A stretch of DNA of 64,000 bases from Myxococcota bacterium (GTDB taxonomy: Bacteria > Myxococcota_A > Polyangia > Polyangiales > Houyiibacteriaceae): contig JAHDCI010000001.1 in the NCBI GenBank assembly GCA_020629955.1, forward strand, positions 11,646 through 75,645, read 5' to 3'. The notes beneath the pieces are model-generated. The model was not told the origin of the DNA, searched no databases, and saw only the letters and a list, made by a program, of their open reading frames with translations. The stretch's first letter is position 1. Each line of letters opens with the position of its first letter. A program made the position numbers and the translations under genes. Positions 1 through 64,000 of the stretch are shown piece after piece.

Positions 1-1
1 T

Positions 2-718
2 TTCGACGGCATGTACGAAGAGTGGGTCGTCGAAAACAATGTCGTCATCGTGGATCAAGATCACGGAATTACGTTTGCCGGGCTCGTCAATAGCCGCGTC
101 GTCAACAACACCTTGGTCTATCAAGGAAGCGGGGGACTCTCTGCGGAGATTCGAATCGCAAAACACAAAGATGGTCGTCCGAGCTCGAATGTGATCGTGC
201 GGAACAATCTGGTCTCGAGGGTCAATATCGTGCCGGGGCAATCCGTCAGTGAAGACCACAATATTCTCTTCACCAACATCCACGAGCACGTGGTCGATGT
301 GCGCGCATTCGATGTGCGTCTACGCGAAAGCAGCTCGGCGGTGAACGCGGGTACGATGGATCTTGCTCCGATCCTCGACCGCGATGGGAAGATGCGCCCT
401 GCAGGCGGGGCCATTGATATTGGCGCGTACGAGTTGGGCGCCACGCCTCCGCCAGTTCCAGAACCACGGGAGCCGGTCGAGCCGCCGTCCGAACCCGAAG
501 AGCCGCCCGCCGAAGAAGAGCCCGGACCCGGCTCGAGGCCAGCGCCCGTTCCGACGCCGCCTCGCCCCACGCCGCGAGACCCAGGTGTTCGAACCGATCC
601 TACCCCCGCCGGCGGGCCTTGCTCTGTGAGCTCGCCAGGTCTGGGCGGAACCCCGATTGGCGCGCCGCTTGGTCTCGGCCTTTTGTTCGGCTTGGTCGCC
701 CGTCGACGTCGGCGGTAG
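2..718 (+). CDS. C-terminal part of a secreted beta-helix-like protein with a Pro-rich linker and a MYXO-CTERM-type sorting tail (5' end lies outside the window)
   Basis: The reading frame of ORF 11..718 is open to the window edge. It has an IDIGAYE motif typical of the end of right-handed beta-helix / choice-of-anchor domains and a PPVPEPREPVEPPSEPEEP linker. The terminal GGPCS...GLGLLFGLVARRRRR (Cys + hydrophobic helix + Arg cluster) resembles MYXO-CTERM signals. Confidence 0.6.
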   Translation, partial: FDGMYEEWVVENNVVIVDQDHGITFAGLVNSRVVNNTLVYQGSGGLSAEIRIAKHKDGRPSSNVIVRNNLVSRVNIVPGQSVSEDHNILFTNIHEHVVDVRAFDVRLRESSSAVNAGTMDLAPILDRDGKMRPAGGAIDIGAYELGATPPPVPEPREPVEPPSEPEEPPAEEEPGPGSRPAPVPTPPRPTPRDPGVRTDPTPAGGPCSVSSPGLGGTPIGAPLGLGLLFGLVARRRRR

Positions 719-767
719 AGGCGAACGCCCTTGATTTGAACCGCATCGACAATCTAGTGTGTGGTGC

Positions 768-2273
768 ATGGCGCCCACGCCGCAAGCACACGGAAATCTA
801 ACCAAAACGCCGCTCGCGCACCTCATCTTGCAGCTCGCAGGAAAGAAGCTCTCCGGAACCTTGGCGATCTGGAGGCCAGACGGAGCCCAAGGACAAGATC
901 GGATTCGATTCGCGGATGGAGTGCCCGTCGCTGCCGCCGTGGAGACCCCGGGCTCATCCCTCGATCGTAGCTTGCTCCCGCTCTTTGAGAGAACGGGTGT
1001 CCCCTACGCGTTTTATGCCGAAGACCTCGTTCCCGATGCAAACGTCGAAGGGGAAACAGATCCGCTGAGGTTGATCGCCGCCTCGTGTCGCGGGGTGCTT
1101 CGAGACGATGTCGTCGATCCTATTCTCGCGCGGCTCAACGGCTTGCTACGGCTGCGCCGCGGAGCGCCCATGGAGCGCCTCGGGCTGATCGCGAAAGAAA
1201 CTGCGTTTGTCGATCTCATTCGCGCAAAGCCGCAGTCGGTCGAGCGCCTCATCGACGTCGCTCCAAACGCACGTGTGGCGCGGCGCATGCTCTATTTGCT
1301 CGCGATTACTCGCTGCGTAGAAGCGATCGATCCGGCGACCTTAAAGCAGGCGGCACAAAAGCGTGCGAACTCAAAACCTCCAGCGGCGCGGATCAGTCGC
1401 CCGCCCGTCGAGGAAACGTCGGAGGAGTTCGATCTACCGGGGCTGAGCGAACCTCCTCCTGCGCCGGAGAGTGCGGAGGGAGAATTTCCTGCGCCTCCCG
1501 CCTCGTTGAGTGAAGAGCACCGCGAACGCTGGCTCGAGATCGTCGAGTTCGCCAAACGGGTCGACACGATGAACTACTTCGAAATGCTCGGCGTAGAACA
1601 GACGGTCAGCCCGAAGGATGTTCAGCCGGCGTTCTTCCAACTGGTGAAGAAGTGGCACCCGGACCGCCTTCCTACGGAGCTCGAACCGCTTCGGGAAACC
1701 GCCGATACCATCTTCGGCCATCTTTCCGATGCTGAGAAAACGCTTACGGATTTGGAAGAGCGCGGCAAGTATCTCAAGTCGGTTCAAGGCGGCGGCGGCA
1801 CTCCGGAAGCCGATCGCAGGCTCGCGGCGGTGCTCAGCGCCGCGCTCGATTTTCAGAAAGTCGAAGTGCTCGAGCGAAGGCGCCGTTTCGACGAGGCGCT
1901 CACGCTTCTTCACCAGGTCCTCGAAGTCTCCGACGACGACCCGGATTACCACGCGATGCACGGCCTTCTGCTTTTTCGACAGTCGCCAACGGACAAAAAA
2001 ATTCAGCAAGAAGCACTCCTGCTTGCCGACAAAGCGCTCGGAATGGACGAAAAGAACGAGCGCGCAAAAATGCTCAAGGCGGAACTGCTCAGCCGGCGCG
2101 GCCGAGACGAGGAAGCGATCGAGCTCTACCGCGAGGTCGCTGCGAAGAATCCCAAGAACGAGGCGGCGGCGCGTCAAGTTCGACTCGCGAATATGCGAGG
2201 CGGGTCAGGCAAGAAGAAATCGAAGTCCGGAGACGAGGGACTGCTCGGAAAGCTCTTCGGCAAAAAGAAGTAG
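768..2273 (+). CDS. J-domain (DnaJ-like) protein with an N-terminal DUF4388-like region and C-terminal TPR-like repeats
   Basis: The J-domain signature is YFEMLGV...VKKWHPDRLP, with the HPD motif. The N-terminus GNLTKTPLAHLILQLAGKKLSGTLAIW is DUF4388-like. The ATG at 768 is preferred over the GTG at 759. Confidence 0.8.
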   Translation: MAPTPQAHGNLTKTPLAHLILQLAGKKLSGTLAIWRPDGAQGQDRIRFADGVPVAAAVETPGSSLDRSLLPLFERTGVPYAFYAEDLVPDANVEGETDPLRLIAASCRGVLRDDVVDPILARLNGLLRLRRGAPMERLGLIAKETAFVDLIRAKPQSVERLIDVAPNARVARRMLYLLAITRCVEAIDPATLKQAAQKRANSKPPAARISRPPVEETSEEFDLPGLSEPPPAPESAEGEFPAPPASLSEEHRERWLEIVEFAKRVDTMNYFEMLGVEQTVSPKDVQPAFFQLVKKWHPDRLPTELEPLRETADTIFGHLSDAEKTLTDLEERGKYLKSVQGGGGTPEADRRLAAVLSAALDFQKVEVLERRRRFDEALTLLHQVLEVSDDDPDYHAMHGLLLFRQSPTDKKIQQEALLLADKALGMDEKNERAKMLKAELLSRRGRDEEAIELYREVAAKNPKNEAAARQVRLANMRGGSGKKKSKSGDEGLLGKLFGKKK

Positions 2274-2277
2274 CGCG

Positions 2278-3738
2278 CTACTCGCTCTCTTCGTTCGCGC
2301 CCTCGTCGTCCGCCGGAGCTTCCGCCGTCTCTGCTGTCTCTGCCTGCTCGCTAGGTTCTTCCGCCGCGTCGATTTCATCGCTTCCGTCTTGAACGGGAGC
2401 TTCCGGCCGGCGCACCGGGGGCCCGTCAGGAGCCGGTTCCACATTGGACTGCGCGAGCGCGTAGATATGGCGGTCGTCGGAACCGAAGATGACATGCCCT
2501 TCTCGGCTTAGAACGGGCGGTGCGTCGACGTCGGCGCCCACCTCGAAGACCCATCGGAGCTCCCCTTCCGGAGAGAGCGAGTAGAGGAAGTCGTCATGAG
2601 AACCGAAGTAGATCGCACCATCGGCGTCAACGATCGGTCCCGAGACAATCCCAACTTCCGTGCTCATTCGAGCGGCGGCGGTGCTAAAGCTCCAGCCTTC
2701 TTCTCCATCGTCGCAAGAGAGCGCCACGACGCGCGGATGAGGACCGAAGACCGGTACGAGAAGTTCATTGCGCGCGGAAAGCGAAGCTGGGCCTCGAACC
2801 ATACCGCCGACTTCTTTGGACCACTTCAGTTCACCGTTGCGAGTGAGCGCGTAGACATTGCGGTCATCGCTCCCAAAGTAAATCGTGCCGTCGTCCCCGA
2901 TGACCGGGCTCGAGTCGTTATCGTCGCCCGTCCGATACGCCCAGCGCATCCGGCCATCGGGCGCGATTGCGTAGAAGTGATCGTCCTGAGAACCGACGTA
3001 CACGGTTCCATCCGAGTCGACGGCAGGAGTCGCGAAGATCTTCTCGCGAGCGGAGAAGCGCCACTGCACTTCCCCTTCGAGCGTCATGGACCAAACATCG
3101 AGCCCTGCAGCGAACACGATGCGTCCATCCGGCGTCTCGATTAAGCCCGTGTCCGCGTCATCCTCGGTGTTCATCCGCCACCTTTCGCGCCCACCTCGCG
3201 TAAAGGAGAAGACCATTCCTGCGTCACTACCAATGTAGAGGTTTCCATCCGAAGCGAGGAGCGCGGTGGAGTAGATCGGACCGCCAAGGTTCTCTTGCCA
3301 GCGAATGTTGCCGGCGGGGTTGATCGCTCGGAACGTTCCGTCGTGACTGCCGACGAAGATGTCGCCGCCGAGGTCGACGATCGCCTGCGCGGTGGTGCGC
3401 CCCCGCGTTTCAACACGCCAGAGAAGCCCCGCCCGTGAGGGGCCCCGCTGCGCAAATCGGCCCGCGTGACGAGCGCCACCCCGATACGCGCCGGGCGGAT
3501 CTTCGCTAAGCTCTCCAACCGCCAACTCCGAGCGGTCCTCTTGGTCCGCTTCGTCACCGGGTCCGTAGACGCGGATCGCCGTACCTGGGGTTGGCCCCGC
3601 GGTGTGGTTTTGCTCTTGCGAGGGATCGTCCTTCATCCAGAGCGCCACGACGGCGCCGCCGGCGACGATCCACATAAGGGCGATGGCGATATTCTTGCGC
3701 TGCACGTTGCTCCTAACGAAGAGGGCGGACTCTGGCAC
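2278..3738 (-). CDS. Membrane-anchored PQQ-like (BamB-type) beta-propeller repeat protein
   Basis: It has an N-terminal TM helix (IAIALMWIVAGGAVVALW). Repeated blades match the PQQ-like repeat pattern: GNLYIGSDAGMVFSF, DGTVYVGSQDDHFYAI, DGTIYFGSDDRNVYAL, GAIYFGSHDDFLYSL. Confidence 0.75.
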   Translation of the reverse strand: MPESALFVRSNVQRKNIAIALMWIVAGGAVVALWMKDDPSQEQNHTAGPTPGTAIRVYGPGDEADQEDRSELAVGELSEDPPGAYRGGARHAGRFAQRGPSRAGLLWRVETRGRTTAQAIVDLGGDIFVGSHDGTFRAINPAGNIRWQENLGGPIYSTALLASDGNLYIGSDAGMVFSFTRGGRERWRMNTEDDADTGLIETPDGRIVFAAGLDVWSMTLEGEVQWRFSAREKIFATPAVDSDGTVYVGSQDDHFYAIAPDGRMRWAYRTGDDNDSSPVIGDDGTIYFGSDDRNVYALTRNGELKWSKEVGGMVRGPASLSARNELLVPVFGPHPRVVALSCDDGEEGWSFSTAAARMSTEVGIVSGPIVDADGAIYFGSHDDFLYSLSPEGELRWVFEVGADVDAPPVLSREGHVIFGSDDRHIYALAQSNVEPAPDGPPVRRPEAPVQDGSDEIDAAEEPSEQAETAETAEAPADDEGANEESE

Positions 3739-3914
3739 ATCTGGGGGGACCTGACAAAAGCCGGTGGGCGAGAGTGGATCTTTGCACGGCCGCTGGCGGG
3801 AACGCGCGCCATTTCGCCAACATCCGCCACCATCAACGCGCTAAGCCATTGATTTCGTTGCACCAGGTTCCTGGCACACGTCGTGAAACGTTCTGACGCT
3901 GAAAAGGAACGTGG

Positions 3915-4652
3915 ATGGGGAAAGTACCGAAAACCAAGCGAGTCGAGACGCCGATGCTTCGAGAGCGAGCGATCTCGAGCGGCAGCGCAAGTCTCGACGA
4001 TATCGCCCTCGTCGCGCTCCTCCTGGGAACCGGGACATCTTCGCTATCGGTCGAAGAGCTCGCGGCGCGCGTCCTCGAGGAACATGGAGGTGTGGTGGGG
4101 CTTGGCCGCGCGACGATTGCAGGGCTTATGCAAAGCAAAGGGATCGGGCTCGCACGCGCGAGCCGCATCGCCGGCGCCATTGAGCTGGGACGGCGCGCGT
4201 TGACACGTCCACTCTCAAAGAGTGAACCGCTACGAAGCAGCCGTGATGTCGACCGCGCGTTCCGGCTGGGGATTGGGGCCGCGGAAAGTGAGCGCTTTGT
4301 GGCCGTTGCACTCGACGCAAAACACCGACCGACGCGGGAGATTCTCGTCCATCAGGGAGGAAGGATGTCCTGCCCCGTGGAGCCAGCGAGCGTGTTTCGC
4401 GAGCTTCTAAGAGCCAACGCGGTCGCAGCACTCTTTGTCCACAACCATCCGAGCGGAAGACCCGAACCAAGCCCCGAGGACGACATTCTCACCGAACGTC
4501 TGGCGCATGCCGGTGCGCTCATCGGGATTCCAGTGCTGGACCACATCATCGTCGCGCGAGAAGGCTACTTCAGCTTTCTCGACGCCGGGCGGCTCGAGGA
4601 AATCGAGTCGTTAATCGATAGCAAACCACACAAAGATCGAGGAAAAGAATGA
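3915..4652 (+). CDS. radC: RadC-family JAB/MPN domain protein
   Basis: It carries the JAMM motif HNHPSGRPEPSPEDDILTERL, an N-terminal helix-hairpin-helix-like region, and the typical length of about 230-245 aa. Confidence 0.85.
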   Translation: MGKVPKTKRVETPMLRERAISSGSASLDDIALVALLLGTGTSSLSVEELAARVLEEHGGVVGLGRATIAGLMQSKGIGLARASRIAGAIELGRRALTRPLSKSEPLRSSRDVDRAFRLGIGAAESERFVAVALDAKHRPTREILVHQGGRMSCPVEPASVFRELLRANAVAALFVHNHPSGRPEPSPEDDILTERLAHAGALIGIPVLDHIIVAREGYFSFLDAGRLEEIESLIDSKPHKDRGKE

Positions 4653-4771
4653 TCCCACTATGGCTCTCCATGATGATATCCACACCCGCGTGCGTAACCG
4701 ACGAAGCGCTCGATCCAGCCTTGCGTCCGCACGTGATCGCAGAAATGATCGAAGAAGTGCAGGAAGTCGCC

Positions 4772-4803
4772 TTGACACCTCATCAGGCAAGTGCTTTATG
4801 TGC
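4772..4803 (+). promoter_or_regulatory. Possible sigma70-type promoter of the rpmH operon
   Basis: TTGACA at 4772-4777 is followed 17-19 nt later by a TTTATGTG region. It sits about 25 nt upstream of the AAGGAG RBS (4813-4818) of rpmH. Confidence 0.3.
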
Positions 4804-4826
4804 CGACCTCCTAAGGAGATTTGAAC

Positions 4827-4976
4827 GTGAAGCGTACTTACCAGCCCAGTCGTACCCGCCGCCTCCGCAAGCACGGTTTTCGCGCCCGTATGGCGACGAA
4901 GGCCGGCCGGAAGGTCCTCTCTCGCCGTCGCGCGAAGGGCCGCAAGCGGCTCGCCGTCAGCACCTACAAGAAGTAA
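4827..4976 (+). CDS. rpmH: 50S ribosomal protein L34
   Basis: It has a GTG start with an AAGGAG RBS 8 nt upstream. The translation [49 protein letters not shown] is the canonical L34 sequence. It is absent from the ORF track because it is under 60 aa. Confidence 0.95.
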
Positions 4977-4982
4977 AGCTCC

Positions 4983-5369
4983 GTGAGCCTGCAGCGCTTT
5001 CGCGGCGCTGATCGGCTGAAGACTCGACGCGATTTTCGACGCGTTCAGTCTCAGGGCCGAAAGGTCCACACGCAAAGCTTCTTGGTGCTACTGCACCCCT
5101 CTCTCGATGGAGAGACCTCCCCGAAGATCGGATTCACCGTGACTCGGAAAGTCGGTCATGCTCCATCGAGAAATCGTTTTCGCCGTGTGCTCCGCGAAGT
5201 TTTTCGCCGCAACCGAGGGATTTTCCCTGACGGATGCGACACGGTGATTATCGTCAAGCGCGGTGCGGAAATCCCTTCGTACCAGAGCGCGCTCAAGGAA
5301 CTTGAAGGCGCTCGTGGACGTATTCGCAAAATAGGACGAGAACTTCGCGGCTTGCACTCTGTGCAATGA
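4983..5369 (+). CDS. rnpA: Ribonuclease P protein component
   Basis: It lies immediately after rpmH and is basic. The LKTRRDFRRVQSQGRK...FTVTRKVGHAPSRNRFRRVLRE pattern matches the RnpA family. Confidence 0.9.
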   Translation: MSLQRFRGADRLKTRRDFRRVQSQGRKVHTQSFLVLLHPSLDGETSPKIGFTVTRKVGHAPSRNRFRRVLREVFRRNRGIFPDGCDTVIIVKRGAEIPSYQSALKELEGARGRIRKIGRELRGLHSVQ

Positions 5370-5407
5370 GGTTGCAAGGCATGCCTTCGCTTTGCCGCTG
5401 ACGATCT

Positions 5408-7225
5408 ATGGACGACGCTAAAAGACAACTGCTGCTCCTCGTAGTAATCGGGGCGGTCACCTTCGGCCTCTACGAATCCGGGATCCTCGGAGGCGACGGA
5501 GAAAACGAGGAAACCCCTGCGGCAGAAGTCGCGGAGGCTGCGCCTGCGGACACGGGCGGAGCGTACGATCCGCTTAGCGCGCCACCTCTCGACGCCGGCG
5601 TCCGCGAAGCGCGCGAAGCTGCCGAGACGCTCTACACAATCGAAACGGACGCAATGCGTGCCGTATTTACCGACCGAAACACTGGCGTCGTATCGGTGCA
5701 GCTTAAAGAAGAGCAGTTCGCCAATGACGACGGCTCTCTTCTCGAGCTCGTAACCACCGACAAAGAACGCTATTTTCCCTTCCGGGTCTACGTCACTGGA
5801 GTTGAAATTCCGGAGGATGCGGTTTGGACCGGTCGTCAGGTCGACGCAACGCATGTTGAGTTCGAGTACCGAACGGAAGATGGCATTCGCATCGTTCGCG
5901 AGATCAGGGCGGCAGAACAGAACTACGAGCTTGTTTCACGCGTCCGAGTCATCAACGAATCCGCGCATCAGCGTCACGCTCGCGTGCGTTATATGACGCA
6001 TCACTATCTACGCCGCGAAGACGAATCCGGCGGCTTTATCGCGCGTCCTCCGACCCGGCTTGCGAAGGGTGCGTGTTATCACTCCGACGAAGAGTCGATG
6101 GATCGCGCCGAGGTTGCAGACCTCGTGACGGACACGGTGGGCTTTCCCTCACCCGAGTTTACGGGTTTTCACGATACCTACTTCTCAAACCTCCTGATCT
6201 CGACCGAGGGAGAGGCAACGCGCTGTGTGCTCTCTGCGCAACGACGCGGCGCTGGCGAAGAAGGCTACAGCGGCACCCTTCTGCAGGCGGAGCTTCGGTT
6301 CCCACAAGCCACGCTCGATGCCGGCCAAGAAACCGTCGCGACCGCAACAGCGTTCATGGGACCGCACGACCGAGACGTCCTTCGGGCTTCAGGCCATCAT
6401 TTGTCCGAAGTCATCGACCTTGGTTGGTTCAGCATTATTGCAGACGGTCTCATCTCCGCGCTTAAGTTTATCCGCGGCTTCGTCGGCAACTGGGGCTTCG
6501 CGATCATCCTCCTGACCTTCTTCGTAAAGCTGCTCTTCTTGCCGCTCACGATGAAGAGCTTCGAGTCGATGGCCGCGATGCGCCGCCTCAAGCCGCAGAT
6601 CGACGCGCTGAATGAGAAGTACGGCGATGACCGAGAGGCCAAGGGTGCCGCGACGATGGCGCTCTACAAACGCGAAGGAGTCAACCCCGCTGCGGGTTGC
6701 TTACCCTCGCTTTTGCAAATGCCGGTCTGGTTCGCGCTCTATCGTTCGCTCTCGACCAACGTCGAACTCTACCGCGCACCCTTTGCGCTCTGGTGGCAAG
6801 ATCTCTCCGCGCCCGACCCGTACTTCGTATTGCCGGTCATCGTCGGTCTGTTGATGCATTTCCAGCAGCGCTTGACGCCCAACACCATGGATCCGGCGCA
6901 AGCGAAGATCTTCATGTACGTCATGCCGATCATCTTCGGCGGCTTCATGCTCTTCCTGCCCGCTGGCCTTTGTCTCTACATCGTGACGAACTCAACGCTT
7001 TCCATCCTGCAGCAGCGCTGGATCTATCGTAGACTCGACGAGAAGGAAGCGGCGAAGAAAGCTGCGGGTCCTCAAGACGAGGCCGATGACGACGCGGACG
7101 TTGATGACGACTCCGACGCACAAACTGACAATTCCGACACAGAAAACCCCGGCAGCGGAAGCGCATCTCGTCGCCCCACGTCCGGCAAGAAAAAGAAGCG
7201 AAAGGCACGCAGTGGACGACGCTAA
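5408..7225 (+). CDS. yidC: Membrane protein insertase YidC
   Basis: It has a large periplasmic P1 domain followed by the conserved 5-TM core (NWGFAIILLTFFVKLLFLPLT..., LKPQIDALNEKYGDD, GVNPAAGCLPSLLQMPVWFALY). It sits in the rnpA-yidC-jag context. Confidence 0.95.
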   Translation: MDDAKRQLLLLVVIGAVTFGLYESGILGGDGENEETPAAEVAEAAPADTGGAYDPLSAPPLDAGVREAREAAETLYTIETDAMRAVFTDRNTGVVSVQLKEEQFANDDGSLLELVTTDKERYFPFRVYVTGVEIPEDAVWTGRQVDATHVEFEYRTEDGIRIVREIRAAEQNYELVSRVRVINESAHQRHARVRYMTHHYLRREDESGGFIARPPTRLAKGACYHSDEESMDRAEVADLVTDTVGFPSPEFTGFHDTYFSNLLISTEGEATRCVLSAQRRGAGEEGYSGTLLQAELRFPQATLDAGQETVATATAFMGPHDRDVLRASGHHLSEVIDLGWFSIIADGLISALKFIRGFVGNWGFAIILLTFFVKLLFLPLTMKSFESMAAMRRLKPQIDALNEKYGDDREAKGAATMALYKREGVNPAAGCLPSLLQMPVWFALYRSLSTNVELYRAPFALWWQDLSAPDPYFVLPVIVGLLMHFQQRLTPNTMDPAQAKIFMYVMPIIFGGFMLFLPAGLCLYIVTNSTLSILQQRWIYRRLDEKEAAKKAAGPQDEADDDADVDDDSDAQTDNSDTENPGSGSASRRPTSGKKKKRKARSGRR

Positions 7226-7742
7226 AACCAGCTCGGGCGAAGGCCCACTTCTTGACGCTGTCTCGAAGAACGAAGATTCCCAAGACTTTGACGCCAAGGC
7301 AGATGATGCCGCGGACCTTCTCGAGGACATTCTCGACATCATGGATATTGATGTCGAGGTCGAGATTCGCGCGGACGGCGAACAGATCGAGCTCGACGCG
7401 CAAGGCCCTGACGCCGGCCGCGTGATCGGCAAGAAGGGGCAGACGCTCGAAGCGCTTCAGTTCCTGCTCAATAAGATCATCAACCGATCCCCGGACGATC
7501 GTCGGTACATCATCGTCGACTCGGGCGACTACCGCGAGCGCCACGAGCGTGGTTTGGTCTCACTCGCAAAGCGCGAAGCAAAACGCGCGATGGACGAGGG
7601 CAAGACCGTCACCTTGCACCCCATGAGTCCGCGTGATCGTCGCGTGATTCACCTCTCGCTCGCGAAATTTGAAGGCGTGACCACGCTCTCCCAAGGACAC
7701 GGCGCGAAGCGACGCATTCAAATCATCCCGGGCTCCGACTAA
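7212..7742 (+). CDS. jag: Jag/KhpB-type RNA-binding protein (KH + R3H domains)
   Basis: The KH-like segment is GRVIGKKGQTLEALQFLLNKI and the R3H segment is PMSPRDRRVIHLSL. The start is placed at an in-frame GTG that overlaps the yidC stop. The ORF-track start at 7086 would overlap yidC by 140 nt. Confidence 0.8.
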   Translation: MDDAKTSSGEGPLLDAVSKNEDSQDFDAKADDAADLLEDILDIMDIDVEVEIRADGEQIELDAQGPDAGRVIGKKGQTLEALQFLLNKIINRSPDDRRYIIVDSGDYRERHERGLVSLAKREAKRAMDEGKTVTLHPMSPRDRRVIHLSLAKFEGVTTLSQGHGAKRRIQIIPGSD

Positions 7743-7797
7743 AAACGGTCCCCCAGCCGTCGGTGAGGATGGCCCCTAGCTAGCCACGGACTCGCTC

Positions 7798-7824
7798 AAA
7801 ACGTCACGATACTCGTGGCGTTTT
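7798..7824 (+). terminator. Rho-independent terminator after jag
   Basis: AAACGTCACGA / TCGTGGCGTTT forms an 11-bp stem (one G-U pair) with a short loop, followed by a TTTTCCGTTTTT tract. Confidence 0.6.
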
Positions 7825-7947
7825 CCGTTTTTCATTCCGAGCGTTTGAAACTCTCGTCAGTGTCTTTCCCCAGAGAAAACACGGTCGAGAGTTGCCTGCC
7901 ACCGCAAAATGACGGATACCATCGGACTCGGGCGAGAGAAGCAGTAA

Positions 7948-9732
7948 ATGCACGACCTCTCACCTCGTCTACCCATTATGAGCTTGAGTTCCCCAATGCT
8001 TCGTTCCCTTCTTTGTGCATCCCTTGTTCTTGCGATGGCGTGTGGCGGCTCGCCCCGGCGCGTGCGCCCCAACGGACAAGGGCAACAAATCACTGGTCCT
8101 GTCGGCGGGACCCAAGTCACGGGTCCCTCTGCTCCGACGGGCGCTGTGGGCACCCCGCGTGAACGCCTTGAGCGTGTCGAAGCCTTCATGACCCAAAACG
8201 GCTACAACCGAGTGGGCCCCGCGATTCACAACAACAACGCGATGCAGGGTTCGTTGATCGCCTACGCTGTCGATCCCCAGCCGGGCAACTGCTACGTCGC
8301 CGTGGCCGTCGCTACAGAGCAAACCGATCTCAATCTCTTTGTTCTCGACCCAGCGGGCCAAGGCCTCAACCACGACGTCCTCGCGAATGAAAGCCCTTGG
8401 GTGCAGGTCTGTCCAACGACCCCTGGGCGTCATATCGTGCGCCTTCAGATGCTGCGTGGAAACGGTGAATTCTACTACGCGCTCTACCAGGGGCCGCAGG
8501 GTAGCTCACCTCAACTCGCGTCCGTGCTGAGCGGGGGAAGCCCCGCCGCCATCAACGAAGCGCCTGTGGCCCAAATGGCCGAAATCGACGCAGAAACCCA
8601 GGGACGCCTGATCCAGATGGACGAGGCGCTGAGCCGGTCGCGATATCGTCGCGTCGGCGAGCCGGAAGGGATGATTCGCGCCGCAAACGAAGACTATATT
8701 CGCGAGCTTAATCTACAGCAGGGCGTTTGCTACGCCTTTGCGTCGCTCGGCGGTCCGGGCACGCGAGACACGGATTTGACGCTTCGCAATCAGCAAGGCG
8801 AGACCTTGGAACAGGACCGCGGCACGGACATCGATGGCCGGATTCAGTTTTGCCCAACGCAGGGCGGACGCTACTCGCTCGTTGCCAACCTCTACAGCGG
8901 AAATGGACCGGTCTTCGTGGCGGGCTGGGTACAGGAAGCCCAGTCGGCGCAGCCCCAAAACAACAATGGTCAGGTGATGGGCAATACCTCCGAGGGAGAG
9001 ACCGTCGATCAGCGCTATGCGCTTACGGATGCCGATATGCAGGCGCGCGGCTACGAGAGCTACGGAGAGCCCGTACGCGGCAGCCTCGGCTCCGGCCAAA
9101 ACCGTGAGTTCCCAATCGAACTCGAAGGTGGCAAGTGCTACGCGATCGTCGCGATTGGTGCGAGCTCCGTACGCAACGTCGACCTCGCACTGCATCAGGG
9201 GAACCGTTACCTCGACCGCGAGGTCGCCACGGACTCCCGCGCCATCGTGCGCGTCTGTGCGGAAGACACCGGCACATACTCGATGCAGATGACAATGGCC
9301 GAAGGGGAAGGCGCATTCATCTATCACGCCTACCGATGGCCACGCGGAACCCGCGGTCCCTTCGGGCTCGCCGGCCTCATCTACGTTCGGCTCGGAGAGG
9401 TCTCCGGGCTCCTCGGGGTGGATGGCTACGAACCCGATCTGAACATCGACCCAGATCGCGGGAGCCTCCGCCGCGAGGGGATGAGCGCGTCCCATCGTGT
9501 GCCTCTCCAGCAAGGGCAGTGCGTCGCGATCGCCGTCGTCGGCGGCGATGGTGTCCAGGATCTGAATGCGCAGCTCTCCCGTGGCGGTCAGCTCGTCGCC
9601 GGCGATGACTCGCGCAACGCCTCTCCGACCATTCGATACTGCGCGGAGGCGGCGGGCAACTACGACCTCCAGGTACAGGCCGCGGCCGGACAGGGAGACT
9701 ACTTCTATCAGGTCTTCTCCCGAGGACAGTAG
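7948..9732 (+). CDS. Secreted lipoprotein built of four tandem beta-sandwich-like repeats of about 120-130 aa (pre-peptidase C-terminal/PPC-like pattern)
   Basis: It has a signal peptide and lipobox (LVLAMAC GGS). Four internal repeats each contain G-x-C-(Y/V)-x-(V/F/I)-(A/V)...D(L/T)(N/D)L...(V/F/Y)C....G.Y pairs: GNCYVAVAVA, GVCYAFASLG, GKCYAIVAIG, GQCVAIAVVG. Confidence 0.7.
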   Translation: MHDLSPRLPIMSLSSPMLRSLLCASLVLAMACGGSPRRVRPNGQGQQITGPVGGTQVTGPSAPTGAVGTPRERLERVEAFMTQNGYNRVGPAIHNNNAMQGSLIAYAVDPQPGNCYVAVAVATEQTDLNLFVLDPAGQGLNHDVLANESPWVQVCPTTPGRHIVRLQMLRGNGEFYYALYQGPQGSSPQLASVLSGGSPAAINEAPVAQMAEIDAETQGRLIQMDEALSRSRYRRVGEPEGMIRAANEDYIRELNLQQGVCYAFASLGGPGTRDTDLTLRNQQGETLEQDRGTDIDGRIQFCPTQGGRYSLVANLYSGNGPVFVAGWVQEAQSAQPQNNNGQVMGNTSEGETVDQRYALTDADMQARGYESYGEPVRGSLGSGQNREFPIELEGGKCYAIVAIGASSVRNVDLALHQGNRYLDREVATDSRAIVRVCAEDTGTYSMQMTMAEGEGAFIYHAYRWPRGTRGPFGLAGLIYVRLGEVSGLLGVDGYEPDLNIDPDRGSLRREGMSASHRVPLQQGQCVAIAVVGGDGVQDLNAQLSRGGQLVAGDDSRNASPTIRYCAEAAGNYDLQVQAAAGQGDYFYQVFSRGQ

Positions 9733-9892
9733 CAGGCTGGCGAAAAACGTCCGAAACCGCTTCGCGGCATTTTCACGCACTCAAACGCCATCCAATTTTC
9801 GCCAGGTATGTGGAATACGAGTCCAAAAATCGGACGCATCTGCGTACGCCAAAATCCAACGAATCACAATCGGCCCTTTTTCACCACCCTGC
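9732..9892 (+). mobile_element. MITE-like 161-bp element with terminal inverted repeats, copy 1
   Basis: The 5' end GCAGGCTGGCGAAAAACGTCCGAA matches the reverse complement of the 3' end GCAGGGTGGTGAAAAAGGGCCGAT at 19/24 positions. TA dinucleotides flank both ends (9730-9731 and 9893-9894). Homologous copies lie at 29454-29609 (-) and 63151-63311 (+). Confidence 0.6.
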
Positions 9893-10139
9893 TAGGCTCG
9901 GAACCCGTCTCTTTCGCGTTTTCGCGCCCCGGCACCAGTCATGGTTCGGGCGCGCGGCAACGCTATGATTTTACTTCACTTTCATCTATCATCGAAGCAC
10001 CTCGCACCTCTTCGCGAGGGTGTGATTACTGGACATCGACCAAGACCGACCCCAATTGGGTAGATAAGCCTGAGCTCGGAGAAATCCGCCGACCGATCGG
10101 CGCTCTCTCCTCCCGCGAAGGCCCGATCAAGGAACACGA

Positions 10140-10463
10140 ATGAAGCACGTTATTGAGCACGACCTCGATATGGAAACCGCGAAGCTCGCGGCCGATAAAG
10201 CGTACGAATCTTACCGGGAGCGCTTCGCGAAATATCAGCCCACCGCAAACTGGGCCAGCGATCGGCACTGCGATGTCACCTTCACCGTGAAGGGTGTGAC
10301 GCTCGAGGGCAGCATCGATCTCGAGCCGAACAAGGTTCTCATGGACCTCGACGTTCCGCTCCTCTTTCGCCCATTCAAAAAGCTCGCGATGGGCATCGTT
10401 CAGGAAGAGATCGACACGTGGCTCCAAAAGGCGCGCCGCGGAGAACTGAAGGCCGAGGAGTAG
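10140..10463 (+). CDS. Small protein resembling the putative polyhydroxyalkanoic-acid system family (PHA_gran_rgn-like)
   Basis: It is 107 aa. The pattern (I/V)EH.L..E.A...A.K..E.Y..RF....P...W..D...V.F.V.G....G.I.L....V.MDL.VP.L..PFK is as I recall it for that family. It has an AAGGAA RBS. Confidence 0.45.
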   Translation: MKHVIEHDLDMETAKLAADKAYESYRERFAKYQPTANWASDRHCDVTFTVKGVTLEGSIDLEPNKVLMDLDVPLLFRPFKKLAMGIVQEEIDTWLQKARRGELKAEE

Positions 10464-10494
10464 AGGGTTCCGAGAGCCTTAAAGCAATGAACGA

Positions 10495-10518
10495 AGCCGG
10501 CGATACGCCGGCTTTTTT
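10495..10518 (+). terminator. Rho-independent terminator
   Basis: A perfect 8-bp stem AGCCGGCG-ATA-CGCCGGCT is followed by a T6 run. Confidence 0.7.
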
Positions 10519-10561
10519 CGTTTCGCTCCTCGCCCACCAGATGGTGTCGTCGCTCAAGCTT

Positions 10562-11695
10562 CTATCGAGCGAAGGTCATCCGGAATTCGAGGGTTCGCGG
10601 CGGAGGCGGAGGAAGACGCCAGCCTCGGCTCCGCTGCGTCAAACAATTCGCGATGCCAGAATCCCCGGTCGTGTTTCGCGCGGGCCGCGCCGACGCGATG
10701 CGGCCATCCTCATGGAGAACAAACGCCATCACAATACTTCCACTGAGACCGGGAACGCGCGCGTCCGCTTGATCGAAACAAGTCTGAACGTCGCCCACAT
10801 AGCGAGTCGCCACCAGGCGGCGCGCGGAGCTCGCATACATCACTCCCGTCTGTGACGAGCCGACGCCGCCAGCAGGGGGCACGGTCGGTGCCGGCGGAGG
10901 TTCACTCGTCGGCTCCGGTGCGGGGCGCCCTTGCCAAGGGGGAGGAGGCGCGCTCGGCTCGGGTGCGGGGCGCTGAGCCGGCTGCAGCGGGGGAGAAGGT
11001 TCGACCCCTTGGGGCCGCGTGGGTCGTGGGCTCACCTGCCGCCGGGAAGTCATTCGCGTGGGGCGCATGGAAGAGACCCGTGGCTCCTGAATTTCCGTGG
11101 GGGAAGGCTCCTGAACATCCTCCGAAGATGTATCGTCAGCGCCCGGCGGAACCACTCCTTCGGGCAGGACCGATTGCTCTTCTCTTGCTGGGAGTTCGTG
11201 CATCGCTTCATGTTCTGCCGCCGGCGCGATCTCGCCGATCATCACCGGCGCCCCAGGCTCCGCATTCCCCACGACCCTAGGTTCGGCCTCCGAGAGAAAC
11301 CACATTCCGGCGGCACCAAGCGCGACGAGCCCCGCCGCGGCGAGGCCCATCCACGTGTAGACCTTTTTCGCACTCGTAATGCCTGCCATCGCCATCGTGC
11401 GATTGCCGACAGCACGCGACGAACGAACGGCGACCATCTGCTGAGACATCCTCGCGGCACGCGCAGGATCCGCGAACTCCTCGACCGGCCCAATCCCCAA
11501 GGGTGAGGGCTGAGGCCGTATCGTTTTGGTATGCGCGATGAGTCCGCTCCCGCACTGTCCACAAAAGCGCGCGTAGCCAGGATTCTCCGTGCCGCAACAA
11601 TCACATCTCACGCCTGTTATCATGCCCGTCTTTGAACGCCCCGTCACTACAGGTGTCCCGCGGCCGCCGCGTTGCCCTTCAGCCCAGTTCCTCAT
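10562..11695 (-). CDS. Zinc-ribbon / TM / Pro-rich / TonB-C-like (AgmX/PglI C-terminal domain) envelope protein, GltJ/AgmX-like architecture
   Basis: It has an N-terminal CDCCGTENPGYARFCGQCG zinc ribbon, one TM helix (WMGLAAAGLVALGAAGMWFL), a Pro-rich spacer, and a C-terminal two-Cys domain (VQTCF...GSIVMAFVLHEDGRI...IANCL...WRLPPPP). The start is ambiguous: the ATG at 11695 has GAGGAA-N9 upstream, and the alternative ATG is at 11623. Confidence 0.75.
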   Translation of the reverse strand: MRNWAEGQRGGRGTPVVTGRSKTGMITGVRCDCCGTENPGYARFCGQCGSGLIAHTKTIRPQPSPLGIGPVEEFADPARAARMSQQMVAVRSSRAVGNRTMAMAGITSAKKVYTWMGLAAAGLVALGAAGMWFLSEAEPRVVGNAEPGAPVMIGEIAPAAEHEAMHELPAREEQSVLPEGVVPPGADDTSSEDVQEPSPTEIQEPRVSSMRPTRMTSRRQVSPRPTRPQGVEPSPPLQPAQRPAPEPSAPPPPWQGRPAPEPTSEPPPAPTVPPAGGVGSSQTGVMYASSARRLVATRYVGDVQTCFDQADARVPGLSGSIVMAFVLHEDGRIASARPARNTTGDSGIANCLTQRSRGWRLPPPPPRTLEFRMTFAR

Positions 11696-11769
11696 CGAGG
11701 GCAGTTCCTCATCGAGGGCAGTTCCTCATCGAGGGCAGTTCCTCATCGAGGGCAGCTCCTCATCGAGCG
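11685..11769. repeat. 17-bp tandem repeat x5 (CAGTTCCTCATCGAGGG; the last unit is degenerate)
   Basis: Direct reading shows units starting at 11685, 11702, 11719, 11736 and 11753. Each unit contains the small inverted repeat CCTC-ATC-GAGG. Confidence 0.9.
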
Positions 11770-11840
11770 CGGTTCTCATCCAGCCCACGTTCTGATCCAG
11801 CGGGGCTTCGCGTCCTCGTGCTATTCTGTCCCCACTTGAG

Positions 11841-12662
11841 ATGGGATGGTCGAGTACAGCGAAGTGGCCGAGTCGAGGGTCCGAAGACGGTCCCTTTCGA
11901 TCGGACGGGCTGATCGCAGAAACGAAGCGATTCCGGCCAGTCCGCGCCGGAGGAAGCGGTTACTTTAAACCCACTCGGATTGCACTCTCAGAGCGCTGTC
12001 TATTTGCCGAAGTCCAGAACGAAATCCGCATGGTCGAGCGCCACCGCGTGAGCGGGTTCGCAACGCATCGGGGCTTCGTCTGGATTGCAATCACGGATGC
12101 AGAGTTCCTGCTAGTTCCCGCGCGATCCACCAAGCGATTTCAGAAGGCCTTAGGCCAGCCGAGTGAGGCGTCCAATACCGAGCCCGCCGGCGCAATCTGG
12201 ATTCTACTCGGATTGCTTGCGATGGCCGGAGGCGTGGCGTGGAGAATCTTCGCGGACACTCAAGGCCTCGGGTCGGCGATCGCCCAGTTGCTACTCTGCC
12301 TAAGTCTTCCGATCGCCCTGCTCTTTCAACCCCGGTGGTCAAGCTATTCGAGATGGGGCGTGCTGTCCTATCGAGGAATCCTCCGTGGGGACCCGCTCGC
12401 GATCCCTCGCTCGGAGATACGAAGCATCACGCAACAAGCGGAGGTCGACCGAGTAAACGTGCCGATTTACCTCGTCAAAACGAAGCAGGGGCAGACCGTT
12501 CTCGGACTCGGAACCCGCAAAGACCTCCTCGATCCAAGTCTCGAAACACTGGGAGAAAAGGCGGCAAAGGTTCTGGATGTCCCCTTCACGCCCTCGTTCT
12601 CCCCGCGCCCCGATCCCCCGTCGAACGTTCACCGCGACATCCACACCGACATCCATCGGTGA
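11841..12662 (+). CDS. Hypothetical membrane protein (two central TM helices)
   Basis: The long ORF has coding-like composition. The TM segments are AGAIWILLGLLAMAGGVAWRIF and AIAQLLLCLSLPIALLF. I recognised no motif, and the start is uncertain. Confidence 0.5.
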   Translation: MGWSSTAKWPSRGSEDGPFRSDGLIAETKRFRPVRAGGSGYFKPTRIALSERCLFAEVQNEIRMVERHRVSGFATHRGFVWIAITDAEFLLVPARSTKRFQKALGQPSEASNTEPAGAIWILLGLLAMAGGVAWRIFADTQGLGSAIAQLLLCLSLPIALLFQPRWSSYSRWGVLSYRGILRGDPLAIPRSEIRSITQQAEVDRVNVPIYLVKTKQGQTVLGLGTRKDLLDPSLETLGEKAAKVLDVPFTPSFSPRPDPPSNVHRDIHTDIHR

Positions 12663-12771
12663 CCGCGCGGATAGCGGGCTCACGTCCTCGCGAACCCGGG
12701 TCATTTTCACACTGCGAGCGCTGGCACAGCCCCATCTTGACCGGCGGGCGAAATAGTGAAGGCTGCTCTGC

Positions 12772-15700
12772 ATGTCCGACCAAAGTCCGGCCTCTCCCTT
12801 TTCCATTTCCGACCTGAAGGCGGCGCTCGACAGAAGAATCCTTCTGCTCGACGGCGCAATGGGGACGATGGTTCAACGCGCGAAGTTGACCGAAGCGGAT
12901 TTCCGCGGAGAGCGATTCACGGCGCACCATAAAGATCTCAAGGGCAATAACGACTTGCTCGTTCTCACGCGGCCCGACGTCATCACAGACGTGCATCGTC
13001 AATACCTCGCGGCCGGCGCAGATATCATCGAGACAAACACCTTCAGCGCAACGACGATCGCGCAGGAAGACTACGACCTCTCACATATCGCCCGTGAGTT
13101 GAATGTCGAAGCTGCGCGGGTCGCGCGTGCGGCGGCAGACGCCTACTCGACCAAAGACCGTCCACGCTTCGTCGCTGGCGCGATCGGGCCGCTCAACAAG
13201 ACCCTCTCGCTCTCGCCCGATGTCGAAGACCCAGGGTACCGCGCAGTGACTTTCGAGGAGGTCAAGACCGCATACCGCGAGCAGCTCGAAGGGCTCCTCG
13301 AAGGGGGCGTCGACCTTTTCCTCGTCGAGACGATTTTCGACACGCTGAACGCGAAAGCAGCGCTCGTCGCCATCGACGAGCTTGCCCAAGAGACCGGCCG
13401 GCAGATCCCGACGATGATCTCCGTGACGATCACCGACCGCAGTGGCCGAACCCTCAGCGGACAGACGGTCGAGGCGTTCTTCTACGCCGTCGAGCACGCA
13501 CGTCCGCTCAGCGTGGGCATCAACTGTGCGCTTGGCGCCGAAGAGATGCGCCCCTTCCTCAACGACCTCTGCAAGGTCGCGAGCACCTACGTCAGCTGCT
13601 ACCCGAACGCCGGTCTTCCAAACGCGTTCGGAGAGTACGACCAAGACCCGAGTACGATGGGTAAGCTCCTCGGAGAGTTCGCTCAGGACGGCATGCTGAA
13701 CATCGTCGGCGGCTGCTGCGGGACGACGCCCGACCACATTCAGGCCATCGCAGAATCGGTCAAAGAAGCGAAGCCGCACTTGCCGGCCAAGAAGAGCACG
13801 AACACGCGTCTTTCCGGACTCGAGCCGCTCGAGCTCACCAAATCGAGCGGCTTCCAGATGGTTGGCGAACGTACGAACGTCACGGGCTCTCGAAAGTTCA
13901 TGCGCCTCATCAAGGATGGCAAGCTGCAGGATGCTCTCGTCGTCGCGACCCAGCAGGTCCGCGGCGGCGCGAATATCATCGATATCAATATGGACGAGGG
14001 CATGCTCGATAGTGTCGAGCTGATGGGGAAGTTCCTCGACCTCATCGCTTCGGAGCCTGAAGTCGCCCGCGTTCCCATCATGGTCGATAGCTCCAAGTGG
14101 GAGGTTCTCCTCGAAGGGCTAAAGCATATCCAGGGCAAGGCCGTCGTGAACTCGATCAGCCTCAAAGAAGGCGAAGAAGAGTTCCTCGACAAGGCGCGCC
14201 AGCTCCGCCGTTTTGGCGCCGCGGCCGTCGTGATGGCCTTCGACGAAGACGGGCAGGCCGATACCCTCGAGCGACGTGTTCAGATCTGTAGCCGAGCCTA
14301 CAAGCTGCTCACGGAAGAAGCCGGTTGGGACCCGAGCGATATTATCTTCGACCCGAACGTCTTTGCCGTCGCGACCGGTATCGAAGAGCACGACCGCTAC
14401 GGGCTCGATTTCATCGAAGCCACACGTCAGATCAAAGCAGCATGCCCCGGCGCGAAGATCAGCGGCGGCGTGTCGAACCTAAGCTTCTCTTTCCGCGGCA
14501 ATAACGTTGTCCGTGAAGCGATGCATGCCGCCTTCCTCTACCGCGCGATCGATGCCGGCATGGACATGGGCATCGTCAACGCGGGACAGCTCGCCGTGTA
14601 CGAAGAGATCCCGGAAGCGCTGCTCGAGCATGTTGAGGACGTACTTCTCTGCCGGCGCGAAGACGCGACTGAGCGCCTTGTCGCGTTTGCCGAGACGGTC
14701 AAAGGCAAAGGCAAAAAGCGCGTCGAAGATCTCAGCTGGCGGGAAGCCTCCGTCGAAGATCGAATCGCGCATGCGCTCGTCCGCGGCGTTGTCGACTTCA
14801 TCGTCGAAGATACAGAAGAGGCGCGCCAGAAGCTTGGCCGCCCGCTGAATGTGATCGACGGTCCGCTCATGGACGGCATGGCGATCGTTGGCGACCTCTT
14901 CGGCGCCGGAAAGATGTTCCTTCCCCAGGTCGTCAAGAGCGCGCGCGTGATGAAGAAAGCCGTCGCCCATCTCGAGCCGTTTATGGACGCGGAGAAGGAC
15001 GAGAGCGCGGCCAGCCAAGGCAAAGTCTTGCTCGCGACGGTCAAAGGCGACGTGCACGATATCGGGAAAAACATCGTCGGCGTCGTGCTCGGCTGCAACG
15101 GCTATGAGGTCATCGACCTCGGTGTCATGGTCCCGCAGGAAAAGATCCTCCGGCGCGCTCAAGAAGAGAAGGTCGACGCCATTGGTCTTTCGGGGCTGAT
15201 CACGCCATCTCTCGACGAGATGGTCAGCGTCGCCAATGAGATGCAGCGCCGCGGGATGAAGATGCCGCTCCTTATTGGTGGAGCGACGACGAGCCGGCAG
15301 CATACGGCCGTGAAAGTCGCCCCCGAATACGAAGGCGCCACGGTGCATGTCCTCGATGCCTCGCGCGTTGTAAACGTCATGAATGCGCTCCTCGACGAGG
15401 AACGCGTCGGCCCCTACATCGAGGCGGAACGTGAAAAACAGGACCGTCTGCGGCGTCTCTTCGAAACGCAGCAAACCCGCGAAATGCTGCCACTCTCGAT
15501 TGCACAAGAGAGCGGTCTCGAGACCGAATGGGAGCGTGTGAAGTTCCACGCCCCGGAAGGCCTCGGCGACAAAGGCTGGACTCGCGAAATCGTCGAGGAT
15601 GTCACGATCGAGACGCTCCGCCCCTTTATCGATTGGACGATGTTTTTCTCCGCCTGGGAGCTTCGCGGAAAGTTCCCGAAGATCCTCGAACACCCGAAAG

Positions 15701-16476
15701 TCGGCGAAGCGGCCCGGGAGCTTTATCGGGACGGTCTGGCAATGCTCGATCGCTTGCAGAACGAATCGCTTATTAGCCCGCGTGGCGTGATCGCCTTCTG
15801 GCCTGCCAATCGCGAGGGCGACGATATCGTTCTCTTTAAGGATGATTCTCGCAGGGAAGAACGCGCACGTTTCCACACGCTCCGGCAGCAGCAGGTCAAG
15901 CGCGGCGATAGCCCCTACTACGCTCTCTCCGATTTTGTCGCGCCGCGTGGCTACGCAGATCATATCGGCGGTTTCTGCGTCACCGCAGGTACGGAGACCG
16001 CCGGCATCGTGGAGGCCTACAAAGCCGAAGGCGATGATTACAACGCGATTCTCGTCGAGGCACTCGCGGATCGACTCGCGGAAGCCTTTGCGGAATACCT
16101 CCACCTTCGGGCGCGAAAGCGGTGGTACGCGAAAGACGAGAGCCTCGATAGCGAAGAACTCATTCGCGAGCGGTATCGCGGCATTCGGCCGGCATTCGGT
16201 TACCCCGCATGTCCCGAGCATAGCGAGAAGGGCACGCTCTTCTCGCTCTTGGGCGCCGAGGAGATCGGCGTGGAGCTCACCGAGAGCTTTGCGATGAGCC
16301 CTTCGGCGAGCGTAAGCGGCATCTACCTTGGACACCCCGAGGCGCGTTACTTCGCGGTGGGCAAGCTCGATGAGGACCAGGTCCTCGACTACGCGGAGCG
16401 TAAGGGCTGGAGCCGCGAAGAAGCCGAACGCTGGCTCGGACCGAACTTGAACTACACTCCGAAGCGGTCGTCATGA
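12772..16476 (+). CDS. metH: Cobalamin-dependent methionine synthase
   Basis: It is 1234 aa with full modular order. The Hcy-binding module shows LLDGAMGT and GGCCGTTP. The pterin-binding module follows, then the B12-binding module with [10 protein letters not shown], and the AdoMet activation domain with [15 protein letters not shown]. Confidence 0.97.
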
Positions 16477-17300
16477 ATCAAGCGCTCGCCGCCACCTATA
16501 TCGCCACGCTGATCGTCATTGGTCTTGGCAGCGTCGCGTTCGGAATCTTCTACGCGAAGAAGCACACCCTTCCACTTCGGACGCTCTGGCTCGGGTTCTT
16601 CACGTATATCATCGCGGAGGTTCTTCGGATCGGTGCCCAGACCGGGCTCAAGTACGCCTTCGCCCAGGAATGGCTGGAACAACCCGCACGTGACAACGTC
16701 ACAACCTTCGCGGTGGTCGTCGGCGCATGGGTCGCGGCGCTCGCCCAAGAGCCGGTTCGCCATCGCGCACTCACGGATTATATCCCGCCCGAAGAGCGAA
16801 CCATCTCGAGCGGTATCCTGCAGGGTCTCGGGCACGGCGGAATGCAGCTTCTCTTCTTCGCCTTGCTGGCAGGTGGCCTGGTGAAGCTCGCGTTCGACGG
16901 CTACGGCCTCAGCTCCGAAGAGCTTGTTTCCCAGCTTGGCATCGCTCCTTCGGATTCCAACGCGATCGCGATCAAGATCGACGTTTGGTGGAATCAGCCC
17001 TGGTGGAGCCCCCTACTCGAGCTTTTGCAGCAATTTTGTATGCTCGTGCTCCATGTCGGCCTCTCCGCATGGATGATGTCTCGAATCATCCACGGAAAGC
17101 ACTGGGTCGCAACGATCGTCGCTGCCATCGTCCTTCATGCGATCGCCGAGGCCCCCGTAGTTTATGTTGCGGAGAGCGCTTTGGACCAGTCGACCAATAT
17201 CGGCTTACACCTCGTCCCCTTGGCGATCGGCGCGGCTCTTCTGTGGGTAGGGCGGAGGGCCAAGGCGGCGCCCGTTCGCGCGACCGGCGAAGAAGAATAG
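16473..17300 (+). CDS. Polytopic membrane protein, possibly a YhfC-family intramembrane metalloprotease
   Basis: It has about 7 predicted TM helices, and its start overlaps the metH stop (ATGA). The GLGHGGMQ and HVGLS / HAIAE motifs resemble the YhfC pattern, though only weakly. Confidence 0.5.
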
Positions 17301-17393
17301 CACGCGACACATAAGCGGCCGCCTCGGGCTAGTGCGGGCATCAGATCGATGGAAGAGGGCCCTTCTAGCGATTTGAACCACGCACTAGGTTCT

Positions 17394-18587
17394 CTAGCGG
17401 GATGCACAAGCCGCCGCAGGAACCATTCCGCTCGCGATGGCCCGGATCGGATGTCCGTTCACCGCTGCAGCGCCGGAGGGCTGCTCCCACGATAAGCCAT
17501 CATTGCTTCGATAGAGCCGCGCGCCTTCGTAGTACTGCGCCCAGATGCTTGTCACCCCGAGGAGTGTGCCATCCGCGCTGCGCGCCACGTGTTGAAACTG
17601 CACGCCCGGAGTCTCAAGCGGCTCGCCTGCCCAAAGCGTGCCATCCGCGGAACGAACACGCTGGTTATCGGCGGTCCAACCGACAAACGCTTCCCCGTCC
17701 CAAACGAGGTTCGACGCGAGGTCCACCCCAAAGGAGAAGGGCATCCAGGTTTCGCCGCGGTCATTGGAACGACAGCCACGGTCGTCGCGCGAGCTGTAGA
17801 TCAGCACCGTCTCGCCGCCGCCGATCCCGCGAGAAATGCTTCCCGCATCGCAGCTTCCTGAATCGCGATGAAAGTTCTCTCCATCACCTGTCACGACGAT
17901 CTCAAAATCGTCGGCAACGATCCCATAGAGTGGGCCGCTCTCGAGGTCTGCGAAGAAGGCATGACGAACAGGCCGATAGTGAAAAGGTTCCAAACATCGA
18001 AAGCTCAAGTCCCCGCTCGCGACACATGCTTCGCGGCTACCACTGATCCACATGCCGGCGCCGTAATCGATGCCGTTAAAGGTGCCCGCTTGTACGCGAG
18101 TGTGTTCACCGCTTAAGGGGTCGAACTCAAAGAGCCCGTGTTCCCCGGCCGGGTCTTCTCCCCATCCGAGCGTAAAGAGCACCTTCCCCTCGCCAAAGGC
18201 AACCCCGTTGTTGCTCTCGACGTGATGGTCGCACTCAGGTCCGGAGCCTCCCAGCATGTCCCAGCAGCGCGCGTCGTCATCGCTCGAGCGATTCCACACC
18301 CAGGTCTCGCCACCGTCGCAGGTCAACATGACGCGCGCGAGATGGCCGGTGAGCGCGAAGGCCGATCGCATCTCCGGTCCCGCGTCCGGCTCGCCATCTG
18401 GCGCAACGTCGATCGCGCCGTCGGAAGCGTCGGTAGAGACGTCTGATGCGACATCTGTGGACACATCGAACGAAGTATCCTCCGCGGCATCGAGCGCGCC
18501 ATCCGTCGCAGCGTCGAGCGCGCCATCGTCATCTCCGCAGGCTCCGAGGAGAATCAGGGAGGCTGCAAGGAAGCGGTGGGCGTTCAT
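17394..18587 (-). CDS. Lipoprotein with an acidic linker and an Asp-box (BNR) beta-propeller
   Basis: The lipobox is LILLGAC GDDDG, followed by a D/A/S-rich linker. Repeated S-x-D-x-G-x-(T/S)-W Asp-boxes are present: CDGGETW, SNDRGETW, SADGTLW, SNDGLSW. Confidence 0.7.
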   Translation of the reverse strand: MNAHRFLAASLILLGACGDDDGALDAATDGALDAAEDTSFDVSTDVASDVSTDASDGAIDVAPDGEPDAGPEMRSAFALTGHLARVMLTCDGGETWVWNRSSDDDARCWDMLGGSGPECDHHVESNNGVAFGEGKVLFTLGWGEDPAGEHGLFEFDPLSGEHTRVQAGTFNGIDYGAGMWISGSREACVASGDLSFRCLEPFHYRPVRHAFFADLESGPLYGIVADDFEIVVTGDGENFHRDSGSCDAGSISRGIGGGETVLIYSSRDDRGCRSNDRGETWMPFSFGVDLASNLVWDGEAFVGWTADNQRVRSADGTLWAGEPLETPGVQFQHVARSADGTLLGVTSIWAQYYEGARLYRSNDGLSWEQPSGAAAVNGHPIRAIASGMVPAAACASR

Positions 18588-18590
18588 TTC

Positions 18591-19709
18591 TCAGCCCCCG
18601 CACATCGCGTTGTACTGCGGATCCCGCGCGCGATAGCCGGGATCGACGCATTCGCACCACGAGGCAAGCCCACACGCATCCCGGCTGCGATGACACGGCG
18701 GACATTCCGTGCAGTGCGCAGCGCTTGAGGGGTCGTAGCCAACAGGACAAAGCGCAACGCCGCGCTCTGCATCCCAAATGGTGGGGTCTCCGCTCTCGCG
18801 GAAGACCATGGTGCAAGAGGCTGCGTGGTTAAGCCCCGCCACGGCTTCGGCGCTTCGGAGCTGAGGCGGCAGGCAATCGCAGGAACAGCGGATCCGGCAC
18901 ATGCCATCGCCGGTGCATTCCATATTGTCGTTCGGTTCCACGCCGCAACCGCAGTTTCCTGGCAGGCGGCAATCCGTCGGAGCTCCATGGTCGCGTCGAT
19001 GTGAGCCCGTGCAAGGCGTTCCGCATCCATCATCTTCACCGCAGAGCTTATCCGAACAATCGGGGACACATTCACCGCCGGTGTCCATTCCTGTGTCGGG
19101 CATCCCCGTGTCCGGCACGCCGCCATCCTCGCTCGCGGGCTCGACCCCGAGCTCACAAACTCCATAAACCGATTCGTCTGGGTCCGCGACGAACTCGATG
19201 CGGATCGAGGGGGCACGATGACCCATGATTCGGAATCGCCAACGGAAGGGAGCGGAGCCGGACTCGACATCTTCGAGGACAGAGGACCCGCCGCCGGAGA
19301 CACGCATTTCGACATGAGTGAGTCCCTGCGTCGCGTGCACAAAGCGGGCGATCAGAGGCTCACCTTCGCGCGCGACCCGAGGCACCATCCAGTCGTCGTC
19401 GCAAGGCGGCAGTGCGGCATCAAAACCGGTATCGGCGGGCACATCCATTGCGGCGTCCATCATCGTATCGATTGCAGCGTCGCTCGGTTGCGTGTCCGCG
19501 GGAGCGTCCATCGGTTCGCTCCGATCGATCGCCACATCGGATGGAGCGTCGACGGACGAATCCGAGCCGCTATCGCCAGTGCTCAGCACACCGGGACCGC
19601 ACCCCACCCAAAGGAGCATCACGAGAATAGCAGAGCGGCTGGCGCCGCCGACAAATCGAGTCCAATCGGTCACTGTTATAATAAAACATCTCGTCGGCAC
19701 TCCGCGCAA
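18591..19709 (-). CDS. Lipoprotein with an acidic linker and a C-terminal Cys-rich module
   Basis: The signal/lipobox is AILVMLLWVGC GPG. More than 20 Cys fall in the last 170 aa or so (CVPDCSDKLCGEDDGCGTPC..., CSCDC, CTECPPC). Its stop lies 3 nt from the start of the downstream Asp-box gene. Confidence 0.65.
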   Translation of the reverse strand: MRGVPTRCFIITVTDWTRFVGGASRSAILVMLLWVGCGPGVLSTGDSGSDSSVDAPSDVAIDRSEPMDAPADTQPSDAAIDTMMDAAMDVPADTGFDAALPPCDDDWMVPRVAREGEPLIARFVHATQGLTHVEMRVSGGGSSVLEDVESGSAPFRWRFRIMGHRAPSIRIEFVADPDESVYGVCELGVEPASEDGGVPDTGMPDTGMDTGGECVPDCSDKLCGEDDGCGTPCTGSHRRDHGAPTDCRLPGNCGCGVEPNDNMECTGDGMCRIRCSCDCLPPQLRSAEAVAGLNHAASCTMVFRESGDPTIWDAERGVALCPVGYDPSSAAHCTECPPCHRSRDACGLASWCECVDPGYRARDPQYNAMCGG

Positions 19710-19764
19710 GGGGACGCGTGTCTTCTCTCAAGAAGCCTCAGCGATACAGCGTACGATGCTTGTC

Positions 19765-21087
19765 TCAAACTGAAGCTCGGTCTCGATCGAGTACAACAAG
19801 CGACTCGACGTGGGCCGTCTGCGCGAAGAGATCGTACGCGCGAGCAAAGACGGTTCGGTACGCGCGCGCTTCGAGAAGCGCGAGGTCTCGTTTTAAGGTT
19901 CCCGTATCGCACGACACGTAGATGATCCGCCGCGGAAGCTTGCCTTCGAGAATTCGCAGAATCGATTCCTTTGCGCCCGCCCGAGGTGGGTCGAGCACAA
20001 CCAGGTCAAACGTCCCTTTGGGGATCTCTGCTGCGTCCGAACAGAGAATCTTCGCCTGGAGGTTTCGCACGCGCAGGTTCTCGCGGAGGCATTCGACGCC
20101 GCGGTCATCGAGTTCGACCGCGGTCAGCGATTTGACGACCGAGGCCAGCTCGACACTAAGGGTACCGCTGCCCGCGAAGAGCTCGAGTGTCCTCCCCGCC
20201 CCCTCCGCATACTCGCGTACCTTCCGCGCGAGAGCGTCGAACTCGGCATGCGCCTGGCTAAACCCGCGCTCCGGCAACCGAAGAGGTTTGCCATCCGATG
20301 CGAGGATCCGCTCTTCTGTCTCACCAAATCGAGCTCGAACGCCTCGAGCTTCGAGGACCAGCCCCGCGATCGGAGAATCGGAGACGAGGTCCTCACAGAG
20401 AGCGAAGACTTCCGGCGGCTGCACCTCCTGACAGTCCAGCCACGCAACGGCCCGCTGATCCCGTCTCGCGAGCGAGATCTCTCCCTCCCCTTTTAGCGCC
20501 GGGTAGAGTCGTTCGCGCAACAGTTCATAAGCGGCACCCAGCGGCTCATCGAGAACGGCGCAGTCAGGAATATCGACGACGCGATGCGTTTTCGGTCGCC
20601 GGTAACCGAATGCATCGCGTGAAAAGAGAAGGCGGGCCCGGCGCCGGTAACCAAGCGCCGCGCCGGAATGGATCTCGATTGCGGAAGGCTCAGCATTTTT
20701 CCACGGCGGGAGCGCGTCTGCGAGAAAGCTCTTCTTTGCGTCCTGCTGCGCCTCTTCGTGAAGCTCCATCCAGGGGCAACCGCCACATCGGCTGGCATGC
20801 GCGCATGGGGCCTCTCGACGCAGAGGGCTCTCGCTGAGCCGCTCAAGCACCTCACCACGCCGGGTGCGTTTCGAGCCTTCATAGCTTCGAAGCCGAACGC
20901 GCTCCCCCGGGTAAACGCCGGTCACGAAAACGAGTCCAGCATCGGTTTCGACAAGTGCGGCGCCGCCGCGCGCCATGTCCCGGACCACGCCCTCGTGCTC
21001 GCGGATATCTTTCTTGGGAACCTCTCGACGCGCTTTGTGTTTCGCGGCGTGTTTCGTTTTCCCTTTTCGACCCGGTCCGCGCGTCAT
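19765..21087 (-). CDS. rlmD: TRAM-domain 23S rRNA (uracil-C5)-methyltransferase, RlmD/RumA family
   Basis: A TRAM-like N-terminus precedes the Fe-S cluster cysteines CAHASRCGGCPWM. A SAM-MTase fold follows (LELFAGSGTLS, VVLDPPRAGA), ending with YVSCD. Confidence 0.8.
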   Translation of the reverse strand: MTRGPGRKGKTKHAAKHKARREVPKKDIREHEGVVRDMARGGAALVETDAGLVFVTGVYPGERVRLRSYEGSKRTRRGEVLERLSESPLRREAPCAHASRCGGCPWMELHEEAQQDAKKSFLADALPPWKNAEPSAIEIHSGAALGYRRRARLLFSRDAFGYRRPKTHRVVDIPDCAVLDEPLGAAYELLRERLYPALKGEGEISLARRDQRAVAWLDCQEVQPPEVFALCEDLVSDSPIAGLVLEARGVRARFGETEERILASDGKPLRLPERGFSQAHAEFDALARKVREYAEGAGRTLELFAGSGTLSVELASVVKSLTAVELDDRGVECLRENLRVRNLQAKILCSDAAEIPKGTFDLVVLDPPRAGAKESILRILEGKLPRRIIYVSCDTGTLKRDLALLEARAYRTVFARAYDLFAQTAHVESLVVLDRDRASV

Positions 21088-22184
21088 GGACCTGGGACGA
21101 CGCTCTCACGCTCCTTCGGAACCAATCCGAGCTCTTCGAGCGAGCGGCGAAGTCGAGACTCCGGATTTCGGAGCCGGCGGAGGGTTCGCGTGTATCCGTC
21201 TTCGAGGATTACCCGACGCGCAGCAAAGTTCATCGGAGAATGCATAAACATTTCCACCTCGTCCCGTTCCGGCTCGACAAGGTGAATCGCGACCTCTGGA
21301 TTGGCCGCTTGGAGATTTTCAATCCCGGCGACGAGGCGCGCCTCGCTCGCCAGGCGCCAGCTCTGCGAATGCACCCAGAGCAGCCCCTTGTCTCGGACCC
21401 GAGTCATCGTGCCGTGCCCGGTAGGAATCGTCCGTTCCCCTGGGTCGCTCTTCACAGGGACCATGGGGTTGATGATCAAGATCATCTCGCATCCCTCCGC
21501 GAGAGCGAGGTCTGCGTGCGCGGCTTCTCCGATCGGAGAAGCCATGAGATCGCGACCATCAATCCGCACAGGCGCGAAAAGGATCGGAACAGCGTTCGCG
21601 GCGGCAATCGCTCGAGGAAGGGGCGCTCGCTCAGCCCCCTCGCCCGAACCGAAGACCACGCGCTGTCCGCCGTCGAGGTCGCTGGCGACAAGAAAAAGCG
21701 TCCGCGCGTAATCATCGAAGCTGCGAGGCAATCCCCGCCGCTGCATGAACTCGCGAAAAAAATCTTCGAACGAGTCCATGGAGAAGAGACCGGCCGGAAG
21801 CGAGTCGACAAAGCGCTCCAGCTCAGTCCAAACGTCGACCTCCAAGGGTCGAGACGTGACAGACCCAAGCATTCTTCGAGCCGCTCCCACTGCCGAACGA
21901 AAAACGCGCTGCATCTCCTTAAGGTCGAGGCGAAGGAGATGCTGCCTCTGTAGCGGAAAGAAATCGTCGGTGGGGCTTAGGAGCGCACGATAGAGACGTT
22001 GTGCTGGGATGCCGCCGGCGAGCGCTGTCGCGACGCAGCTCCCCGCAGAAGAGCCCACAAAGACATCAAAATCGCACGCTTGAAAATCGTGAAAGGCGTC
22101 TTCGATCGCCGCCAATGCGCCAACCTCGTACATCGCCCCGGTGATGCCGCCGCCGGCAAGACAAAGACCCGCCTTCTTCTTCAC
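21084..22184 (-). CDS. Patatin-like phospholipase
   Basis: It has the oxyanion motif CLAGGGITGAMYEVG, the nucleophile elbow GSSAGS (G-x-S-x-G), and a later D-G dyad region. Confidence 0.85.
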   Translation of the reverse strand: MKKKAGLCLAGGGITGAMYEVGALAAIEDAFHDFQACDFDVFVGSSAGSCVATALAGGIPAQRLYRALLSPTDDFFPLQRQHLLRLDLKEMQRVFRSAVGAARRMLGSVTSRPLEVDVWTELERFVDSLPAGLFSMDSFEDFFREFMQRRGLPRSFDDYARTLFLVASDLDGGQRVVFGSGEGAERAPLPRAIAAANAVPILFAPVRIDGRDLMASPIGEAAHADLALAEGCEMILIINPMVPVKSDPGERTIPTGHGTMTRVRDKGLLWVHSQSWRLASEARLVAGIENLQAANPEVAIHLVEPERDEVEMFMHSPMNFAARRVILEDGYTRTLRRLRNPESRLRRSLEELGLVPKERESVVPGP

Positions 22185-22195
22185 GCGTTACCTTG

Positions 22196-22699
22196 CTATC
22201 CGTGACGACGAGCGATGAACTCGTTCGTGAACTCAGCGCTTTGGTCGTAGCTCTTATTGATCTCGGCTTTGACGAAGCGTTCGAAAATACCGCCTACACC
22301 AAAAATAGAGCAGTCGATATCAAAGTCGACTTCCCGCCAGGAGCCACCCTCACGAGGTGTCATGATGAGCTGACCGGAGATCTGAATCTTCTTTTCGAAG
22401 GTGCCGGGCTTCACTCGGAAGCGGTAGACCCAAGGGTCGCTCGAGCGGTCGAGCTGCCCATGCTCCTCAAAGGAGACGCTATTGCCGAAAACCTTGATCA
22501 AGGCCTTGGGGGCCGTCTCCACAACGGGCGTCACGTGCGTCATCCGCTTACCGCTGGGCTTATCGTCCTCGAGCGTTCGGAAACCGTAGTTAAAGATCTC
22601 CGAGTACATCACCTGGTTAAAGCCGCCAAAGTGAACCCACTCCCAAAACTGCTCTGGAGTGCAGTTGATGGGATGCTTCATCTGGAGCTTGGTCGTCAT
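22196..22699 (-). CDS. Small SRPBCC/START-like fold protein (hypothetical)
   Basis: It is 167 aa. The N-terminal pattern PINCTPEQFWEWV..F...MY is reminiscent of the DUF2505/polyketide-cyclase-like START superfamily. The PP2C stop overlaps its start (ATGA). Confidence 0.4.
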   Translation of the reverse strand: MTTKLQMKHPINCTPEQFWEWVHFGGFNQVMYSEIFNYGFRTLEDDKPSGKRMTHVTPVVETAPKALIKVFGNSVSFEEHGQLDRSSDPWVYRFRVKPGTFEKKIQISGQLIMTPREGGSWREVDFDIDCSIFGVGGIFERFVKAEINKSYDQSAEFTNEFIARRHG

Positions 22700-23463
22700 C
22701 CGGTAAAGCGAACCGTCACGACGGTGATATTGTCTTCGCCGCCGTGGTCATTGGCAGCTCGCACCAGGCGCTCTGCGGCCATTTCCATGTCGCCGCCCGC
22801 CTCCATGACGAGATCGAGAATCATGTCGTCGACGATCATGCCGTTGAGTCCATCGGAGCAGAGCAGGTAGACATCGCCAGGTTCAGGTTCGTCCGGAGTC
22901 ATCTCCACCGCGATCGAGTTCTGAATGCCAAGCGCGCGGGTAATCACGTTCTTCGGCAGCTCTTCGCGCTGCTCCTCCGTCATATCCGGCTCGACCAACA
23001 ACCAATCGTTTAGGAGAGAATGGTCGCGCGTAAGCTGCGTGATCTCGCCGTTCCGAATTCGATACGCGCGGCTATCGCCGACATGAGCGATGTACACTCG
23101 GTGCCGGTCTTTTGAGAAAAGGAGTCCGACAACCGTCGTGCCCATGCCGTGCACTTCGCGGTGGCGGACCGACGCTTCGAAGATCTTTCGATTCGCGAGC
23201 TTAATACCGGTAACGAGGCGGTTTTCGTCGACGGAGAGATGAGGGTCGAAACTGAAGGGCCACGTGGAGTCTTCCGCTTCGGTCGACTTAAAGAAGTTCG
23301 CGATCGTGTGCGTTGCCATCTTACTGGCAACGTCTCCCGCGCGATGCCCACCCATGCCATCGGCCACGATGAAGAGCCGATGCTCTGGAAGGATCGTGAA
23401 ACTATCCTCGTTGTGCTCGCGCTGGAGCCCGACGTCGCTTAGACCTGCCGCGATGAAGTTCAT
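22696..23463 (-). CDS. PP2C-family Ser/Thr protein phosphatase (Stp-like)
   Basis: The motifs are GLSDVGLQREHNEDSF, VADGMGGHRAGDVAS, LLCSDGL and GGEDNITVV. The ATG at 23463 is preferred; the alternative is 23496. Confidence 0.9.
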   Translation of the reverse strand: MNFIAAGLSDVGLQREHNEDSFTILPEHRLFIVADGMGGHRAGDVASKMATHTIANFFKSTEAEDSTWPFSFDPHLSVDENRLVTGIKLANRKIFEASVRHREVHGMGTTVVGLLFSKDRHRVYIAHVGDSRAYRIRNGEITQLTRDHSLLNDWLLVEPDMTEEQREELPKNVITRALGIQNSIAVEMTPDEPEPGDVYLLCSDGLNGMIVDDMILDLVMEAGGDMEMAAERLVRAANDHGGEDNITVVTVRFTG

Positions 23464-23649
23464 GTACGTTTCGTTCCCCAGCAACGCCGGACGCATTCAC
23501 GAGTCGACGAAAAAACTGGGATGAGATGTCATAGCCTATCACGGAGCCTCGCGCGGAAAAAAATGAAGTGGTGCAGTTTGGTCAGGTCGTTTTTCTCAAT
23601 ATTTTCAGAGATTTGCTCTGAAAAAGAACACAATATTCGTACTTTTGCG

Positions 23650-24216
23650 ATGCTCATCGCGCTCTCTGCGCTCTTCTCTGCCTGTGGGATGGGTGGCACC
23701 CCCGACCCGCGGAGTGTTGACGGTGCGCTCGCGTACCTGGCGGTCGCGATGGAAAGAGACGAGCCCGGGATGCTCTATCGTGCTCTCGATGTCCGGTCGC
23801 GGCATGCGATGATCTCGATCGTAGAGGATCGCAGAGCGGCGGCGGCGGCCATTCGGGAGCACTATCCGCCAGCGGAGCGAGAGACAGCGCTGCGAGCCCT
23901 CGGGGACGCCGCGAATGTCGAATCGGCGGAGGCTCTCTTTTTGGAACGTTGCGATGCCGGTTGTCGTCGAGAGCTCGCGGGGCGACTCGGCGCCGCGGTC
24001 GAGCAAGACGAAAACGGAAACGAACTACGCGTCACCACTACGCGCGGGGAGATTCGCTTCTATCGCGAGAATCGCTCGGATTGGTGGGGCTTTGTTTGGC
24101 GACAAGAAGAACTCGACCGGGAGCGAGACCGCGCCGCGCAGGAGCGACGCTCCATCGAAAGGAACGCCGCGGTGCACCAACAGCGGAGCAGGCTTCAGGA
24201 GGGCCCCGCAGAGTAG
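23650..24216 (+). CDS. Hypothetical lipoprotein
   Basis: The internal ATG gives MLIALSALFSAC GMGG, a signal peptide plus lipobox. I recognised no domain. Confidence 0.55.
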   Translation: MLIALSALFSACGMGGTPDPRSVDGALAYLAVAMERDEPGMLYRALDVRSRHAMISIVEDRRAAAAAIREHYPPAERETALRALGDAANVESAEALFLERCDAGCRRELAGRLGAAVEQDENGNELRVTTTRGEIRFYRENRSDWWGFVWRQEELDRERDRAAQERRSIERNAAVHQQRSRLQEGPAE

Positions 24217-24258
24217 GCACGACTCCCATCCTGAGTCGCTTCGCGGAGTCGGAACGCT

Positions 24259-25062
24259 TTAGCGTAAGCCAGGCGCAGAGAAGACTTCGATCGAGGTGTC
24301 GCCATCCGATCCGGCCGCAGGATAGATCGCCCTAACTCCTTCACATGTGACCGTGATCATATTGTCCCGTTCCACGGCAGGGGAGCAGCCAGGTAGTAGG
24401 CGAACGAGATTCTCCACCGGCTGACCAGCGGAATAGGCGCCCTGTCCGACCTGGATTCGCACGAGGTCGCGTAGGTTTGCTCGGATCGAGTCTTCGCCGT
24501 GGACGAATTGTGGAGCACTCGACGCGCGCTCTTCTCGGGAAAGCGCAAGCGTGAGCCCCGCAATACTCTCTCCCGGAACCACCGGCACGGCCAGTGTCGT
24601 TTCTGTCGAATGCACGTGCTCAACGACCGACTCGATCGTGTAGACGATGGGCCTATCTAGGGAATCCGGGGCATTGAGCTGCATTTGATACATCCCCGTT
24701 GCATCTTCCGGAAACCCTTGAATACAACCAGTGACGACCCGTTGCGCAGCGCCTGGCGCAGAGATGAAACTGTGATGGCATGATTCGCCCGTCGCGGTGT
24801 AGTTGGGGGTCCCCAAGACCCACACCGGACGACGTACGAAGTCTTGAATCCTGAATACGCGTGGCATGCGATTCCTGGCTTCCCCACTCGTATCGTCAGG
24901 CGATTCCGACTGTTCAGGGCCAGCGGCGATCTCGGTGCTCCCTTCATCTCCGGACGCGGAGGAAGCCTGGGTCGTATTGGTAAGCTCTCTCGTCGAATTG
25001 AGGGCCATTCCTCCACCACAAGCAAAGGAGGTTAGTAGAAGCATCGATACGTGTCGGATCAT
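24259..25062 (-). CDS. Hypothetical lipoprotein
   Basis: It starts MIRHVSMLLLTSFAC GGG (signal plus lipobox). I recognised no domain. Confidence 0.55.
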   Translation of the reverse strand: MIRHVSMLLLTSFACGGGMALNSTRELTNTTQASSASGDEGSTEIAAGPEQSESPDDTSGEARNRMPRVFRIQDFVRRPVWVLGTPNYTATGESCHHSFISAPGAAQRVVTGCIQGFPEDATGMYQMQLNAPDSLDRPIVYTIESVVEHVHSTETTLAVPVVPGESIAGLTLALSREERASSAPQFVHGEDSIRANLRDLVRIQVGQGAYSAGQPVENLVRLLPGCSPAVERDNMITVTCEGVRAIYPAAGSDGDTSIEVFSAPGLR

Positions 25063-25306
25063 TGGGTTCTCCTTGGAAAATCAAGAGTTGCGTCGCTCTG
25101 CTCGAAATGAACCAGCGCGCGTCAGCTGTTGTAAACGCGCGCACAAAGGCTCATTAGGTAGGAACCACGATTTACCGCTGAATCATTTTCACTATTGAAC
25201 TCACGATGCCTGAATGGCTCGCCCAATTACTTTGGTGGCTTGAACCGCGCGGGCCTGGGTCGTGTGGCGAAGTAGGCCGCCCGGACTCTTTTCGGAAGGG
25301 CGTGGC

Positions 25307-26680
25307 TCAGCTGCCTTCTTGAATCGTGACGATCGCGCCGCTCTCGACGCGCCACACCGAGACGGCTCCACTCGTCAGTTCTTCCGTTTCGGGAGAGTAA
25401 TCGAGGGGGCCAGACGCTCCGCTAAGATCGATCGACGCACCGTCCTGGAACGCCTCGACGACCTCCGGCCAATTCGAGGGCTGGATTGAGATATTCGCGC
25501 CGCTGCTGATCCGCCGTAGCCCGCGAGCGAGGCTGCGTGGTCCGAGATCGGGCTCGTTATATTGCGCCCAAGCCGTAGCGTAGAGAGCGAGCCAGCTCGC
25601 ATCGTATGCCTGCGCAAGGAAAGAGACGTCGGTGGGGTCGGTATCCGCAAATTCCTGACGGAAGCGAGTCGCGTAGATCGTAAAGACGGGCGTGTCGGTA
25701 TCGGTCGGCCGCGTTCCCCGGAGGCGGTCCCCGATTCCGGCTGCCTCGACGGCGGTCGCGAAAGTTCGCGTCGCGGCTCCATCGGCGAAGAAGAAACGTT
25801 TCATGTCGAAGTTCGAATCACGCGCAACAACGTTCACGAAACTTACGAGTTCATCTTCTTCGGAAGAGATCACCAAAATCTCTTCCACTTCCGAGCCCCC
25901 AAATTCGGCGATGCGCTCGGAGAGCTGCGCGGCACTTCGATAAATGAGCACCTCTGGTTCAAGCATCCCCTGAAGTTCGTCAACGACGTTCATCGACAGA
26001 CCTTCTCCGTAGGGGCCGGACTGAGCCAAAATTCCTAGGTTCGAGACGCCCCGACGCAGAACATCTGCCGCGATCACCGCGCCTTGTTGGGGATCGGTCG
26101 GCGCGGTTCGCCAAAGGGTTCCAGGCGATTCGTCGGATGGCGCGGGTTCGAGGTCTGTCAGCGCGCCACTGGTCGCAGAAGGGGAGATCAAGAGCACGGT
26201 CTGACCGATTTCTTCGTACACCCCGGCGACGGTCGCGGAGGACATCGGTCCGACGATGGCACTTACCCCGTAGACATCCCGAAGGTAGGTCGCGAGCTCG
26301 GAGGCTTCGCCGATATCATCGTCGTTTTGTCCGTAGTCGCAGGAAATCATCGCAAACGACTTGCCTTCGAGGCCGCCCGCATCGCTTGCATCCTTGACCG
26401 CGAGGAGGAGCGCGCGCGCTCGTGCCAGATGACTCTCACGCCCAAGCGCTCCAAGATTTCCGATGATGATGCGGTTGCTGAAGTCTCCGTCTTCAGGCCA
26501 GATCACCGAACAGCGAGAGTCGAGCGTCGCCGGTTCGCAGAAGCCACTCGCCAAGCAAACGTTTCCCGGGCCGAGCGCGTCGCGACAATCTGCGCTCGTC
26601 TGGCACGCCTCGACATCGAAACGTGTGAACGTGCAGCTAAGCAACAAGAGGGGCGCAAAAGCAAAAGCGTTGAAGCGCAT
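25307..26680 (-). CDS. Type-1 periplasmic binding protein (Leu/Ile/Val-binding / ANF-receptor-like) with an N-terminal Cys-rich insert; orphan substrate-binding protein
   Basis: It has a signal peptide. The pattern IIGNLGALGRES....A.ALLLAVKD...AGGLEGK.F.MISCDYG....IGEA...A..L......V.AIVGPMSS matches the Peripla_BP_6 layout. No ABC permease or ATPase gene is adjacent. Confidence 0.6.
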   Translation of the reverse strand: MRFNAFAFAPLLLLSCTFTRFDVEACQTSADCRDALGPGNVCLASGFCEPATLDSRCSVIWPEDGDFSNRIIIGNLGALGRESHLARARALLLAVKDASDAGGLEGKSFAMISCDYGQNDDDIGEASELATYLRDVYGVSAIVGPMSSATVAGVYEEIGQTVLLISPSATSGALTDLEPAPSDESPGTLWRTAPTDPQQGAVIAADVLRRGVSNLGILAQSGPYGEGLSMNVVDELQGMLEPEVLIYRSAAQLSERIAEFGGSEVEEILVISSEEDELVSFVNVVARDSNFDMKRFFFADGAATRTFATAVEAAGIGDRLRGTRPTDTDTPVFTIYATRFRQEFADTDPTDVSFLAQAYDASWLALYATAWAQYNEPDLGPRSLARGLRRISSGANISIQPSNWPEVVEAFQDGASIDLSGASGPLDYSPETEELTSGAVSVWRVESGAIVTIQEGS

Positions 26681-27510
26681 CAGAAATGTCCTCCGACCTG
26701 CAACGCGGCGCCGCCGGGCAAGACCCCAATCCCAGCCTCGACGGCAGGCTCATCTTCGTCGTCGCCGCCACTCGTCGCGATGAGGATAACGCCGACAGTC
26801 GCTAACACGCCCGTGAGGACAAAAAGCCCATCCGCCGAAACCGAGGCGGCGAGGTCGCGACGTTCAAGGGCTTCCGCAGACGCGGGACAGATCCCCTCAT
26901 TGCACGCCTCTTCGAGGTCCGAGCGCGCGCCGTTGGCGATCAGCGCAGCAACGATTCCGCCAGCCAACGTTGCGCCCGCGCCAGCGAGCAAGAGTGGTCC
27001 GGCAAGGCTCCCGCCCTCGTCTTCGCGATCTCCTGCGAGCAGTCGCGCCTCTTCTTGACGCCTTCGCTCTTCTTCTAGGGCCGCTTCTTGCGCGAGTCGC
27101 TCACGCTCGGCCTCCGCCTCTTCGCGCTCGATGCGGACTTCTAGGCTACGAATGCGGCTCTCGACATCACTTCGCTGTTCTTCGGTCGCGTGGGGAAGAT
27201 ACTCTTGAAGGTTCGTTCGAGCTTCCTGAAGACGTCCGGCCCGCTCGAGCGCATTCGCCACATTGAAGAGAAGCGCGGGTCGGTGAGAGAGTTCGTAAGC
27301 TTCCTGGAAAGCGTCGTATGCGCCTTCGTACTGGCCGCGTGAATACAATCGATCACCGAGCTGATAGAGCTCCCGCGCTCGCGCGTCATCCTCAGGAGAG
27401 ACTGCCTGCGCAGCCACCCAGCTGGGCGATGAAAAGACACACGAACCTGCGAACAAGACCAGAAGCCGGGCCGTCGCGCGGTAGCCGCGAAGCCGTCGAA
27501 ACCAATTCAT
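26680..27510 (-). CDS. Secreted TPR-repeat protein with a coiled-coil and a C-terminal membrane anchor
   Basis: The internal start gives the signal peptide MNWFRRLRGYRATARLLVLFAGSCVFSSPSWVAAQA. TPR-like segments are present (ELYQLGDRLYSRGQYEGAYDAFQEAYE...). An E/R-rich coiled coil and a hydrophobic C-terminus follow. Confidence 0.7.
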   Translation of the reverse strand: MNWFRRLRGYRATARLLVLFAGSCVFSSPSWVAAQAVSPEDDARARELYQLGDRLYSRGQYEGAYDAFQEAYELSHRPALLFNVANALERAGRLQEARTNLQEYLPHATEEQRSDVESRIRSLEVRIEREEAEAERERLAQEAALEEERRRQEEARLLAGDREDEGGSLAGPLLLAGAGATLAGGIVAALIANGARSDLEEACNEGICPASAEALERRDLAASVSADGLFVLTGVLATVGVILIATSGGDDEDEPAVEAGIGVLPGGAALQVGGHF

Positions 27511-27523
27511 ATCGGGATCTCTA

Positions 27524-29203
27524 TCACATATTCCACGGGTCGAGGTTATCCGAACGCGAACCACCTCGCATCGGACTTGCCGTCTCCATCGGGGTCGGCG
27601 GAGGTGGCTCTTCGACAACCGGCTGACGACGCATGCCAGGGCGACGGCGCATTGCCCCGGATACCGTCTCAGCACGCTGCAAGGTCACGCTGAGCTCACC
27701 TTCTCGGCCCACCAGCGCAATCTCGCGAGTATCGTATCCCTCGAGCGAGATCTCCGCGGCCCATCGTTCGCCTTGGGGAACATCCACAACCGTCGGTGTG
27801 TCCCCGTAGTCCATCCCGTCGACGGTGACGCGAGCGCCTGCGGGCTCACTCCGAATGCTAACTGCACAACAATCGCCGGCAGCTTCCGGTTGTGGAGCCG
27901 CGACCGGAGCTTCGGGTTCTTCATTGCCTGCGGACTCATTGACGGTGACCTCGGGCTCTGGCTCTGCCTCCACCTCGCCCGTCTGCGACGCGACAATGAC
28001 TCCGACGAGACCGAACGCCAGCACGATCCCAAGAACAGCGGCGAGCTTTAACCAACCCGCCTTCGCTGCGCCGGACGCCTCGGAGGCGTCCGCCGGACGC
28101 ATCGATTTTGGGCTCCCGGCGATGGTCGGCGAACTCGGGCTCGCTGTGCTCGGTACGGGAATCGGAGCCCGAGGCACCGGCCCCGATTGACCGGAGAGGC
28201 TCGGGGAACTCGAGCTTGCAGAGGGCAACGAAGATGCTCCGACGCCGGTCTCCTCGGGACAGCGGACGAGCGCGTCGACAAGCGCAGACATGCTCTCGAA
28301 ACGTTCTTCTGGCGCCTTCCGAAGGCAGCGCATGATGACATCCTGCAGCTGATCGCTCGCAGAGGTAACAACCACGGAATCAATCCGCGGCGGTTCAACG
28401 TTCACATGCGACGCCATCAGCACAAACTTCGACTCGGATTCGAAGGGCGGTCTTCCGGCGAGCAGATGGTAGAGCACCGCCCCGAGAGAGTAGATATCTG
28501 CGGCGGGAGTCACCGCGGTCGAGGCGATTTGCTCCGGCGCGATATAACGGGGCGTACCGAGAACGGCGCCACTCTCCGTAAGATCGGAGTCGTGCCCTTT
28601 GACGAGGCCGAAATCCAGAACGGTCACGTAGTCGTCGTCGGCGCCGCGCGATGTGAGCATGATATTTCCGGGCTTCACGTCACGATGCACCATTCCGTGG
28701 GAATGTGCTTCGGCCAAGGAGCCGCAGATTTGCAACGCGATGTGGACAACGCGGGCCGGGTCGAGTGGAGCGAAGGCGCGAATCTCCTGACTCAGCGTTC
28801 GCCCCTCAAGGAGCTCCATCGCGATGTAGAAGATTCCCTCTTCGGCCTTCCCATAGTCGTAGACCACAACCGAGTGCGGGTGAGTCAGCTTCGCGCACGC
28901 CGCCGCTTCGAGGAAGAACCGTTTTTCAAAGTCCGCGGCCGCGTCGCCCGAGGCGAGGTTGCTATCGAGCACCTTCAGCGCAACAGCGCGACCGAGCGGA
29001 CGCTGAATGGCGCGATACACTCGACCCATACCACCACGCGCGAGCATCTCGACGACTTCGTATTTGCCATCGAGCACATGTCCAAGGAGCGGATCTCGCG
29101 TGAGTGATGAGGGACTCGGCACGGCTGCGATCAGCACTATACCCCCGAATGGGGGACGAACGTAACGTTTTTGCCTTAATTCACCATAACCGGGATCCAT
29201 CAC
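27524..29203 (-). CDS. Hanks-type Ser/Thr protein kinase with a TM helix and an extracytoplasmic PEGA domain
   Basis: The kinase motifs are GGMGRVYRA, VALK, HRDVKPGNIML, DFG and GTPRYIAPE. A TM helix (LAAVLGIVLAFGLVGVIV) follows. The C-terminal VSIRSEPAGARVTVDGMDYGDTP is a PEGA motif. Confidence 0.9.
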   Translation of the reverse strand: MMDPGYGELRQKRYVRPPFGGIVLIAAVPSPSSLTRDPLLGHVLDGKYEVVEMLARGGMGRVYRAIQRPLGRAVALKVLDSNLASGDAAADFEKRFFLEAAACAKLTHPHSVVVYDYGKAEEGIFYIAMELLEGRTLSQEIRAFAPLDPARVVHIALQICGSLAEAHSHGMVHRDVKPGNIMLTSRGADDDYVTVLDFGLVKGHDSDLTESGAVLGTPRYIAPEQIASTAVTPAADIYSLGAVLYHLLAGRPPFESESKFVLMASHVNVEPPRIDSVVVTSASDQLQDVIMRCLRKAPEERFESMSALVDALVRCPEETGVGASSLPSASSSSPSLSGQSGPVPRAPIPVPSTASPSSPTIAGSPKSMRPADASEASGAAKAGWLKLAAVLGIVLAFGLVGVIVASQTGEVEAEPEPEVTVNESAGNEEPEAPVAAPQPEAAGDCCAVSIRSEPAGARVTVDGMDYGDTPTVVDVPQGERWAAEISLEGYDTREIALVGREGELSVTLQRAETVSGAMRRRPGMRRQPVVEEPPPPTPMETASPMRGGSRSDNLDPWNM

Positions 29204-29453
29204 CAGGATTCGCGCCCTCGCACAATCCTTCGCAATCGCAAGGAAAGTTCTCTTCGCTCACATCCGGCCTGCATTCTCGCTCAGACAACTTCCCTTACGT
29301 TTGCGAAATCTTGCACGACCATCACGAGGCTCCGGATGAAGAAGACTGCTTATCTCTGGCGAAGCTTCAAACGCCCAAAAACAACTTCGCGATTTTTTTC
29401 CGTGCGCACCCCAATTATCCAGCGGCTTCACAGATGGGAACGTTTGGATGCGA

Positions 29454-29609
29454 GCAGGGTGGTGAAAAAGGGCCGATGTTGGTTCGTTGGATTCTTCGTG
29501 CCCAGATGCATCCGATTTTCGGAACGTGACGGGAACTGGGTGGCGCTGGATGGCGTTTGAGTGGGTGAAAATACCGCGAAGCGGTTTCGGACGTTTTTCA
29601 CCAGCCTGC
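29454..29609 (-). mobile_element. MITE-like TIR element, copy 2 (156 bp, inverted orientation)
   Basis: Its reverse complement aligns with copies 1 and 3. The first 63 nt differ from copy 1 at 3 positions, the central 35 nt or so are divergent, and the TIRs match 20/24. Confidence 0.6.
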
Positions 29610-29616
29610 CAGACGC

Positions 29617-29648
29617 AAAAACGCGCTGGTTCCAAGGAACCAACGCGT
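29617..29648 (-). terminator. Rho-independent terminator of rplC
   Basis: On the minus strand, a 13-bp stem with one mismatch (ACGCGTTGGTTCC / GGAACCAGCGCGT) is followed by TTTTT. It lies 23 nt after the rplC stop. Confidence 0.65.
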
Positions 29649-29670
29649 TGAATGGTTGCTCGCTGGTGGT

Positions 29671-30330
29671 TTAAGCGTTGGCCTTCTTGGCCTTCTTCGC
29701 CGCCTGGCGAATCGTGACGACGCCGCCGCGCGGTCCGGGGACGCTGCCCTTCACCATCACGATGCCTTCTTCGTCCATGACCTTGACGACCTTCAAGCTC
29801 ATCACGGTGACGCGCTTGTTGCCGTGCTGGCCGGCCATCTTCTTGCCCTTGAAAACACGACCGGGCGTCATGTTCATACCGATGGAGCCGCCGTGACGCT
29901 GGTACTCGTGCGCACCGTGCGTGGCCTTGTAGCCGGCAAAGTTGTGGCGCTTCATGACACCGGTGAAGCCGCGACCCTTCGAGGTGGCGCAGACGTCAAC
30001 GAAACCGCCTTCTTCGAAGATCTCGCTCGCCTTCAGCTGCTGACCGACTTCGTACCCGTCGACCTTCTCGGCCGGGAGGCGGAACTCACGAACAACTTCC
30101 GGGACGCCCGCTTCAACGTGGGAGAACTGACCGGCGACGGGACGCGTCGTGGTCTTCTTCACACCGAATCCAAGCTGGATCGCGGAGTAGCCGTGCTTCG
30201 CGACGGTGCGCTTGCCGACGACGGTGCAGGGGCCCGCTTCGACCACGGTGACGCGACGAATCTCGCCGTCGTCCGTGAAAACCTGGGTGTTGCCGACTTT
30301 TTTGCCGATGAGTCCGAGTGACGTGTTCAC
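29671..30330 (-). CDS. rplC: 50S ribosomal protein L3
   Basis: The translation GLIGKKVGNTQVF...TSKGRGFTGVMKRHNF...GSIG.N.TPGRVFKGKKMAGQHGNKRVTV is a canonical full-length L3. Confidence 0.95.
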   Translation of the reverse strand: MNTSLGLIGKKVGNTQVFTDDGEIRRVTVVEAGPCTVVGKRTVAKHGYSAIQLGFGVKKTTTRPVAGQFSHVEAGVPEVVREFRLPAEKVDGYEVGQQLKASEIFEEGGFVDVCATSKGRGFTGVMKRHNFAGYKATHGAHEYQRHGGSIGMNMTPGRVFKGKKMAGQHGNKRVTVMSLKVVKVMDEEGIVMVKGSVPGPRGGVVTIRQAAKKAKKANA

Positions 30331-30465
30331 TGGGGTACTTCCTGTGTTCGAAGACTTCGAAGTAAAATAAGAACTTCTTAGTGTTTTTTTGGTCCTAATG
30401 ACCGCGCCATCTGGCTCTCCCAGATCGACGAAAGGGTGCGTAGGGTATTGAGGATTGGGCCGCGG

Positions 30466-31266
30466 TCAAGCCGATTCTTCGATTCCAAAGATTCGGCATG
30501 CGTTCGCGTACGTCTGGGCGCGCAATTCTTCAGGATCTTCGCCGCGCAGCTTTGCGACGAAATCCGCGGTGTGCGCGACAAACGCGGGTTCGTTCCGTTT
30601 TCCGCGAAGCGGCATCGGGGCAAGATAGGGCGCGTCGGTCTCGACAAGAATGGAATCCGCCGGCTGCTTTCGCGCCGCCTCCTGAATCGATTCGGATTTC
30701 TTAAACGTCACGATTCCAGAAAAACTCGCCACAAAGCCGAGATCCAGAGCCGCCTTTGCGAACTCGGGGTCCTCGGAGAAGCAGTGGATAATCCCGCCAA
30801 CGTCGCGCGCGTTTTCCTCGCGAAGAATTTCGAGGGTATCTGCCGCCGCATCTCGGGTGTGCACAATGATCGGCTTCTTGACGTCGCGCGCGAGCGCGAT
30901 CTGGCGCCGGAAGACTTCCTTCTGCTGCTCGCGTGGGCTGTTGTCGTAATAAAAATCGAGCCCCATCTCGCCGATGGCCACGCAGAGCGGGTGCTCCGCA
31001 ATCTCCTCGATGCGCGCGTAGATCGCTTCGCCATCTTCCTCGGTGAGCGTCTCGGCGTCATGCGGGTGAAAACCGATCGTGGTGCAAATCCAGTCCGCAT
31101 TGGCTTCGGCAATCTTCAGCGCCGAATCCACCGAATCGAGATATCGCGCGCAGCCGATGGTCGCGATGCGCTTCACGCCCGCTTCTTTCGCGCGCCCGAG
31201 CAACTCGTCGAGGTCGTCGTCTTTGAACTTGCGATGGTCGAGGTGGCAGTGGGTATCGAAAAGCAT
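30466..31266 (-). CDS. tatD: TatD-family metal-dependent hydrolase/DNase
   Basis: The internal ATG gives MLFDTHCHLDH. Later motifs are AIGEMGLDFYY, PIIVHTRDA, GIIHCFSE and LVETDAPYLAP. Confidence 0.9.
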   Translation of the reverse strand: MLFDTHCHLDHRKFKDDDLDELLGRAKEAGVKRIATIGCARYLDSVDSALKIAEANADWICTTIGFHPHDAETLTEEDGEAIYARIEEIAEHPLCVAIGEMGLDFYYDNSPREQQKEVFRRQIALARDVKKPIIVHTRDAAADTLEILREENARDVGGIIHCFSEDPEFAKAALDLGFVASFSGIVTFKKSESIQEAARKQPADSILVETDAPYLAPMPLRGKRNEPAFVAHTADFVAKLRGEDPEELRAQTYANACRIFGIEESA

Positions 31267-31291
31267 GATGTCTATTTTTCCAGGCGGGCGT

Positions 31292-32314
31292 TTAGACCGC
31301 GTATCCCTTTTGCTTGAGTCGCTCGAGCGCGGATGCCGCGCCAGGTTCCACCTCGGCGATAGAAGCAAGCGTCTCCGCGAGCAATCGCGGGTCCGCCCCT
31401 CGCAAACGTTCACACAAACGGGCCAGCGCAGGCAGGAGCGCGACTCGCTGATACTCACCTGCCGCAGCGATCGCATAATCGCGACCATCGGCACGCCACG
31501 CTTTTAGCGCAGCGTTCAACGGTTCATCGCCTCGGGCGTCCCCAAGCTGCACCAGCGCCCGGCCACATGCCGCGCGAACGAGCAGAGAACCGAAGAACTT
31601 CGAGCCGCGATCGTAGAGCGCAGCTTTGCCGCGATCGCTCGCGACGCGTCCGAGAGCCTCCGCGGCTTCGATCGCCAAGAGTGGATGCGAGAGCCCGCGA
31701 ATCAGGCGAACTTCGCCTGCGTTATTTCCGAAGTAGGAGAGCGCAATCGCGGCGGCATTTGCGACCTCTTCATTTCCATCGGTCAGAGCTTTCTTGAGCC
31801 CCGTGACAATCGCATCTTTTTCGCCAGCCGTCTCGTGGTGCGCGAGTGCGAGACCATCGGCCGCAGCCGCTCGGACCCGGCCATCTTCATCCCGAAGCAA
31901 TTTGAGCAGCGCTTTCGCGTCGACGCTTTCTTCCTGGCGCCAGAGATCGGCCGCTTGAAAACGAAGCACAAAATCGTCGCTCGCAGCGAGCTCTGAGAGC
32001 ACGTCCGGACGCTTGCCTTCCGAGAGAGCGTAGAGCGCCCGCGCGGCCGATTGACGGACCTCCGCGTGCTCGTCGCTCAGTCCCTCCCGAACGAACGCCG
32101 GCACCCCGACCAGCGCCAAGCCTTCAAATGCCGCAGCTCGAATGGGACCGAGGCGATCTTTGGCGAGGGCTTCTAATCCGGCCCGCGCTTCTTCCTCGCG
32201 CCCTTCGGGTACCGCCGCGAGACCGTGCGCAGCGCGCAGACGAAAGTTCTCATCCTTGGAGGTGACATCCCGCAGCGCGGCGTCGAAGTTCGGAGTGAGC
32301 GGCCGAAAGAACAC
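31292..32314 (-). CDS. HEAT-repeat (PBS-lyase-type) protein
   Basis: Repeated helical-hairpin motifs with the (V/I)R..AA.AL pattern run throughout: RLRAAHGLA, IRAAAFEGLA, VRQSAARALY, VRAAAADGLA. Confidence 0.75.
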   Translation of the reverse strand: MFFRPLTPNFDAALRDVTSKDENFRLRAAHGLAAVPEGREEEARAGLEALAKDRLGPIRAAAFEGLALVGVPAFVREGLSDEHAEVRQSAARALYALSEGKRPDVLSELAASDDFVLRFQAADLWRQEESVDAKALLKLLRDEDGRVRAAAADGLALAHHETAGEKDAIVTGLKKALTDGNEEVANAAAIALSYFGNNAGEVRLIRGLSHPLLAIEAAEALGRVASDRGKAALYDRGSKFFGSLLVRAACGRALVQLGDARGDEPLNAALKAWRADGRDYAIAAAGEYQRVALLPALARLCERLRGADPRLLAETLASIAEVEPGAASALERLKQKGYAV

Positions 32315-32355
32315 CCTATTCTTTGGCGAGCGGGCGTCCGAAATGCAAGGAGAGT

Positions 32356-32865
32356 TCAGAAGGTATTCGGCGGACGCGTGACCAGCTCACAGATCGCGAT
32401 GAAGTCTTCCCGGTTAATAAGATTCACCTCGTCCAATCGCTCGGAGAGCGCCTGCAGCAGCGCTTGCAGATCCGCGCTTGCGATATGGTCATTGGGGCAG
32501 AGACGCACCGTGTCGCGCCCGGCGGTCTCCACGATGTACACCAAGTGCTCATCGTAAGAGCGATCGATCTCGCAACGTACCAGCGGGAAGTAGAGCTCTG
32601 TATCCCGCGCGCTCGGGAATGAGAGCGCTTCGCCTCGAATGACAATGCTACGCCTCGAAGCTGGGAAGTCCCGGAGGTATTTGTAAACGAGCCCGATGCC
32701 GCCAATCGCGAAGAGGGAGCCAAAACACACCCCGGCACCCTGGCCACCCGCGATCATGAAGCCGCCGACACAAACGAGAGGGACGAAACAGCCTGTCGGC
32801 ACTATCCACGACGGGCGCAGCACGTACGCTCGGGGCTCCGGCTCCGCTTGCAGATCTGAACTCAA
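32356..32865 (-). CDS. Small two-TM protein with a cytoplasmic domain of about 100 aa, paralog P1 (unknown family; C-terminus ...ICELVTRPPNTF)
   Basis: It has a TTG start. Two N-terminal TM helices are followed by a soluble domain. It is paralogous to 32957..33460 and, more distantly, to 33457..33999. Confidence 0.65.
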   Translation of the reverse strand: MSSDLQAEPEPRAYVLRPSWIVPTGCFVPLVCVGGFMIAGGQGAGVCFGSLFAIGGIGLVYKYLRDFPASRRSIVIRGEALSFPSARDTELYFPLVRCEIDRSYDEHLVYIVETAGRDTVRLCPNDHIASADLQALLQALSERLDEVNLINREDFIAICELVTRPPNTF

Positions 32866-32956
32866 AACGTCTGGAACCTTTCAGAGAGTCGGAGAGAACG
32901 CACGAAAGAACGCCCTTTCTCCTTTGCCGAGCGGGCGCCCGTAGCGCAAGGAGAGT

Positions 32957-33460
32957 TCAGAAGGTATTCGGCGGACGCGTGACCAGCTCGCAGATCGCGA
33001 CGAAGTCTTCCCGAGTAATGAATCGCTCCTCTTCGATGCGCCGTTCCATCCGCGTCAGGAGTTCCTTCAAACGTGACCGCGCCATGGTGGAGTTCGGCGT
33101 AATCGAAACTTGCTGGCGGCCGGCGGTTTCGATGACGAACTGAAACCCAGAATCTCCGGCGTAGCGCTCACATCCAACGAAGGGAAAGTAGAGCTCGACG
33201 CCCTCTGCCCCAGGCAACGATGCCGATATCTCCGAGACAACGATCCTTCGCTTTCGCGGGAGGTATTCCGACACGAAGCGGAAAGTGAGATACGCCCCGC
33301 AGAGCAGAGCCGGTCCCGCAAAGCAGAGAATGCCTTCCGCGAACCAGGCCAAAAACACAGAGGCCGCGATCAGGCCGAAGGTGACAAACGCCGGCAATGT
33401 CCACGACGAGCGCAGGACATACGTTCGGGTCGCTTCTTCTTTGGAAACATCTGAACTCAA
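32957..33460 (-). CDS. Small two-TM protein, paralog P2 (C-terminus ...ICELVTRPPNTF)
   Basis: Its TTG start overlaps the TGA stop of P3 (TTGA). It has the same architecture as P1. Confidence 0.65.
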   Translation of the reverse strand: MSSDVSKEEATRTYVLRSSWTLPAFVTFGLIAASVFLAWFAEGILCFAGPALLCGAYLTFRFVSEYLPRKRRIVVSEISASLPGAEGVELYFPFVGCERYAGDSGFQFVIETAGRQQVSITPNSTMARSRLKELLTRMERRIEEERFITREDFVAICELVTRPPNTF

Positions 33461-33999
33461 AACGTCTGTGGCCTTTTCGAAAGCCGCGACTCGAGGATCC
33501 CTTTGACGGCATCGTAGTCGAGCGCCTCTCCGCTATCGAAGAACGCCTGCAGCTCCGCGAAGATTCCCCGTAGCGAGTGACAGGTCGAACTAGCGGAGAC
33601 CTCCGCTTCTCCGACGGGTCCCGTCATGAGAATGGTCTTGCGGGTTCCAAAGCCTTCGACTTCGATGCTCTTGATCGGGAGGGAAATCGACGCGTTAACC
33701 TCCTTCGGAAACTCAAGCGCCTTTTCGGTAAGTCTCACCTCCCGCTCTCTCGGGAGCGATCGATAAAGCCCCATCATGGCGAAGTGAGCGCCGGAGATCG
33801 CGAGCGGGAGCGATGCGATTAGCAGCGCGGCACTCCAAGGCATTGCAAGGTCGCGCACATCCCAGAAGCCCCAACCCACCAACGGCAAAATGGCGAGACC
33901 TGAGAGGCAAATACGGTCGAGCGGCAGAGGGAGTAAAAACGTCTTCGCCTTCGCCGCTCTCTTCGGCATCTCCCCCTTCGTCGCGTCCCCTCCTCGCAT
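33457..33999 (-). CDS. Small two/three-TM protein, distant paralog P3 (C-terminus ...SKRPQTF)
   Basis: It has the same size class, N-terminal TM helices, and a C-terminal RP-x-TF end. It is translationally coupled to P2. Confidence 0.6.
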   Translation of the reverse strand: MRGGDATKGEMPKRAAKAKTFLLPLPLDRICLSGLAILPLVGWGFWDVRDLAMPWSAALLIASLPLAISGAHFAMMGLYRSLPREREVRLTEKALEFPKEVNASISLPIKSIEVEGFGTRKTILMTGPVGEAEVSASSTCHSLRGIFAELQAFFDSGEALDYDAVKGILESRLSKRPQTF

Positions 34000-34044
34000 T
34001 CCGACAACCTAAATTCCGCCCCGAGGAGGGCAAGAAAAATCGCG

Positions 34045-34845
34045 CTACTCTTCGGCCGGTCCGATCGACCAATGAAGGCTGCGGCTTCGAAGGAGCCCCA
34101 GGCTGACCTCGTACGCGAGGTCTACGGGCGGCAGCGTCTCGAGCTCGAGCCCATCAAACGCGCGCGCAGGATGGCGCGTGACGATCACCTCCGAAGCGAA
34201 AGGCAAAAGCGCGTCGTTCCACGCGCCCACTGGCAGCGGCCTGACATCCGTCACGCCAAGCGGATGCTCTGCTTCGAAGGGAATACGTTCGTCGCTGCCG
34301 GGCAGCTGGTACCAGCCACGCAGGCTCGCCACCGTCTGATCGCGCCCTGTGCCGTGCACGCTGAAGAGCTCGCAATAGCGCGCACGTAGCGCGATGGACT
34401 GCCCTCGAAGGTGCAGCTCCTCGCTAAGGAGCTCGTCGAAATCTTCGGGCTCACTCACCGAGATATCGTGGTCATACGCGCTCCCGTGGGCATAGGCGCG
34501 TCCTGGCAAGAGCGACGTGATGACGGTTCGGAGCCCTTGCGAGATCGCATCGTTCGCTTGCCCGTGCTCTTGCTCTTCCTCCAGCTCTTCCTCGAGCGTG
34601 TCTTCGCAAGGCACCAGCTCGACCGAAGTCGTCCGAAACCAAAACGACTCAAGCCCGACGACGTATCCAAGGTCCGTCGTGAAGACCCGCACGCCCTCTT
34701 CGAGGTGCGCGCCTTCCCAATCGGTTTCGACCCAGTATTCGATCTGATTTGGCGCAAGCTCCGGCAAGGGGAGCGCCGCGCAGCCCACGACAAACGCCGC
34801 GCTCAGCCAACCCGAACGTCGTCCGCGGCGCATAGTCGAAGGCAT
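34045..34845 (-). CDS. Hypothetical lipoprotein (third gene of the lipoprotein operon)
   Basis: The internal ATG gives MPSTMRRGRRSGWLSAAFVVGC AALP (lipobox). It starts 13 nt after the upstream gene's stop. It has an acidic EEELEEEQEH patch, and I recognised no domain. Confidence 0.55.
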   Translation of the reverse strand: MPSTMRRGRRSGWLSAAFVVGCAALPLPELAPNQIEYWVETDWEGAHLEEGVRVFTTDLGYVVGLESFWFRTTSVELVPCEDTLEEELEEEQEHGQANDAISQGLRTVITSLLPGRAYAHGSAYDHDISVSEPEDFDELLSEELHLRGQSIALRARYCELFSVHGTGRDQTVASLRGWYQLPGSDERIPFEAEHPLGVTDVRPLPVGAWNDALLPFASEVIVTRHPARAFDGLELETLPPVDLAYEVSLGLLRSRSLHWSIGPAEE

Positions 34846-34858
34846 ACGCAACGAATCG

Positions 34859-36427
34859 CTAGGGACGAGGCGGTCGCCCGCCACCTCCGCCAGCCTCGAG
34901 GTAGATATAGGTATTGTCCCGCGCGGTCTCGGAGGGAGCATCCCGGAAACAGCTGTTCACGTACGGGAACGTCGGCGTGCCGACGTAGACATAGCCATCC
35001 GCGGTCTCCACGCCGTTGCAGCGATCGAGGTAGACATACCCCGAGTCTTCGAGCGCATCGTCGTGGTCTCGGAACGCATGCGAGCACCAACTATAGTCCG
35101 GGGTCACGCAGCGATTGGATAGGGTTACCGAGTCGCCGTCCTCAACCAACAAGGGGTGACAGTGGAGGCGGCAGAGTCCGCCATCAGGGCAGCAATCGCC
35201 GGCGTCTTCGCACTCCATCAACTCCCGGCCGAAGTAGCTCGCGCTCACCGTCGCGGAGTCGACATTGGGAAGCTCACTCTCGTCATCGGACCAACGAGCG
35301 AGGCCCGCGTAGACATAGCCCGAACGAGCCCGTCGAAGATCCGTACACGAGCCATCGTCCGCACGCGCCATGCAAAGACAGGTGCCGCGCATCGGATGAC
35401 CGTCATAGGACCAGCCGACGATATCCGACTCGCTCTCGCAATCCGCTTCATCGAGGTCTTCCACCACGAACGCGGTCGCACCCGTCGCATAACCGTTCGC
35501 CGGGGCGCCGTTTTCATCTTGCTCGAGGCAAACCTCGTTGATCCAGTGGTTGTGCGTGATCGCCGCCGGGTGCGTGCCGCAATAATCGACAAAAAGTGTA
35601 TCCGGGTCGGCGTAAGACCAGAAGAGCGGAGAACCGTAGGGGTCGGGGCGCGCCTCTTCGCAGGGAGCGAAGGCGGGAACGCCCGTGATCAACCCGGCGG
35701 TCTGCCCATAGCAATGGATCTTCGTGTAGACATGCTCGCCATCCGTAATGTGGTGAAGGCCCGTATTCGCGGAACCATCCTCGGTCTCGTACCAGCAGTG
35801 CGAGAAGGGAGGCATCGTCGGTGTCTCGTGCGTAACCGCCATGTTCAGCGCGCTATCGCAGCCATTGATGCCCTCAAATGAATCCGCTGCGGTGCTCTGA
35901 TCGATCGGCGCCGGCGAAAGCGGAATGCGATGCACGATCGGCGTGTCGGCCGTTTCAAAAATCGGGGCTGCCTGCGGCGAATAGTGCGGAAGCGCGTTCG
36001 AAGCGATGTAGGCGTAGTCGGCATCGCAAAGAACCTCGACGCACGGCGTCGCACCATCGCTCCCGTCGGCCGCGATGGTGCCAGCGACCACGATGCCCTC
36101 AAAGTTCATCAGCGACTCTTCGATCGCGAGTCCTTCTGGGCTCGTGCAGCGCTGAAGTGAATCGAGCGAGACATCCGGGTACATCGTCTCGAGAAGGGTC
36201 CAACCCGAACAATTGTCCGTGGAGGGCGGACTGGTATCGGGGTCTGCGTCGAGGTCGCTTGCATCCTGTTCAGGCGCATCGACGCCGCTATCGACGGCAG
36301 CATCGGAGCCCATATCGTCGTCTCCGCATGCGGCCAAGAGGATCGCCGCCAGGAGGCAGGCAAGGCTGCACCAAAAAACATCGTGAAGCGCGCCGTAGGT
36401 CTCTCCCGAGAAGTCATCGTTTTCCAT
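34859..36427 (-). CDS. Cys-rich lipoprotein with a YHYH-domain-like pattern (conserved His replaced)
   Basis: A strong GAAGGAGGA RBS lies 5 nt upstream of the ATG at 36427. The lipobox is LLAAC GDDD. SNALPHYSPQAAPIF...IPLSPAP and DRCNGVETADGYVYVGTPTFPYVNSCF resemble the YHYH family layout as I recall it. Confidence 0.55.
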   Translation of the reverse strand: MENDDFSGETYGALHDVFWCSLACLLAAILLAACGDDDMGSDAAVDSGVDAPEQDASDLDADPDTSPPSTDNCSGWTLLETMYPDVSLDSLQRCTSPEGLAIEESLMNFEGIVVAGTIAADGSDGATPCVEVLCDADYAYIASNALPHYSPQAAPIFETADTPIVHRIPLSPAPIDQSTAADSFEGINGCDSALNMAVTHETPTMPPFSHCWYETEDGSANTGLHHITDGEHVYTKIHCYGQTAGLITGVPAFAPCEEARPDPYGSPLFWSYADPDTLFVDYCGTHPAAITHNHWINEVCLEQDENGAPANGYATGATAFVVEDLDEADCESESDIVGWSYDGHPMRGTCLCMARADDGSCTDLRRARSGYVYAGLARWSDDESELPNVDSATVSASYFGRELMECEDAGDCCPDGGLCRLHCHPLLVEDGDSVTLSNRCVTPDYSWCSHAFRDHDDALEDSGYVYLDRCNGVETADGYVYVGTPTFPYVNSCFRDAPSETARDNTYIYLEAGGGGGRPPRP

Positions 36428-36438
36428 CACGTCCTCCT

Positions 36439-37203
36439 TCACTCGACGGTGATGCGGCAAAGCACGGTGTTATGAGTCTGCAGATTCGCCCCCCAAATGA
36501 ACTCGGCGTCGGGGTCCCAGGTGATATCGTCGTAGCCTTGTTTCGGGTCCACAGCGGCTGCGCTAAAGACGCTTGCCATCGGCCAGCTCGAGTCATCGAA
36601 GTCCATGGCGCGCCAGCCAGCGGGCTCCTCGCTGATCGTCGCCTCACACGTCTCTTCCGGATTTGCATCGTCTTCGCACTCAACGTTGAGCGGGGCTTCG
36701 TGAATCGTGAGACAGCGCCAATCTGCGCTCGAAAGGAGGACCCGTTCGCCGGAGTCCGTATCGGTGATCTGCGCAATGTAGCCACCATCGCCCATCTGCT
36801 GACGCGCGGAACCGATGTACTCAAGCCCGGAGTCGTTCTCGATAAAGTCTTTCAACACAACGTTGACCTGAAAGGGCCGAGAAGCCTCGAACGTGAACGT
36901 CTCCGAGTTGAAGGAACGTTCGGTCGTGATCGGAACGCTGTCCTCCATCACGAGCGTTTCGCCAATGTACATGGAAGACCAGTTGTCCGCCCAGACTTCG
37001 CCTCGGTACGTCACGGTCTCGCTGGAACCACTATCTTCCTCCGGTGAAGCATCGGACATCGCCGCGTCTTCTTCGACAGCAGCATCACCCATCGCACTAT
37101 CCTCGCCTCCATCCGGGATCGAGGCGTCCAAATTTTCGTCGGGATCTGAGCAGCCAAAAGCCACCAGGCAGAGCGCGGCGAACCAAGCAAGTGTTCTTCT
37201 CAT
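36439..37203 (-). CDS. Hypothetical lipoprotein (first gene of the operon divergent from the ECF sigma gene)
   Basis: It starts MRRTLAWFAALCLVAFGC SDPDEN (signal plus lipobox) and continues with an acidic linker and a beta-rich C-terminal domain of unknown family. Confidence 0.6.
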   Translation of the reverse strand: MRRTLAWFAALCLVAFGCSDPDENLDASIPDGGEDSAMGDAAVEEDAAMSDASPEEDSGSSETVTYRGEVWADNWSSMYIGETLVMEDSVPITTERSFNSETFTFEASRPFQVNVVLKDFIENDSGLEYIGSARQQMGDGGYIAQITDTDSGERVLLSSADWRCLTIHEAPLNVECEDDANPEETCEATISEEPAGWRAMDFDDSSWPMASVFSAAAVDPKQGYDDITWDPDAEFIWGANLQTHNTVLCRITVE

Positions 37204-37357
37204 AGAAGACCGACAGCGCGGAAGAGCGAAGCGTTATGGAAAAATCAACAGGGCCGTCCATCGCTGCTACTCATCACGAACTCCGGAATTTCGAGGACGG
37301 TTCTAACGCTACGCGGAAGCCAGCTGTCATATTCTCGCGGCGACCTCGCCTCCCACT

Positions 37358-37939
37358 ATGAGCGATTCTATTCACCAAACGGACTCAACAAGCGCCAAGC
37401 CTCTCGCGGAAGTGGTCGAAGAGGCCACGCGAGGAGATCGGGCGGCGCGAGAAACGCTCGTGCGACGATACCTAAGGCCAGCATATTGCGTCGCGCTTTC
37501 GATCGTTCGGCGACCCGCCGATGCGGAAGATGTCGCGCAGGATTCGCTGATCAAAGCGTTGACCAAAATCGAGACATGCCGATCGCCCGAACGGTTCGAA
37601 GCGTGGTTGATGCAGATCGTTCGCAATCACTCTCGAAACTGGCTCGACCGCCGGCGACTCCGCGACGTCCCTCGATTCGAGGTGCACGAAATGGAACCTG
37701 CGCCAGGGGAAAAGACGAGCGCAAAAACGGACCGACTGACGCGTCAAAGACAGCTGAGCGAAGCGCTCGCGGGACTGAACGAAACCCAACGGGCCGTGGT
37801 GCTTTTGCATGACCTCGAGGGCTACACCCACCCCGAGATCGCAGACGCTCTCGAACTCTCTGTTGTAAACTCGCGTCAGTACCTCTTTGTCGCCCGCAGG
37901 CGACTTCGCGAGCATCTCGGAGAAGGGGGGAAGCGATGA
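37358..37939 (+). CDS. ECF-subfamily RNA polymerase sigma factor
   Basis: Region 2 is RRYLRPAYCVALSIVRRPADAEDVAQDSLIKA...WLMQIVRNHSRNWL. Region 4 is EALAGLNETQRAVVLLHDLEGYTHPEIADALELSVVNSRQYLFVARRRLRE. Confidence 0.9.
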   Translation: MSDSIHQTDSTSAKPLAEVVEEATRGDRAARETLVRRYLRPAYCVALSIVRRPADAEDVAQDSLIKALTKIETCRSPERFEAWLMQIVRNHSRNWLDRRRLRDVPRFEVHEMEPAPGEKTSAKTDRLTRQRQLSEALAGLNETQRAVVLLHDLEGYTHPEIADALELSVVNSRQYLFVARRRLREHLGEGGKR

Positions 37940-38526
37940 GCAACTCACCAAAAATCCCGGATATGCCAGAGCCCGTCGATCTTTCCGCGCTCGATCCCAC
38001 AAGCGACCCGATTGCGTGGGAAGAACGAATCGCTCAGATCGTGGATCCACCCCTCGATTTCGGCTCGCTCAATCCAACCGGCTCCGAAAACTGGGAAGCA
38101 GGCGTTCAAGGTGTGCTCGATGCCCTCGAGACCGAAGATGCTCTGCATCGCCTTCAAGGCTTCTCGGGCGAAACACTCGAGTCGGCAATCGGCCACATTC
38201 TCGATGCGAGCGCGGCGCCGAATGTCCCGGAAACGCGAGAGCATTTGGTCGCGCACCTGCCGATGGACCGGCAAACCAACGACGAGAGTGAGGACGCTCC
38301 AGCGACCATTGTCACGTTGGCCCCGAGAGCGCTGTCTTTCGCCGCGGCTCTCGCCGCAGCCGCGTGGCTGATTGTATGGGCAATCCCCCGGCAGCCGAGA
38401 GCAATCGCCGAGACCGATCCCGAGATGGCGGTGATGGAGTGGGCGGAAAGTGGAGATGCCTCGGGTTCCGACGCGCTCGAAGCGCTGGGTAGCTGGACGA
38501 CGCTCGACCAGGTGCAAGATGACTAA
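37936..38526 (+). CDS. Putative single-pass anti-sigma factor
   Basis: Its start overlaps the sigma gene's stop (ATGA). It has one TM helix (LSFAAALAAAAWLIVWAI). The call rests on position and topology only. Confidence 0.55.
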   Translation: MSNSPKIPDMPEPVDLSALDPTSDPIAWEERIAQIVDPPLDFGSLNPTGSENWEAGVQGVLDALETEDALHRLQGFSGETLESAIGHILDASAAPNVPETREHLVAHLPMDRQTNDESEDAPATIVTLAPRALSFAAALAAAAWLIVWAIPRQPRAIAETDPEMAVMEWAESGDASGSDALEALGSWTTLDQVQDD

Positions 38527-38986
38527 GCGAAGGCAGGTCGCACCGAGCCTCGTTTTGCTTGCAACGTTCGCCCTCGGTGGGCTCTTCGGTGCAGGCATCT
38601 CGCGTTTTGCCCAGCAGTCCGTGCACCGGGAGCCGCGCAGGGCGCGAAACCCGTTCCCCGTTCATGAGCTCGACCTCAGCGCCGAGCAGCGAGAACGGAT
38701 TCGCGAAATCATGGAATCACATCGACCGGAAGTGCAGGCGATCTTACGGGAAAGCCGCCCAGCCATCGAAGCGATCAACGAGCAGGTGCTGCGCGAGATC
38801 CGCGAGGTCCTCACCGATGCGCAATCTCGCGAGCTTGATCGCCTTCGCTCTCTGCGACCTCCTCCCGGACCACACGGGGGCCCGCCACCGCACGGCGGCC
38901 CACCACCGCACGGCGGCCCGCCACCGCACGGCGGCCCGCCACCGCACGGCGGCCCACCACCGCACGGCGGCCCGTCACCCTTCTGA
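38519..38986 (+). CDS. Periplasmic Spy/CpxP/ZraP-like (LTxxQ-type) protein with a C-terminal (HGGPPP)x6 tail
   Basis: The ATG at 38519 overlaps the anti-sigma stop. The signal anchor is VAPSLVLLATFALGGLFGAG. LSAEQRERIREIM and LTDAQSRELDRL are LTxxQ-like motifs. Six His-Gly-Gly-Pro-Pro-Pro units sit at the C-terminus. Confidence 0.7.
   Translation: MTKRRQVAPSLVLLATFALGGLFGAGISRFAQQSVHREPRRARNPFPVHELDLSAEQRERIREIMESHRPEVQAILRESRPAIEAINEQVLREIREVLTDAQSRELDRLRSLRPPPGPHGGPPPHGGPPPHGGPPPHGGPPPHGGPPPHGGPSPF
38873..38980 (+). repeat. 18-nt in-frame tandem repeat x6 (CACGGCGGCCCRCCACCG) encoding HGGPPP
   Basis: Direct reading shows units starting at 38873, 38891, 38909, 38927, 38945 and 38963. Confidence 0.9.
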
Positions 38987-39102
38987 AGATGTCGGGCGCC
39001 AAATACTTTTGCGAGTTTCGACCTAACACTTCTCGTAATGAAACAGTCTTCTTATCAAACATTGTTTAAGGAAGTCTTAAACAAGATAACGGAAGACTCA
39101 TC

Positions 39103-39375
39103 ATGAAAAAAACCACCCTCCTATTCGTAATTGCGGCACTCGCCGCCCCTCTCGCCATAGCATCTGCACAGCGCGGCGGAGACCACCGCGAGGGCGGACG
39201 ACGGCACGGGCCGCCGCCAGAAGCCTTTGCTGCCTGCGAGCAACAAGACGAAGGCTCTCTCTGTGAATTCGAGACGCCCCGAGGCTCCATCGAGGGTGTG
39301 TGTCGTATCCCGCGCGGAGAAGACCTCGTATGCGTGCCTCGCGAGATGGATGAGCGTCATCGGCAGCGAAGCTAG
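39103..39375 (+). CDS. Small secreted 4-Cys protein (90 aa), unknown family
   Basis: The signal peptide is MKKTTLLFVIAALAAPLAIASA. The mature part is basic/His-containing at its N-terminus (GGDHREGGRRHGPPPEAF), followed by CEQQDEGSLCEF...GVCRIPRGEDLVCVP. Confidence 0.6.
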   Translation: MKKTTLLFVIAALAAPLAIASAQRGGDHREGGRRHGPPPEAFAACEQQDEGSLCEFETPRGSIEGVCRIPRGEDLVCVPREMDERHRQRS

Positions 39376-39423
39376 GCTGCCTCAATCCCCTCACGTGGAA
39401 GCGCCGATTCTAAGGCGACGCGC

Positions 39424-39453
39424 AAAAAGCCCTCTATGGAAGAGGGCTTTTCT
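39424..39453. terminator. Bidirectional intrinsic terminator between the small secreted gene and glmU
   Basis: A perfect 9-bp stem AAGCCCTCT-ATGGA-AGAGGGCTT is flanked by an A5 run upstream and T-rich sequence downstream. Confidence 0.6.
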
Positions 39454-39472
39454 CGTTCTCGAGGGTGAGCCG

Positions 39473-40870
39473 CTACTTCTTCGCGGCTTTCATTCGGGCC
39501 CGAAGGCGCGACGCATAACCATCCTTGTTGACCTGCTTGGTCCGGCTCATCGCCAGCGCATCTGAAGGAACATCTTTGGTCACCGTCGATCCGCTCGCGA
39601 CATATGCGCCCTTTCCGACCGTGAGCGGCGCAACAAGCTGCGAATCGCTCCCGATAAATACTCCGTCCTCGAGCACCGTGGTGTGCTTTTGCACGCCATC
39701 GTAGTTGCAGAAGATCGTTCCGGCGCCGACATTCACGCCTTCTCCGAGGATTCCATCTCCGACATAAGAGAGATGATTCACCTTCGAACCTCGTCCAACA
39801 GTTGTCTTCTTTGTTTCGCAGAAGTTACCGACTTTGCTCTCCGGTCCAAGCTTTGTGTGGGGACGCAAATGAGAGAAGGGTCCAACGTTGGCCGCCTCTC
39901 CGATCGAACTCTCCGTCGCGACGGTGTACGGCTTTAGGGTCGCGCCGCCATGCACCTCCACATCTTTGAGCACGCAGCCGACGTCGACGCGCGCGCCGCT
40001 ATGCACGATCGTCTTCCCGCGCAGGTGCACATTCGGTTCGATCACAGCATCGGGCTCAAGCACGCACTCCGCACCGATAAAGGTGCCGAAAGGATCGCGA
40101 ATCGTGACGCCGCTGCGCGCCCAGGCGATGTTGATCCGGAGCCGGAGTGTTTTCTCGACCTCTGCGAGCTGCGAGCGATCGTTGACGCCCATCATCTCCG
40201 CCATATCCCCGAGAAGATCGACGACTGGCGTTTCCGACATCGCGATAAGGTCGGTCAGGTAGAGTTCTCCCTGCGCGTTATCGTCCGTTAGCCGGCTCAT
40301 CGCATCGCGCGCAAACGCGGCATCGAAAACGTAAAGCCCAGGGTTCACCTCGCAGATTTCTTTTTGCTCTGGCGTGCAATCCCGGTCTTCGACGATCGCG
40401 GTAACGACACCCGATTCGTTGCGGACGATGCGGCCGTAACCGCGCGGGTCGTTTTTCGTCGCGACCATGAGCCCCGAGCTCGCGTTTTCGCTCTTCGTCA
40501 CCAAGGTTTTTAGAGTCACCGCGGAAAGCGCAGGGCAATCTCCGTAAAGAACCAATAGGCGACCCTGGTAGTCTTGGAGCGCGGCGTCCATCGCACAGCG
40601 AACGGCGTGTCCTGTGCCGCGCTGTTCTTCCTGGACAGCAAAGCGCACTCGGTCCTCAAACTCGTCTTTGAGCAAAGACATCACCGCGTCACGACCGTGG
40701 CCGACCACAACCACGCACTCGGAAGCGCCAGCATCGAGCGCCGCCTGCACCACCCAGCTGACCATCGGTCGCTCGCAGACCTCGTGAAGGACCTTCGGAA
40801 GCGCGCTCTTCATGCGCGTCCCCTGCCCTGCTGCCAATACGATTCCGACCAGCGATTGCTCCTGCGACAT
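39473..40870 (-). CDS. glmU: Bifunctional UDP-N-acetylglucosamine pyrophosphorylase / GlcN-1-P N-acetyltransferase
   Basis: The motifs are VLAAGQGTRMKSALPKVLH and LVLYGDCP, followed by a left-handed beta-helix hexapeptide region and NYDGVQKHTTV. Confidence 0.97.
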   Translation of the reverse strand: MSQEQSLVGIVLAAGQGTRMKSALPKVLHEVCERPMVSWVVQAALDAGASECVVVVGHGRDAVMSLLKDEFEDRVRFAVQEEQRGTGHAVRCAMDAALQDYQGRLLVLYGDCPALSAVTLKTLVTKSENASSGLMVATKNDPRGYGRIVRNESGVVTAIVEDRDCTPEQKEICEVNPGLYVFDAAFARDAMSRLTDDNAQGELYLTDLIAMSETPVVDLLGDMAEMMGVNDRSQLAEVEKTLRLRINIAWARSGVTIRDPFGTFIGAECVLEPDAVIEPNVHLRGKTIVHSGARVDVGCVLKDVEVHGGATLKPYTVATESSIGEAANVGPFSHLRPHTKLGPESKVGNFCETKKTTVGRGSKVNHLSYVGDGILGEGVNVGAGTIFCNYDGVQKHTTVLEDGVFIGSDSQLVAPLTVGKGAYVASGSTVTKDVPSDALAMSRTKQVNKDGYASRLRARMKAAKK

Positions 40871-41114
40871 CCATTACCTCCGTGGATTCGAGACGCTCTC
40901 ATCCCCGCTCGGTCCGGTCAATCTTCCGTTGGGAGAAAGCTCCGGCGTGCGCTCTCGGCACAGATGTACGGCATGCGTCTCGCATCGGGGGACTCCCACC
41001 GCACACCAATACTTCGCGAGACGAAAACAGTCCTTTCTTCACCACCCGCTCGATCGAGTCTCCTGCATTGGAAGATTCTATCTCCACGAAAAATCGATTA
41101 CGCTCGGAGAGGCA

Positions 41115-42914
41115 ATGAAAGCCTATCGACGTTTCGGCGGAAGGGTCCCGCCCAATCTCGTCCCCGCTCTTCTTGGGATACTCTGCATCGGGTGCTCCGT
41201 CTCGCACCCGGAGTTGATTTCGGACGGTGGCGTGCGAGACGCGTCGGCAGACGTCGCACTCGATAGCGATCAGCAATGTTCCTCGCCATCGGATTGCGAG
41301 GTACCCGACCCTTGTGTCTCCGCCGTTTGTAGTGGCGGCCGCTGCGTACTCACGCCCGATTCGCGGCTCTGTGAGCACGACTTCCAAGTCTGCACGATCG
41401 ATGAGGGGTGCGTGTGTGACGCAAGCCGTTGCGGCGCGTTCTGGGCCGACGAAAACACCTGCCAGACGGGCGTGTGCGGACGCGATATCGCGGACGTCGA
41501 GACCTGCATGCCCGCGAGCGCGTGTGGAGATGGCGAAAGCTGCTGCGGCAACGGAACCTGCCTCGACTGCACCGGCTCGGAGGATAGCTGCAACGGCGCG
41601 ACCTGCGAACTGGACGGGGATACTGCCGTTTGCGTCCAGAAGCCCTTCGAAGACGGTATCGCCTGCGACGATGACAACGGGTGCACGCTTGGAGATACCT
41701 GCACCGCGGGCATTTGCGGTGGGGACTCATGCGATTCGATCGGTCTGGACTGCGTCGATGAAGGCGCCGATCGCTTCTGCGGAGGCTGCGATTCAGGCGG
41801 CTCCCCATGCCCGGACGAGTCCACGACGGAGTGCGCGTTCGACGATGAGGGAACCCCGGACACGTGTTCTGGTACGCAAGAAGTGACGACCTTCGCGTGC
41901 GAAGACGATCGTTGTGTTGAACGCTCCGAACCTCGCGAGTGTTTCCGAGATGTGGCTCGAACAGTCGTTTGTGACTCCCGGGAGGAGCGCGGCGGATGCG
42001 AAGCTCGGGAGACCTGCGATTTAGAAGGCGCGCAACGGCGCGACACGTTCTTCTCTTTTTGCACGACCGACGGTGGGTGCGAAGAGTCGGGCTCCCCGGA
42101 AACAGACTCCACGACGTGCGATCGAGTCGTCGCCGGAGATTCGTGTGCGGAACCAACTCTTGACGATGTTTGTGAGGAAGCGTGCGTCCCTGCCGACCCA
42201 GCGAATATCTGCTCTACGCTTGGACGCTGTCGTGCGCGGCGCAGTGTCTTCGCGTGTACGGCGGAGGGCGACTGCGAAGATGTCTGTGACGGTTCCGCGG
42301 ATGAGATGTGCTTTATGGACATCGACTGCGAGCTCGACAGCACCGACGGCATCGCCTGCGGAGAAGATCAGACCGACAACCTTGAATGCACCACCGATCC
42401 CGCGGGCGAAGGCGTTTGCCCCATGGGCATGCGACAGATCAGAATCCGCCCCCGAGTGTGCGATTCCGGCGCTTGTATTTTGGGCGAGGAGCGACTGGAG
42501 ACCATGGCAGATTCGGACTGCGACCGAGACGGCGAGATGTGCGACGACGACGTCGTTGTTCCAGGAGATGAATGCACGCCGGCCGCTCGCGATTCATGCG
42601 TTGGGCGCCGAGAGGTGCAGACAACCACTTTTCAATGCTTGGGAACCTCATGCGAAGGGACTCCCGGATTGGCGACGTTTGAGGAGTGTGACCTCCCCGA
42701 AGGCTCCGTCTGCGGCGGGTCGGAGCGTTGTGTTTTGAACAGCGCGTGCCGTGGGGTGCTGGCGGTCACGCCGTCGATGTGTGACGCATCCGGCGATTGT
42801 GTCCCCGGCACCGAAGAGATGACGGACCGGCCTTGCGAAATGCCCGAGGCGTGCCTCGAGGCGAGCGAGATGTGTTGCGAGGACGGAAGCTGCTCCAATA
42901 GCTGCGTGATGTAA
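41115..42914 (+). CDS. Large Cys-rich secreted lipoprotein (about 599 aa, more than 70 Cys)
   Basis: The ATG at 41115 gives MKAYRRFGGRVPPNLVPALLGILCIGC S (lipobox). Repeated modules such as DGIACDDDNGCTLGDTCTAGICGG are typical of myxobacterial Cys-rich repeats. Confidence 0.7.
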   Translation: MKAYRRFGGRVPPNLVPALLGILCIGCSVSHPELISDGGVRDASADVALDSDQQCSSPSDCEVPDPCVSAVCSGGRCVLTPDSRLCEHDFQVCTIDEGCVCDASRCGAFWADENTCQTGVCGRDIADVETCMPASACGDGESCCGNGTCLDCTGSEDSCNGATCELDGDTAVCVQKPFEDGIACDDDNGCTLGDTCTAGICGGDSCDSIGLDCVDEGADRFCGGCDSGGSPCPDESTTECAFDDEGTPDTCSGTQEVTTFACEDDRCVERSEPRECFRDVARTVVCDSREERGGCEARETCDLEGAQRRDTFFSFCTTDGGCEESGSPETDSTTCDRVVAGDSCAEPTLDDVCEEACVPADPANICSTLGRCRARRSVFACTAEGDCEDVCDGSADEMCFMDIDCELDSTDGIACGEDQTDNLECTTDPAGEGVCPMGMRQIRIRPRVCDSGACILGEERLETMADSDCDRDGEMCDDDVVVPGDECTPAARDSCVGRREVQTTTFQCLGTSCEGTPGLATFEECDLPEGSVCGGSERCVLNSACRGVLAVTPSMCDASGDCVPGTEEMTDRPCEMPEACLEASEMCCEDGSCSNSCVM

Positions 42915-43054
42915 TGGGCTGAACGCCGCGTGGTGCACGGCTGTCGACCACGGCGTAGTACACGGGAAGGCGTGCAGCGCGACGAAGGAAATGGGCGACA
43001 GCCTCCGATTTCGCCTTGCCCCGGCGACCAAAGAACAGTTCACTGTTTGGTGAA

Positions 43055-44299
43055 ATGATGCCTAGCCCCTCCTATCGTCGCATTCTCGCGATCGCCCGTA
43101 TTTCTACGGTCATCGCCATCGGGATGATGAACGGGATCGCGCTGGCCCAAGAGACGGTCGCCCTCTCCGAAGACCACGTCGCCCGCGCAGCGCTTCTTCG
43201 CTTTCGTGAGCAGAGCGCGAGACGAAGGGCGCGGGTCGGCGCGGGGCCGGAAGCCGCGGGCGTTCGAGCGAACCCTGAACTCAGCTTCGAAAGACAGCAG
43301 GCGTTCGCTCCGAATCCACAAACCCAAGACCTGCTCGCGCTGGATATCCCCTTTGAGATCTCCGGCCGGGTTGACGCGGAGAGGGCACTTGCGGAGGCGG
43401 AGGTCGCGCGGAATGAACTCGAACTCCACCAAGCGCGGCTTCGATTTCTGTTCACGAACCTCTCGGATTTCTACCGAGTCATCGCAGCACGCGAGCGGAC
43501 ACGACTTCGTCACGAACATCTTGAAGCCCTTGAGAGTGTACTCCAGGTGATTGAAGCGCGCGTCGCCGCAGGAGACGCGGCATCTCTCGATCAACGGCGC
43601 ACTCGAGTCGAACGTGAGCTCTTGCTGAGCGAAATCGCGGAAGAGCGCGCAAACGCCGCGGCCCGCGAGCTCTCTCTAAAGGCTCGGCTCTCGCTCGAAG
43701 GTCAGCTCGTCGGAGAGCTTCGTAGCCGCGCCCCCGGGGCGATCTCCGAACTTCTCCGCGCCGCCGAAGCGAACCGGCACGATGTTCACGCGATGGACCT
43801 GAGAAACGACTATCTCGAACATGCTGCGCACGCCGCAGAGCGAGCGTTCATCCCGCCGATCAGTCTTCGGGTTGGCTACTTTCGACCTGGTCCACCGGCC
43901 GCCCATGGCTTGAGTATTGGCGCATCGGTCGAGCTACCCTTCTTCGATCGAGGGCAGACCTGGCGGGCCGAGGCGCGCGCGAGTCGCGAATCACTTGGGG
44001 GCGAGCGTGATGCCTATCTCGCGGACATTCGAGGAGAGATCCTCGCGGCGCGGCAGCAGGTCCTCGCGCTTCGGGAAGAGCTTGAAAGATTTGAGGGCAT
44101 CACGGAGAGCGAATCCCTGCTGGAGGCCACGCTAAGCGCGTATGCGGAGGGTGAGCGCTCGGTCTTCGAGGTGCTCGATGTTCATCGATTGTTGCTCGAG
44201 ACAAAGGAGCGGATGCTGCATCTTCAGTTTCGGGCGAGCATCCAGGACCTACGGCTTCGGATCGCGCTCGGAATGTTCGACGAGGCGAGGGACCGATGA
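43055..44299 (+). CDS. czcC: TolC/CzcC-family outer-membrane efflux protein
   Basis: It has a signal peptide (RISTVIAIGMMNGIALAQE), two OEP-type helical repeats, and a stop that overlaps the adaptor gene's start (ATGA). Confidence 0.8.
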   Translation: MMPSPSYRRILAIARISTVIAIGMMNGIALAQETVALSEDHVARAALLRFREQSARRRARVGAGPEAAGVRANPELSFERQQAFAPNPQTQDLLALDIPFEISGRVDAERALAEAEVARNELELHQARLRFLFTNLSDFYRVIAARERTRLRHEHLEALESVLQVIEARVAAGDAASLDQRRTRVERELLLSEIAEERANAAARELSLKARLSLEGQLVGELRSRAPGAISELLRAAEANRHDVHAMDLRNDYLEHAAHAAERAFIPPISLRVGYFRPGPPAAHGLSIGASVELPFFDRGQTWRAEARASRESLGGERDAYLADIRGEILAARQQVLALREELERFEGITESESLLEATLSAYAEGERSVFEVLDVHRLLLETKERMLHLQFRASIQDLRLRIALGMFDEARDR

Positions 44300-45864
44300 G
44301 CGCACGACGAATCTCGGCGTTCGCGATGACGATCGCAATATGGGGGTCGGCCTGCGGAGGGGAAAGCGAGGGGGCCCACGGGCACGGGCACTCCCACGGG
44401 GAGCCTCACTCTCACGCAGAAGGACACTCTCATGAAGAAGCGCACGCGCATGATGAGGAGTCGAGGCACCTGACCGCTTGGTCGAGCGAACTTGAACTCT
44501 TCGCGGAGATTCACGAAGAGAACGACCGGCTGTCGATTCACGCACATCTCACCGACCTCGATACGTTCAGCCCGGTGGAGGGGGAAGTTCAATGCTTCTC
44601 GGGAGAGACCCCGTGCCAAGCGAGCACGGTCGCGCCTGGAATCTACGCGATCGATTTGCCCACGCCTTCCACCGGTCAGCTTGAGTTTGCGCTGGTCTCG
44701 CGGGAGCGGCGCGTCGAGGGCAGAACCAATATCCTCGCGGAGGAGGAGCATGACCACGCGGGAATCGAACTCACCAAAGAGCAGCAATGGACGGTCGATT
44801 TCCGAAGTGCCGAAGCGACAACAGCTAGGCTGCGCGAAACGGTCGAAGTCACCGGGGACCTCACCACGCCGCCGAGCGGTCAGGCGCACGTTCACGCTCC
44901 GATCGCAGGAAGACTCAGCGGCTCCGCCGATACGTTTCCGCAACCTGGGACACGCGTTCGAGAGGGAGAGTTGCTCACCACCCTCGCGCCAACGCCAGGC
45001 GCCCCAGAAGACGCCGTCCGAGCAGACCTCGCAGTCGTGGATGCACAATCGAGCCTTGAAAACGCGCGTGCGGAGCGGGAACGCTCCGTTCGTTTGGTCG
45101 GGGAGGGAGCCATTCCAGAGCGTCGTCTCGCCGAGGCAGAACGGGGCGTACGGGTCGCGGAAGCGTCGCTCGCGGCAGCCCGCAGAGCTCGCTCCCTTTA
45201 CGCCGCCGCGCGCAGTAGCCGCGGGCGCGGAAGTTGGCGAATTACCGCCCCGATCGAGGGTCTGATCGACGAGGTTCTCGCGAGTCCGGGAATGAGCGTG
45301 GACGCCAACGAGGAACTGTTCCGGATCGTGAACCCAGACAGGCTCTGGGTGCACCTTCATGTCCCCGAGGCGTGGGCGCCACGTTTGCGGGCAAGCGCCA
45401 ACGCCGAATTTCAACTGATCGGAGATACGCGGTGGCTTCCGCTTCGGGTGACGCCTTCTGAAGGTCAAGAGATCAGCGCGACGCTCATCAATGTCGGTCG
45501 TTCCGTCGATGAGCGGACGCGGACAGTGTCGGTGTTTTTCGAGTTAGAGGGTGCGATCGCCGAAGAAGAATCACTGCGCGTCGGCGCATCGCTTCGCGCG
45601 CGGCTTCCCGTTGGCGAAGAGGCCAGCGGCATTCGCCTCCCCGCCTCAGCAGTCTTGGATGCCGAAGGACGAGATATCGTGATCGTGCAGCGGGAAGGCG
45701 AGCTCTTTGAGGAGCGCAGCGTCCGGGTTGCGCTTCGCAGCGGGTCCGAAGTGTTAATTACTCGAGGCCTCCGCGCGGGCGAACGGGTCGTGACACAAGG
45801 CGCAGTCTTCGTGCGTCTCGCGAGCCGCCGAAACGAAAACATCGGCCACGGTCATGTTCATTAG
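44296..45864 (+). CDS. czcB: RND efflux periplasmic adaptor (CzcB/CusB-like) with a His-rich N-terminus
   Basis: It has a lipoprotein-like start (IAIWGSAC GG), then HGHGHSHGEPHSHAEGHSHEEAHAHDEE. The body shows the HlyD/barrel-sandwich adaptor pattern (APIAGRLSG..., ITAPIEGLIDEV). Confidence 0.85.
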   Translation: MSARRISAFAMTIAIWGSACGGESEGAHGHGHSHGEPHSHAEGHSHEEAHAHDEESRHLTAWSSELELFAEIHEENDRLSIHAHLTDLDTFSPVEGEVQCFSGETPCQASTVAPGIYAIDLPTPSTGQLEFALVSRERRVEGRTNILAEEEHDHAGIELTKEQQWTVDFRSAEATTARLRETVEVTGDLTTPPSGQAHVHAPIAGRLSGSADTFPQPGTRVREGELLTTLAPTPGAPEDAVRADLAVVDAQSSLENARAERERSVRLVGEGAIPERRLAEAERGVRVAEASLAAARRARSLYAAARSSRGRGSWRITAPIEGLIDEVLASPGMSVDANEELFRIVNPDRLWVHLHVPEAWAPRLRASANAEFQLIGDTRWLPLRVTPSEGQEISATLINVGRSVDERTRTVSVFFELEGAIAEEESLRVGASLRARLPVGEEASGIRLPASAVLDAEGRDIVIVQREGELFEERSVRVALRSGSEVLITRGLRAGERVVTQGAVFVRLASRRNENIGHGHVH

Positions 45865-45989
45865 CGGCTTCACAATCTGTCCGGGGGTGGCTGGGAGCGA
45901 TCCGTTGATTCGCCCCGAACTTCGCTTCGCGGCACTGCGCTTCGTGGCGCTGCGCCCTTCCAAGCGCTGTGGCGAAGAATGAGTGAACG

Positions 45990-48900
45990 ATGATCGAGGC
46001 ACTCCTTCGAGCGTCGCTTCAAAATCGCGGACTCGTGCTGATCTGCGCCGTCGCTCTTTCGTTCTTCGCGCTCTCAAGTGCGAGCGAGCTCCCCCGCGAT
46101 GTGATCCCCGACGTTAACGCGCCATCCGTCACTGTTCTCACCGAAGCGCGAGGACTCGCACCAGAGGAGGTCGAGCAGCTCGTCACCTACCCACTTGAGA
46201 CCACCCTCCAAGGCTCGACTGGTCTGCGCCGTATGCGGTCGGCGAGTTCAGCCGGGCTCTCCATTCTCTGGCTGGATTTCGATTGGGAAACCACCGGTCC
46301 ACTCGCTCGACAGCGAATCACCGAGCGACTTCGAACGGTCGAACTGCCCCCGGGCGTCGACTCCCCATACCTCACTCCGCCTTCGTCGATCATGGCGGAG
46401 ATCGCATTTGTGGCGATGGTTCGAGAGGATCGCGAGACAGAAATCTCGGACGTTGAGATGCGACGCGTCGCGGAGGTCGTTGTTCGGCGCAGACTTTTGA
46501 CCATCGAGGGAGTGTCGGAAGTGACTGTCATCGGCGGACACCGTCGCGAAGTACAGATCATCCTCGATCCCGCGCGACTCGCGGCCTACGGACTCTCCCA
46601 ATCCGATGTGGGCGACGCCGTGGAACGAGGAACCGGCAACGCTGCGGGTGGATACCTCGTCGATCGTGGTATCGAGTCGGTCGTTCGCGTCCTTGGGCGT
46701 GCACAGAACGCAGAGGATATCGCGCAGATCGCCGTCGGCGGCTCCGCTCAAACTCCCGTCCGAGTGCGAGATATCGCCGATGTTCGCATCGGCCCTGCCG
46801 TACGACGCGGGGTCGGAGGATATGGGGGCGAGGACGCCATCGTCTTTGGCATCATGAAACAACCTGGCGCCGACACGATTGGGGTCACGCGCGAACTCGA
46901 TCGAGCGATCGACTCGCTCGCAACGAGCCTGCATGAACGCGGCCTTCAAATCGAGCGGGAGAGCTTCCGTCAGTCACACTTCATCGAACGTGCGACGGAT
47001 CACCTTCTTGCGGTGCTTCGTGACGCGGTGATGATCGTCGCGCTCGCCCTCCTCTTCTTCCTTTGGAGCCCGCGCGCGACCCTCGTTAGCATCGTCGCTC
47101 TTCCGACCTCTCTACTGCTCGCGATCCTCGTGCTCCGCTGGTTTGATCTTCGGCTCGATACGATGACCTTGGGAGGCCTTGCTATCGCCGTCGGCGAGCT
47201 CGTCGATGACGCGATTGTCGATGTTGAAAATGTGTCGCGTCGGCTCCGAGAGCGGCGAAATCTCCCGGAAGAGAAGCGAACCAGCATCGTTCAAACCGTT
47301 CTCGCGGCATCGCTCGAAGTTCGCGCCGCATTGATTTCTGCAACCTTGGTGATCAGCCTCGTCTTCCTTCCACTCTTCGCGCTTCAGGGCTTCGAAGGAC
47401 GTCTTCTTCAACCGCTCGCGATTGCCTATCTTGCGGCGATCGGCTCGTCACTCTTCGTTGCGGTGACGCTAACCCCGGTTCTCGCATCACTCCTGCTCTC
47501 GGAGGAAAAGGAACGGGAATCACCGGTGGAGAGGAGACTCGTAGGCCTTTATCAACCGCTCCTTCAACGCGCGCTGGAACATCGCTCGGCGATGGTTGCG
47601 CTGCCCATCGTCTGCGTTCTTTTTGGAGGATTCGCGCTGGCGAACTCGAACCGTGAGTTCCTGCCTTCGATGAACGAAGGAAGTCTCTTGGTCGGACTCG
47701 TTGGTGAACCCGGCACATCCCTCGAGGACGCAAATGTGGTCGGGAGACAGGCCGAGCAAGCGATCTTGCGCGCCGAAGGCGTACTCTCGGTAACGCGAAG
47801 AACGGGACGTGCAGATTACGACGAGCACGTACTCGGACCTGAGAGCACGGAGATCGAGATCGGCTTTTCGCACGACGACCGCCGCACGACCGAAGAACGG
47901 ATTCACGCCGTCCGAGATGAGTTGGCGCCTCTGCCCGTGAGCGCCTCCTTTGGCCAACCCATCGGCCACCGGATCGATCACACCCTTCACGGGCACCCCA
48001 CCGCATTGGCCGTACGCGTCATCGGAGAAGACCTCGGTCTCGCACGTCGCGTGGCGCAGGATGCGCTCGAACGGATCGAAGCGGTTACGGGAGTCGTCGA
48101 CGCCCAGGTCGAGCCGATCGTCGATGTACCCCAGCTCTTTATCGACGTGGATGGGCTTGCCGCGGCTCGGTACGGATTCTCGCGCGGTGAAGCTGCGAGA
48201 GCCATCGGCGCCGCACTTTGGGGCCGGGATGTCGCGCGCATCTACGAAGACGGAGTGACGACTCCGGTCATCGTTCGTTTTCCCGATTCACTGCGCGAAG
48301 ATCGAAACGTGCTTCGATCTGCACTGATCCCCACGCCAAGCGGCGGGAACGTTCCGATCGAGGCGATCGCAAATCTTCGAGACGAACGAGCGCCGAACTA
48401 CATTATGCGAGAGAACGCAGCGCGCCGCGTCTCTCTCACAGCCAACATCGCGGGTCGCGATCCGGAACAAACCGCCAACGAAACCTGCGAAGCCATTGCT
48501 GAAATGGAGGCTCCGGCGGGGATTCGGCTCGAATGCACCGGGAGGTTTGAGAGCGAGAGAAGAGCTTCGCAACGCCTTTTCCTTTTCGCAGGCTTTGCCC
48601 TTCTCGGGATCTTCTTTGTGATCCTCGGTGCGCTCCGAGATACCCGCCGAGCGTTCGTTGTGATGGCAAATCTTCCTCTGGCACTCGCCGGCGGCGTGGT
48701 GGGCGTACAGTTTAGCGGCGCCCTCTCCCTTGCGACATCCATCGGCTTCATCACCCTCTTCGGCATCGCGACGCGAAACGGTCTGTTGCTGGCGACGCGG
48801 GTGCGAGACCTGGAAGAGAAAGGTGTTGTCGGAAAGAGCGCCATCGTACAGGGCGCATCCGAGCGCCTTCTTCCGATTTTGATCACGTCGACGACCGCTG

Positions 48901-49103
48901 CTCTCGGATTGCTTCCGCTCGCCCTTTCGCTGGGCGCACCTGGCGCGGAGATTCAAGCGCCGATGGCCTGGGTCATTCTTACGGGTCTGGGCACCTCGAC
49001 GGTGCTGAATATGTTTGTCGTCCCCTCCCTTCTGCAGGAACCCGAGAAGGGACTTCCCCTTCGAGATTCCCAGCCGACGATTCGCCCGCCCGCTACCGAG
49101 TAG
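45990..49103 (+). CDS. czcA: CzcA/CusA-family heavy-metal efflux RND transporter
   Basis: It is 1037 aa with 12-TM RND topology. The N-terminus MIEALLRASLQNRGLVLICAVAL...PDVNAPSVTVLTEARGLAPEEVEQLVTYPLE and the VDDAIVDVEN motif are characteristic of the HME-RND family. Confidence 0.95.
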   Translation: MIEALLRASLQNRGLVLICAVALSFFALSSASELPRDVIPDVNAPSVTVLTEARGLAPEEVEQLVTYPLETTLQGSTGLRRMRSASSAGLSILWLDFDWETTGPLARQRITERLRTVELPPGVDSPYLTPPSSIMAEIAFVAMVREDRETEISDVEMRRVAEVVVRRRLLTIEGVSEVTVIGGHRREVQIILDPARLAAYGLSQSDVGDAVERGTGNAAGGYLVDRGIESVVRVLGRAQNAEDIAQIAVGGSAQTPVRVRDIADVRIGPAVRRGVGGYGGEDAIVFGIMKQPGADTIGVTRELDRAIDSLATSLHERGLQIERESFRQSHFIERATDHLLAVLRDAVMIVALALLFFLWSPRATLVSIVALPTSLLLAILVLRWFDLRLDTMTLGGLAIAVGELVDDAIVDVENVSRRLRERRNLPEEKRTSIVQTVLAASLEVRAALISATLVISLVFLPLFALQGFEGRLLQPLAIAYLAAIGSSLFVAVTLTPVLASLLLSEEKERESPVERRLVGLYQPLLQRALEHRSAMVALPIVCVLFGGFALANSNREFLPSMNEGSLLVGLVGEPGTSLEDANVVGRQAEQAILRAEGVLSVTRRTGRADYDEHVLGPESTEIEIGFSHDDRRTTEERIHAVRDELAPLPVSASFGQPIGHRIDHTLHGHPTALAVRVIGEDLGLARRVAQDALERIEAVTGVVDAQVEPIVDVPQLFIDVDGLAAARYGFSRGEAARAIGAALWGRDVARIYEDGVTTPVIVRFPDSLREDRNVLRSALIPTPSGGNVPIEAIANLRDERAPNYIMRENAARRVSLTANIAGRDPEQTANETCEAIAEMEAPAGIRLECTGRFESERRASQRLFLFAGFALLGIFFVILGALRDTRRAFVVMANLPLALAGGVVGVQFSGALSLATSIGFITLFGIATRNGLLLATRVRDLEEKGVVGKSAIVQGASERLLPILITSTTAALGLLPLALSLGAPGAEIQAPMAWVILTGLGTSTVLNMFVVPSLLQEPEKGLPLRDSQPTIRPPATE

Positions 49104-49167
49104 GCGGCCGAATCTTGGAGTCCGAAGCATTGGACGAGGGCATGAAGCAAGCGGCGCTACTTCCGCG

Positions 49168-49965
49168 ATGAACGCCCTTTTCGATTCGATCCCCGCACTT
49201 GTTCGCGCCGCTCTTGTCGTTCGAAGGATTTGGCCCCACCATGAGAGTATGTTCGGAACGCTCGCTGCTGGATTTGGAACCGCAGGGGCGCTCGTGTTCG
49301 CAGCACATCGACGGAAGCAAAAGGCGCCTCGATCCAGTGTGACCCCCGATACACCGCGAACGAAGATCGAAGATCTTCGCGAAGGTCGCCATCAGATTGT
49401 CGGCACCGTTCGAAGCGTGAAACCAACTCCCTCGCTGGTAGACGACCTCCCGTGCGCCTTCGTGGAGCGGGTCGAGTATCGCTCGTACGGCGGCAGCATC
49501 CGGAAGGAAGAAGAACACGTAGCCATTGCGCCCCCGTGTCTACTCTCCGATGGAACCGGCGAGGTTTGGGTCGATCTTTCCCGCGCGGAGATCGAAGGAT
49601 CGACCGTCAGCAGCGCGGGCGGAGCAATCGTTGAGTATCGCGTCCGCGAAGGCGAAGAGGTCGTCGTCCAGGCAGACTTTGAGCGCACAGAGAGAGAATC
49701 CCTCGAAGGACTCGAGGCCGATCCGTACCGGAGCGCGGAGCGTGTTTGGAACGCATCGACTCGCTCTTCGACCCCGAGTGTTTCCGTGCGCACGGTCGAC
49801 ATCGAATACCGGCGCCCTGACGATATCCGGCTCTTTCTGCTTGGAGCGGCAGGGTTGATCACTGCGGCGACGCTTTTTCTTGCGGGGTTGGAACTGGCAA
49901 TGAACGCGCAGCCGGCTTCTCTACCCTCTGCACAAACATTCATCCATAGCGCCCCGCTCGAGTAA
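49168..49965 (+). CDS. Membrane protein with a GIDE-like (E3-ligase-like) domain pattern
   Basis: It has N- and C-terminal TM helices. The central KIEDLREGRHQIVGTVRSVKPTPSLVDDLPCAFVERVEY resembles the bacterial GIDE domain layout. The call is tentative. Confidence 0.45.
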   Translation: MNALFDSIPALVRAALVVRRIWPHHESMFGTLAAGFGTAGALVFAAHRRKQKAPRSSVTPDTPRTKIEDLREGRHQIVGTVRSVKPTPSLVDDLPCAFVERVEYRSYGGSIRKEEEHVAIAPPCLLSDGTGEVWVDLSRAEIEGSTVSSAGGAIVEYRVREGEEVVVQADFERTERESLEGLEADPYRSAERVWNASTRSSTPSVSVRTVDIEYRRPDDIRLFLLGAAGLITAATLFLAGLELAMNAQPASLPSAQTFIHSAPLE

Positions 49966-49978
49966 CGAGCGAACTCAA

Positions 49979-50629
49979 TCAGCCGCGGCGGACGAAGCGC
50001 GCGAGCAGCGTACGAACACTGCCATCCGCGAACTCGATCTCGAGCTTCTCGCCATCGAACTCGCGGAGGATTTTCCCGCTGCCAAATTTAGGATGTTCGA
50101 CCCGTTCTTGTTCGGCGGCCGCCGTGAGCGCAGGAACGAACGTTTCGACATCTTCGTCATTCACCTTCGCGATAAGCCGGGCGCGGTCTTCGCCTTCCTC
50201 GTGACGCAGCGCTTCCTTTTCGAGCGAAATTAGCTCATCGAGCCACTCGAGGAGTGGCAACTCCCGAACGCCCGAGTTGCCGACATCCCAAATGCAAAGG
50301 CGCCCGCCGAGGGGAGCGATCGCAATGACGCCACCGCTCTTGTCCTCTTTGCCGATGGCGATCAATCCCCGAGGGCCACGCTGGGCACGAAGGCTCTCCG
50401 CGTGGGTCTCCAGAAAACCGAGGGCGATCTCATGTCGCGCGAGCGCCGGATCACCATTGGCCATCAATGCGAGAATGGGATCGCTGAGCTCTCGGCCGAT
50501 CGTACGTTCTACCCGCTCGACATCGTCTGCGCAGACCTCCGCCGGGGTCGGGGTGCCGGTGATCACTCGAAGGTGAAGTAGCCTTCGCTTGAGGCTAGAT
50601 TCGATCTGGAGTGGGCCGGCGGTGCGCAT
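49979..50629 (-). CDS. Hypothetical protein, SMI1/KNR4 (SUKH)-like N-terminal part plus a DUF3553/Tudor-like C-terminus
   Basis: The pattern VERVERTIGRELSDPILALMANGD...LIAIGKED.SGGVIAI suggests SUKH-1. The C-terminal HPKFGSGKILREFDGEKLEIEFADGSVRTL resembles the HPxFGxGxV motif. The call is tentative. Confidence 0.4.
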   Translation of the reverse strand: MRTAGPLQIESSLKRRLLHLRVITGTPTPAEVCADDVERVERTIGRELSDPILALMANGDPALARHEIALGFLETHAESLRAQRGPRGLIAIGKEDKSGGVIAIAPLGGRLCIWDVGNSGVRELPLLEWLDELISLEKEALRHEEGEDRARLIAKVNDEDVETFVPALTAAAEQERVEHPKFGSGKILREFDGEKLEIEFADGSVRTLLARFVRRG

Positions 50630-50850
50630 CGCGAGGGAGCATACAGGTCTCTGATGAATAAATCACCTGCCAGCACACACACGCGAGCTTTTCTTTCGGA
50701 CGGCGGTTTACGAGAAGCTGGCGATGACGAGTGTGGTGCTTTTGGGGATGTCCATGCCGCCGGAAAGCCGCCTCAAAAGCACGTTTCGAAGGCGATATCC
50801 GCCGGCTTGCAGCCACCCGAAGCGGTGGCCCTAAGCGGGCGCGGCGTGGC

Positions 50851-52200
50851 TCAGTCGAGCAGCCTCGCCTGACGGAGCGTCTCCCGAATCGATGGTCGCT
50901 TTCCGGTCAGAAGAAGGCCCACCCGAAAGAGACGCGCGCCAAAGCGAATCGAGAGCCAGGTCGCCAAAGAAAGCATCGCGAGACTTCCCGAGACCGAGTA
51001 CCAGCGAAGCCCTTCAGGCTCCACCGAGGCGCGCACGATCACCGTTAGCGGCGCGCTGAAGGGGACCCACGTCAAAAACTCTGCGATCGGGCCATGCGGC
51101 TCCTCGAGCAGAATCAACATGCTCATGAGTGGCAGAACAGCCAGCATGGCCCAGCCCAGAGTCAGCTTTTGACTCTCAGGTACGCTGCCTCCGAGCGAGC
51201 CGGTCGAGATCATGAGACTTCCGAAGAAGAGATAGCCCATCACGAAGAACACCGGCGAGATCGCCATCGCTTCCCATGGCACGACAACATCGAGCTCGGT
51301 CAAAAGCGCAACCAAACCGGTCCCGGTTCCGATGACCATGGCGCCCCATATCGCGAACTGCAGGATTCCCGCAGCTCCAAGCCCAAAGAGCTTTCCCGTC
51401 AAAAGCTCGTCCGGGTCGACCGAGGAGAGGAGCACCTCAACGACTTTGCTCTCCTTATCGTTGGCGACGGTCTGCACGAGGTATCCGGAGCTACTCAGCA
51501 GCGCGGTCAACAGCATGACCCCAAGCAGAAAGGGAATACCGATTCGTGAGACCAGCTCCGCAAAACCGCCTTCCGAATCCCTCACTCCCTCACTCGTCGT
51601 CACCGACCGGATGGGCTCCATAGGCGTCAACACCCGTTCCGAATACGGGGAAGCGAGGCGTTGATCGACGAGGGCTCTTCGGAGGAGGCCGGAAAAGACA
51701 GGCTCCACGGTCTCACTTTGCACGGTGACGACCGACGCGTGTTCCTGGCTAAAAATCTCGACCTCACCGGTCTCGAGGTAATTCTCACGAAGGTGAAAGG
51801 TGGCCAGCAGTGATCCCGCCCGCATCGCGTCAAGTGCCACGCCAAGGTCTTCGCTCTGGAACAAGACGAAGACACTCTGATCGATCTCGGCATAGTGGAG
51901 CATTCCTTCGGGGGCCTCCGAAAGATCCGATGTTGCGAACACGGCATCTGGGCTCAGCGCTTCCCGACCGGTCCATGCATCATCAAATTCACGCAAAGGC
52001 CCAGCGCTATCAACGACGCCATAACACGCGACCCGGGAGAGCCGAGACTCCAGAAAAGCTCCTTGAAGAATCAAGAGCGTGAGCATGAGCCCCCCAAGAA
52101 AGATGGGTAGTCCAAAGGTGGCGATTACATACCCCCAGCGGAAAACCACTTGGCGGAACTCGAAGCGCGCGATGGTGAGTACGCGAGAACCCCGAATCAT
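50851..52200 (-). CDS. ABC-2-type transporter permease (NatB-like)
   Basis: An N-terminal TM helix is followed by a large extracytoplasmic loop and 5 C-terminal TM helices. It is translationally coupled (ATGA) to the upstream ATPase gene. Confidence 0.75.
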   Translation of the reverse strand: MIRGSRVLTIARFEFRQVVFRWGYVIATFGLPIFLGGLMLTLLILQGAFLESRLSRVACYGVVDSAGPLREFDDAWTGREALSPDAVFATSDLSEAPEGMLHYAEIDQSVFVLFQSEDLGVALDAMRAGSLLATFHLRENYLETGEVEIFSQEHASVVTVQSETVEPVFSGLLRRALVDQRLASPYSERVLTPMEPIRSVTTSEGVRDSEGGFAELVSRIGIPFLLGVMLLTALLSSSGYLVQTVANDKESKVVEVLLSSVDPDELLTGKLFGLGAAGILQFAIWGAMVIGTGTGLVALLTELDVVVPWEAMAISPVFFVMGYLFFGSLMISTGSLGGSVPESQKLTLGWAMLAVLPLMSMLILLEEPHGPIAEFLTWVPFSAPLTVIVRASVEPEGLRWYSVSGSLAMLSLATWLSIRFGARLFRVGLLLTGKRPSIRETLRQARLLD

Positions 52201-53114
52201 GACTTCGACTCCCGCACCGCTCGAATAAAGATCTCTTCCATCGTGGGAAAGACCTCCTCGAAGTGCTGGACTCGAATATTGCCGGCAATGAGCCTTGCGA
52301 GCACCTCGTTCAAATCGAGCGTATCTTCAACGCGAAGCTCTACAAAGCCTTGCCGAACCTCAAACGCGATGAGCCCCTCGACCAACGCCTGCGCGTCTTC
52401 GTGTGAGAGCGCCGGGGCGGCTTTGATCCTCACCGTTCGCTGACCATGGACACGTCGAACCTCGTCAATCGTGCCGTAGAGGACACGTTGACCGTCGCTG
52501 ATGAGCGCGATTCGATCGCAGAGCGCCTCAACCTGATTCATCATATGAGTGCTCAAGATCGTGGTACGTCCACGCTCGCGCCGCTCGAGGATAATCGATT
52601 TCACGTCGTCCATATTCACCGGATCGAGGCCGCTGAAGGGCTCGTCGAGAATACAGAGCGCCGGGTCACTGATGAGCGCGGATGCCACCTGCACTTTCTG
52701 GCTCATCCCTTTGCTCAACGCCTCCACATTCTCCTTCTCAACGTGCGGCAAGCCGATCCGCTGCAACCAAACCCTCGCTTCGCGAGTTGCATCGCGCCGG
52801 CTCATCCCGGTGAGCTGGCCGAAGTATCGGAGGGCGTCGAGAACCTTGGTCTTCTTGTAGAGTCCGCGTTCTTCCGGGAGATAGGTAACGCGATCAAGCG
52901 ACTCTCGGCTGAGGGGTGCCCCAAAAATCTCCACCTCGCCGGAATCCGGTCGGAGGATATCGAGCCCGATTCGGAGAAGAGACGTCTTGCCGGCGCCGTT
53001 CGGCCCCAGAAGTCCAAAGACTTCCCCTTCGGCGACATCGAGCGAGACTCCTCGAAGCGCTACTTTATCGCCATAGCTTTTGGTGATGCCTTCGAAGCGG
53101 AGTGCGGCACTCAT
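52197..53114 (-). CDS. ABC transporter ATP-binding protein (NatA-like)
   Basis: It has Walker A GPNGAGKTS, the signature LSKGMSQK, Walker B ILDEPFSGLD, and the H-loop STH. Confidence 0.92.
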   Translation of the reverse strand: MSAALRFEGITKSYGDKVALRGVSLDVAEGEVFGLLGPNGAGKTSLLRIGLDILRPDSGEVEIFGAPLSRESLDRVTYLPEERGLYKKTKVLDALRYFGQLTGMSRRDATREARVWLQRIGLPHVEKENVEALSKGMSQKVQVASALISDPALCILDEPFSGLDPVNMDDVKSIILERRERGRTTILSTHMMNQVEALCDRIALISDGQRVLYGTIDEVRRVHGQRTVRIKAAPALSHEDAQALVEGLIAFEVRQGFVELRVEDTLDLNEVLARLIAGNIRVQHFEEVFPTMEEIFIRAVRESKS

Positions 53115-53358
53115 ATTCGCTTCGTGGCCTTCCCGAACGAAGTGCCATGCTCACACAACGAAATCTTCACTCGGAACTGGCAAGACACCTCTGAGAAATA
53201 CCATAAAAACGGGAAGCCAGAGAAGCCCGCCCAACACGCTGGAATCGCCCCCAAAAACGAACGCAGTTCACTTTCACTCTCAACAGAACGAGGGAGATTA
53301 GGCAACGAACACAGGACCTTGAGAGGCGTCTGGCTCGGGTGAAAATACTGAAAATGCA

Positions 53359-53387
53359 TTGACACGAACATTTAAAGTCGCTAGTGT
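53359..53387 (+). promoter_or_regulatory. Candidate sigma70-type promoter for tRNA-Pro
   Basis: The arrangement is TTGACA (53359-53364), 17 nt, then TAGTGT (53382-53387). It lies about 30 nt upstream of the tRNA 5' end. Confidence 0.4.
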
Positions 53388-53418
53388 TCGCATCTCGAAG
53401 ACGAAGAAAGGCTTCATA

Positions 53419-53495
53419 CGGGGCGTAGCGCAGTTTGGTAGCGCGCACGGTTCGGGACCGTGAGGTCGAAGGTTCAAATCCTTTCGCCCCGACCA
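53419..53495 (+). tRNA. tRNA-Pro (anticodon CGG), CCA encoded
   Basis: I folded the cloverleaf by hand. The acceptor stem is CGGGGCG/CGCCCCG and the D stem is GCGC/GCGC. The anticodon stem CACGG/CCGTG carries the loop TTCGGGA. The T arm is GAAGG-TTCAAAT-CCTTT, with discriminator A plus CCA. Total length is 77 nt. Confidence 0.9.
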
Positions 53496-53551
53496 AAACC
53501 GAAGAGATGGAATGAGTGCAGCGGCACGTCGTGGGGGCACGGCTGGAGAAG

Positions 53552-54160
53552 ATGACGAAAGCACCAAATCCACTCAAAGTACTGGTTGTCGATGACGACC
53601 GGGAAATTCTGGACTTCATGCAGACCTTCCTTACGGGGGAAGGCTGTGAAGTTGAGACCTTGAGCGATCCATCGAGCGCGGAATCCGCGGTTCGGGCGAA
53701 ATCGTTCCACATGGTGGTTCTCGACCTGATGATGCCCGATATGGACGGCGTCCAGGTTCTTGAACGGATCCGAAAGGTCGATGACGATATCGCCGTCGTG
53801 ATCTTCACCGGCTACCCGTCTCTCGAGACCGCGGTGCAGTCGATGAAGCTTGACGCGATCGACTACCTGAAGAAGCCCTTCAATCCGCAAGCGTTCCGGG
53901 ATGTGATTGCCCGCGTGATGCAAAAGAAGGGATTGCTCCGCTCCCCGGAAGAGGAACTGCATCGTACGATCGGCGCCATTATTCGCTCGAATCGAAAAGA
54001 GCAGTCGCTGACGCTCAAGCAGATGGCCCGGCGCACGGGACTCAGCGTGTCCTTGCTCTCTCAGATCGAACGCGCGGAGTCGAGTGCAAGCATCAGCTCG
54101 CTCTATAAGATCGCGCGGGCGTTGGATGTTCGGGTCCGAGAGCTCTTCGGCGACTTCTAA
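53552..54160 (+). CDS. Response regulator with a receiver domain fused to an XRE-type (HTH_3) DNA-binding domain
   Basis: The receiver (REC) domain shows KVLVVDDD...VVLDLMMPDMDG...VVIFTGY...YLKKPF. The C-terminal HTH is IRSNRKEQSLTLKQMARRTGLSVSLLSQIERAESSASISSLYKIARALDVRVRELF. Confidence 0.8.
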   Translation: MTKAPNPLKVLVVDDDREILDFMQTFLTGEGCEVETLSDPSSAESAVRAKSFHMVVLDLMMPDMDGVQVLERIRKVDDDIAVVIFTGYPSLETAVQSMKLDAIDYLKKPFNPQAFRDVIARVMQKKGLLRSPEEELHRTIGAIIRSNRKEQSLTLKQMARRTGLSVSLLSQIERAESSASISSLYKIARALDVRVRELFGDF

Positions 54161-54187
54161 CCGACGCGCCTCCAAAGCGACTCGAAC

Positions 54188-54219
54188 CAAAACGCCCTGG
54201 ACGAATCCAGGGCGTTTTT
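54188..54219. terminator. Bidirectional intrinsic terminator
   Basis: A 10-bp stem AACGCCCTGG-ACGAAT-CCAGGGCGTT has A-rich sequence 5' and a T run 3'. It lies between the convergent genes 53552..54160 (+) and 54270..54572 (-). Confidence 0.65.
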
Positions 54220-54269
54220 AGGTTCACCGCCCGTCGAAGCGAGTTGGGTAGCGAGCGAGACCGTACCCA

Positions 54270-54572
54270 CTACTGCTGCGACTGGAGAACCGTACGCACG
54301 CCGCTCGATGCCTTGTCGACAAGCTTGCTCGCCAGCTCAACCTCTTGGGAGTAGCGGTAGACTTCCGCCTGCAGGACCAGCAACTCCTGCGGGCTTGTCT
54401 CCGCGCGACGACCGGCCCGACGAATATGGCGACGGGTTCGTTGCTCCAGTTCGCTGAGCGAGTGCACGTGCTCACGCAGTGCGTCGCCGAACGAGCGTTC
54501 AGGCTCGACGCGAGCTTCGGGTTTTGGGGAGACGGAATGAGTAACGCCGCGAGGGCTCTGGATCTGAGTCAT
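54270..54572 (-). CDS. Small protein with a T3SS inner-rod (SctI / PrgJ / YscI)-like C-terminus
   Basis: It is 100 aa. Its C-terminal ELLVLQAEVYRYSQEVELASKLVDKASSGVRTVLQSQ tracks PrgJ ELAISQEMISDYNLYVSMVSTLTRKGVGAVETLLRS and YscI LMLMQWSLIRITIQEELIAKTAGRMSQNVETLSK, both recalled from memory. The length also matches. Confidence 0.45.
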   Translation of the reverse strand: MTQIQSPRGVTHSVSPKPEARVEPERSFGDALREHVHSLSELEQRTRRHIRRAGRRAETSPQELLVLQAEVYRYSQEVELASKLVDKASSGVRTVLQSQQ

Positions 54573-54623
54573 GCTCAGTTCTCGGCCACCGCGGCGCTCA
54601 GTTTCGTAAAAAACGACTCTTCT

Positions 54624-57245
54624 TTACGAAGCCTCCCACCAGGCGTCGACGGGTGCTGCAGGCTGCGACGGCGTCTCTTCGCCCTCACCACCTTCGGTGG
54701 ATTCGCCACTATCGGCAGGCGGTTGTGATGGCGTGTTGCCTTCCGAGGGCGCGGCCTCGCCGTTTTGCTGAAGCCACCAAGGCTCGCCTGTTTCTCCGCC
54801 GTTGCCTTCTCCTGGCTGCGTCTGTCCCGGTTGCGCTTGTCCAGGCTGGGTCTGCGCGGGCTGGGTCTGTCCAGGCTGAGTCTGTGCAGGCTGCGTCTGC
54901 GTGGGTTGCGCGGGCTGAGTTTGTGCGGGCTGCGCGGCGTGACGGACTTCCCACCACGGCCGGCCCACAAAGCCCGCCGCATTTCCGAGAGACTCGGCCC
55001 GCGACCACCAGTGCGCGTAAGCGGGCTGGTTGCTTCGGGGCGTATTCCCAGTGCTGCTTCGGAGACGAATCGAGAAACTCGCGCGCTGCCGGCGCTGCTG
55101 AATCCCGGGGAAGCGAAGCTCCGCGATCGTTGGCGAGAGGCACTCGACAAACTCCGGCGTATTCGGCGCGTAGCGGAACTCCGCGGTGTTGCCCTCTTGC
55201 TCGATGATAAAGGCAAAGCGAACCGTCCCAAGCTCTGGGTTGCGTTCCATTTCGCCTTCAACGCAGCCACGGAGAGCGTCGGTCTGCGCCATAAAGACCT
55301 CATTGATCTGCTCTTGCGTCAGACGCTCCGGACGCGCAGCGCGTTCTTCGGCCTCGGCTTCCGCGGCCGCCAGCGCTTCCGCTTCAACGCGCGCAGCCTC
55401 TTCGTTTTCGAGGCGCGTCGTCTCCGCCTGGAAGATCGCGGTAATCGATTCCTTCAAAGGCGCGATCGTGCGGCCGCGGTCGGCAAAGGTCTGAAGCGAC
55501 GCACGCCCCTCGTCTCCGCCATGCCGGAAGATTCCTTCGGCCGCAATCGTGAGCGGGTCCATGTTCTCCGCAAAGGTGGAGTCCGCGTGATAGAGGGTGA
55601 GGAATTGCTGAAGCGGACCGACCACGGACTCGTCACCAAGCTCAACAATCGCGCGAAGAACGAGCGCGAGCTGGTCCGCTGGTGTCTCGTGATCAAAGAG
55701 GTGCGCGATAAGTTGGCTCAGCGCCTCGCTCTTCTCTTGTTCGAGCAGCGCCGGCACCAGAAGCGTGAAAGGTGGCGAGCGTGTCTCATCGAGGTAGTCG
55801 TAAGAAGTGTTTAATGCCGCGACCAGGTAGTCAGCGCCTGGTTCGCGCGTGCGCAGCGACTCACGGATCGCGTCGCGAAGCGCGCCCGGGGTTGAACGTT
55901 GCGCATAGAGATCGAGCAGCCCCCGCGTGATCTCTGGATCCTCCATCCCGGCAAGTTGACCGATGGCATACGATCGCGCCGCAACGAGGCGGTTGTCAGG
56001 ATCGCCGGCAAGCTCGAGGAGCGACGTCGAGAGATCCCTCGCTTCGCCAGGGTTCGACTCGGGAGCAAATCCGTTCACGTCAAACCCTGCGGACGCAAGC
56101 TCGAGCTCCGCGCCCCCAGTCCAAGCCGAGTTGCCCGTCGACGCATCGAGGAAGTTCGCCCGGCCGCGCTCTCCGAGCGTGAAAAGACCACCACTCAGGA
56201 CCTGAGCCCGGATCACATCCTGCTCGAGGATCCGCGCCCATTCCATCTCGCCAGTCGTCGCGTCATACGCAAAAACATAACGGTAATAGACGAGATAGAC
56301 GCGGCTGGACATGAGCGCGAGTCCATTCTCCCCGGGAGCCGGCGCCACGTAGAAGCGGATCCGTCCCCGCGCGGAGCGAGTACCTGGCGTGGGAATGAAG
56401 ACATCGTCTTCGATCGCCGGCTCACGTGGCGCGCCGGTGACCGGATTGCCAACGTACGTGGATTCGCTCTGACGCCCCGTCGCCGAACTCACATCGAGAC
56501 GGTATATGCCATTGGAGCCGTAGTACACGCCGCTCGGTTCTTCACGCATCCACGCGAGAACGTCGTCGGTCGTCCGAATACGCGTAACTTCATTCCCGGT
56601 CTGCAGGTTGAGGATCGCGATATTCTGCTTGTCCCACGGAATCATCGCATAGCCGCCGCGCGCGACGGGACGCCCGAAGATGCCGGCGAGTTCGTGGTCC
56701 CAAATCGCTCGACCCGAACGCGCATCCACTGCGAACGCATGGCCCACGCGAGTCGCTCCGCCCGAACCGCCGATCGAGAGCACGTAGAGAAGCGTATTGC
56801 CATCCCGCGATGCGCCGACATAGGCGAGCGTATCAAGCTCCTTCTGCCAAAGCGTTTGTCCCGTTTCGGTGGACACCGCGACAATATTCTCACGCGTGCT
56901 GACCATGGTGATATCGCCGAGCACCTCGGGACGCGTCTGTACGTCGAGATTTGTGCGCCACATCTCCGCACCATCGAGCCCAAACGCGACCAACGCGCGC
57001 TCCCCAGCTTCGAGCGAGTGGGTGGACGCGACGATCAGCGGCTGCCCCGAGCTATTGCCGGGTGCGTCCGCAACTTCTCCACCCGCGGCACCGACGATCG
57101 GGCCCAACGTCTCAGCGTCGTTGTCCGGGAACCGAGGGTCGAACGCCGGACGTAGCGCGACCGTGTAGCAGCCCGAAAGAAGGACGAGAACGAAGCTGAG
57201 GGCGAGCAGGGAACTCGCAGGGAGGTTTGTGTTCGAGAACTTCAT
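54624..57245 (-). CDS. 873-aa lipoprotein: PQQ-like beta-propeller + HEAT-like helical region + AgmX/PglI-type TonB-C-like domain + Q/T/P-rich repeat tail
   Basis: The lipobox is LVLLSGC YT. Propeller-type blades are present (GQTLWQKEL..., GRAIWDHEL..., GEMEWARIL...). A two-Cys C-terminal domain follows (LRGCVEGEM...VRFAFIIEQEGN...FVECL...LRFPG). The tail carries QPAQTQPGQTQ repeats and ends WWEAS. Confidence 0.75.
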   Translation of the reverse strand: MKFSNTNLPASSLLALSFVLVLLSGCYTVALRPAFDPRFPDNDAETLGPIVGAAGGEVADAPGNSSGQPLIVASTHSLEAGERALVAFGLDGAEMWRTNLDVQTRPEVLGDITMVSTRENIVAVSTETGQTLWQKELDTLAYVGASRDGNTLLYVLSIGGSGGATRVGHAFAVDARSGRAIWDHELAGIFGRPVARGGYAMIPWDKQNIAILNLQTGNEVTRIRTTDDVLAWMREEPSGVYYGSNGIYRLDVSSATGRQSESTYVGNPVTGAPREPAIEDDVFIPTPGTRSARGRIRFYVAPAPGENGLALMSSRVYLVYYRYVFAYDATTGEMEWARILEQDVIRAQVLSGGLFTLGERGRANFLDASTGNSAWTGGAELELASAGFDVNGFAPESNPGEARDLSTSLLELAGDPDNRLVAARSYAIGQLAGMEDPEITRGLLDLYAQRSTPGALRDAIRESLRTREPGADYLVAALNTSYDYLDETRSPPFTLLVPALLEQEKSEALSQLIAHLFDHETPADQLALVLRAIVELGDESVVGPLQQFLTLYHADSTFAENMDPLTIAAEGIFRHGGDEGRASLQTFADRGRTIAPLKESITAIFQAETTRLENEEAARVEAEALAAAEAEAEERAARPERLTQEQINEVFMAQTDALRGCVEGEMERNPELGTVRFAFIIEQEGNTAEFRYAPNTPEFVECLSPTIAELRFPGIQQRRQRASFSIRLRSSTGNTPRSNQPAYAHWWSRAESLGNAAGFVGRPWWEVRHAAQPAQTQPAQPTQTQPAQTQPGQTQPAQTQPGQAQPGQTQPGEGNGGETGEPWWLQQNGEAAPSEGNTPSQPPADSGESTEGGEGEETPSQPAAPVDAWWEAS
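54810..54938 (-). repeat. Coding low-complexity repeat (about 15-nt units encoding QTQPA/QTQPG)
   Basis: Direct reading of CTGGGTCTG(C/T)(G/C)C(G/A)GG-type units gives the translation AAQPAQTQPAQPTQTQPAQTQPGQTQPAQTQPGQAQPGQTQPG. Confidence 0.8.
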
Positions 57246-58135
57246 GACGCACCTCCAGGGCGGATCGTTTCACCGGAGGCTTGCTCCGGAATGCGCACCA
57301 TCGTGTCGCGCACGAGGTCGCGGAGTTCTCGAACTTCGCGATCGCGGCGACGGAAACGCTCAGGGAAGGTGTTGAGGTACGATTGCAAGAAACGGCGGAC
57401 CATGACGCCCGCAACTTCGCCAAGACGTTCGACGATCGCGGTCTTGGTTTCGAGCGAGATATCGTCGCGGCGCAGGAGATGTTCGTACCCAGAGAGCATG
57501 ACACCAAGAGGCTCGTTGCCGAGGAAACCATTGTAGCGATCCACCGCCTCGTTCGGAGCGAGCTGGCCAATCGCGATGGCGGCTTCAACCACGTTTCGTT
57601 CGAACGCGCGGAAGAGAAGCTCGAGCGAATCCGTCGCGCCACGCTCTCCAAGCGCGATCGCGGCGACGCCTCGAATCCCGCGGTCACTATCGCGGAGGCC
57701 CGCTTCGAGGATCGGCACCACGCGCGCATCTTCGATCGCGGCCAGGGCGTGGTACGCCCTGCGGCGAGCGCCCGGTCGGCGGTGATGCGTGAACTCCGTG
57801 AGGACCTCAATCCCCTCCACCTTCTTTAACGAGCCGAGCGCTGCGAGCGCGTGATCCGTAAGATGGTCGGATTGCCCGGAGCGCAAGAGCGTTGCGATCG
57901 GTTCAATCACCTGCGCATCGTCGATGACGACGAGTTGGTCGATCGCCTCTCGGACCTGGTCGGCATCTTCGCTCTGAAGACGCTCGACGACCTGGGGAAG
58001 GTCCCGAATCGTCGGCGGAGCAGAAGCCGTTTCCCCCGAATTTTCCTGGTTTTCCTGTGCTGCACGGCGCTGTCCAAGAACCGAACTTGGAACGAGCAAT
58101 GAGGCGACAAGAGCGAATAACGTAAAGGCGCGCAT
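57242..58135 (-). CDS. Secreted HEAT-repeat protein
   Basis: The internal ATG gives the signal peptide MRAFTLFALVASLLVPSSVLGQ. HEAT motifs are present (VREAIDQLV, HALAALGSL, RRRAYHALAAI, IRGVAAIALGE). Its stop overlaps the start of the 873-aa gene (ATGA). Confidence 0.7.
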   Translation of the reverse strand: MRAFTLFALVASLLVPSSVLGQRRAAQENQENSGETASAPPTIRDLPQVVERLQSEDADQVREAIDQLVVIDDAQVIEPIATLLRSGQSDHLTDHALAALGSLKKVEGIEVLTEFTHHRRPGARRRAYHALAAIEDARVVPILEAGLRDSDRGIRGVAAIALGERGATDSLELLFRAFERNVVEAAIAIGQLAPNEAVDRYNGFLGNEPLGVMLSGYEHLLRRDDISLETKTAIVERLGEVAGVMVRRFLQSYLNTFPERFRRRDREVRELRDLVRDTMVRIPEQASGETIRPGGAS

Positions 58136-58244
58136 GGTTGATTGACCCCCGGTCAGCCAATCCCGTAGCACAATGCTCAAGTTCGCAAAGTGGTCGATGT
58201 TTTCGTTCGGGAAACCGCTGCCGCGCGAATGTCGGCGCGCGTAT

Positions 58245-59906
58245 TCACACCTTGCTCTCGGACGTGAGTTCGAACGCCTCTAGCCAATCCTGACAGACCT
58301 GCAGGTCTCGAAACACGCGTTCTTCGGGCACCGCGCCTCCGATGAGTTCAATTCGCTCCATCATCTCGAAAGGCTGGGCCCGAACTCCGGTGAGAAGCAC
58401 GGTCGTGCCGCCCTTCTGAAGCTCTTGAATCGTGTCTTCGAGTGCATAGAGCCCCGACTGGTCGATATGGGGTACGCGCTCCATGCGGACGATGAGCGCC
58501 TTTGTCTCTTTCGGGAGCGCAGCCGCGAGCGCACGAAAGCCCGAGGTAAAGCCGAAGAAGAGCGGGCCATAGAGGTGTTTGATGAAGACCTTATCGCCAA
58601 ATTTTTTGGCAAGGGCGATCTCGTCATCCCAGAGCTCCTCTTTCGGAAGCTCGGTCAGCTCTTTGACGGAGCTCTCCGCTTCCGCGAGGTCCGAGGTTCG
58701 CTTCATGAAAAGAACGCTCGCGAGCACCACTCCGAGACCTACCGCGTGGATGAGATTGCCAAAGACCGTCCAGCCGAGCACGAGCACCATCACAAAGGCG
58801 TCGGCGCGGGGGATATGGCGCAGGTGCTTGATGCCTTTCGTATCGATGATCGCGACTCCGACCGCGATAAGAAGGCCGGCGAGAACGGAGAGAGGGATAT
58901 ACGATGCGGCCGCACCGGCGCCCAAGAGGACGAGTAACTGAAAGAGTCCGTGCGAAACGCCCGAAAGACGCGTCCGCCCTCCCGCATCAATATTGACCAC
59001 CGTACCTTTTGTCGCGCCGGCGCCCGGGATGCCGCCAAACACCGCAGCAATGATATTCCCGATGCCCTGCCCGACGAGCTCGCGATTGCTATCGTGTTGT
59101 TCCTTCGTCAGGTTGTCCGCGATCACCGAGGTCAGGAGTGAGTCGATCGAGCCAAGAAGCGCGAGGGTCACGCCGGACTGGAGTACAAATCCCCAATGCT
59201 CCGAGGCGGTGGTCCACATCGCGGAGATTTGAAGCTCGGGGATCCCGGTGGGGATCGCACCAATCGTAGGCACTTCCGCACCCATGAGGATGGAGGCTCC
59301 AGTCCCAGCAAGGAGGGCAACAAGCACCGCGGGGACCTTCTTCGTGACGTAGGGAAAGACGTAGTAGGTAACCAAGGTGAAAGCGCCGAGGCCCACCGCT
59401 TGAAGGTTTAGGTCACGGATCGGTTCCTGGATTCGAAGGAATACGTCGACCGTCGATTTCGGGGACGCGGAGCCGAGGAAGGGCCAGATCTGCAAAAAAA
59501 TGATGATCAGACCGACCCCAGACATGAAGCCGGAGACCACCGGGTAAGGGAAGTACTTCACGTACTTCCCTACGCCGAGGAACCCCAGCCCGACCTGCAG
59601 CACTCCACCGGCGAGAAAGCTCAAGAAGACGATGCCGAGGCCAGCCTCGAGACTTCCCGTCGCTTCCGTCGCATAAACGACGATCGACGCGCTAACGACG
59701 GTCATCGGTCCCGTCGGACCGGATGCCTGCGTCCGCGTGCCACCAAGCGCCGCCGCGAAAATCCCGACGGCGATGGCTCCGTAGAGCCCCGCGGCCGCAC
59801 CGAGCCCCGACTGGACGCCAAATGCTAGCGCGAGCGGCAGCGCAATGATGCCCGCAACGAAACCTCCTGAGAGGTCACCCTTCAGATTCTTCATCTCGTA
59901 GTTCAT
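58245..59906 (-). CDS. SulP-family anion transporter with a C-terminal STAS domain
   Basis: The N-terminus is LKGDLSGGFVAGIIALPLALAFGV. It has more than 10 TM helices and a C-terminal STAS region (LIVRMERVPHIDQSGLYALEDTIQELQKGG). The ATG at 59906 is preferred over the TTG at 59918. Confidence 0.9.
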   Translation of the reverse strand: MNYEMKNLKGDLSGGFVAGIIALPLALAFGVQSGLGAAAGLYGAIAVGIFAAALGGTRTQASGPTGPMTVVSASIVVYATEATGSLEAGLGIVFLSFLAGGVLQVGLGFLGVGKYVKYFPYPVVSGFMSGVGLIIIFLQIWPFLGSASPKSTVDVFLRIQEPIRDLNLQAVGLGAFTLVTYYVFPYVTKKVPAVLVALLAGTGASILMGAEVPTIGAIPTGIPELQISAMWTTASEHWGFVLQSGVTLALLGSIDSLLTSVIADNLTKEQHDSNRELVGQGIGNIIAAVFGGIPGAGATKGTVVNIDAGGRTRLSGVSHGLFQLLVLLGAGAAASYIPLSVLAGLLIAVGVAIIDTKGIKHLRHIPRADAFVMVLVLGWTVFGNLIHAVGLGVVLASVLFMKRTSDLAEAESSVKELTELPKEELWDDEIALAKKFGDKVFIKHLYGPLFFGFTSGFRALAAALPKETKALIVRMERVPHIDQSGLYALEDTIQELQKGGTTVLLTGVRAQPFEMMERIELIGGAVPEERVFRDLQVCQDWLEAFELTSESKV

Positions 59907-59997
59907 CGATGGTCCCAAACCAGTGCAAACACGACGGCGATATCTCTAAGGCAGAAAAGAGGACAAAAGCAGTCCCCTTTTTGAAAAACGCGTCGAA

Positions 59998-60450
59998 ATG
60001 CGGGAATCTCGCGAGGCCGTCATGTCCCAGGAAGAAGAGAGACGATCCAATGATCTGCGGGGTGCACCGAGTTTCCTTCGACTGGATAACGACACAGGAG
60101 CCTACACTAGCAGCGTTTTGCTAAAGGACGGAGAGACGTTTCGGCTCCGTATTCATGCATCGCTCGTATCCGATTCTAGGCTGAGCCCCGCGATCGCATC
60201 ATTGCTGGGAGAGGTCCAAAAGGGGGTCGCGATTCGGGAAGCAATGGAGGCCCTTGAACGGAAAGAGCGATCCGCGTGGACGGCCTCTCACTGGCGGCGA
60301 TTTCGAGCCTCACTCAAGCCCGACCAGATCGAGGTCTTTGAAGATGGCACCATCGAAATCTCCCTCGCAGGAACCCACGAGTTCGAGGGGCACAGCGTTC
60401 TTTTCGCATTCGATTCCGCGCTTCGACGGCTCGCGGTCGGCATCGAATAG
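59998..60450 (+). CDS. Hypothetical cytoplasmic protein
   Basis: The ORF has coding-like composition. I recognised no motif, and the start is uncertain (59998 or 60022). Confidence 0.4.
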   Translation: MRESREAVMSQEEERRSNDLRGAPSFLRLDNDTGAYTSSVLLKDGETFRLRIHASLVSDSRLSPAIASLLGEVQKGVAIREAMEALERKERSAWTASHWRRFRASLKPDQIEVFEDGTIEISLAGTHEFEGHSVLFAFDSALRRLAVGIE

Positions 60451-60462
60451 CTACCGACAACG

Positions 60463-60496
60463 AAAAACGCCGCCCTTCCAAGAAGGAAGGACGGCG
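60463..60496 (-). terminator. Rho-independent terminator of the SPFH gene
   Basis: On the minus strand, a 12-bp stem with one mismatch (CGCCGTCCTTCC / GGAAGGGCGGCG) has a 5-nt loop and is followed by TTTTT. Confidence 0.6.
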
Positions 60497-60512
60497 CTCT
60501 CGAACCAAAAGG

Positions 60513-61427
60513 CTATGCCGCGTCTTTGGTCGTCCGAAGAGCCGCGCTCATCCGAGCGAGCTCCTTCATCGCCTCTTCACCAGAGCCGTTGACCATGATG
60601 ACGTTGCCAGGGCTATGCGCGGCGTCGCGGATGGTGTCCCAATGATTGGTCATCATCAGCATTGCCAAAATCACCGATTCCGAAGTGTCGGGCATGGCGA
60701 TCCGCAGCTTGTCCATGGCGTCATGATATCCCTCGGCGATGGCCAGCCGCTGCGCGGCAATACCCTCACCCTGGAGACGCTTGCTCGTCTTCTCCGCCTC
60801 GGCGACGCCGACCAGACGGATCCGGTTGGCTTCTGCCTCGTTCAGAGCAGCCTCGCGCTCACGTTCCGCCGCGATGACGCGGTTAAACGCAGCCTGCACT
60901 TCATGAGAAGGCTGAGGCTCATCGACGAGTACATTGGCAATCTCATAACCGTACTCGTTCATCCGGTCGGCGAGCTCATGCTTCACCGCAACTTCGACGT
61001 CCTGCTTGGCCGTAAAGAGTTGCTCAAGCGTAAGCTTCGCACCTTCCGTTCGGACAACGTTGAGCACAAAGCTCACGATCTGTCCCTCCGGATTGTCGAG
61101 CTCGTAGAACGCCTCGCGGATTCGCGAAGGCATCACTCGATACTGGACGGCGACGGGAAAGCTGACGAACGCGTTGTCGCGGGTCTTCACCGAGACGTGC
61201 TCTTTCAGCTCGCGGAGCCGAAGATTCACGCGTGTTCCGACCATCGTCTTGCGCTCGAGCCCAAAGGGCCACGGCGGCTTCACGCGAAGTCCAGCGTGCT
61301 TCACCGAATGAAAGCGACCGAAAAGTTCGACGATCGCTGCCGACTTATTCTTGATCACCATGATGCTCGTCGAGAGCCAAGCGATCAGAAATACGCCGAG
61401 AAGAATAACCAACTGAATCTTTAACAT
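60513..61427 (-). CDS. SPFH/Band-7 (stomatin/HflC-like) domain protein
   Basis: It has an N-terminal TM anchor. The core I recognise as SPFH is IVELFGRFHSV...GLRVKPPWPF...V.TRDNAFVSFPVAVQYRV, followed by a coiled-coil AAEREREAALNEAEA. Confidence 0.9.
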   Translation of the reverse strand: MLKIQLVILLGVFLIAWLSTSIMVIKNKSAAIVELFGRFHSVKHAGLRVKPPWPFGLERKTMVGTRVNLRLRELKEHVSVKTRDNAFVSFPVAVQYRVMPSRIREAFYELDNPEGQIVSFVLNVVRTEGAKLTLEQLFTAKQDVEVAVKHELADRMNEYGYEIANVLVDEPQPSHEVQAAFNRVIAAEREREAALNEAEANRIRLVGVAEAEKTSKRLQGEGIAAQRLAIAEGYHDAMDKLRIAMPDTSESVILAMLMMTNHWDTIRDAAHSPGNVIMVNGSGEEAMKELARMSAALRTTKDAA

Positions 61428-61586
61428 GACCTCCTCCCGTGTTTTGGGATGTTGTGGGGCGTTTGCGTTCGAACCAACGTGGGTCAGGTGCCGCGCGGGC
61501 CCAGTGGGAACGCGGCCGCTCCAGTCCCGTCCGCCGGGCCCGATCTTCGCTTTGAGCGAGGGGCCGCTTCGTGGGAGACAAACGCC

Positions 61587-62384
61587 GTGAATCAGTCCTA
61601 CTTTCGTTCAGATGAGCTAGCGCCCAACGCCGAAGGTCGATGGGAGGTCGAGACCACTCCCTTTTCCCGCGGCCCATGGCATCCCGATTTTTGCCACGCG
61701 GGACCACCATCGGCGCTGATGGTTCGGGCGGCCCAAGAGCTTGGGAGTTTTCCGTCGGTGCAGCGCGCAACATTCGACGTGCTCCGCCCGATCCCCCTAG
61801 GAGCGCTGATCGTCACGGTCCGAAAGCAGAGCGATTCCCGTAGCCTCGAGCGCTGGGAGGTCGAACTCTTGAGCGCCGAGCGCGTTTGCATGCGAGGCAC
61901 GATTCTCCTCGCCTCATCAAATGAAACCGAGGGGCTCCCCGATCCGGCTCCGTCGCCTCTACCGAATGACTCGGCTCCGCTGGAATTCCCGTTCAACACG
62001 GCGGACGAGAGCTATATGCACGTCGTTGAACTGCGCGCCGCGCGGGGAAAAATCGGGGACGGGGATATGTTCTGCTGGCTACGTCCCAGCGCGAGCTTAC
62101 TCGCCGGTGAATCCACGCTTCGGCCCACCGACCGCGTCTTCGTGTGCGCGGACGCATCCAGCGGCGTGGGCGCGCGCCTCGACTGGAAGACCCACTCCTT
62201 CGTAAACGCGGATCTCAGTGTCTCGCTCTTTCGCGAACCGGAGGGAGATTGGCTCGGTCTTGAGGCGAAGACCTACGCGGGCGCCGGTGGCCGAGGGCTC
62301 ACCAGCACGACACTCTTCGATGCGAGAGGCCCGGTCGGAGCGTGCATGCAAGGATTGGCGATTCGGAGAGTCCGCTCGAAGTAG
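61587..62384 (+). CDS. Acyl-CoA thioesterase-like (double hot-dog, TesB/4HBT_3-like) protein
   Basis: The motifs CHAGPPSALMVRAA and the C-terminal FVNADLSVSLFREPEGDWLGLEA...LFDARGPVGACMQGL match the family layout. The start is placed at an in-frame GTG, since there is no ATG near the domain start; it remains uncertain. Confidence 0.55.
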   Translation: MNQSYFRSDELAPNAEGRWEVETTPFSRGPWHPDFCHAGPPSALMVRAAQELGSFPSVQRATFDVLRPIPLGALIVTVRKQSDSRSLERWEVELLSAERVCMRGTILLASSNETEGLPDPAPSPLPNDSAPLEFPFNTADESYMHVVELRAARGKIGDGDMFCWLRPSASLLAGESTLRPTDRVFVCADASSGVGARLDWKTHSFVNADLSVSLFREPEGDWLGLEAKTYAGAGGRGLTSTTLFDARGPVGACMQGLAIRRVRSK

Positions 62385-62455
62385 GCCATCGCGGCTTACC
62401 ATCGAGGCGTCCTGAAATCGCGACAGCGAGCACAGGCGTGCGCTATCCTGGTGAA

Positions 62456-63151
62456 GTGAAACGCTTCCTTTTCATTCTCACGCTGTTCGTACCTCTTGCA
62501 GCTGGCTGCGGCGACGACGACGTGCGGCGATGCAACTCCCCCGCAGATTGTGACGGGGATCGATGCTTTAACGGACTGTGTGTCCCCGACGAAGCGCTCC
62601 CCGACGCTTCGGCGGAGGACAGCGGACAAGACGCCGGGATGGACGATGCCGCAGTCAACGATGCCGCAGTCGACGCGAGCGCAGATACTGGCGGGGGAGG
62701 AGATGCGGCAATCGACGATTCTGGCACCCAAGACGCCAACACGGAGGACGCCAGCACCGAAGACGCCGGCGCCGGGGACGCCGCAATGGACGCGGAAGTC
62801 GACGCAGGTCGAGACGACGCCGCACCCACCTGTCCGAACATTCTCGGAACGTGGAGCGTCTGCGATCATCCTTCGTGCGCTGCGGCACAATGCTATGCCG
62901 ACGAAGTCGAGATCATCACCGATTCGCGCAGCCCGTTTGAGTGCGGCTTCCGCGTCACGGCGGATGGACGTCCAGCCGGACCGAACGTTGCCGGCGCGTT
63001 CGGCACCGACGATGGCCGAATGTTCGAGGAAAACGGCATTCTGGTCGATGACCAAAGCTGTTCGTCGATTTCGCGACCGGAAGACGACGCACTCGAAATC
63101 ACCAGCTGCGGCGGGGGACGTGGCTGCGGCGTTCGTCTCGTTCGGTTCTAG
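62456..63151 (+). CDS. Acidic Cys-containing lipoprotein (hypothetical)
   Basis: The GTG start gives VKRFLFILTLFVPLAAGC GDDD (lipobox). A D/A-rich low-complexity linker follows, then a C-terminal domain with conserved Cys. Confidence 0.6.
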   Translation: MKRFLFILTLFVPLAAGCGDDDVRRCNSPADCDGDRCFNGLCVPDEALPDASAEDSGQDAGMDDAAVNDAAVDASADTGGGGDAAIDDSGTQDANTEDASTEDAGAGDAAMDAEVDAGRDDAAPTCPNILGTWSVCDHPSCAAAQCYADEVEIITDSRSPFECGFRVTADGRPAGPNVAGAFGTDDGRMFEENGILVDDQSCSSISRPEDDALEITSCGGGRGCGVRLVRF

Positions 63152-63311
63152 CGGGCTCGTGAAAAACGCCCGAAACCGCTTCGCGGTATTTTCACGGACT
63201 CAAACGCCATCCAACTCTCGCCACGTATGGACAACACGAGTCCAATCATCGGACGCATCTGTGCACGCCAACATCCAACGAATCAAAATCGGCCCTTTTC
63301 CTACAGCTGAC
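63151..63311 (+). mobile_element. MITE-like TIR element, copy 3 (161 bp)
   Basis: It aligns with copy 1 over its full length, and both are 161 bp. TA flanks lie at 63149-63150 and 63312-63313. The right TIR is degenerate. Confidence 0.6.
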
Positions 63312-63313
63312 TA

Positions 63314-63970
63314 ATGCTTCCAAGAATCCTTTCGACGATCGCGATCACGGCGCTCTTGCTCCTCTCCGGCTGCAGTGAGAACGCGGAGGCAAGCGCCAGC
63401 CAAAGCAGCGCAAACCATCCGGCGCAGGTCCACATCAACCTCGACGATCCGCAAACGCTCTTTACTTGGTACGACGAAGACGGGCCGCATATCACGGAAT
63501 CGCGAGAAACAATTCCGGAGGCCCACCGCGCCCGCGTCCGAGTCGATTCCCTCGCCCTCTCCCCGGAGGACCGAGATCCGGGTGTTGTCTACGTGGTTGA
63601 TCTTCGCGTCGCGGAGCCTGAGATCGAAGCGGTCGACCGAGAAGCATTTGATGCCCTCCTCGCTCCCGAAGAGCCTGCGGCGACAGAGCTTCCCACCGAA
63701 CCACAGGAGCTCGCTCAGAATTCGAGCGATGTCACCATTTTCGGAGCGTCCTGGTGCGGAGCCTGTCGGCAGGCCAAGGCGTATCTGCGGTCCCGCGATA
63801 TCGATTTTGTCGAACGCGATGTCGAAGAGGAGCCCGGCGCTCGAGCGGAAATGCAGCGACGGGCGCGGGAAGCCGGCGTTCGGGTAAGTGGCATCCCCGT
63901 GATCGATTTCCGCGGGACCATCTTAAGCGGGTTTAACCGCTCCGCGATCGATCGACTGGCCGGTTTATGA
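63314..63970 (+). CDS. Lipoprotein with a C-terminal glutaredoxin-like (CxxC thioredoxin-fold) domain
   Basis: The lipobox is ALLLLSGC SEN. The C-terminal VTIFGASWCGACRQAKAYLRSRDIDFVERDVEEEP...GIPVIDFRGTILSGF matches the glutaredoxin family pattern. Confidence 0.75.
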   Translation: MLPRILSTIAITALLLLSGCSENAEASASQSSANHPAQVHINLDDPQTLFTWYDEDGPHITESRETIPEAHRARVRVDSLALSPEDRDPGVVYVVDLRVAEPEIEAVDREAFDALLAPEEPAATELPTEPQELAQNSSDVTIFGASWCGACRQAKAYLRSRDIDFVERDVEEEPGARAEMQRRAREAGVRVSGIPVIDFRGTILSGFNRSAIDRLAGL

Positions 63971-64000
63971 GCGTGTTGGACGGTCGTCTTTTCGGTGAAG

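What the first reader, a model, noticed from the sequence alone, without database searches (positions are those of the whole stretch)
63149..63316. MITE-like copy 3 splits a former TAATG stop/start overlap between an acidic lipoprotein gene and a glutaredoxin-like lipoprotein gene
Copy 3 is 161 bp, the same length as copy 1, and has TA on both sides. Removing the element and one TA gives ...GTT CGG TTC TAATG CTT..., which overlaps the upstream stop (TAA) with the ATG at 63314. This is the arrangement of a translationally coupled pair. After insertion the upstream gene ends in TAG (TA plus the first G of the element) and the two genes are 162 nt apart. This is an internally consistent footprint of a real insertion event. 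It also implies that the lipoprotein 62456..63151 and the periplasmic glutaredoxin-like lipoprotein 63314..63970 are a functional pair. The right TIR of this copy is degraded (about 14/23), which suggests an older or immobilised copy.
Basis: partly seen in the sequence, partly recalled or inferred. Interest (0 to 1): 0.6.

Follow-up and report, generated by a model that had tools for sequence, protein, structure and literature searches.

The report
Decayed IS5-type MITE between two genes
A 159-bp dead mini-transposon of the IS5 family most likely landed on the four bases where one gene's stop codon overlapped the next gene's start codon, leaving both genes intact; this is a tidy but ordinary insertion scar.

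Summary
Window 63151-63311 is one of three copies (76-84% identical) of a roughly 160-bp inverted-repeat element.

The new result is the element's family. Its terminal 16 nt (CAGGCTGGTGAAAAAC) are identical to the ends of IS5-family insertion sequences on Methylomonas and Methylocalor plasmids. Those and related ISs make 4-bp duplications (CTAG, ATAG, TTAA).

Read that way, copy 3 is 63152-63310, flanked by CTAG (63148-63151) and CTAA (63311-63314). The inferred pre-insertion junction is GGTT-CTAR-TGCTT, that is TAATG or TAGTG. Either gives a 1-nt stop/start overlap. The duplication then regenerated both the stop and the start.

No empty site exists in public data, so this remains a reconstruction.

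The "functional pair" claim is not supported. The upstream lipoprotein has no homologues, and six glutaredoxin-like orthologue loci have other neighbours.

Copy 3's inverted repeats are selectively degraded (10/44 versus 6/117 substitutions, p=0.002). In silico this leaves the start region unpaired.

Verdict: a new member of a known kind, of low to moderate interest.

The parts
63148..63151 (+). Left copy of the 4-bp target duplication, CTAG. Its TAG (63149-63151) is the present stop codon of the upstream gene.
   Evidence: Sequence. The 4-bp rule comes from IS relatives with the same ends: CTAG/CTAG, ATAG/ATAG and TTAA/TTAA.
63152..63310 (+). MITE copy 3, element proper (159 nt, 54% GC, no transposase ORF).
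   Evidence: Alignment with copies 1 and 2. No Rfam match even at E<=1.
63152..63172 (+). Left terminal inverted repeat of copy 3, CGGGCTCGTGAAAAACGCCCG. It has 3 copy-specific substitutions relative to the family consensus CAGGCTGGTGAAAAACGTCCG.
63290..63310 (+). Right terminal inverted repeat of copy 3, strongly degraded. It reads CGGCCCTTTTCCTACAGCTGA against the consensus CGGCCCTTTTTCACCACCCTG, with 7 copy-specific substitutions.
63311..63314 (+). Right copy of the target duplication, CTAA. Its last A (63314) is the first base of the downstream ATG.
   Evidence: Sequence. CTAR is rare in the window.
62456..63151 (+). Upstream gene: an acidic, Cys-rich predicted lipoprotein (231 aa). It starts VKRFLFILTLFVPLAAGC and contains Asp/Ala-rich 15-nt repeats. 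It has no homologues elsewhere.
   Evidence: ORF list. No Pfam or NCBIfam match. The only database hit is itself. Positive codon-usage score. Internal repeats.
63314..63970 (+). Downstream gene: a glutaredoxin-fold lipoprotein (218 aa). It has lipobox LLSGC and a CGAC active-site motif. It overlaps the following 4HBT thioesterase gene by ATGA.
   Evidence: Pfam PF00462, E=2.5e-12. Orthologue alignment. Gene calls on L001.
9729..9895 (+). MITE copy 1 with its flanks: GTAG (9729-9732, containing the stop codon of gene 7948-9732), element 9733-9891, CTAG (9892-9895).
29451..29612 (-). MITE copy 2 with its flanks: CTGG (29612-29609), element 29608-29455, CTCG (29454-29451). It has the best-preserved inverted repeats (20/23). 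It lies just after a terminator-like hairpin downstream of a ribosomal protein L3 gene.

Best explanation
Copy 3 is a fossil non-autonomous transposon (MITE) derived from an IS5-family insertion sequence.

**Mechanism**
- Inferred from relatives: a transposase supplied in trans made a staggered cut at a YTAR tetranucleotide and duplicated it.
- Inferred: the target here was the CTAR formed where the stop codon of the acidic lipoprotein gene overlapped the first base of the start codon of the glutaredoxin-like lipoprotein gene (...GGTT-CTAA-TGCTT..., or CTAG with a GTG start).
- Shown: all four bases are present on both sides. The left copy still supplies a stop (cTAG). The right copy still supplies the A of ATG.
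- Consequence: both proteins stayed intact, and only the 1-nt overlap was replaced by a 162-nt spacer. That is the likely reason the insertion was tolerated.

**After insertion**
- Shown: one base of the duplication mutated.
- Shown: both inverted repeats of this copy decayed far more than its interior.
- Inferred: the decay immobilised the element.
- Inferred from folding only: it also removed a long terminal hairpin that would otherwise pair the 20 nt in front of the downstream start codon.
For: **Repeat family**
- There are three dispersed copies with different flanks.
- Two independent short-read assemblies of the same organism break inside the element on both sides of this junction. That is expected of a multi-copy repeat.

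**Family assignment**
- The terminal 16-17 nt are identical, end to end, to both ends of 1356-bp IS5-family elements. These elements encode a 365-aa transposase with DUF772 and DDE_Tnp_1 domains.
- Six IS copies were examined. Five carry perfect 4-bp duplications: CTAG three times, ATAG once and TTAA once. One Methylocalor copy has unequal flanks, TTAT/CTAG.
- The YTAR target of IS5 is documented in PMC5009759.

**Flanks of the window copies**
- All three MITE copies have 3/4-matching tetranucleotide flanks of this type.
- CTAG is at 0.13 of its expected frequency in the window.

**Gene boundaries**
- The start codon is fixed by an upstream in-frame stop and by the orthologue alignment.
- Stop/start overlaps are common here: at least 10 ATGA-type and one TGATG in 64 kb.
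- Copy 1 sits in a stop codon in the same way.

**Decay of the repeats**
- Copy-3-specific substitutions are 10/44 in the inverted repeats versus 6/117 in the interior (p=0.002).
- Fold z-scores are -0.64 for copy 3, -2.2 for copy 1 and -4.0 for copy 2.
- Restoring consensus repeats in silico lowers the mean unpaired probability of positions -20 to -1 from 0.61 to 0.19.
Against: - No empty site or close relative exists in the searched data, so the pre-insertion junction is a reconstruction.
- The two duplication copies differ at 1 of 4 bases in every copy.
- The right boundary of copy 3 rests on conserved length and the CTAA, because its last 12 nt are only about 50% like the consensus.
- The BLAST hits that revealed the IS were individually weak (E=0.5-6). 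Their weight comes from falling exactly in register at IS termini.
- One of the six IS copies examined has unequal flanks.
- No cognate transposase is in the window, and none was shown in Myxococcota.
- Only three copies are available.
- The adaptive reading of the repeat decay is based on folding predictions alone.
Confidence: 0.78

Rival explanations
1. The element did insert here, but not into a stop/start overlap. It landed in a longer spacer or in the 3' end of the upstream gene. A later deletion or rearrangement at its right end then fused it to the glutaredoxin-like gene's start. On this view the TAATG reconstruction is an accident.
For: - The right end is the most degraded part of the element, with only about 7/14 matches over its last 14 nt.
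- The flanking tetranucleotides are not identical: CTAG versus CTAA.
- No empty site is available.
Against: - The element has exactly the length of copy 1, so nothing was deleted from it.
- A YTAR tetranucleotide sits exactly at both predicted boundaries, with a chance of about 1e-6.
- The downstream protein's N-terminus aligns with its orthologues, so no coding sequence was lost.
Confidence: 0.1
2. The repeat is a host-maintained functional element that sits after genes, such as a REP-like mRNA 3'-end stabiliser, a terminator or a small RNA. It is not a transposon relic, and its position after stop codons reflects that function.
For: - All three copies lie just downstream of a gene's 3' end and in the same orientation relative to it.
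- A 5' hairpin (GTGAAAA...TATTTTCAC around a CCGC-TTC-GCGG stem) is kept in all copies.
- Blocks of 16-17 nt are invariant among the copies.
Against: - The ends are identical to IS5-family IS termini and carry the same kind of flanking duplication.
- There is no Rfam match even at E<=1.
- Copy 3 folds no better than shuffled sequence, z=-0.64.
- Three copies in the same orientation has a chance probability of 0.25.
- Two of three copies at stop codons is unremarkable once only tolerable YTAR sites are counted: 9 at stops versus 27 intergenic.
- Being a transposon relic does not exclude a secondary function.
Confidence: 0.1
3. The two lipoprotein genes are a translationally coupled functional pair, for instance a Cys-rich periplasmic substrate and its thiol-disulfide oxidoreductase, and the insertion uncoupled them.
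For: - The genes are on the same strand and the reconstructed junction is a 1-nt overlap.
- Both proteins are predicted lipoproteins.
- The upstream protein has 12 cysteines after the lipid-anchor cysteine (counted by eye from the translation). The downstream protein has a CxxC glutaredoxin fold.
Against: - The upstream protein is an orphan.
- Six orthologous loci lack it. Four of them instead carry an unrelated, conserved small lipoprotein next to the glutaredoxin-like gene, divergently oriented in three.
- Stop/start overlaps are so common in this genome that one says little about shared function.
Confidence: 0.15

Closest known systems
IS5-family insertion sequence on Methylomonas sp. DH-1 plasmid NZ_CP014361.1, with close relatives in M. 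koyamae pLM6 and Candidatus Methylocalor cossyra. More distant relatives are ISPst12 of Pseudomonas and an Azotobacter IS.
   Same: - The terminal 16-17 nt, CAGGCTGGTGAAAAAC, are identical at both ends.
- The flanking 4-bp duplications are of the CTAG/NTAG/TTAA kind.
   Different: - The IS is 1356 bp and encodes a 365-aa DDE transposase. The window element is 159 bp with no ORF.
- Apart from about 16-27 nt at the ends there is no detectable similarity.
- The hosts are Gammaproteobacteria, not Myxococcota.
- It is not shown to be the actual parent.
Chunjie MITE of Geobacter uraniireducens Rf4 (Chen et al. 2008, Genetics 179:2291, known here through the review PMC10969869)
   Same: It is a bacterial MITE found inside an operon, with further copies in intergenic regions.
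   Different: - Chunjie is 178-235 bp, recently active, and has dozens of near-identical copies.
- The copy studied here is old and decayed, and sits precisely on a stop/start overlap.
- The original paper was not available, so its TIR, duplication and parent IS could not be compared.
Correia elements of Neisseria, together with ERIC and RUP elements (bacterial MITEs co-transcribed with neighbouring genes)
   Same: - They are small inverted-repeat elements that fold into long hairpins when transcribed.
- They are inserted close to gene ends, with TA in the target.
- They can alter the expression of neighbouring genes (review PMC10969869, and general knowledge).
   Different: - From my own knowledge, not tested here: Correia duplicates TA only.
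- Its promoter, IHF-binding and RNase III functions are experimentally shown.
- None of these features was found or testable here, and no sigma-70-like promoter was detected.
Tourist MITEs of eukaryotic PIF/Harbinger transposons
   Same: From my own knowledge, not tested here: PIF/Harbinger transposases are the eukaryotic relatives of IS5-family transposases, and their MITEs duplicate a TA-centred target (TTA/TAA).
   Different: - The duplication is 3 bp.
- The hosts are eukaryotes.
- This is an analogy in kind only.

Membership tests
IS5-family-derived MITE | Terminal inverted repeats that match those of an IS5-family insertion sequence | tested here: met
   - The family consensus left end matches 16-17/17 nt, and the right end 14/16 nt, to both ends of Methylomonas and Methylocalor IS5-family elements.
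- The matches are in register from the first base.
- The transposase has DUF772 and DDE_Tnp_1 domains.
IS5-family-derived MITE | Insertion at a YTAR-type tetranucleotide | tested here: met
   - Copy 3 is flanked by CTAG and CTAA.
- Copy 1 is flanked by GTAG and CTAG.
- Copy 2 is flanked by CTGG and CTCG.
- CTAR occurs only 69 times in 64 kb.
IS5-family-derived MITE | Perfect 4-bp direct duplication of the target | tested here: inconclusive
   - Each of the three copies has 3 of 4 bases identical between its two flanks.
- This is expected for copies that differ from one another by 16-24%, but it is not a perfect duplication.
IS5-family-derived MITE | Small size and no transposase gene | tested here: met
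   The copies are 154-159 nt. tblastn with the related transposase finds nothing in the window.
IS5-family-derived MITE | Several dispersed copies in one genome | tested here: met
   - There are three copies in 64 kb with unrelated flanks.
- Short-read contigs break inside the element.
IS5-family-derived MITE | Autonomous partner IS with the same ends in the same genome | not testable with these tools
   - Only 64 kb of the genome is visible.
- Exact patterns from the element found no other copy in the genome or metagenome collections.
- A degenerate terminal-repeat pattern gave only 17 chance-level single hits.
IS5-family-derived MITE | Evidence of mobility (an empty site) | not testable with these tools
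   - The nearest homologues of the flanking genes are at most 57% identical (about 50% over the full length) or absent.
- All three available assemblies of the organism carry the element at this junction.
IS630/Tc1-mariner-derived MITE (TA duplication; Stowaway- or Correia-like) | Exactly TA duplicated | tested here: inconclusive
   - Copies 1 and 3 have TA/TA. Copy 2 has TG/TC.
- A TA-only model cannot be separated from a 4-bp CTAG-type model on these three copies alone.
- IS relatives with ATAG and TTAA flanks favour 4 bp.
IS630/Tc1-mariner-derived MITE (TA duplication; Stowaway- or Correia-like) | Ends matching an IS630-family element | tested here: not met
   The only IS termini matched in the plasmid collection belong to IS5-family elements.
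Conserved, translationally coupled gene pair | Adjacency conserved in relatives | tested here: not met
   - Zero of six orthologous loci have the acidic lipoprotein.
- The protein has no homologues.
Conserved, translationally coupled gene pair | Stop/start overlap | tested here: inconclusive
   - It exists only in the reconstruction (TAATG or TAGTG).
- The present spacer is 162 nt.
Known structured RNA family | Match to an Rfam covariance model | tested here: not met
   - There was no match at gathering thresholds.
- There was none at E<=1 for copies 2 and 3.

The most novel reading that the evidence does not exclude
The selective decay of both inverted repeats of copy 3 may be adaptive rather than neutral. 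On this reading the fresh insertion placed a long terminal hairpin directly against the start codon of a gene that had relied on translational coupling, and mutations that melted the hairpin were selected to restore expression. More generally, in GC-rich genomes where YTAR is scarce, stop codons and stop/start overlaps may be a privileged 'scarless' landing niche for IS5-type MITEs, because the 4-bp duplication regenerates both signals.
Probability: 0.25. Interest if true: 0.4.

Novelty: new member of a known kind. Interest (0 to 1): 0.27.

Why it matters
- It names a previously undescribed MITE family in an uncultured myxobacterial lineage and ties it to a specific IS5 lineage.
- It corrects the duplication from 2 bp to 4 bp.
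- It shows why an insertion between two abutting genes can be harmless: the duplicated CTAR rebuilds the stop on one side and the start on the other.
- For annotation, it warns that the 162-nt gap is secondary, and that the neighbouring genes should not be assumed to be partners.
- It also explains why short-read assemblies of this organism break at this point.
- None of this changes what is known about MITEs in general.

Tried and rejected
**Searches for other copies**
- Two invariant exact patterns from the element found nothing: AAACCGCTTCGCGGNATTTTCAC in both the genome and metagenome collections, and ATCCAACGAANCANNATCGGCCCTTTT in the metagenome collection.
- A degenerate terminal-repeat pattern gave 17 single hits that match only the seed, which is chance level.
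- One of those hits, in Geobacillus, is a separate small inverted-repeat element with similar ends.

**First family idea**
- I first took the element for an IS630/Tc1-like MITE, because of the TA flanks and a remembered likeness to Tc1 ends.
- I dropped this when the ends matched IS5-family elements with 4-bp duplications.

**Empty-site test**
- It was not possible. There are no close relatives, and the upstream gene is an orphan.

**Tracing the parent IS**
- A search with the Methylomonas transposase returned over 8000 IS5-family proteins with almost no taxon labels, and none of those was myxobacterial. It did not help trace a myxobacterial parent.

**Expression signals**
- No sigma-70-like promoter was found in 62300-64000.
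- The only terminator-like site lies in the upstream gene's 5' end. The count is no higher than in shuffled sequence.

**Gene calling**
- A GC3-only gene caller failed on this genome.
- It was replaced by a codon-usage model.

**Literature**
- The Chunjie paper (PMC2516098) is not held.

Full report
**1. What is in the sequence**

The upstream ORF ends ...GTT CGG TTC TAG, with the TAG at 63149-63151. The downstream ORF starts with ATG at 63314, and 162 nt lie between them.

The block 63151-63311 (161 nt) is one of three copies of a repeat in the window:
- Copy 1 is 9732-9892 on the plus strand (161 nt).
- Copy 2 is 29454-29609 on the minus strand (156 nt).
- Pairwise identities are 76-84%, and a profile built from the three finds nothing else significant.

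The ends are inverted repeats:
- In copy 2, 20 of the first 23 positions match between the arms, and 29 of 40.

TA flanks copies 1 and 3 on both sides, while copy 2 has TG and TC. TA makes up 1.7% of dinucleotides in the window, so the flanks are far beyond chance. Every factual statement in the finding is correct.

**2. What family it is**

Exact patterns from the element found no other copies in the genome or metagenome collections. A degenerate end pattern gave only chance-level single hits.

A blastn of the family consensus against plasmids gave short, individually weak hits (E=0.5-6) to positions 1-27. Those hits fall exactly at the outer ends of annotated IS5-family elements:
- On Methylomonas sp. 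DH-1 plasmid NZ_CP014361.1 there are two 1356-bp copies.
- Each encodes a 365-aa transposase with DUF772 and DDE_Tnp_1 domains.
- Each is bounded at both ends by CAGGCTGGTGAAAAAC, the same 16 nt that begin the window element.

Six IS copies were examined for flanks:
- Methylomonas sp. DH-1: CTAG|IS|CTAG and ATAG|IS|ATAG.
- M. koyamae: CTAG/CTAG.
- ISPst12 of Pseudomonas putida: CTAG/CTAG.
- An Azotobacter relative: TTAA/TTAA.
- One Methylocalor copy: unequal flanks, TTAT/CTAG.

So this IS lineage duplicates 4 bp of the YTAR type. That agrees with what is published for IS5 (PMC5009759). Its ends are CAGG...CCTG.

Beyond the terminal 16 nt the similarity to the IS is modest. I do not claim a specific parent.

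**3. Re-reading the three copies with a 4-bp duplication**

| Copy | Left flank | Right flank | Note |
|---|---|---|---|
| 1 | GTAG | CTAG | The left TAG is the stop codon of gene 7948-9732 |
| 2 | CTGG | CTCG | |
| 3 | CTAG (63148-63151) | CTAA (63311-63314) | Element proper is 63152-63310 |

Each pair matches at 3 of 4 positions. That is reasonable for copies that have diverged 16-24% from one another.

CTAG occurs 29 times in 64 kb (0.13 of expectation) and CTAA 40 times. Two CTAR sites at exactly the two predicted boundaries has a probability of about 1e-6.

**4. The pre-insertion junction**

Removing the element and one duplication copy gives GGTT-CTAR-TGCTT:
- If R was A, the junction was TAATG, and the left copy later changed TAA to TAG. 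That is a silent change of stop codon.
- If R was G, the junction was TAGTG with a GTG start, and the right copy later changed it to ATG.

Either way the stop and the start shared one base.

The start at 63314 is secure:
- A TGA lies in frame two codons upstream.
- Eight orthologues align from the same N-terminus, with an invariant lipobox cysteine.

Overlapping stop/start junctions are common in this window. There are at least ten of the ATGA type and one TGATG. They include the junction between the glutaredoxin-like gene and the next gene.

The key point is that the 4-bp duplication rebuilt a stop on the left and the first base of the start on the right. Neither protein was altered.

This remains a reconstruction, because there is no empty site to compare. 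The best homologues of the glutaredoxin-like protein are about 50% identical. The upstream protein has none. All three available assemblies of the organism carry the element here, with short-read contigs breaking inside it.

**5. The "functional pair" claim**

- The downstream protein is a lipoprotein with a C-terminal glutaredoxin fold and a CGAC motif. It is widespread in Myxococcota.
- The upstream protein is an acidic, Cys-rich predicted lipoprotein. It contains Asp/Ala-rich 15-nt repeats and matches no family or homologue.
- In six orthologous loci the neighbour is never this protein.
- In four loci the neighbour is an unrelated but conserved small lipoprotein (motif NEARLFLDRYD). It is divergently oriented in three and co-directional in one, with a 32-nt gap. 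That family is absent from the window.

The pairing is therefore lineage-specific. A Cys-rich secreted protein next to a periplasmic thiol oxidoreductase is suggestive, but nothing more.

**6. Decay of copy 3 and a possible consequence**

- Substitutions unique to copy 3 number 10 in the 44 inverted-repeat positions and 6 in the 117 interior positions (Fisher p=0.002).
- Copies 1 and 2 show no such excess.
- As RNA, copies 1 and 2 fold end to end (-43 and -47 kcal/mol, z=-2.2 and -4.0). Copy 3 does not (z=-0.64), and its last 16 nt are unpaired.
- Putting consensus repeats back in silico lowers the mean unpaired probability of the 20 nt before the ATG from 0.61 to 0.19.

This fits either neutral immobilisation or selection to reopen the start region. 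It is an inference from folding only.

No promoter-like site was found, and terminator-like sites were no more frequent than in shuffled sequence. There was no Rfam match.

**7. Why stop codons**

Outside the element flanks the window has 131 YTAR sites: 95 in coding sequence, 27 intergenic and 9 in stop codons. If insertions inside genes are purged, stops make up a quarter of the tolerable sites. Two of three copies at stops then needs no special explanation.

**8. Comparison with what is known, and verdict**

Bacterial MITEs derived from IS elements are well known. They sit near gene ends, are co-transcribed and form hairpins. One of them, Chunjie, lies within an operon (review PMC10969869).

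This is a new MITE family in an uncultured myxobacterium and a neat example of a scarless insertion. It is not a new kind of element.

- The insertion footprint is supported, with the duplication corrected to 4 bp.
- The functional-pair inference is not supported.

Noticed in passing
window 9729-9895: MITE copy 1 also sits on a stop codon. The TAG of the PPC-domain protein gene 7948-9732 lies inside the left flank GTAG, with CTAG on the right. It is an independent insertion of the same kind.
   Followed up: partly
window 29620-30330: A ribosomal protein L3 gene (29671-30330, minus strand) stands alone between a TatD DNase gene and a Ser/Thr kinase gene, not in an S10-type operon. It is followed by a terminator-like hairpin (29620-29649) and a T-run. 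MITE copy 2 begins about 10 nt beyond the hairpin, just past the T-run.
   Followed up: partly
window 29356-29405: There is a weak profile match (E=0.22) to positions 6-49 of the MITE, about 50 nt from copy 2 and in the opposite orientation. It may be a remnant of a fourth copy, or chance.
   Followed up: no
window 11685-11780: A 17-nt tandem repeat (CAGTTCCTCATCGAGGG, 5.7 copies, 93% matches) starts at the 5' end of gene 10562-11695 (minus strand) and runs into the divergent spacer before gene 11841-12662.
   Followed up: no
window 38869-38979: An 18-nt tandem repeat (ACCGCACGGCGGCCCGCC, 6.2 copies, 92% matches). The period is divisible by three, so it is probably a hexapeptide repeat inside a gene.
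   Followed up: no
window 62643-62783: The acidic lipoprotein gene itself contains 15-nt tandem repeats that encode Asp/Ala-rich pentapeptides. This fits a fast-evolving linker and the protein's orphan status.
   Followed up: partly
window 32321-33486: Two adjacent minus-strand genes (32356-32865 and 32957-33460, 169 and 167 aa, no Pfam match) share 82-84% identical stretches about 600 nt apart. They look like a tandem gene duplication.
   Followed up: no
window 54801-54937: A cluster of 15/30/45-nt tandem repeats lies inside the large minus-strand gene 54624-57245.
   Followed up: no
L009 1508-1651 (Geobacillus thermocatenulatus NZ_NEWK01000001.1): A roughly 140-bp element has inverted ends CTAGAAGGCCGGTGA...TCACCAGCCTTCTAG. 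Its right end (AATCGGCCGTTTTTCACCAGCC) resembles that of the window MITE. It may be a MITE of a related IS5 lineage in a Firmicute.
   Followed up: partly
L003 2835-3314, L004 4448-4903, L030 2115-2606, L031 2552-2968: In other Myxococcota the glutaredoxin-like lipoprotein gene is usually next to a conserved small lipoprotein of unknown function (motif NEARLFLDRYD, 42-80% identical among loci). That family has no match in the window.
   Followed up: partly
L025 2500-2530 (Candidatus Methylocalor cossyra plasmid 2): A solitary IS end (CTAG|CAGGCTGGTGAAAAACGCCCG) has no matching second end within 2.5 kb. It could be a truncated IS or the end of another short derivative.
   Followed up: no
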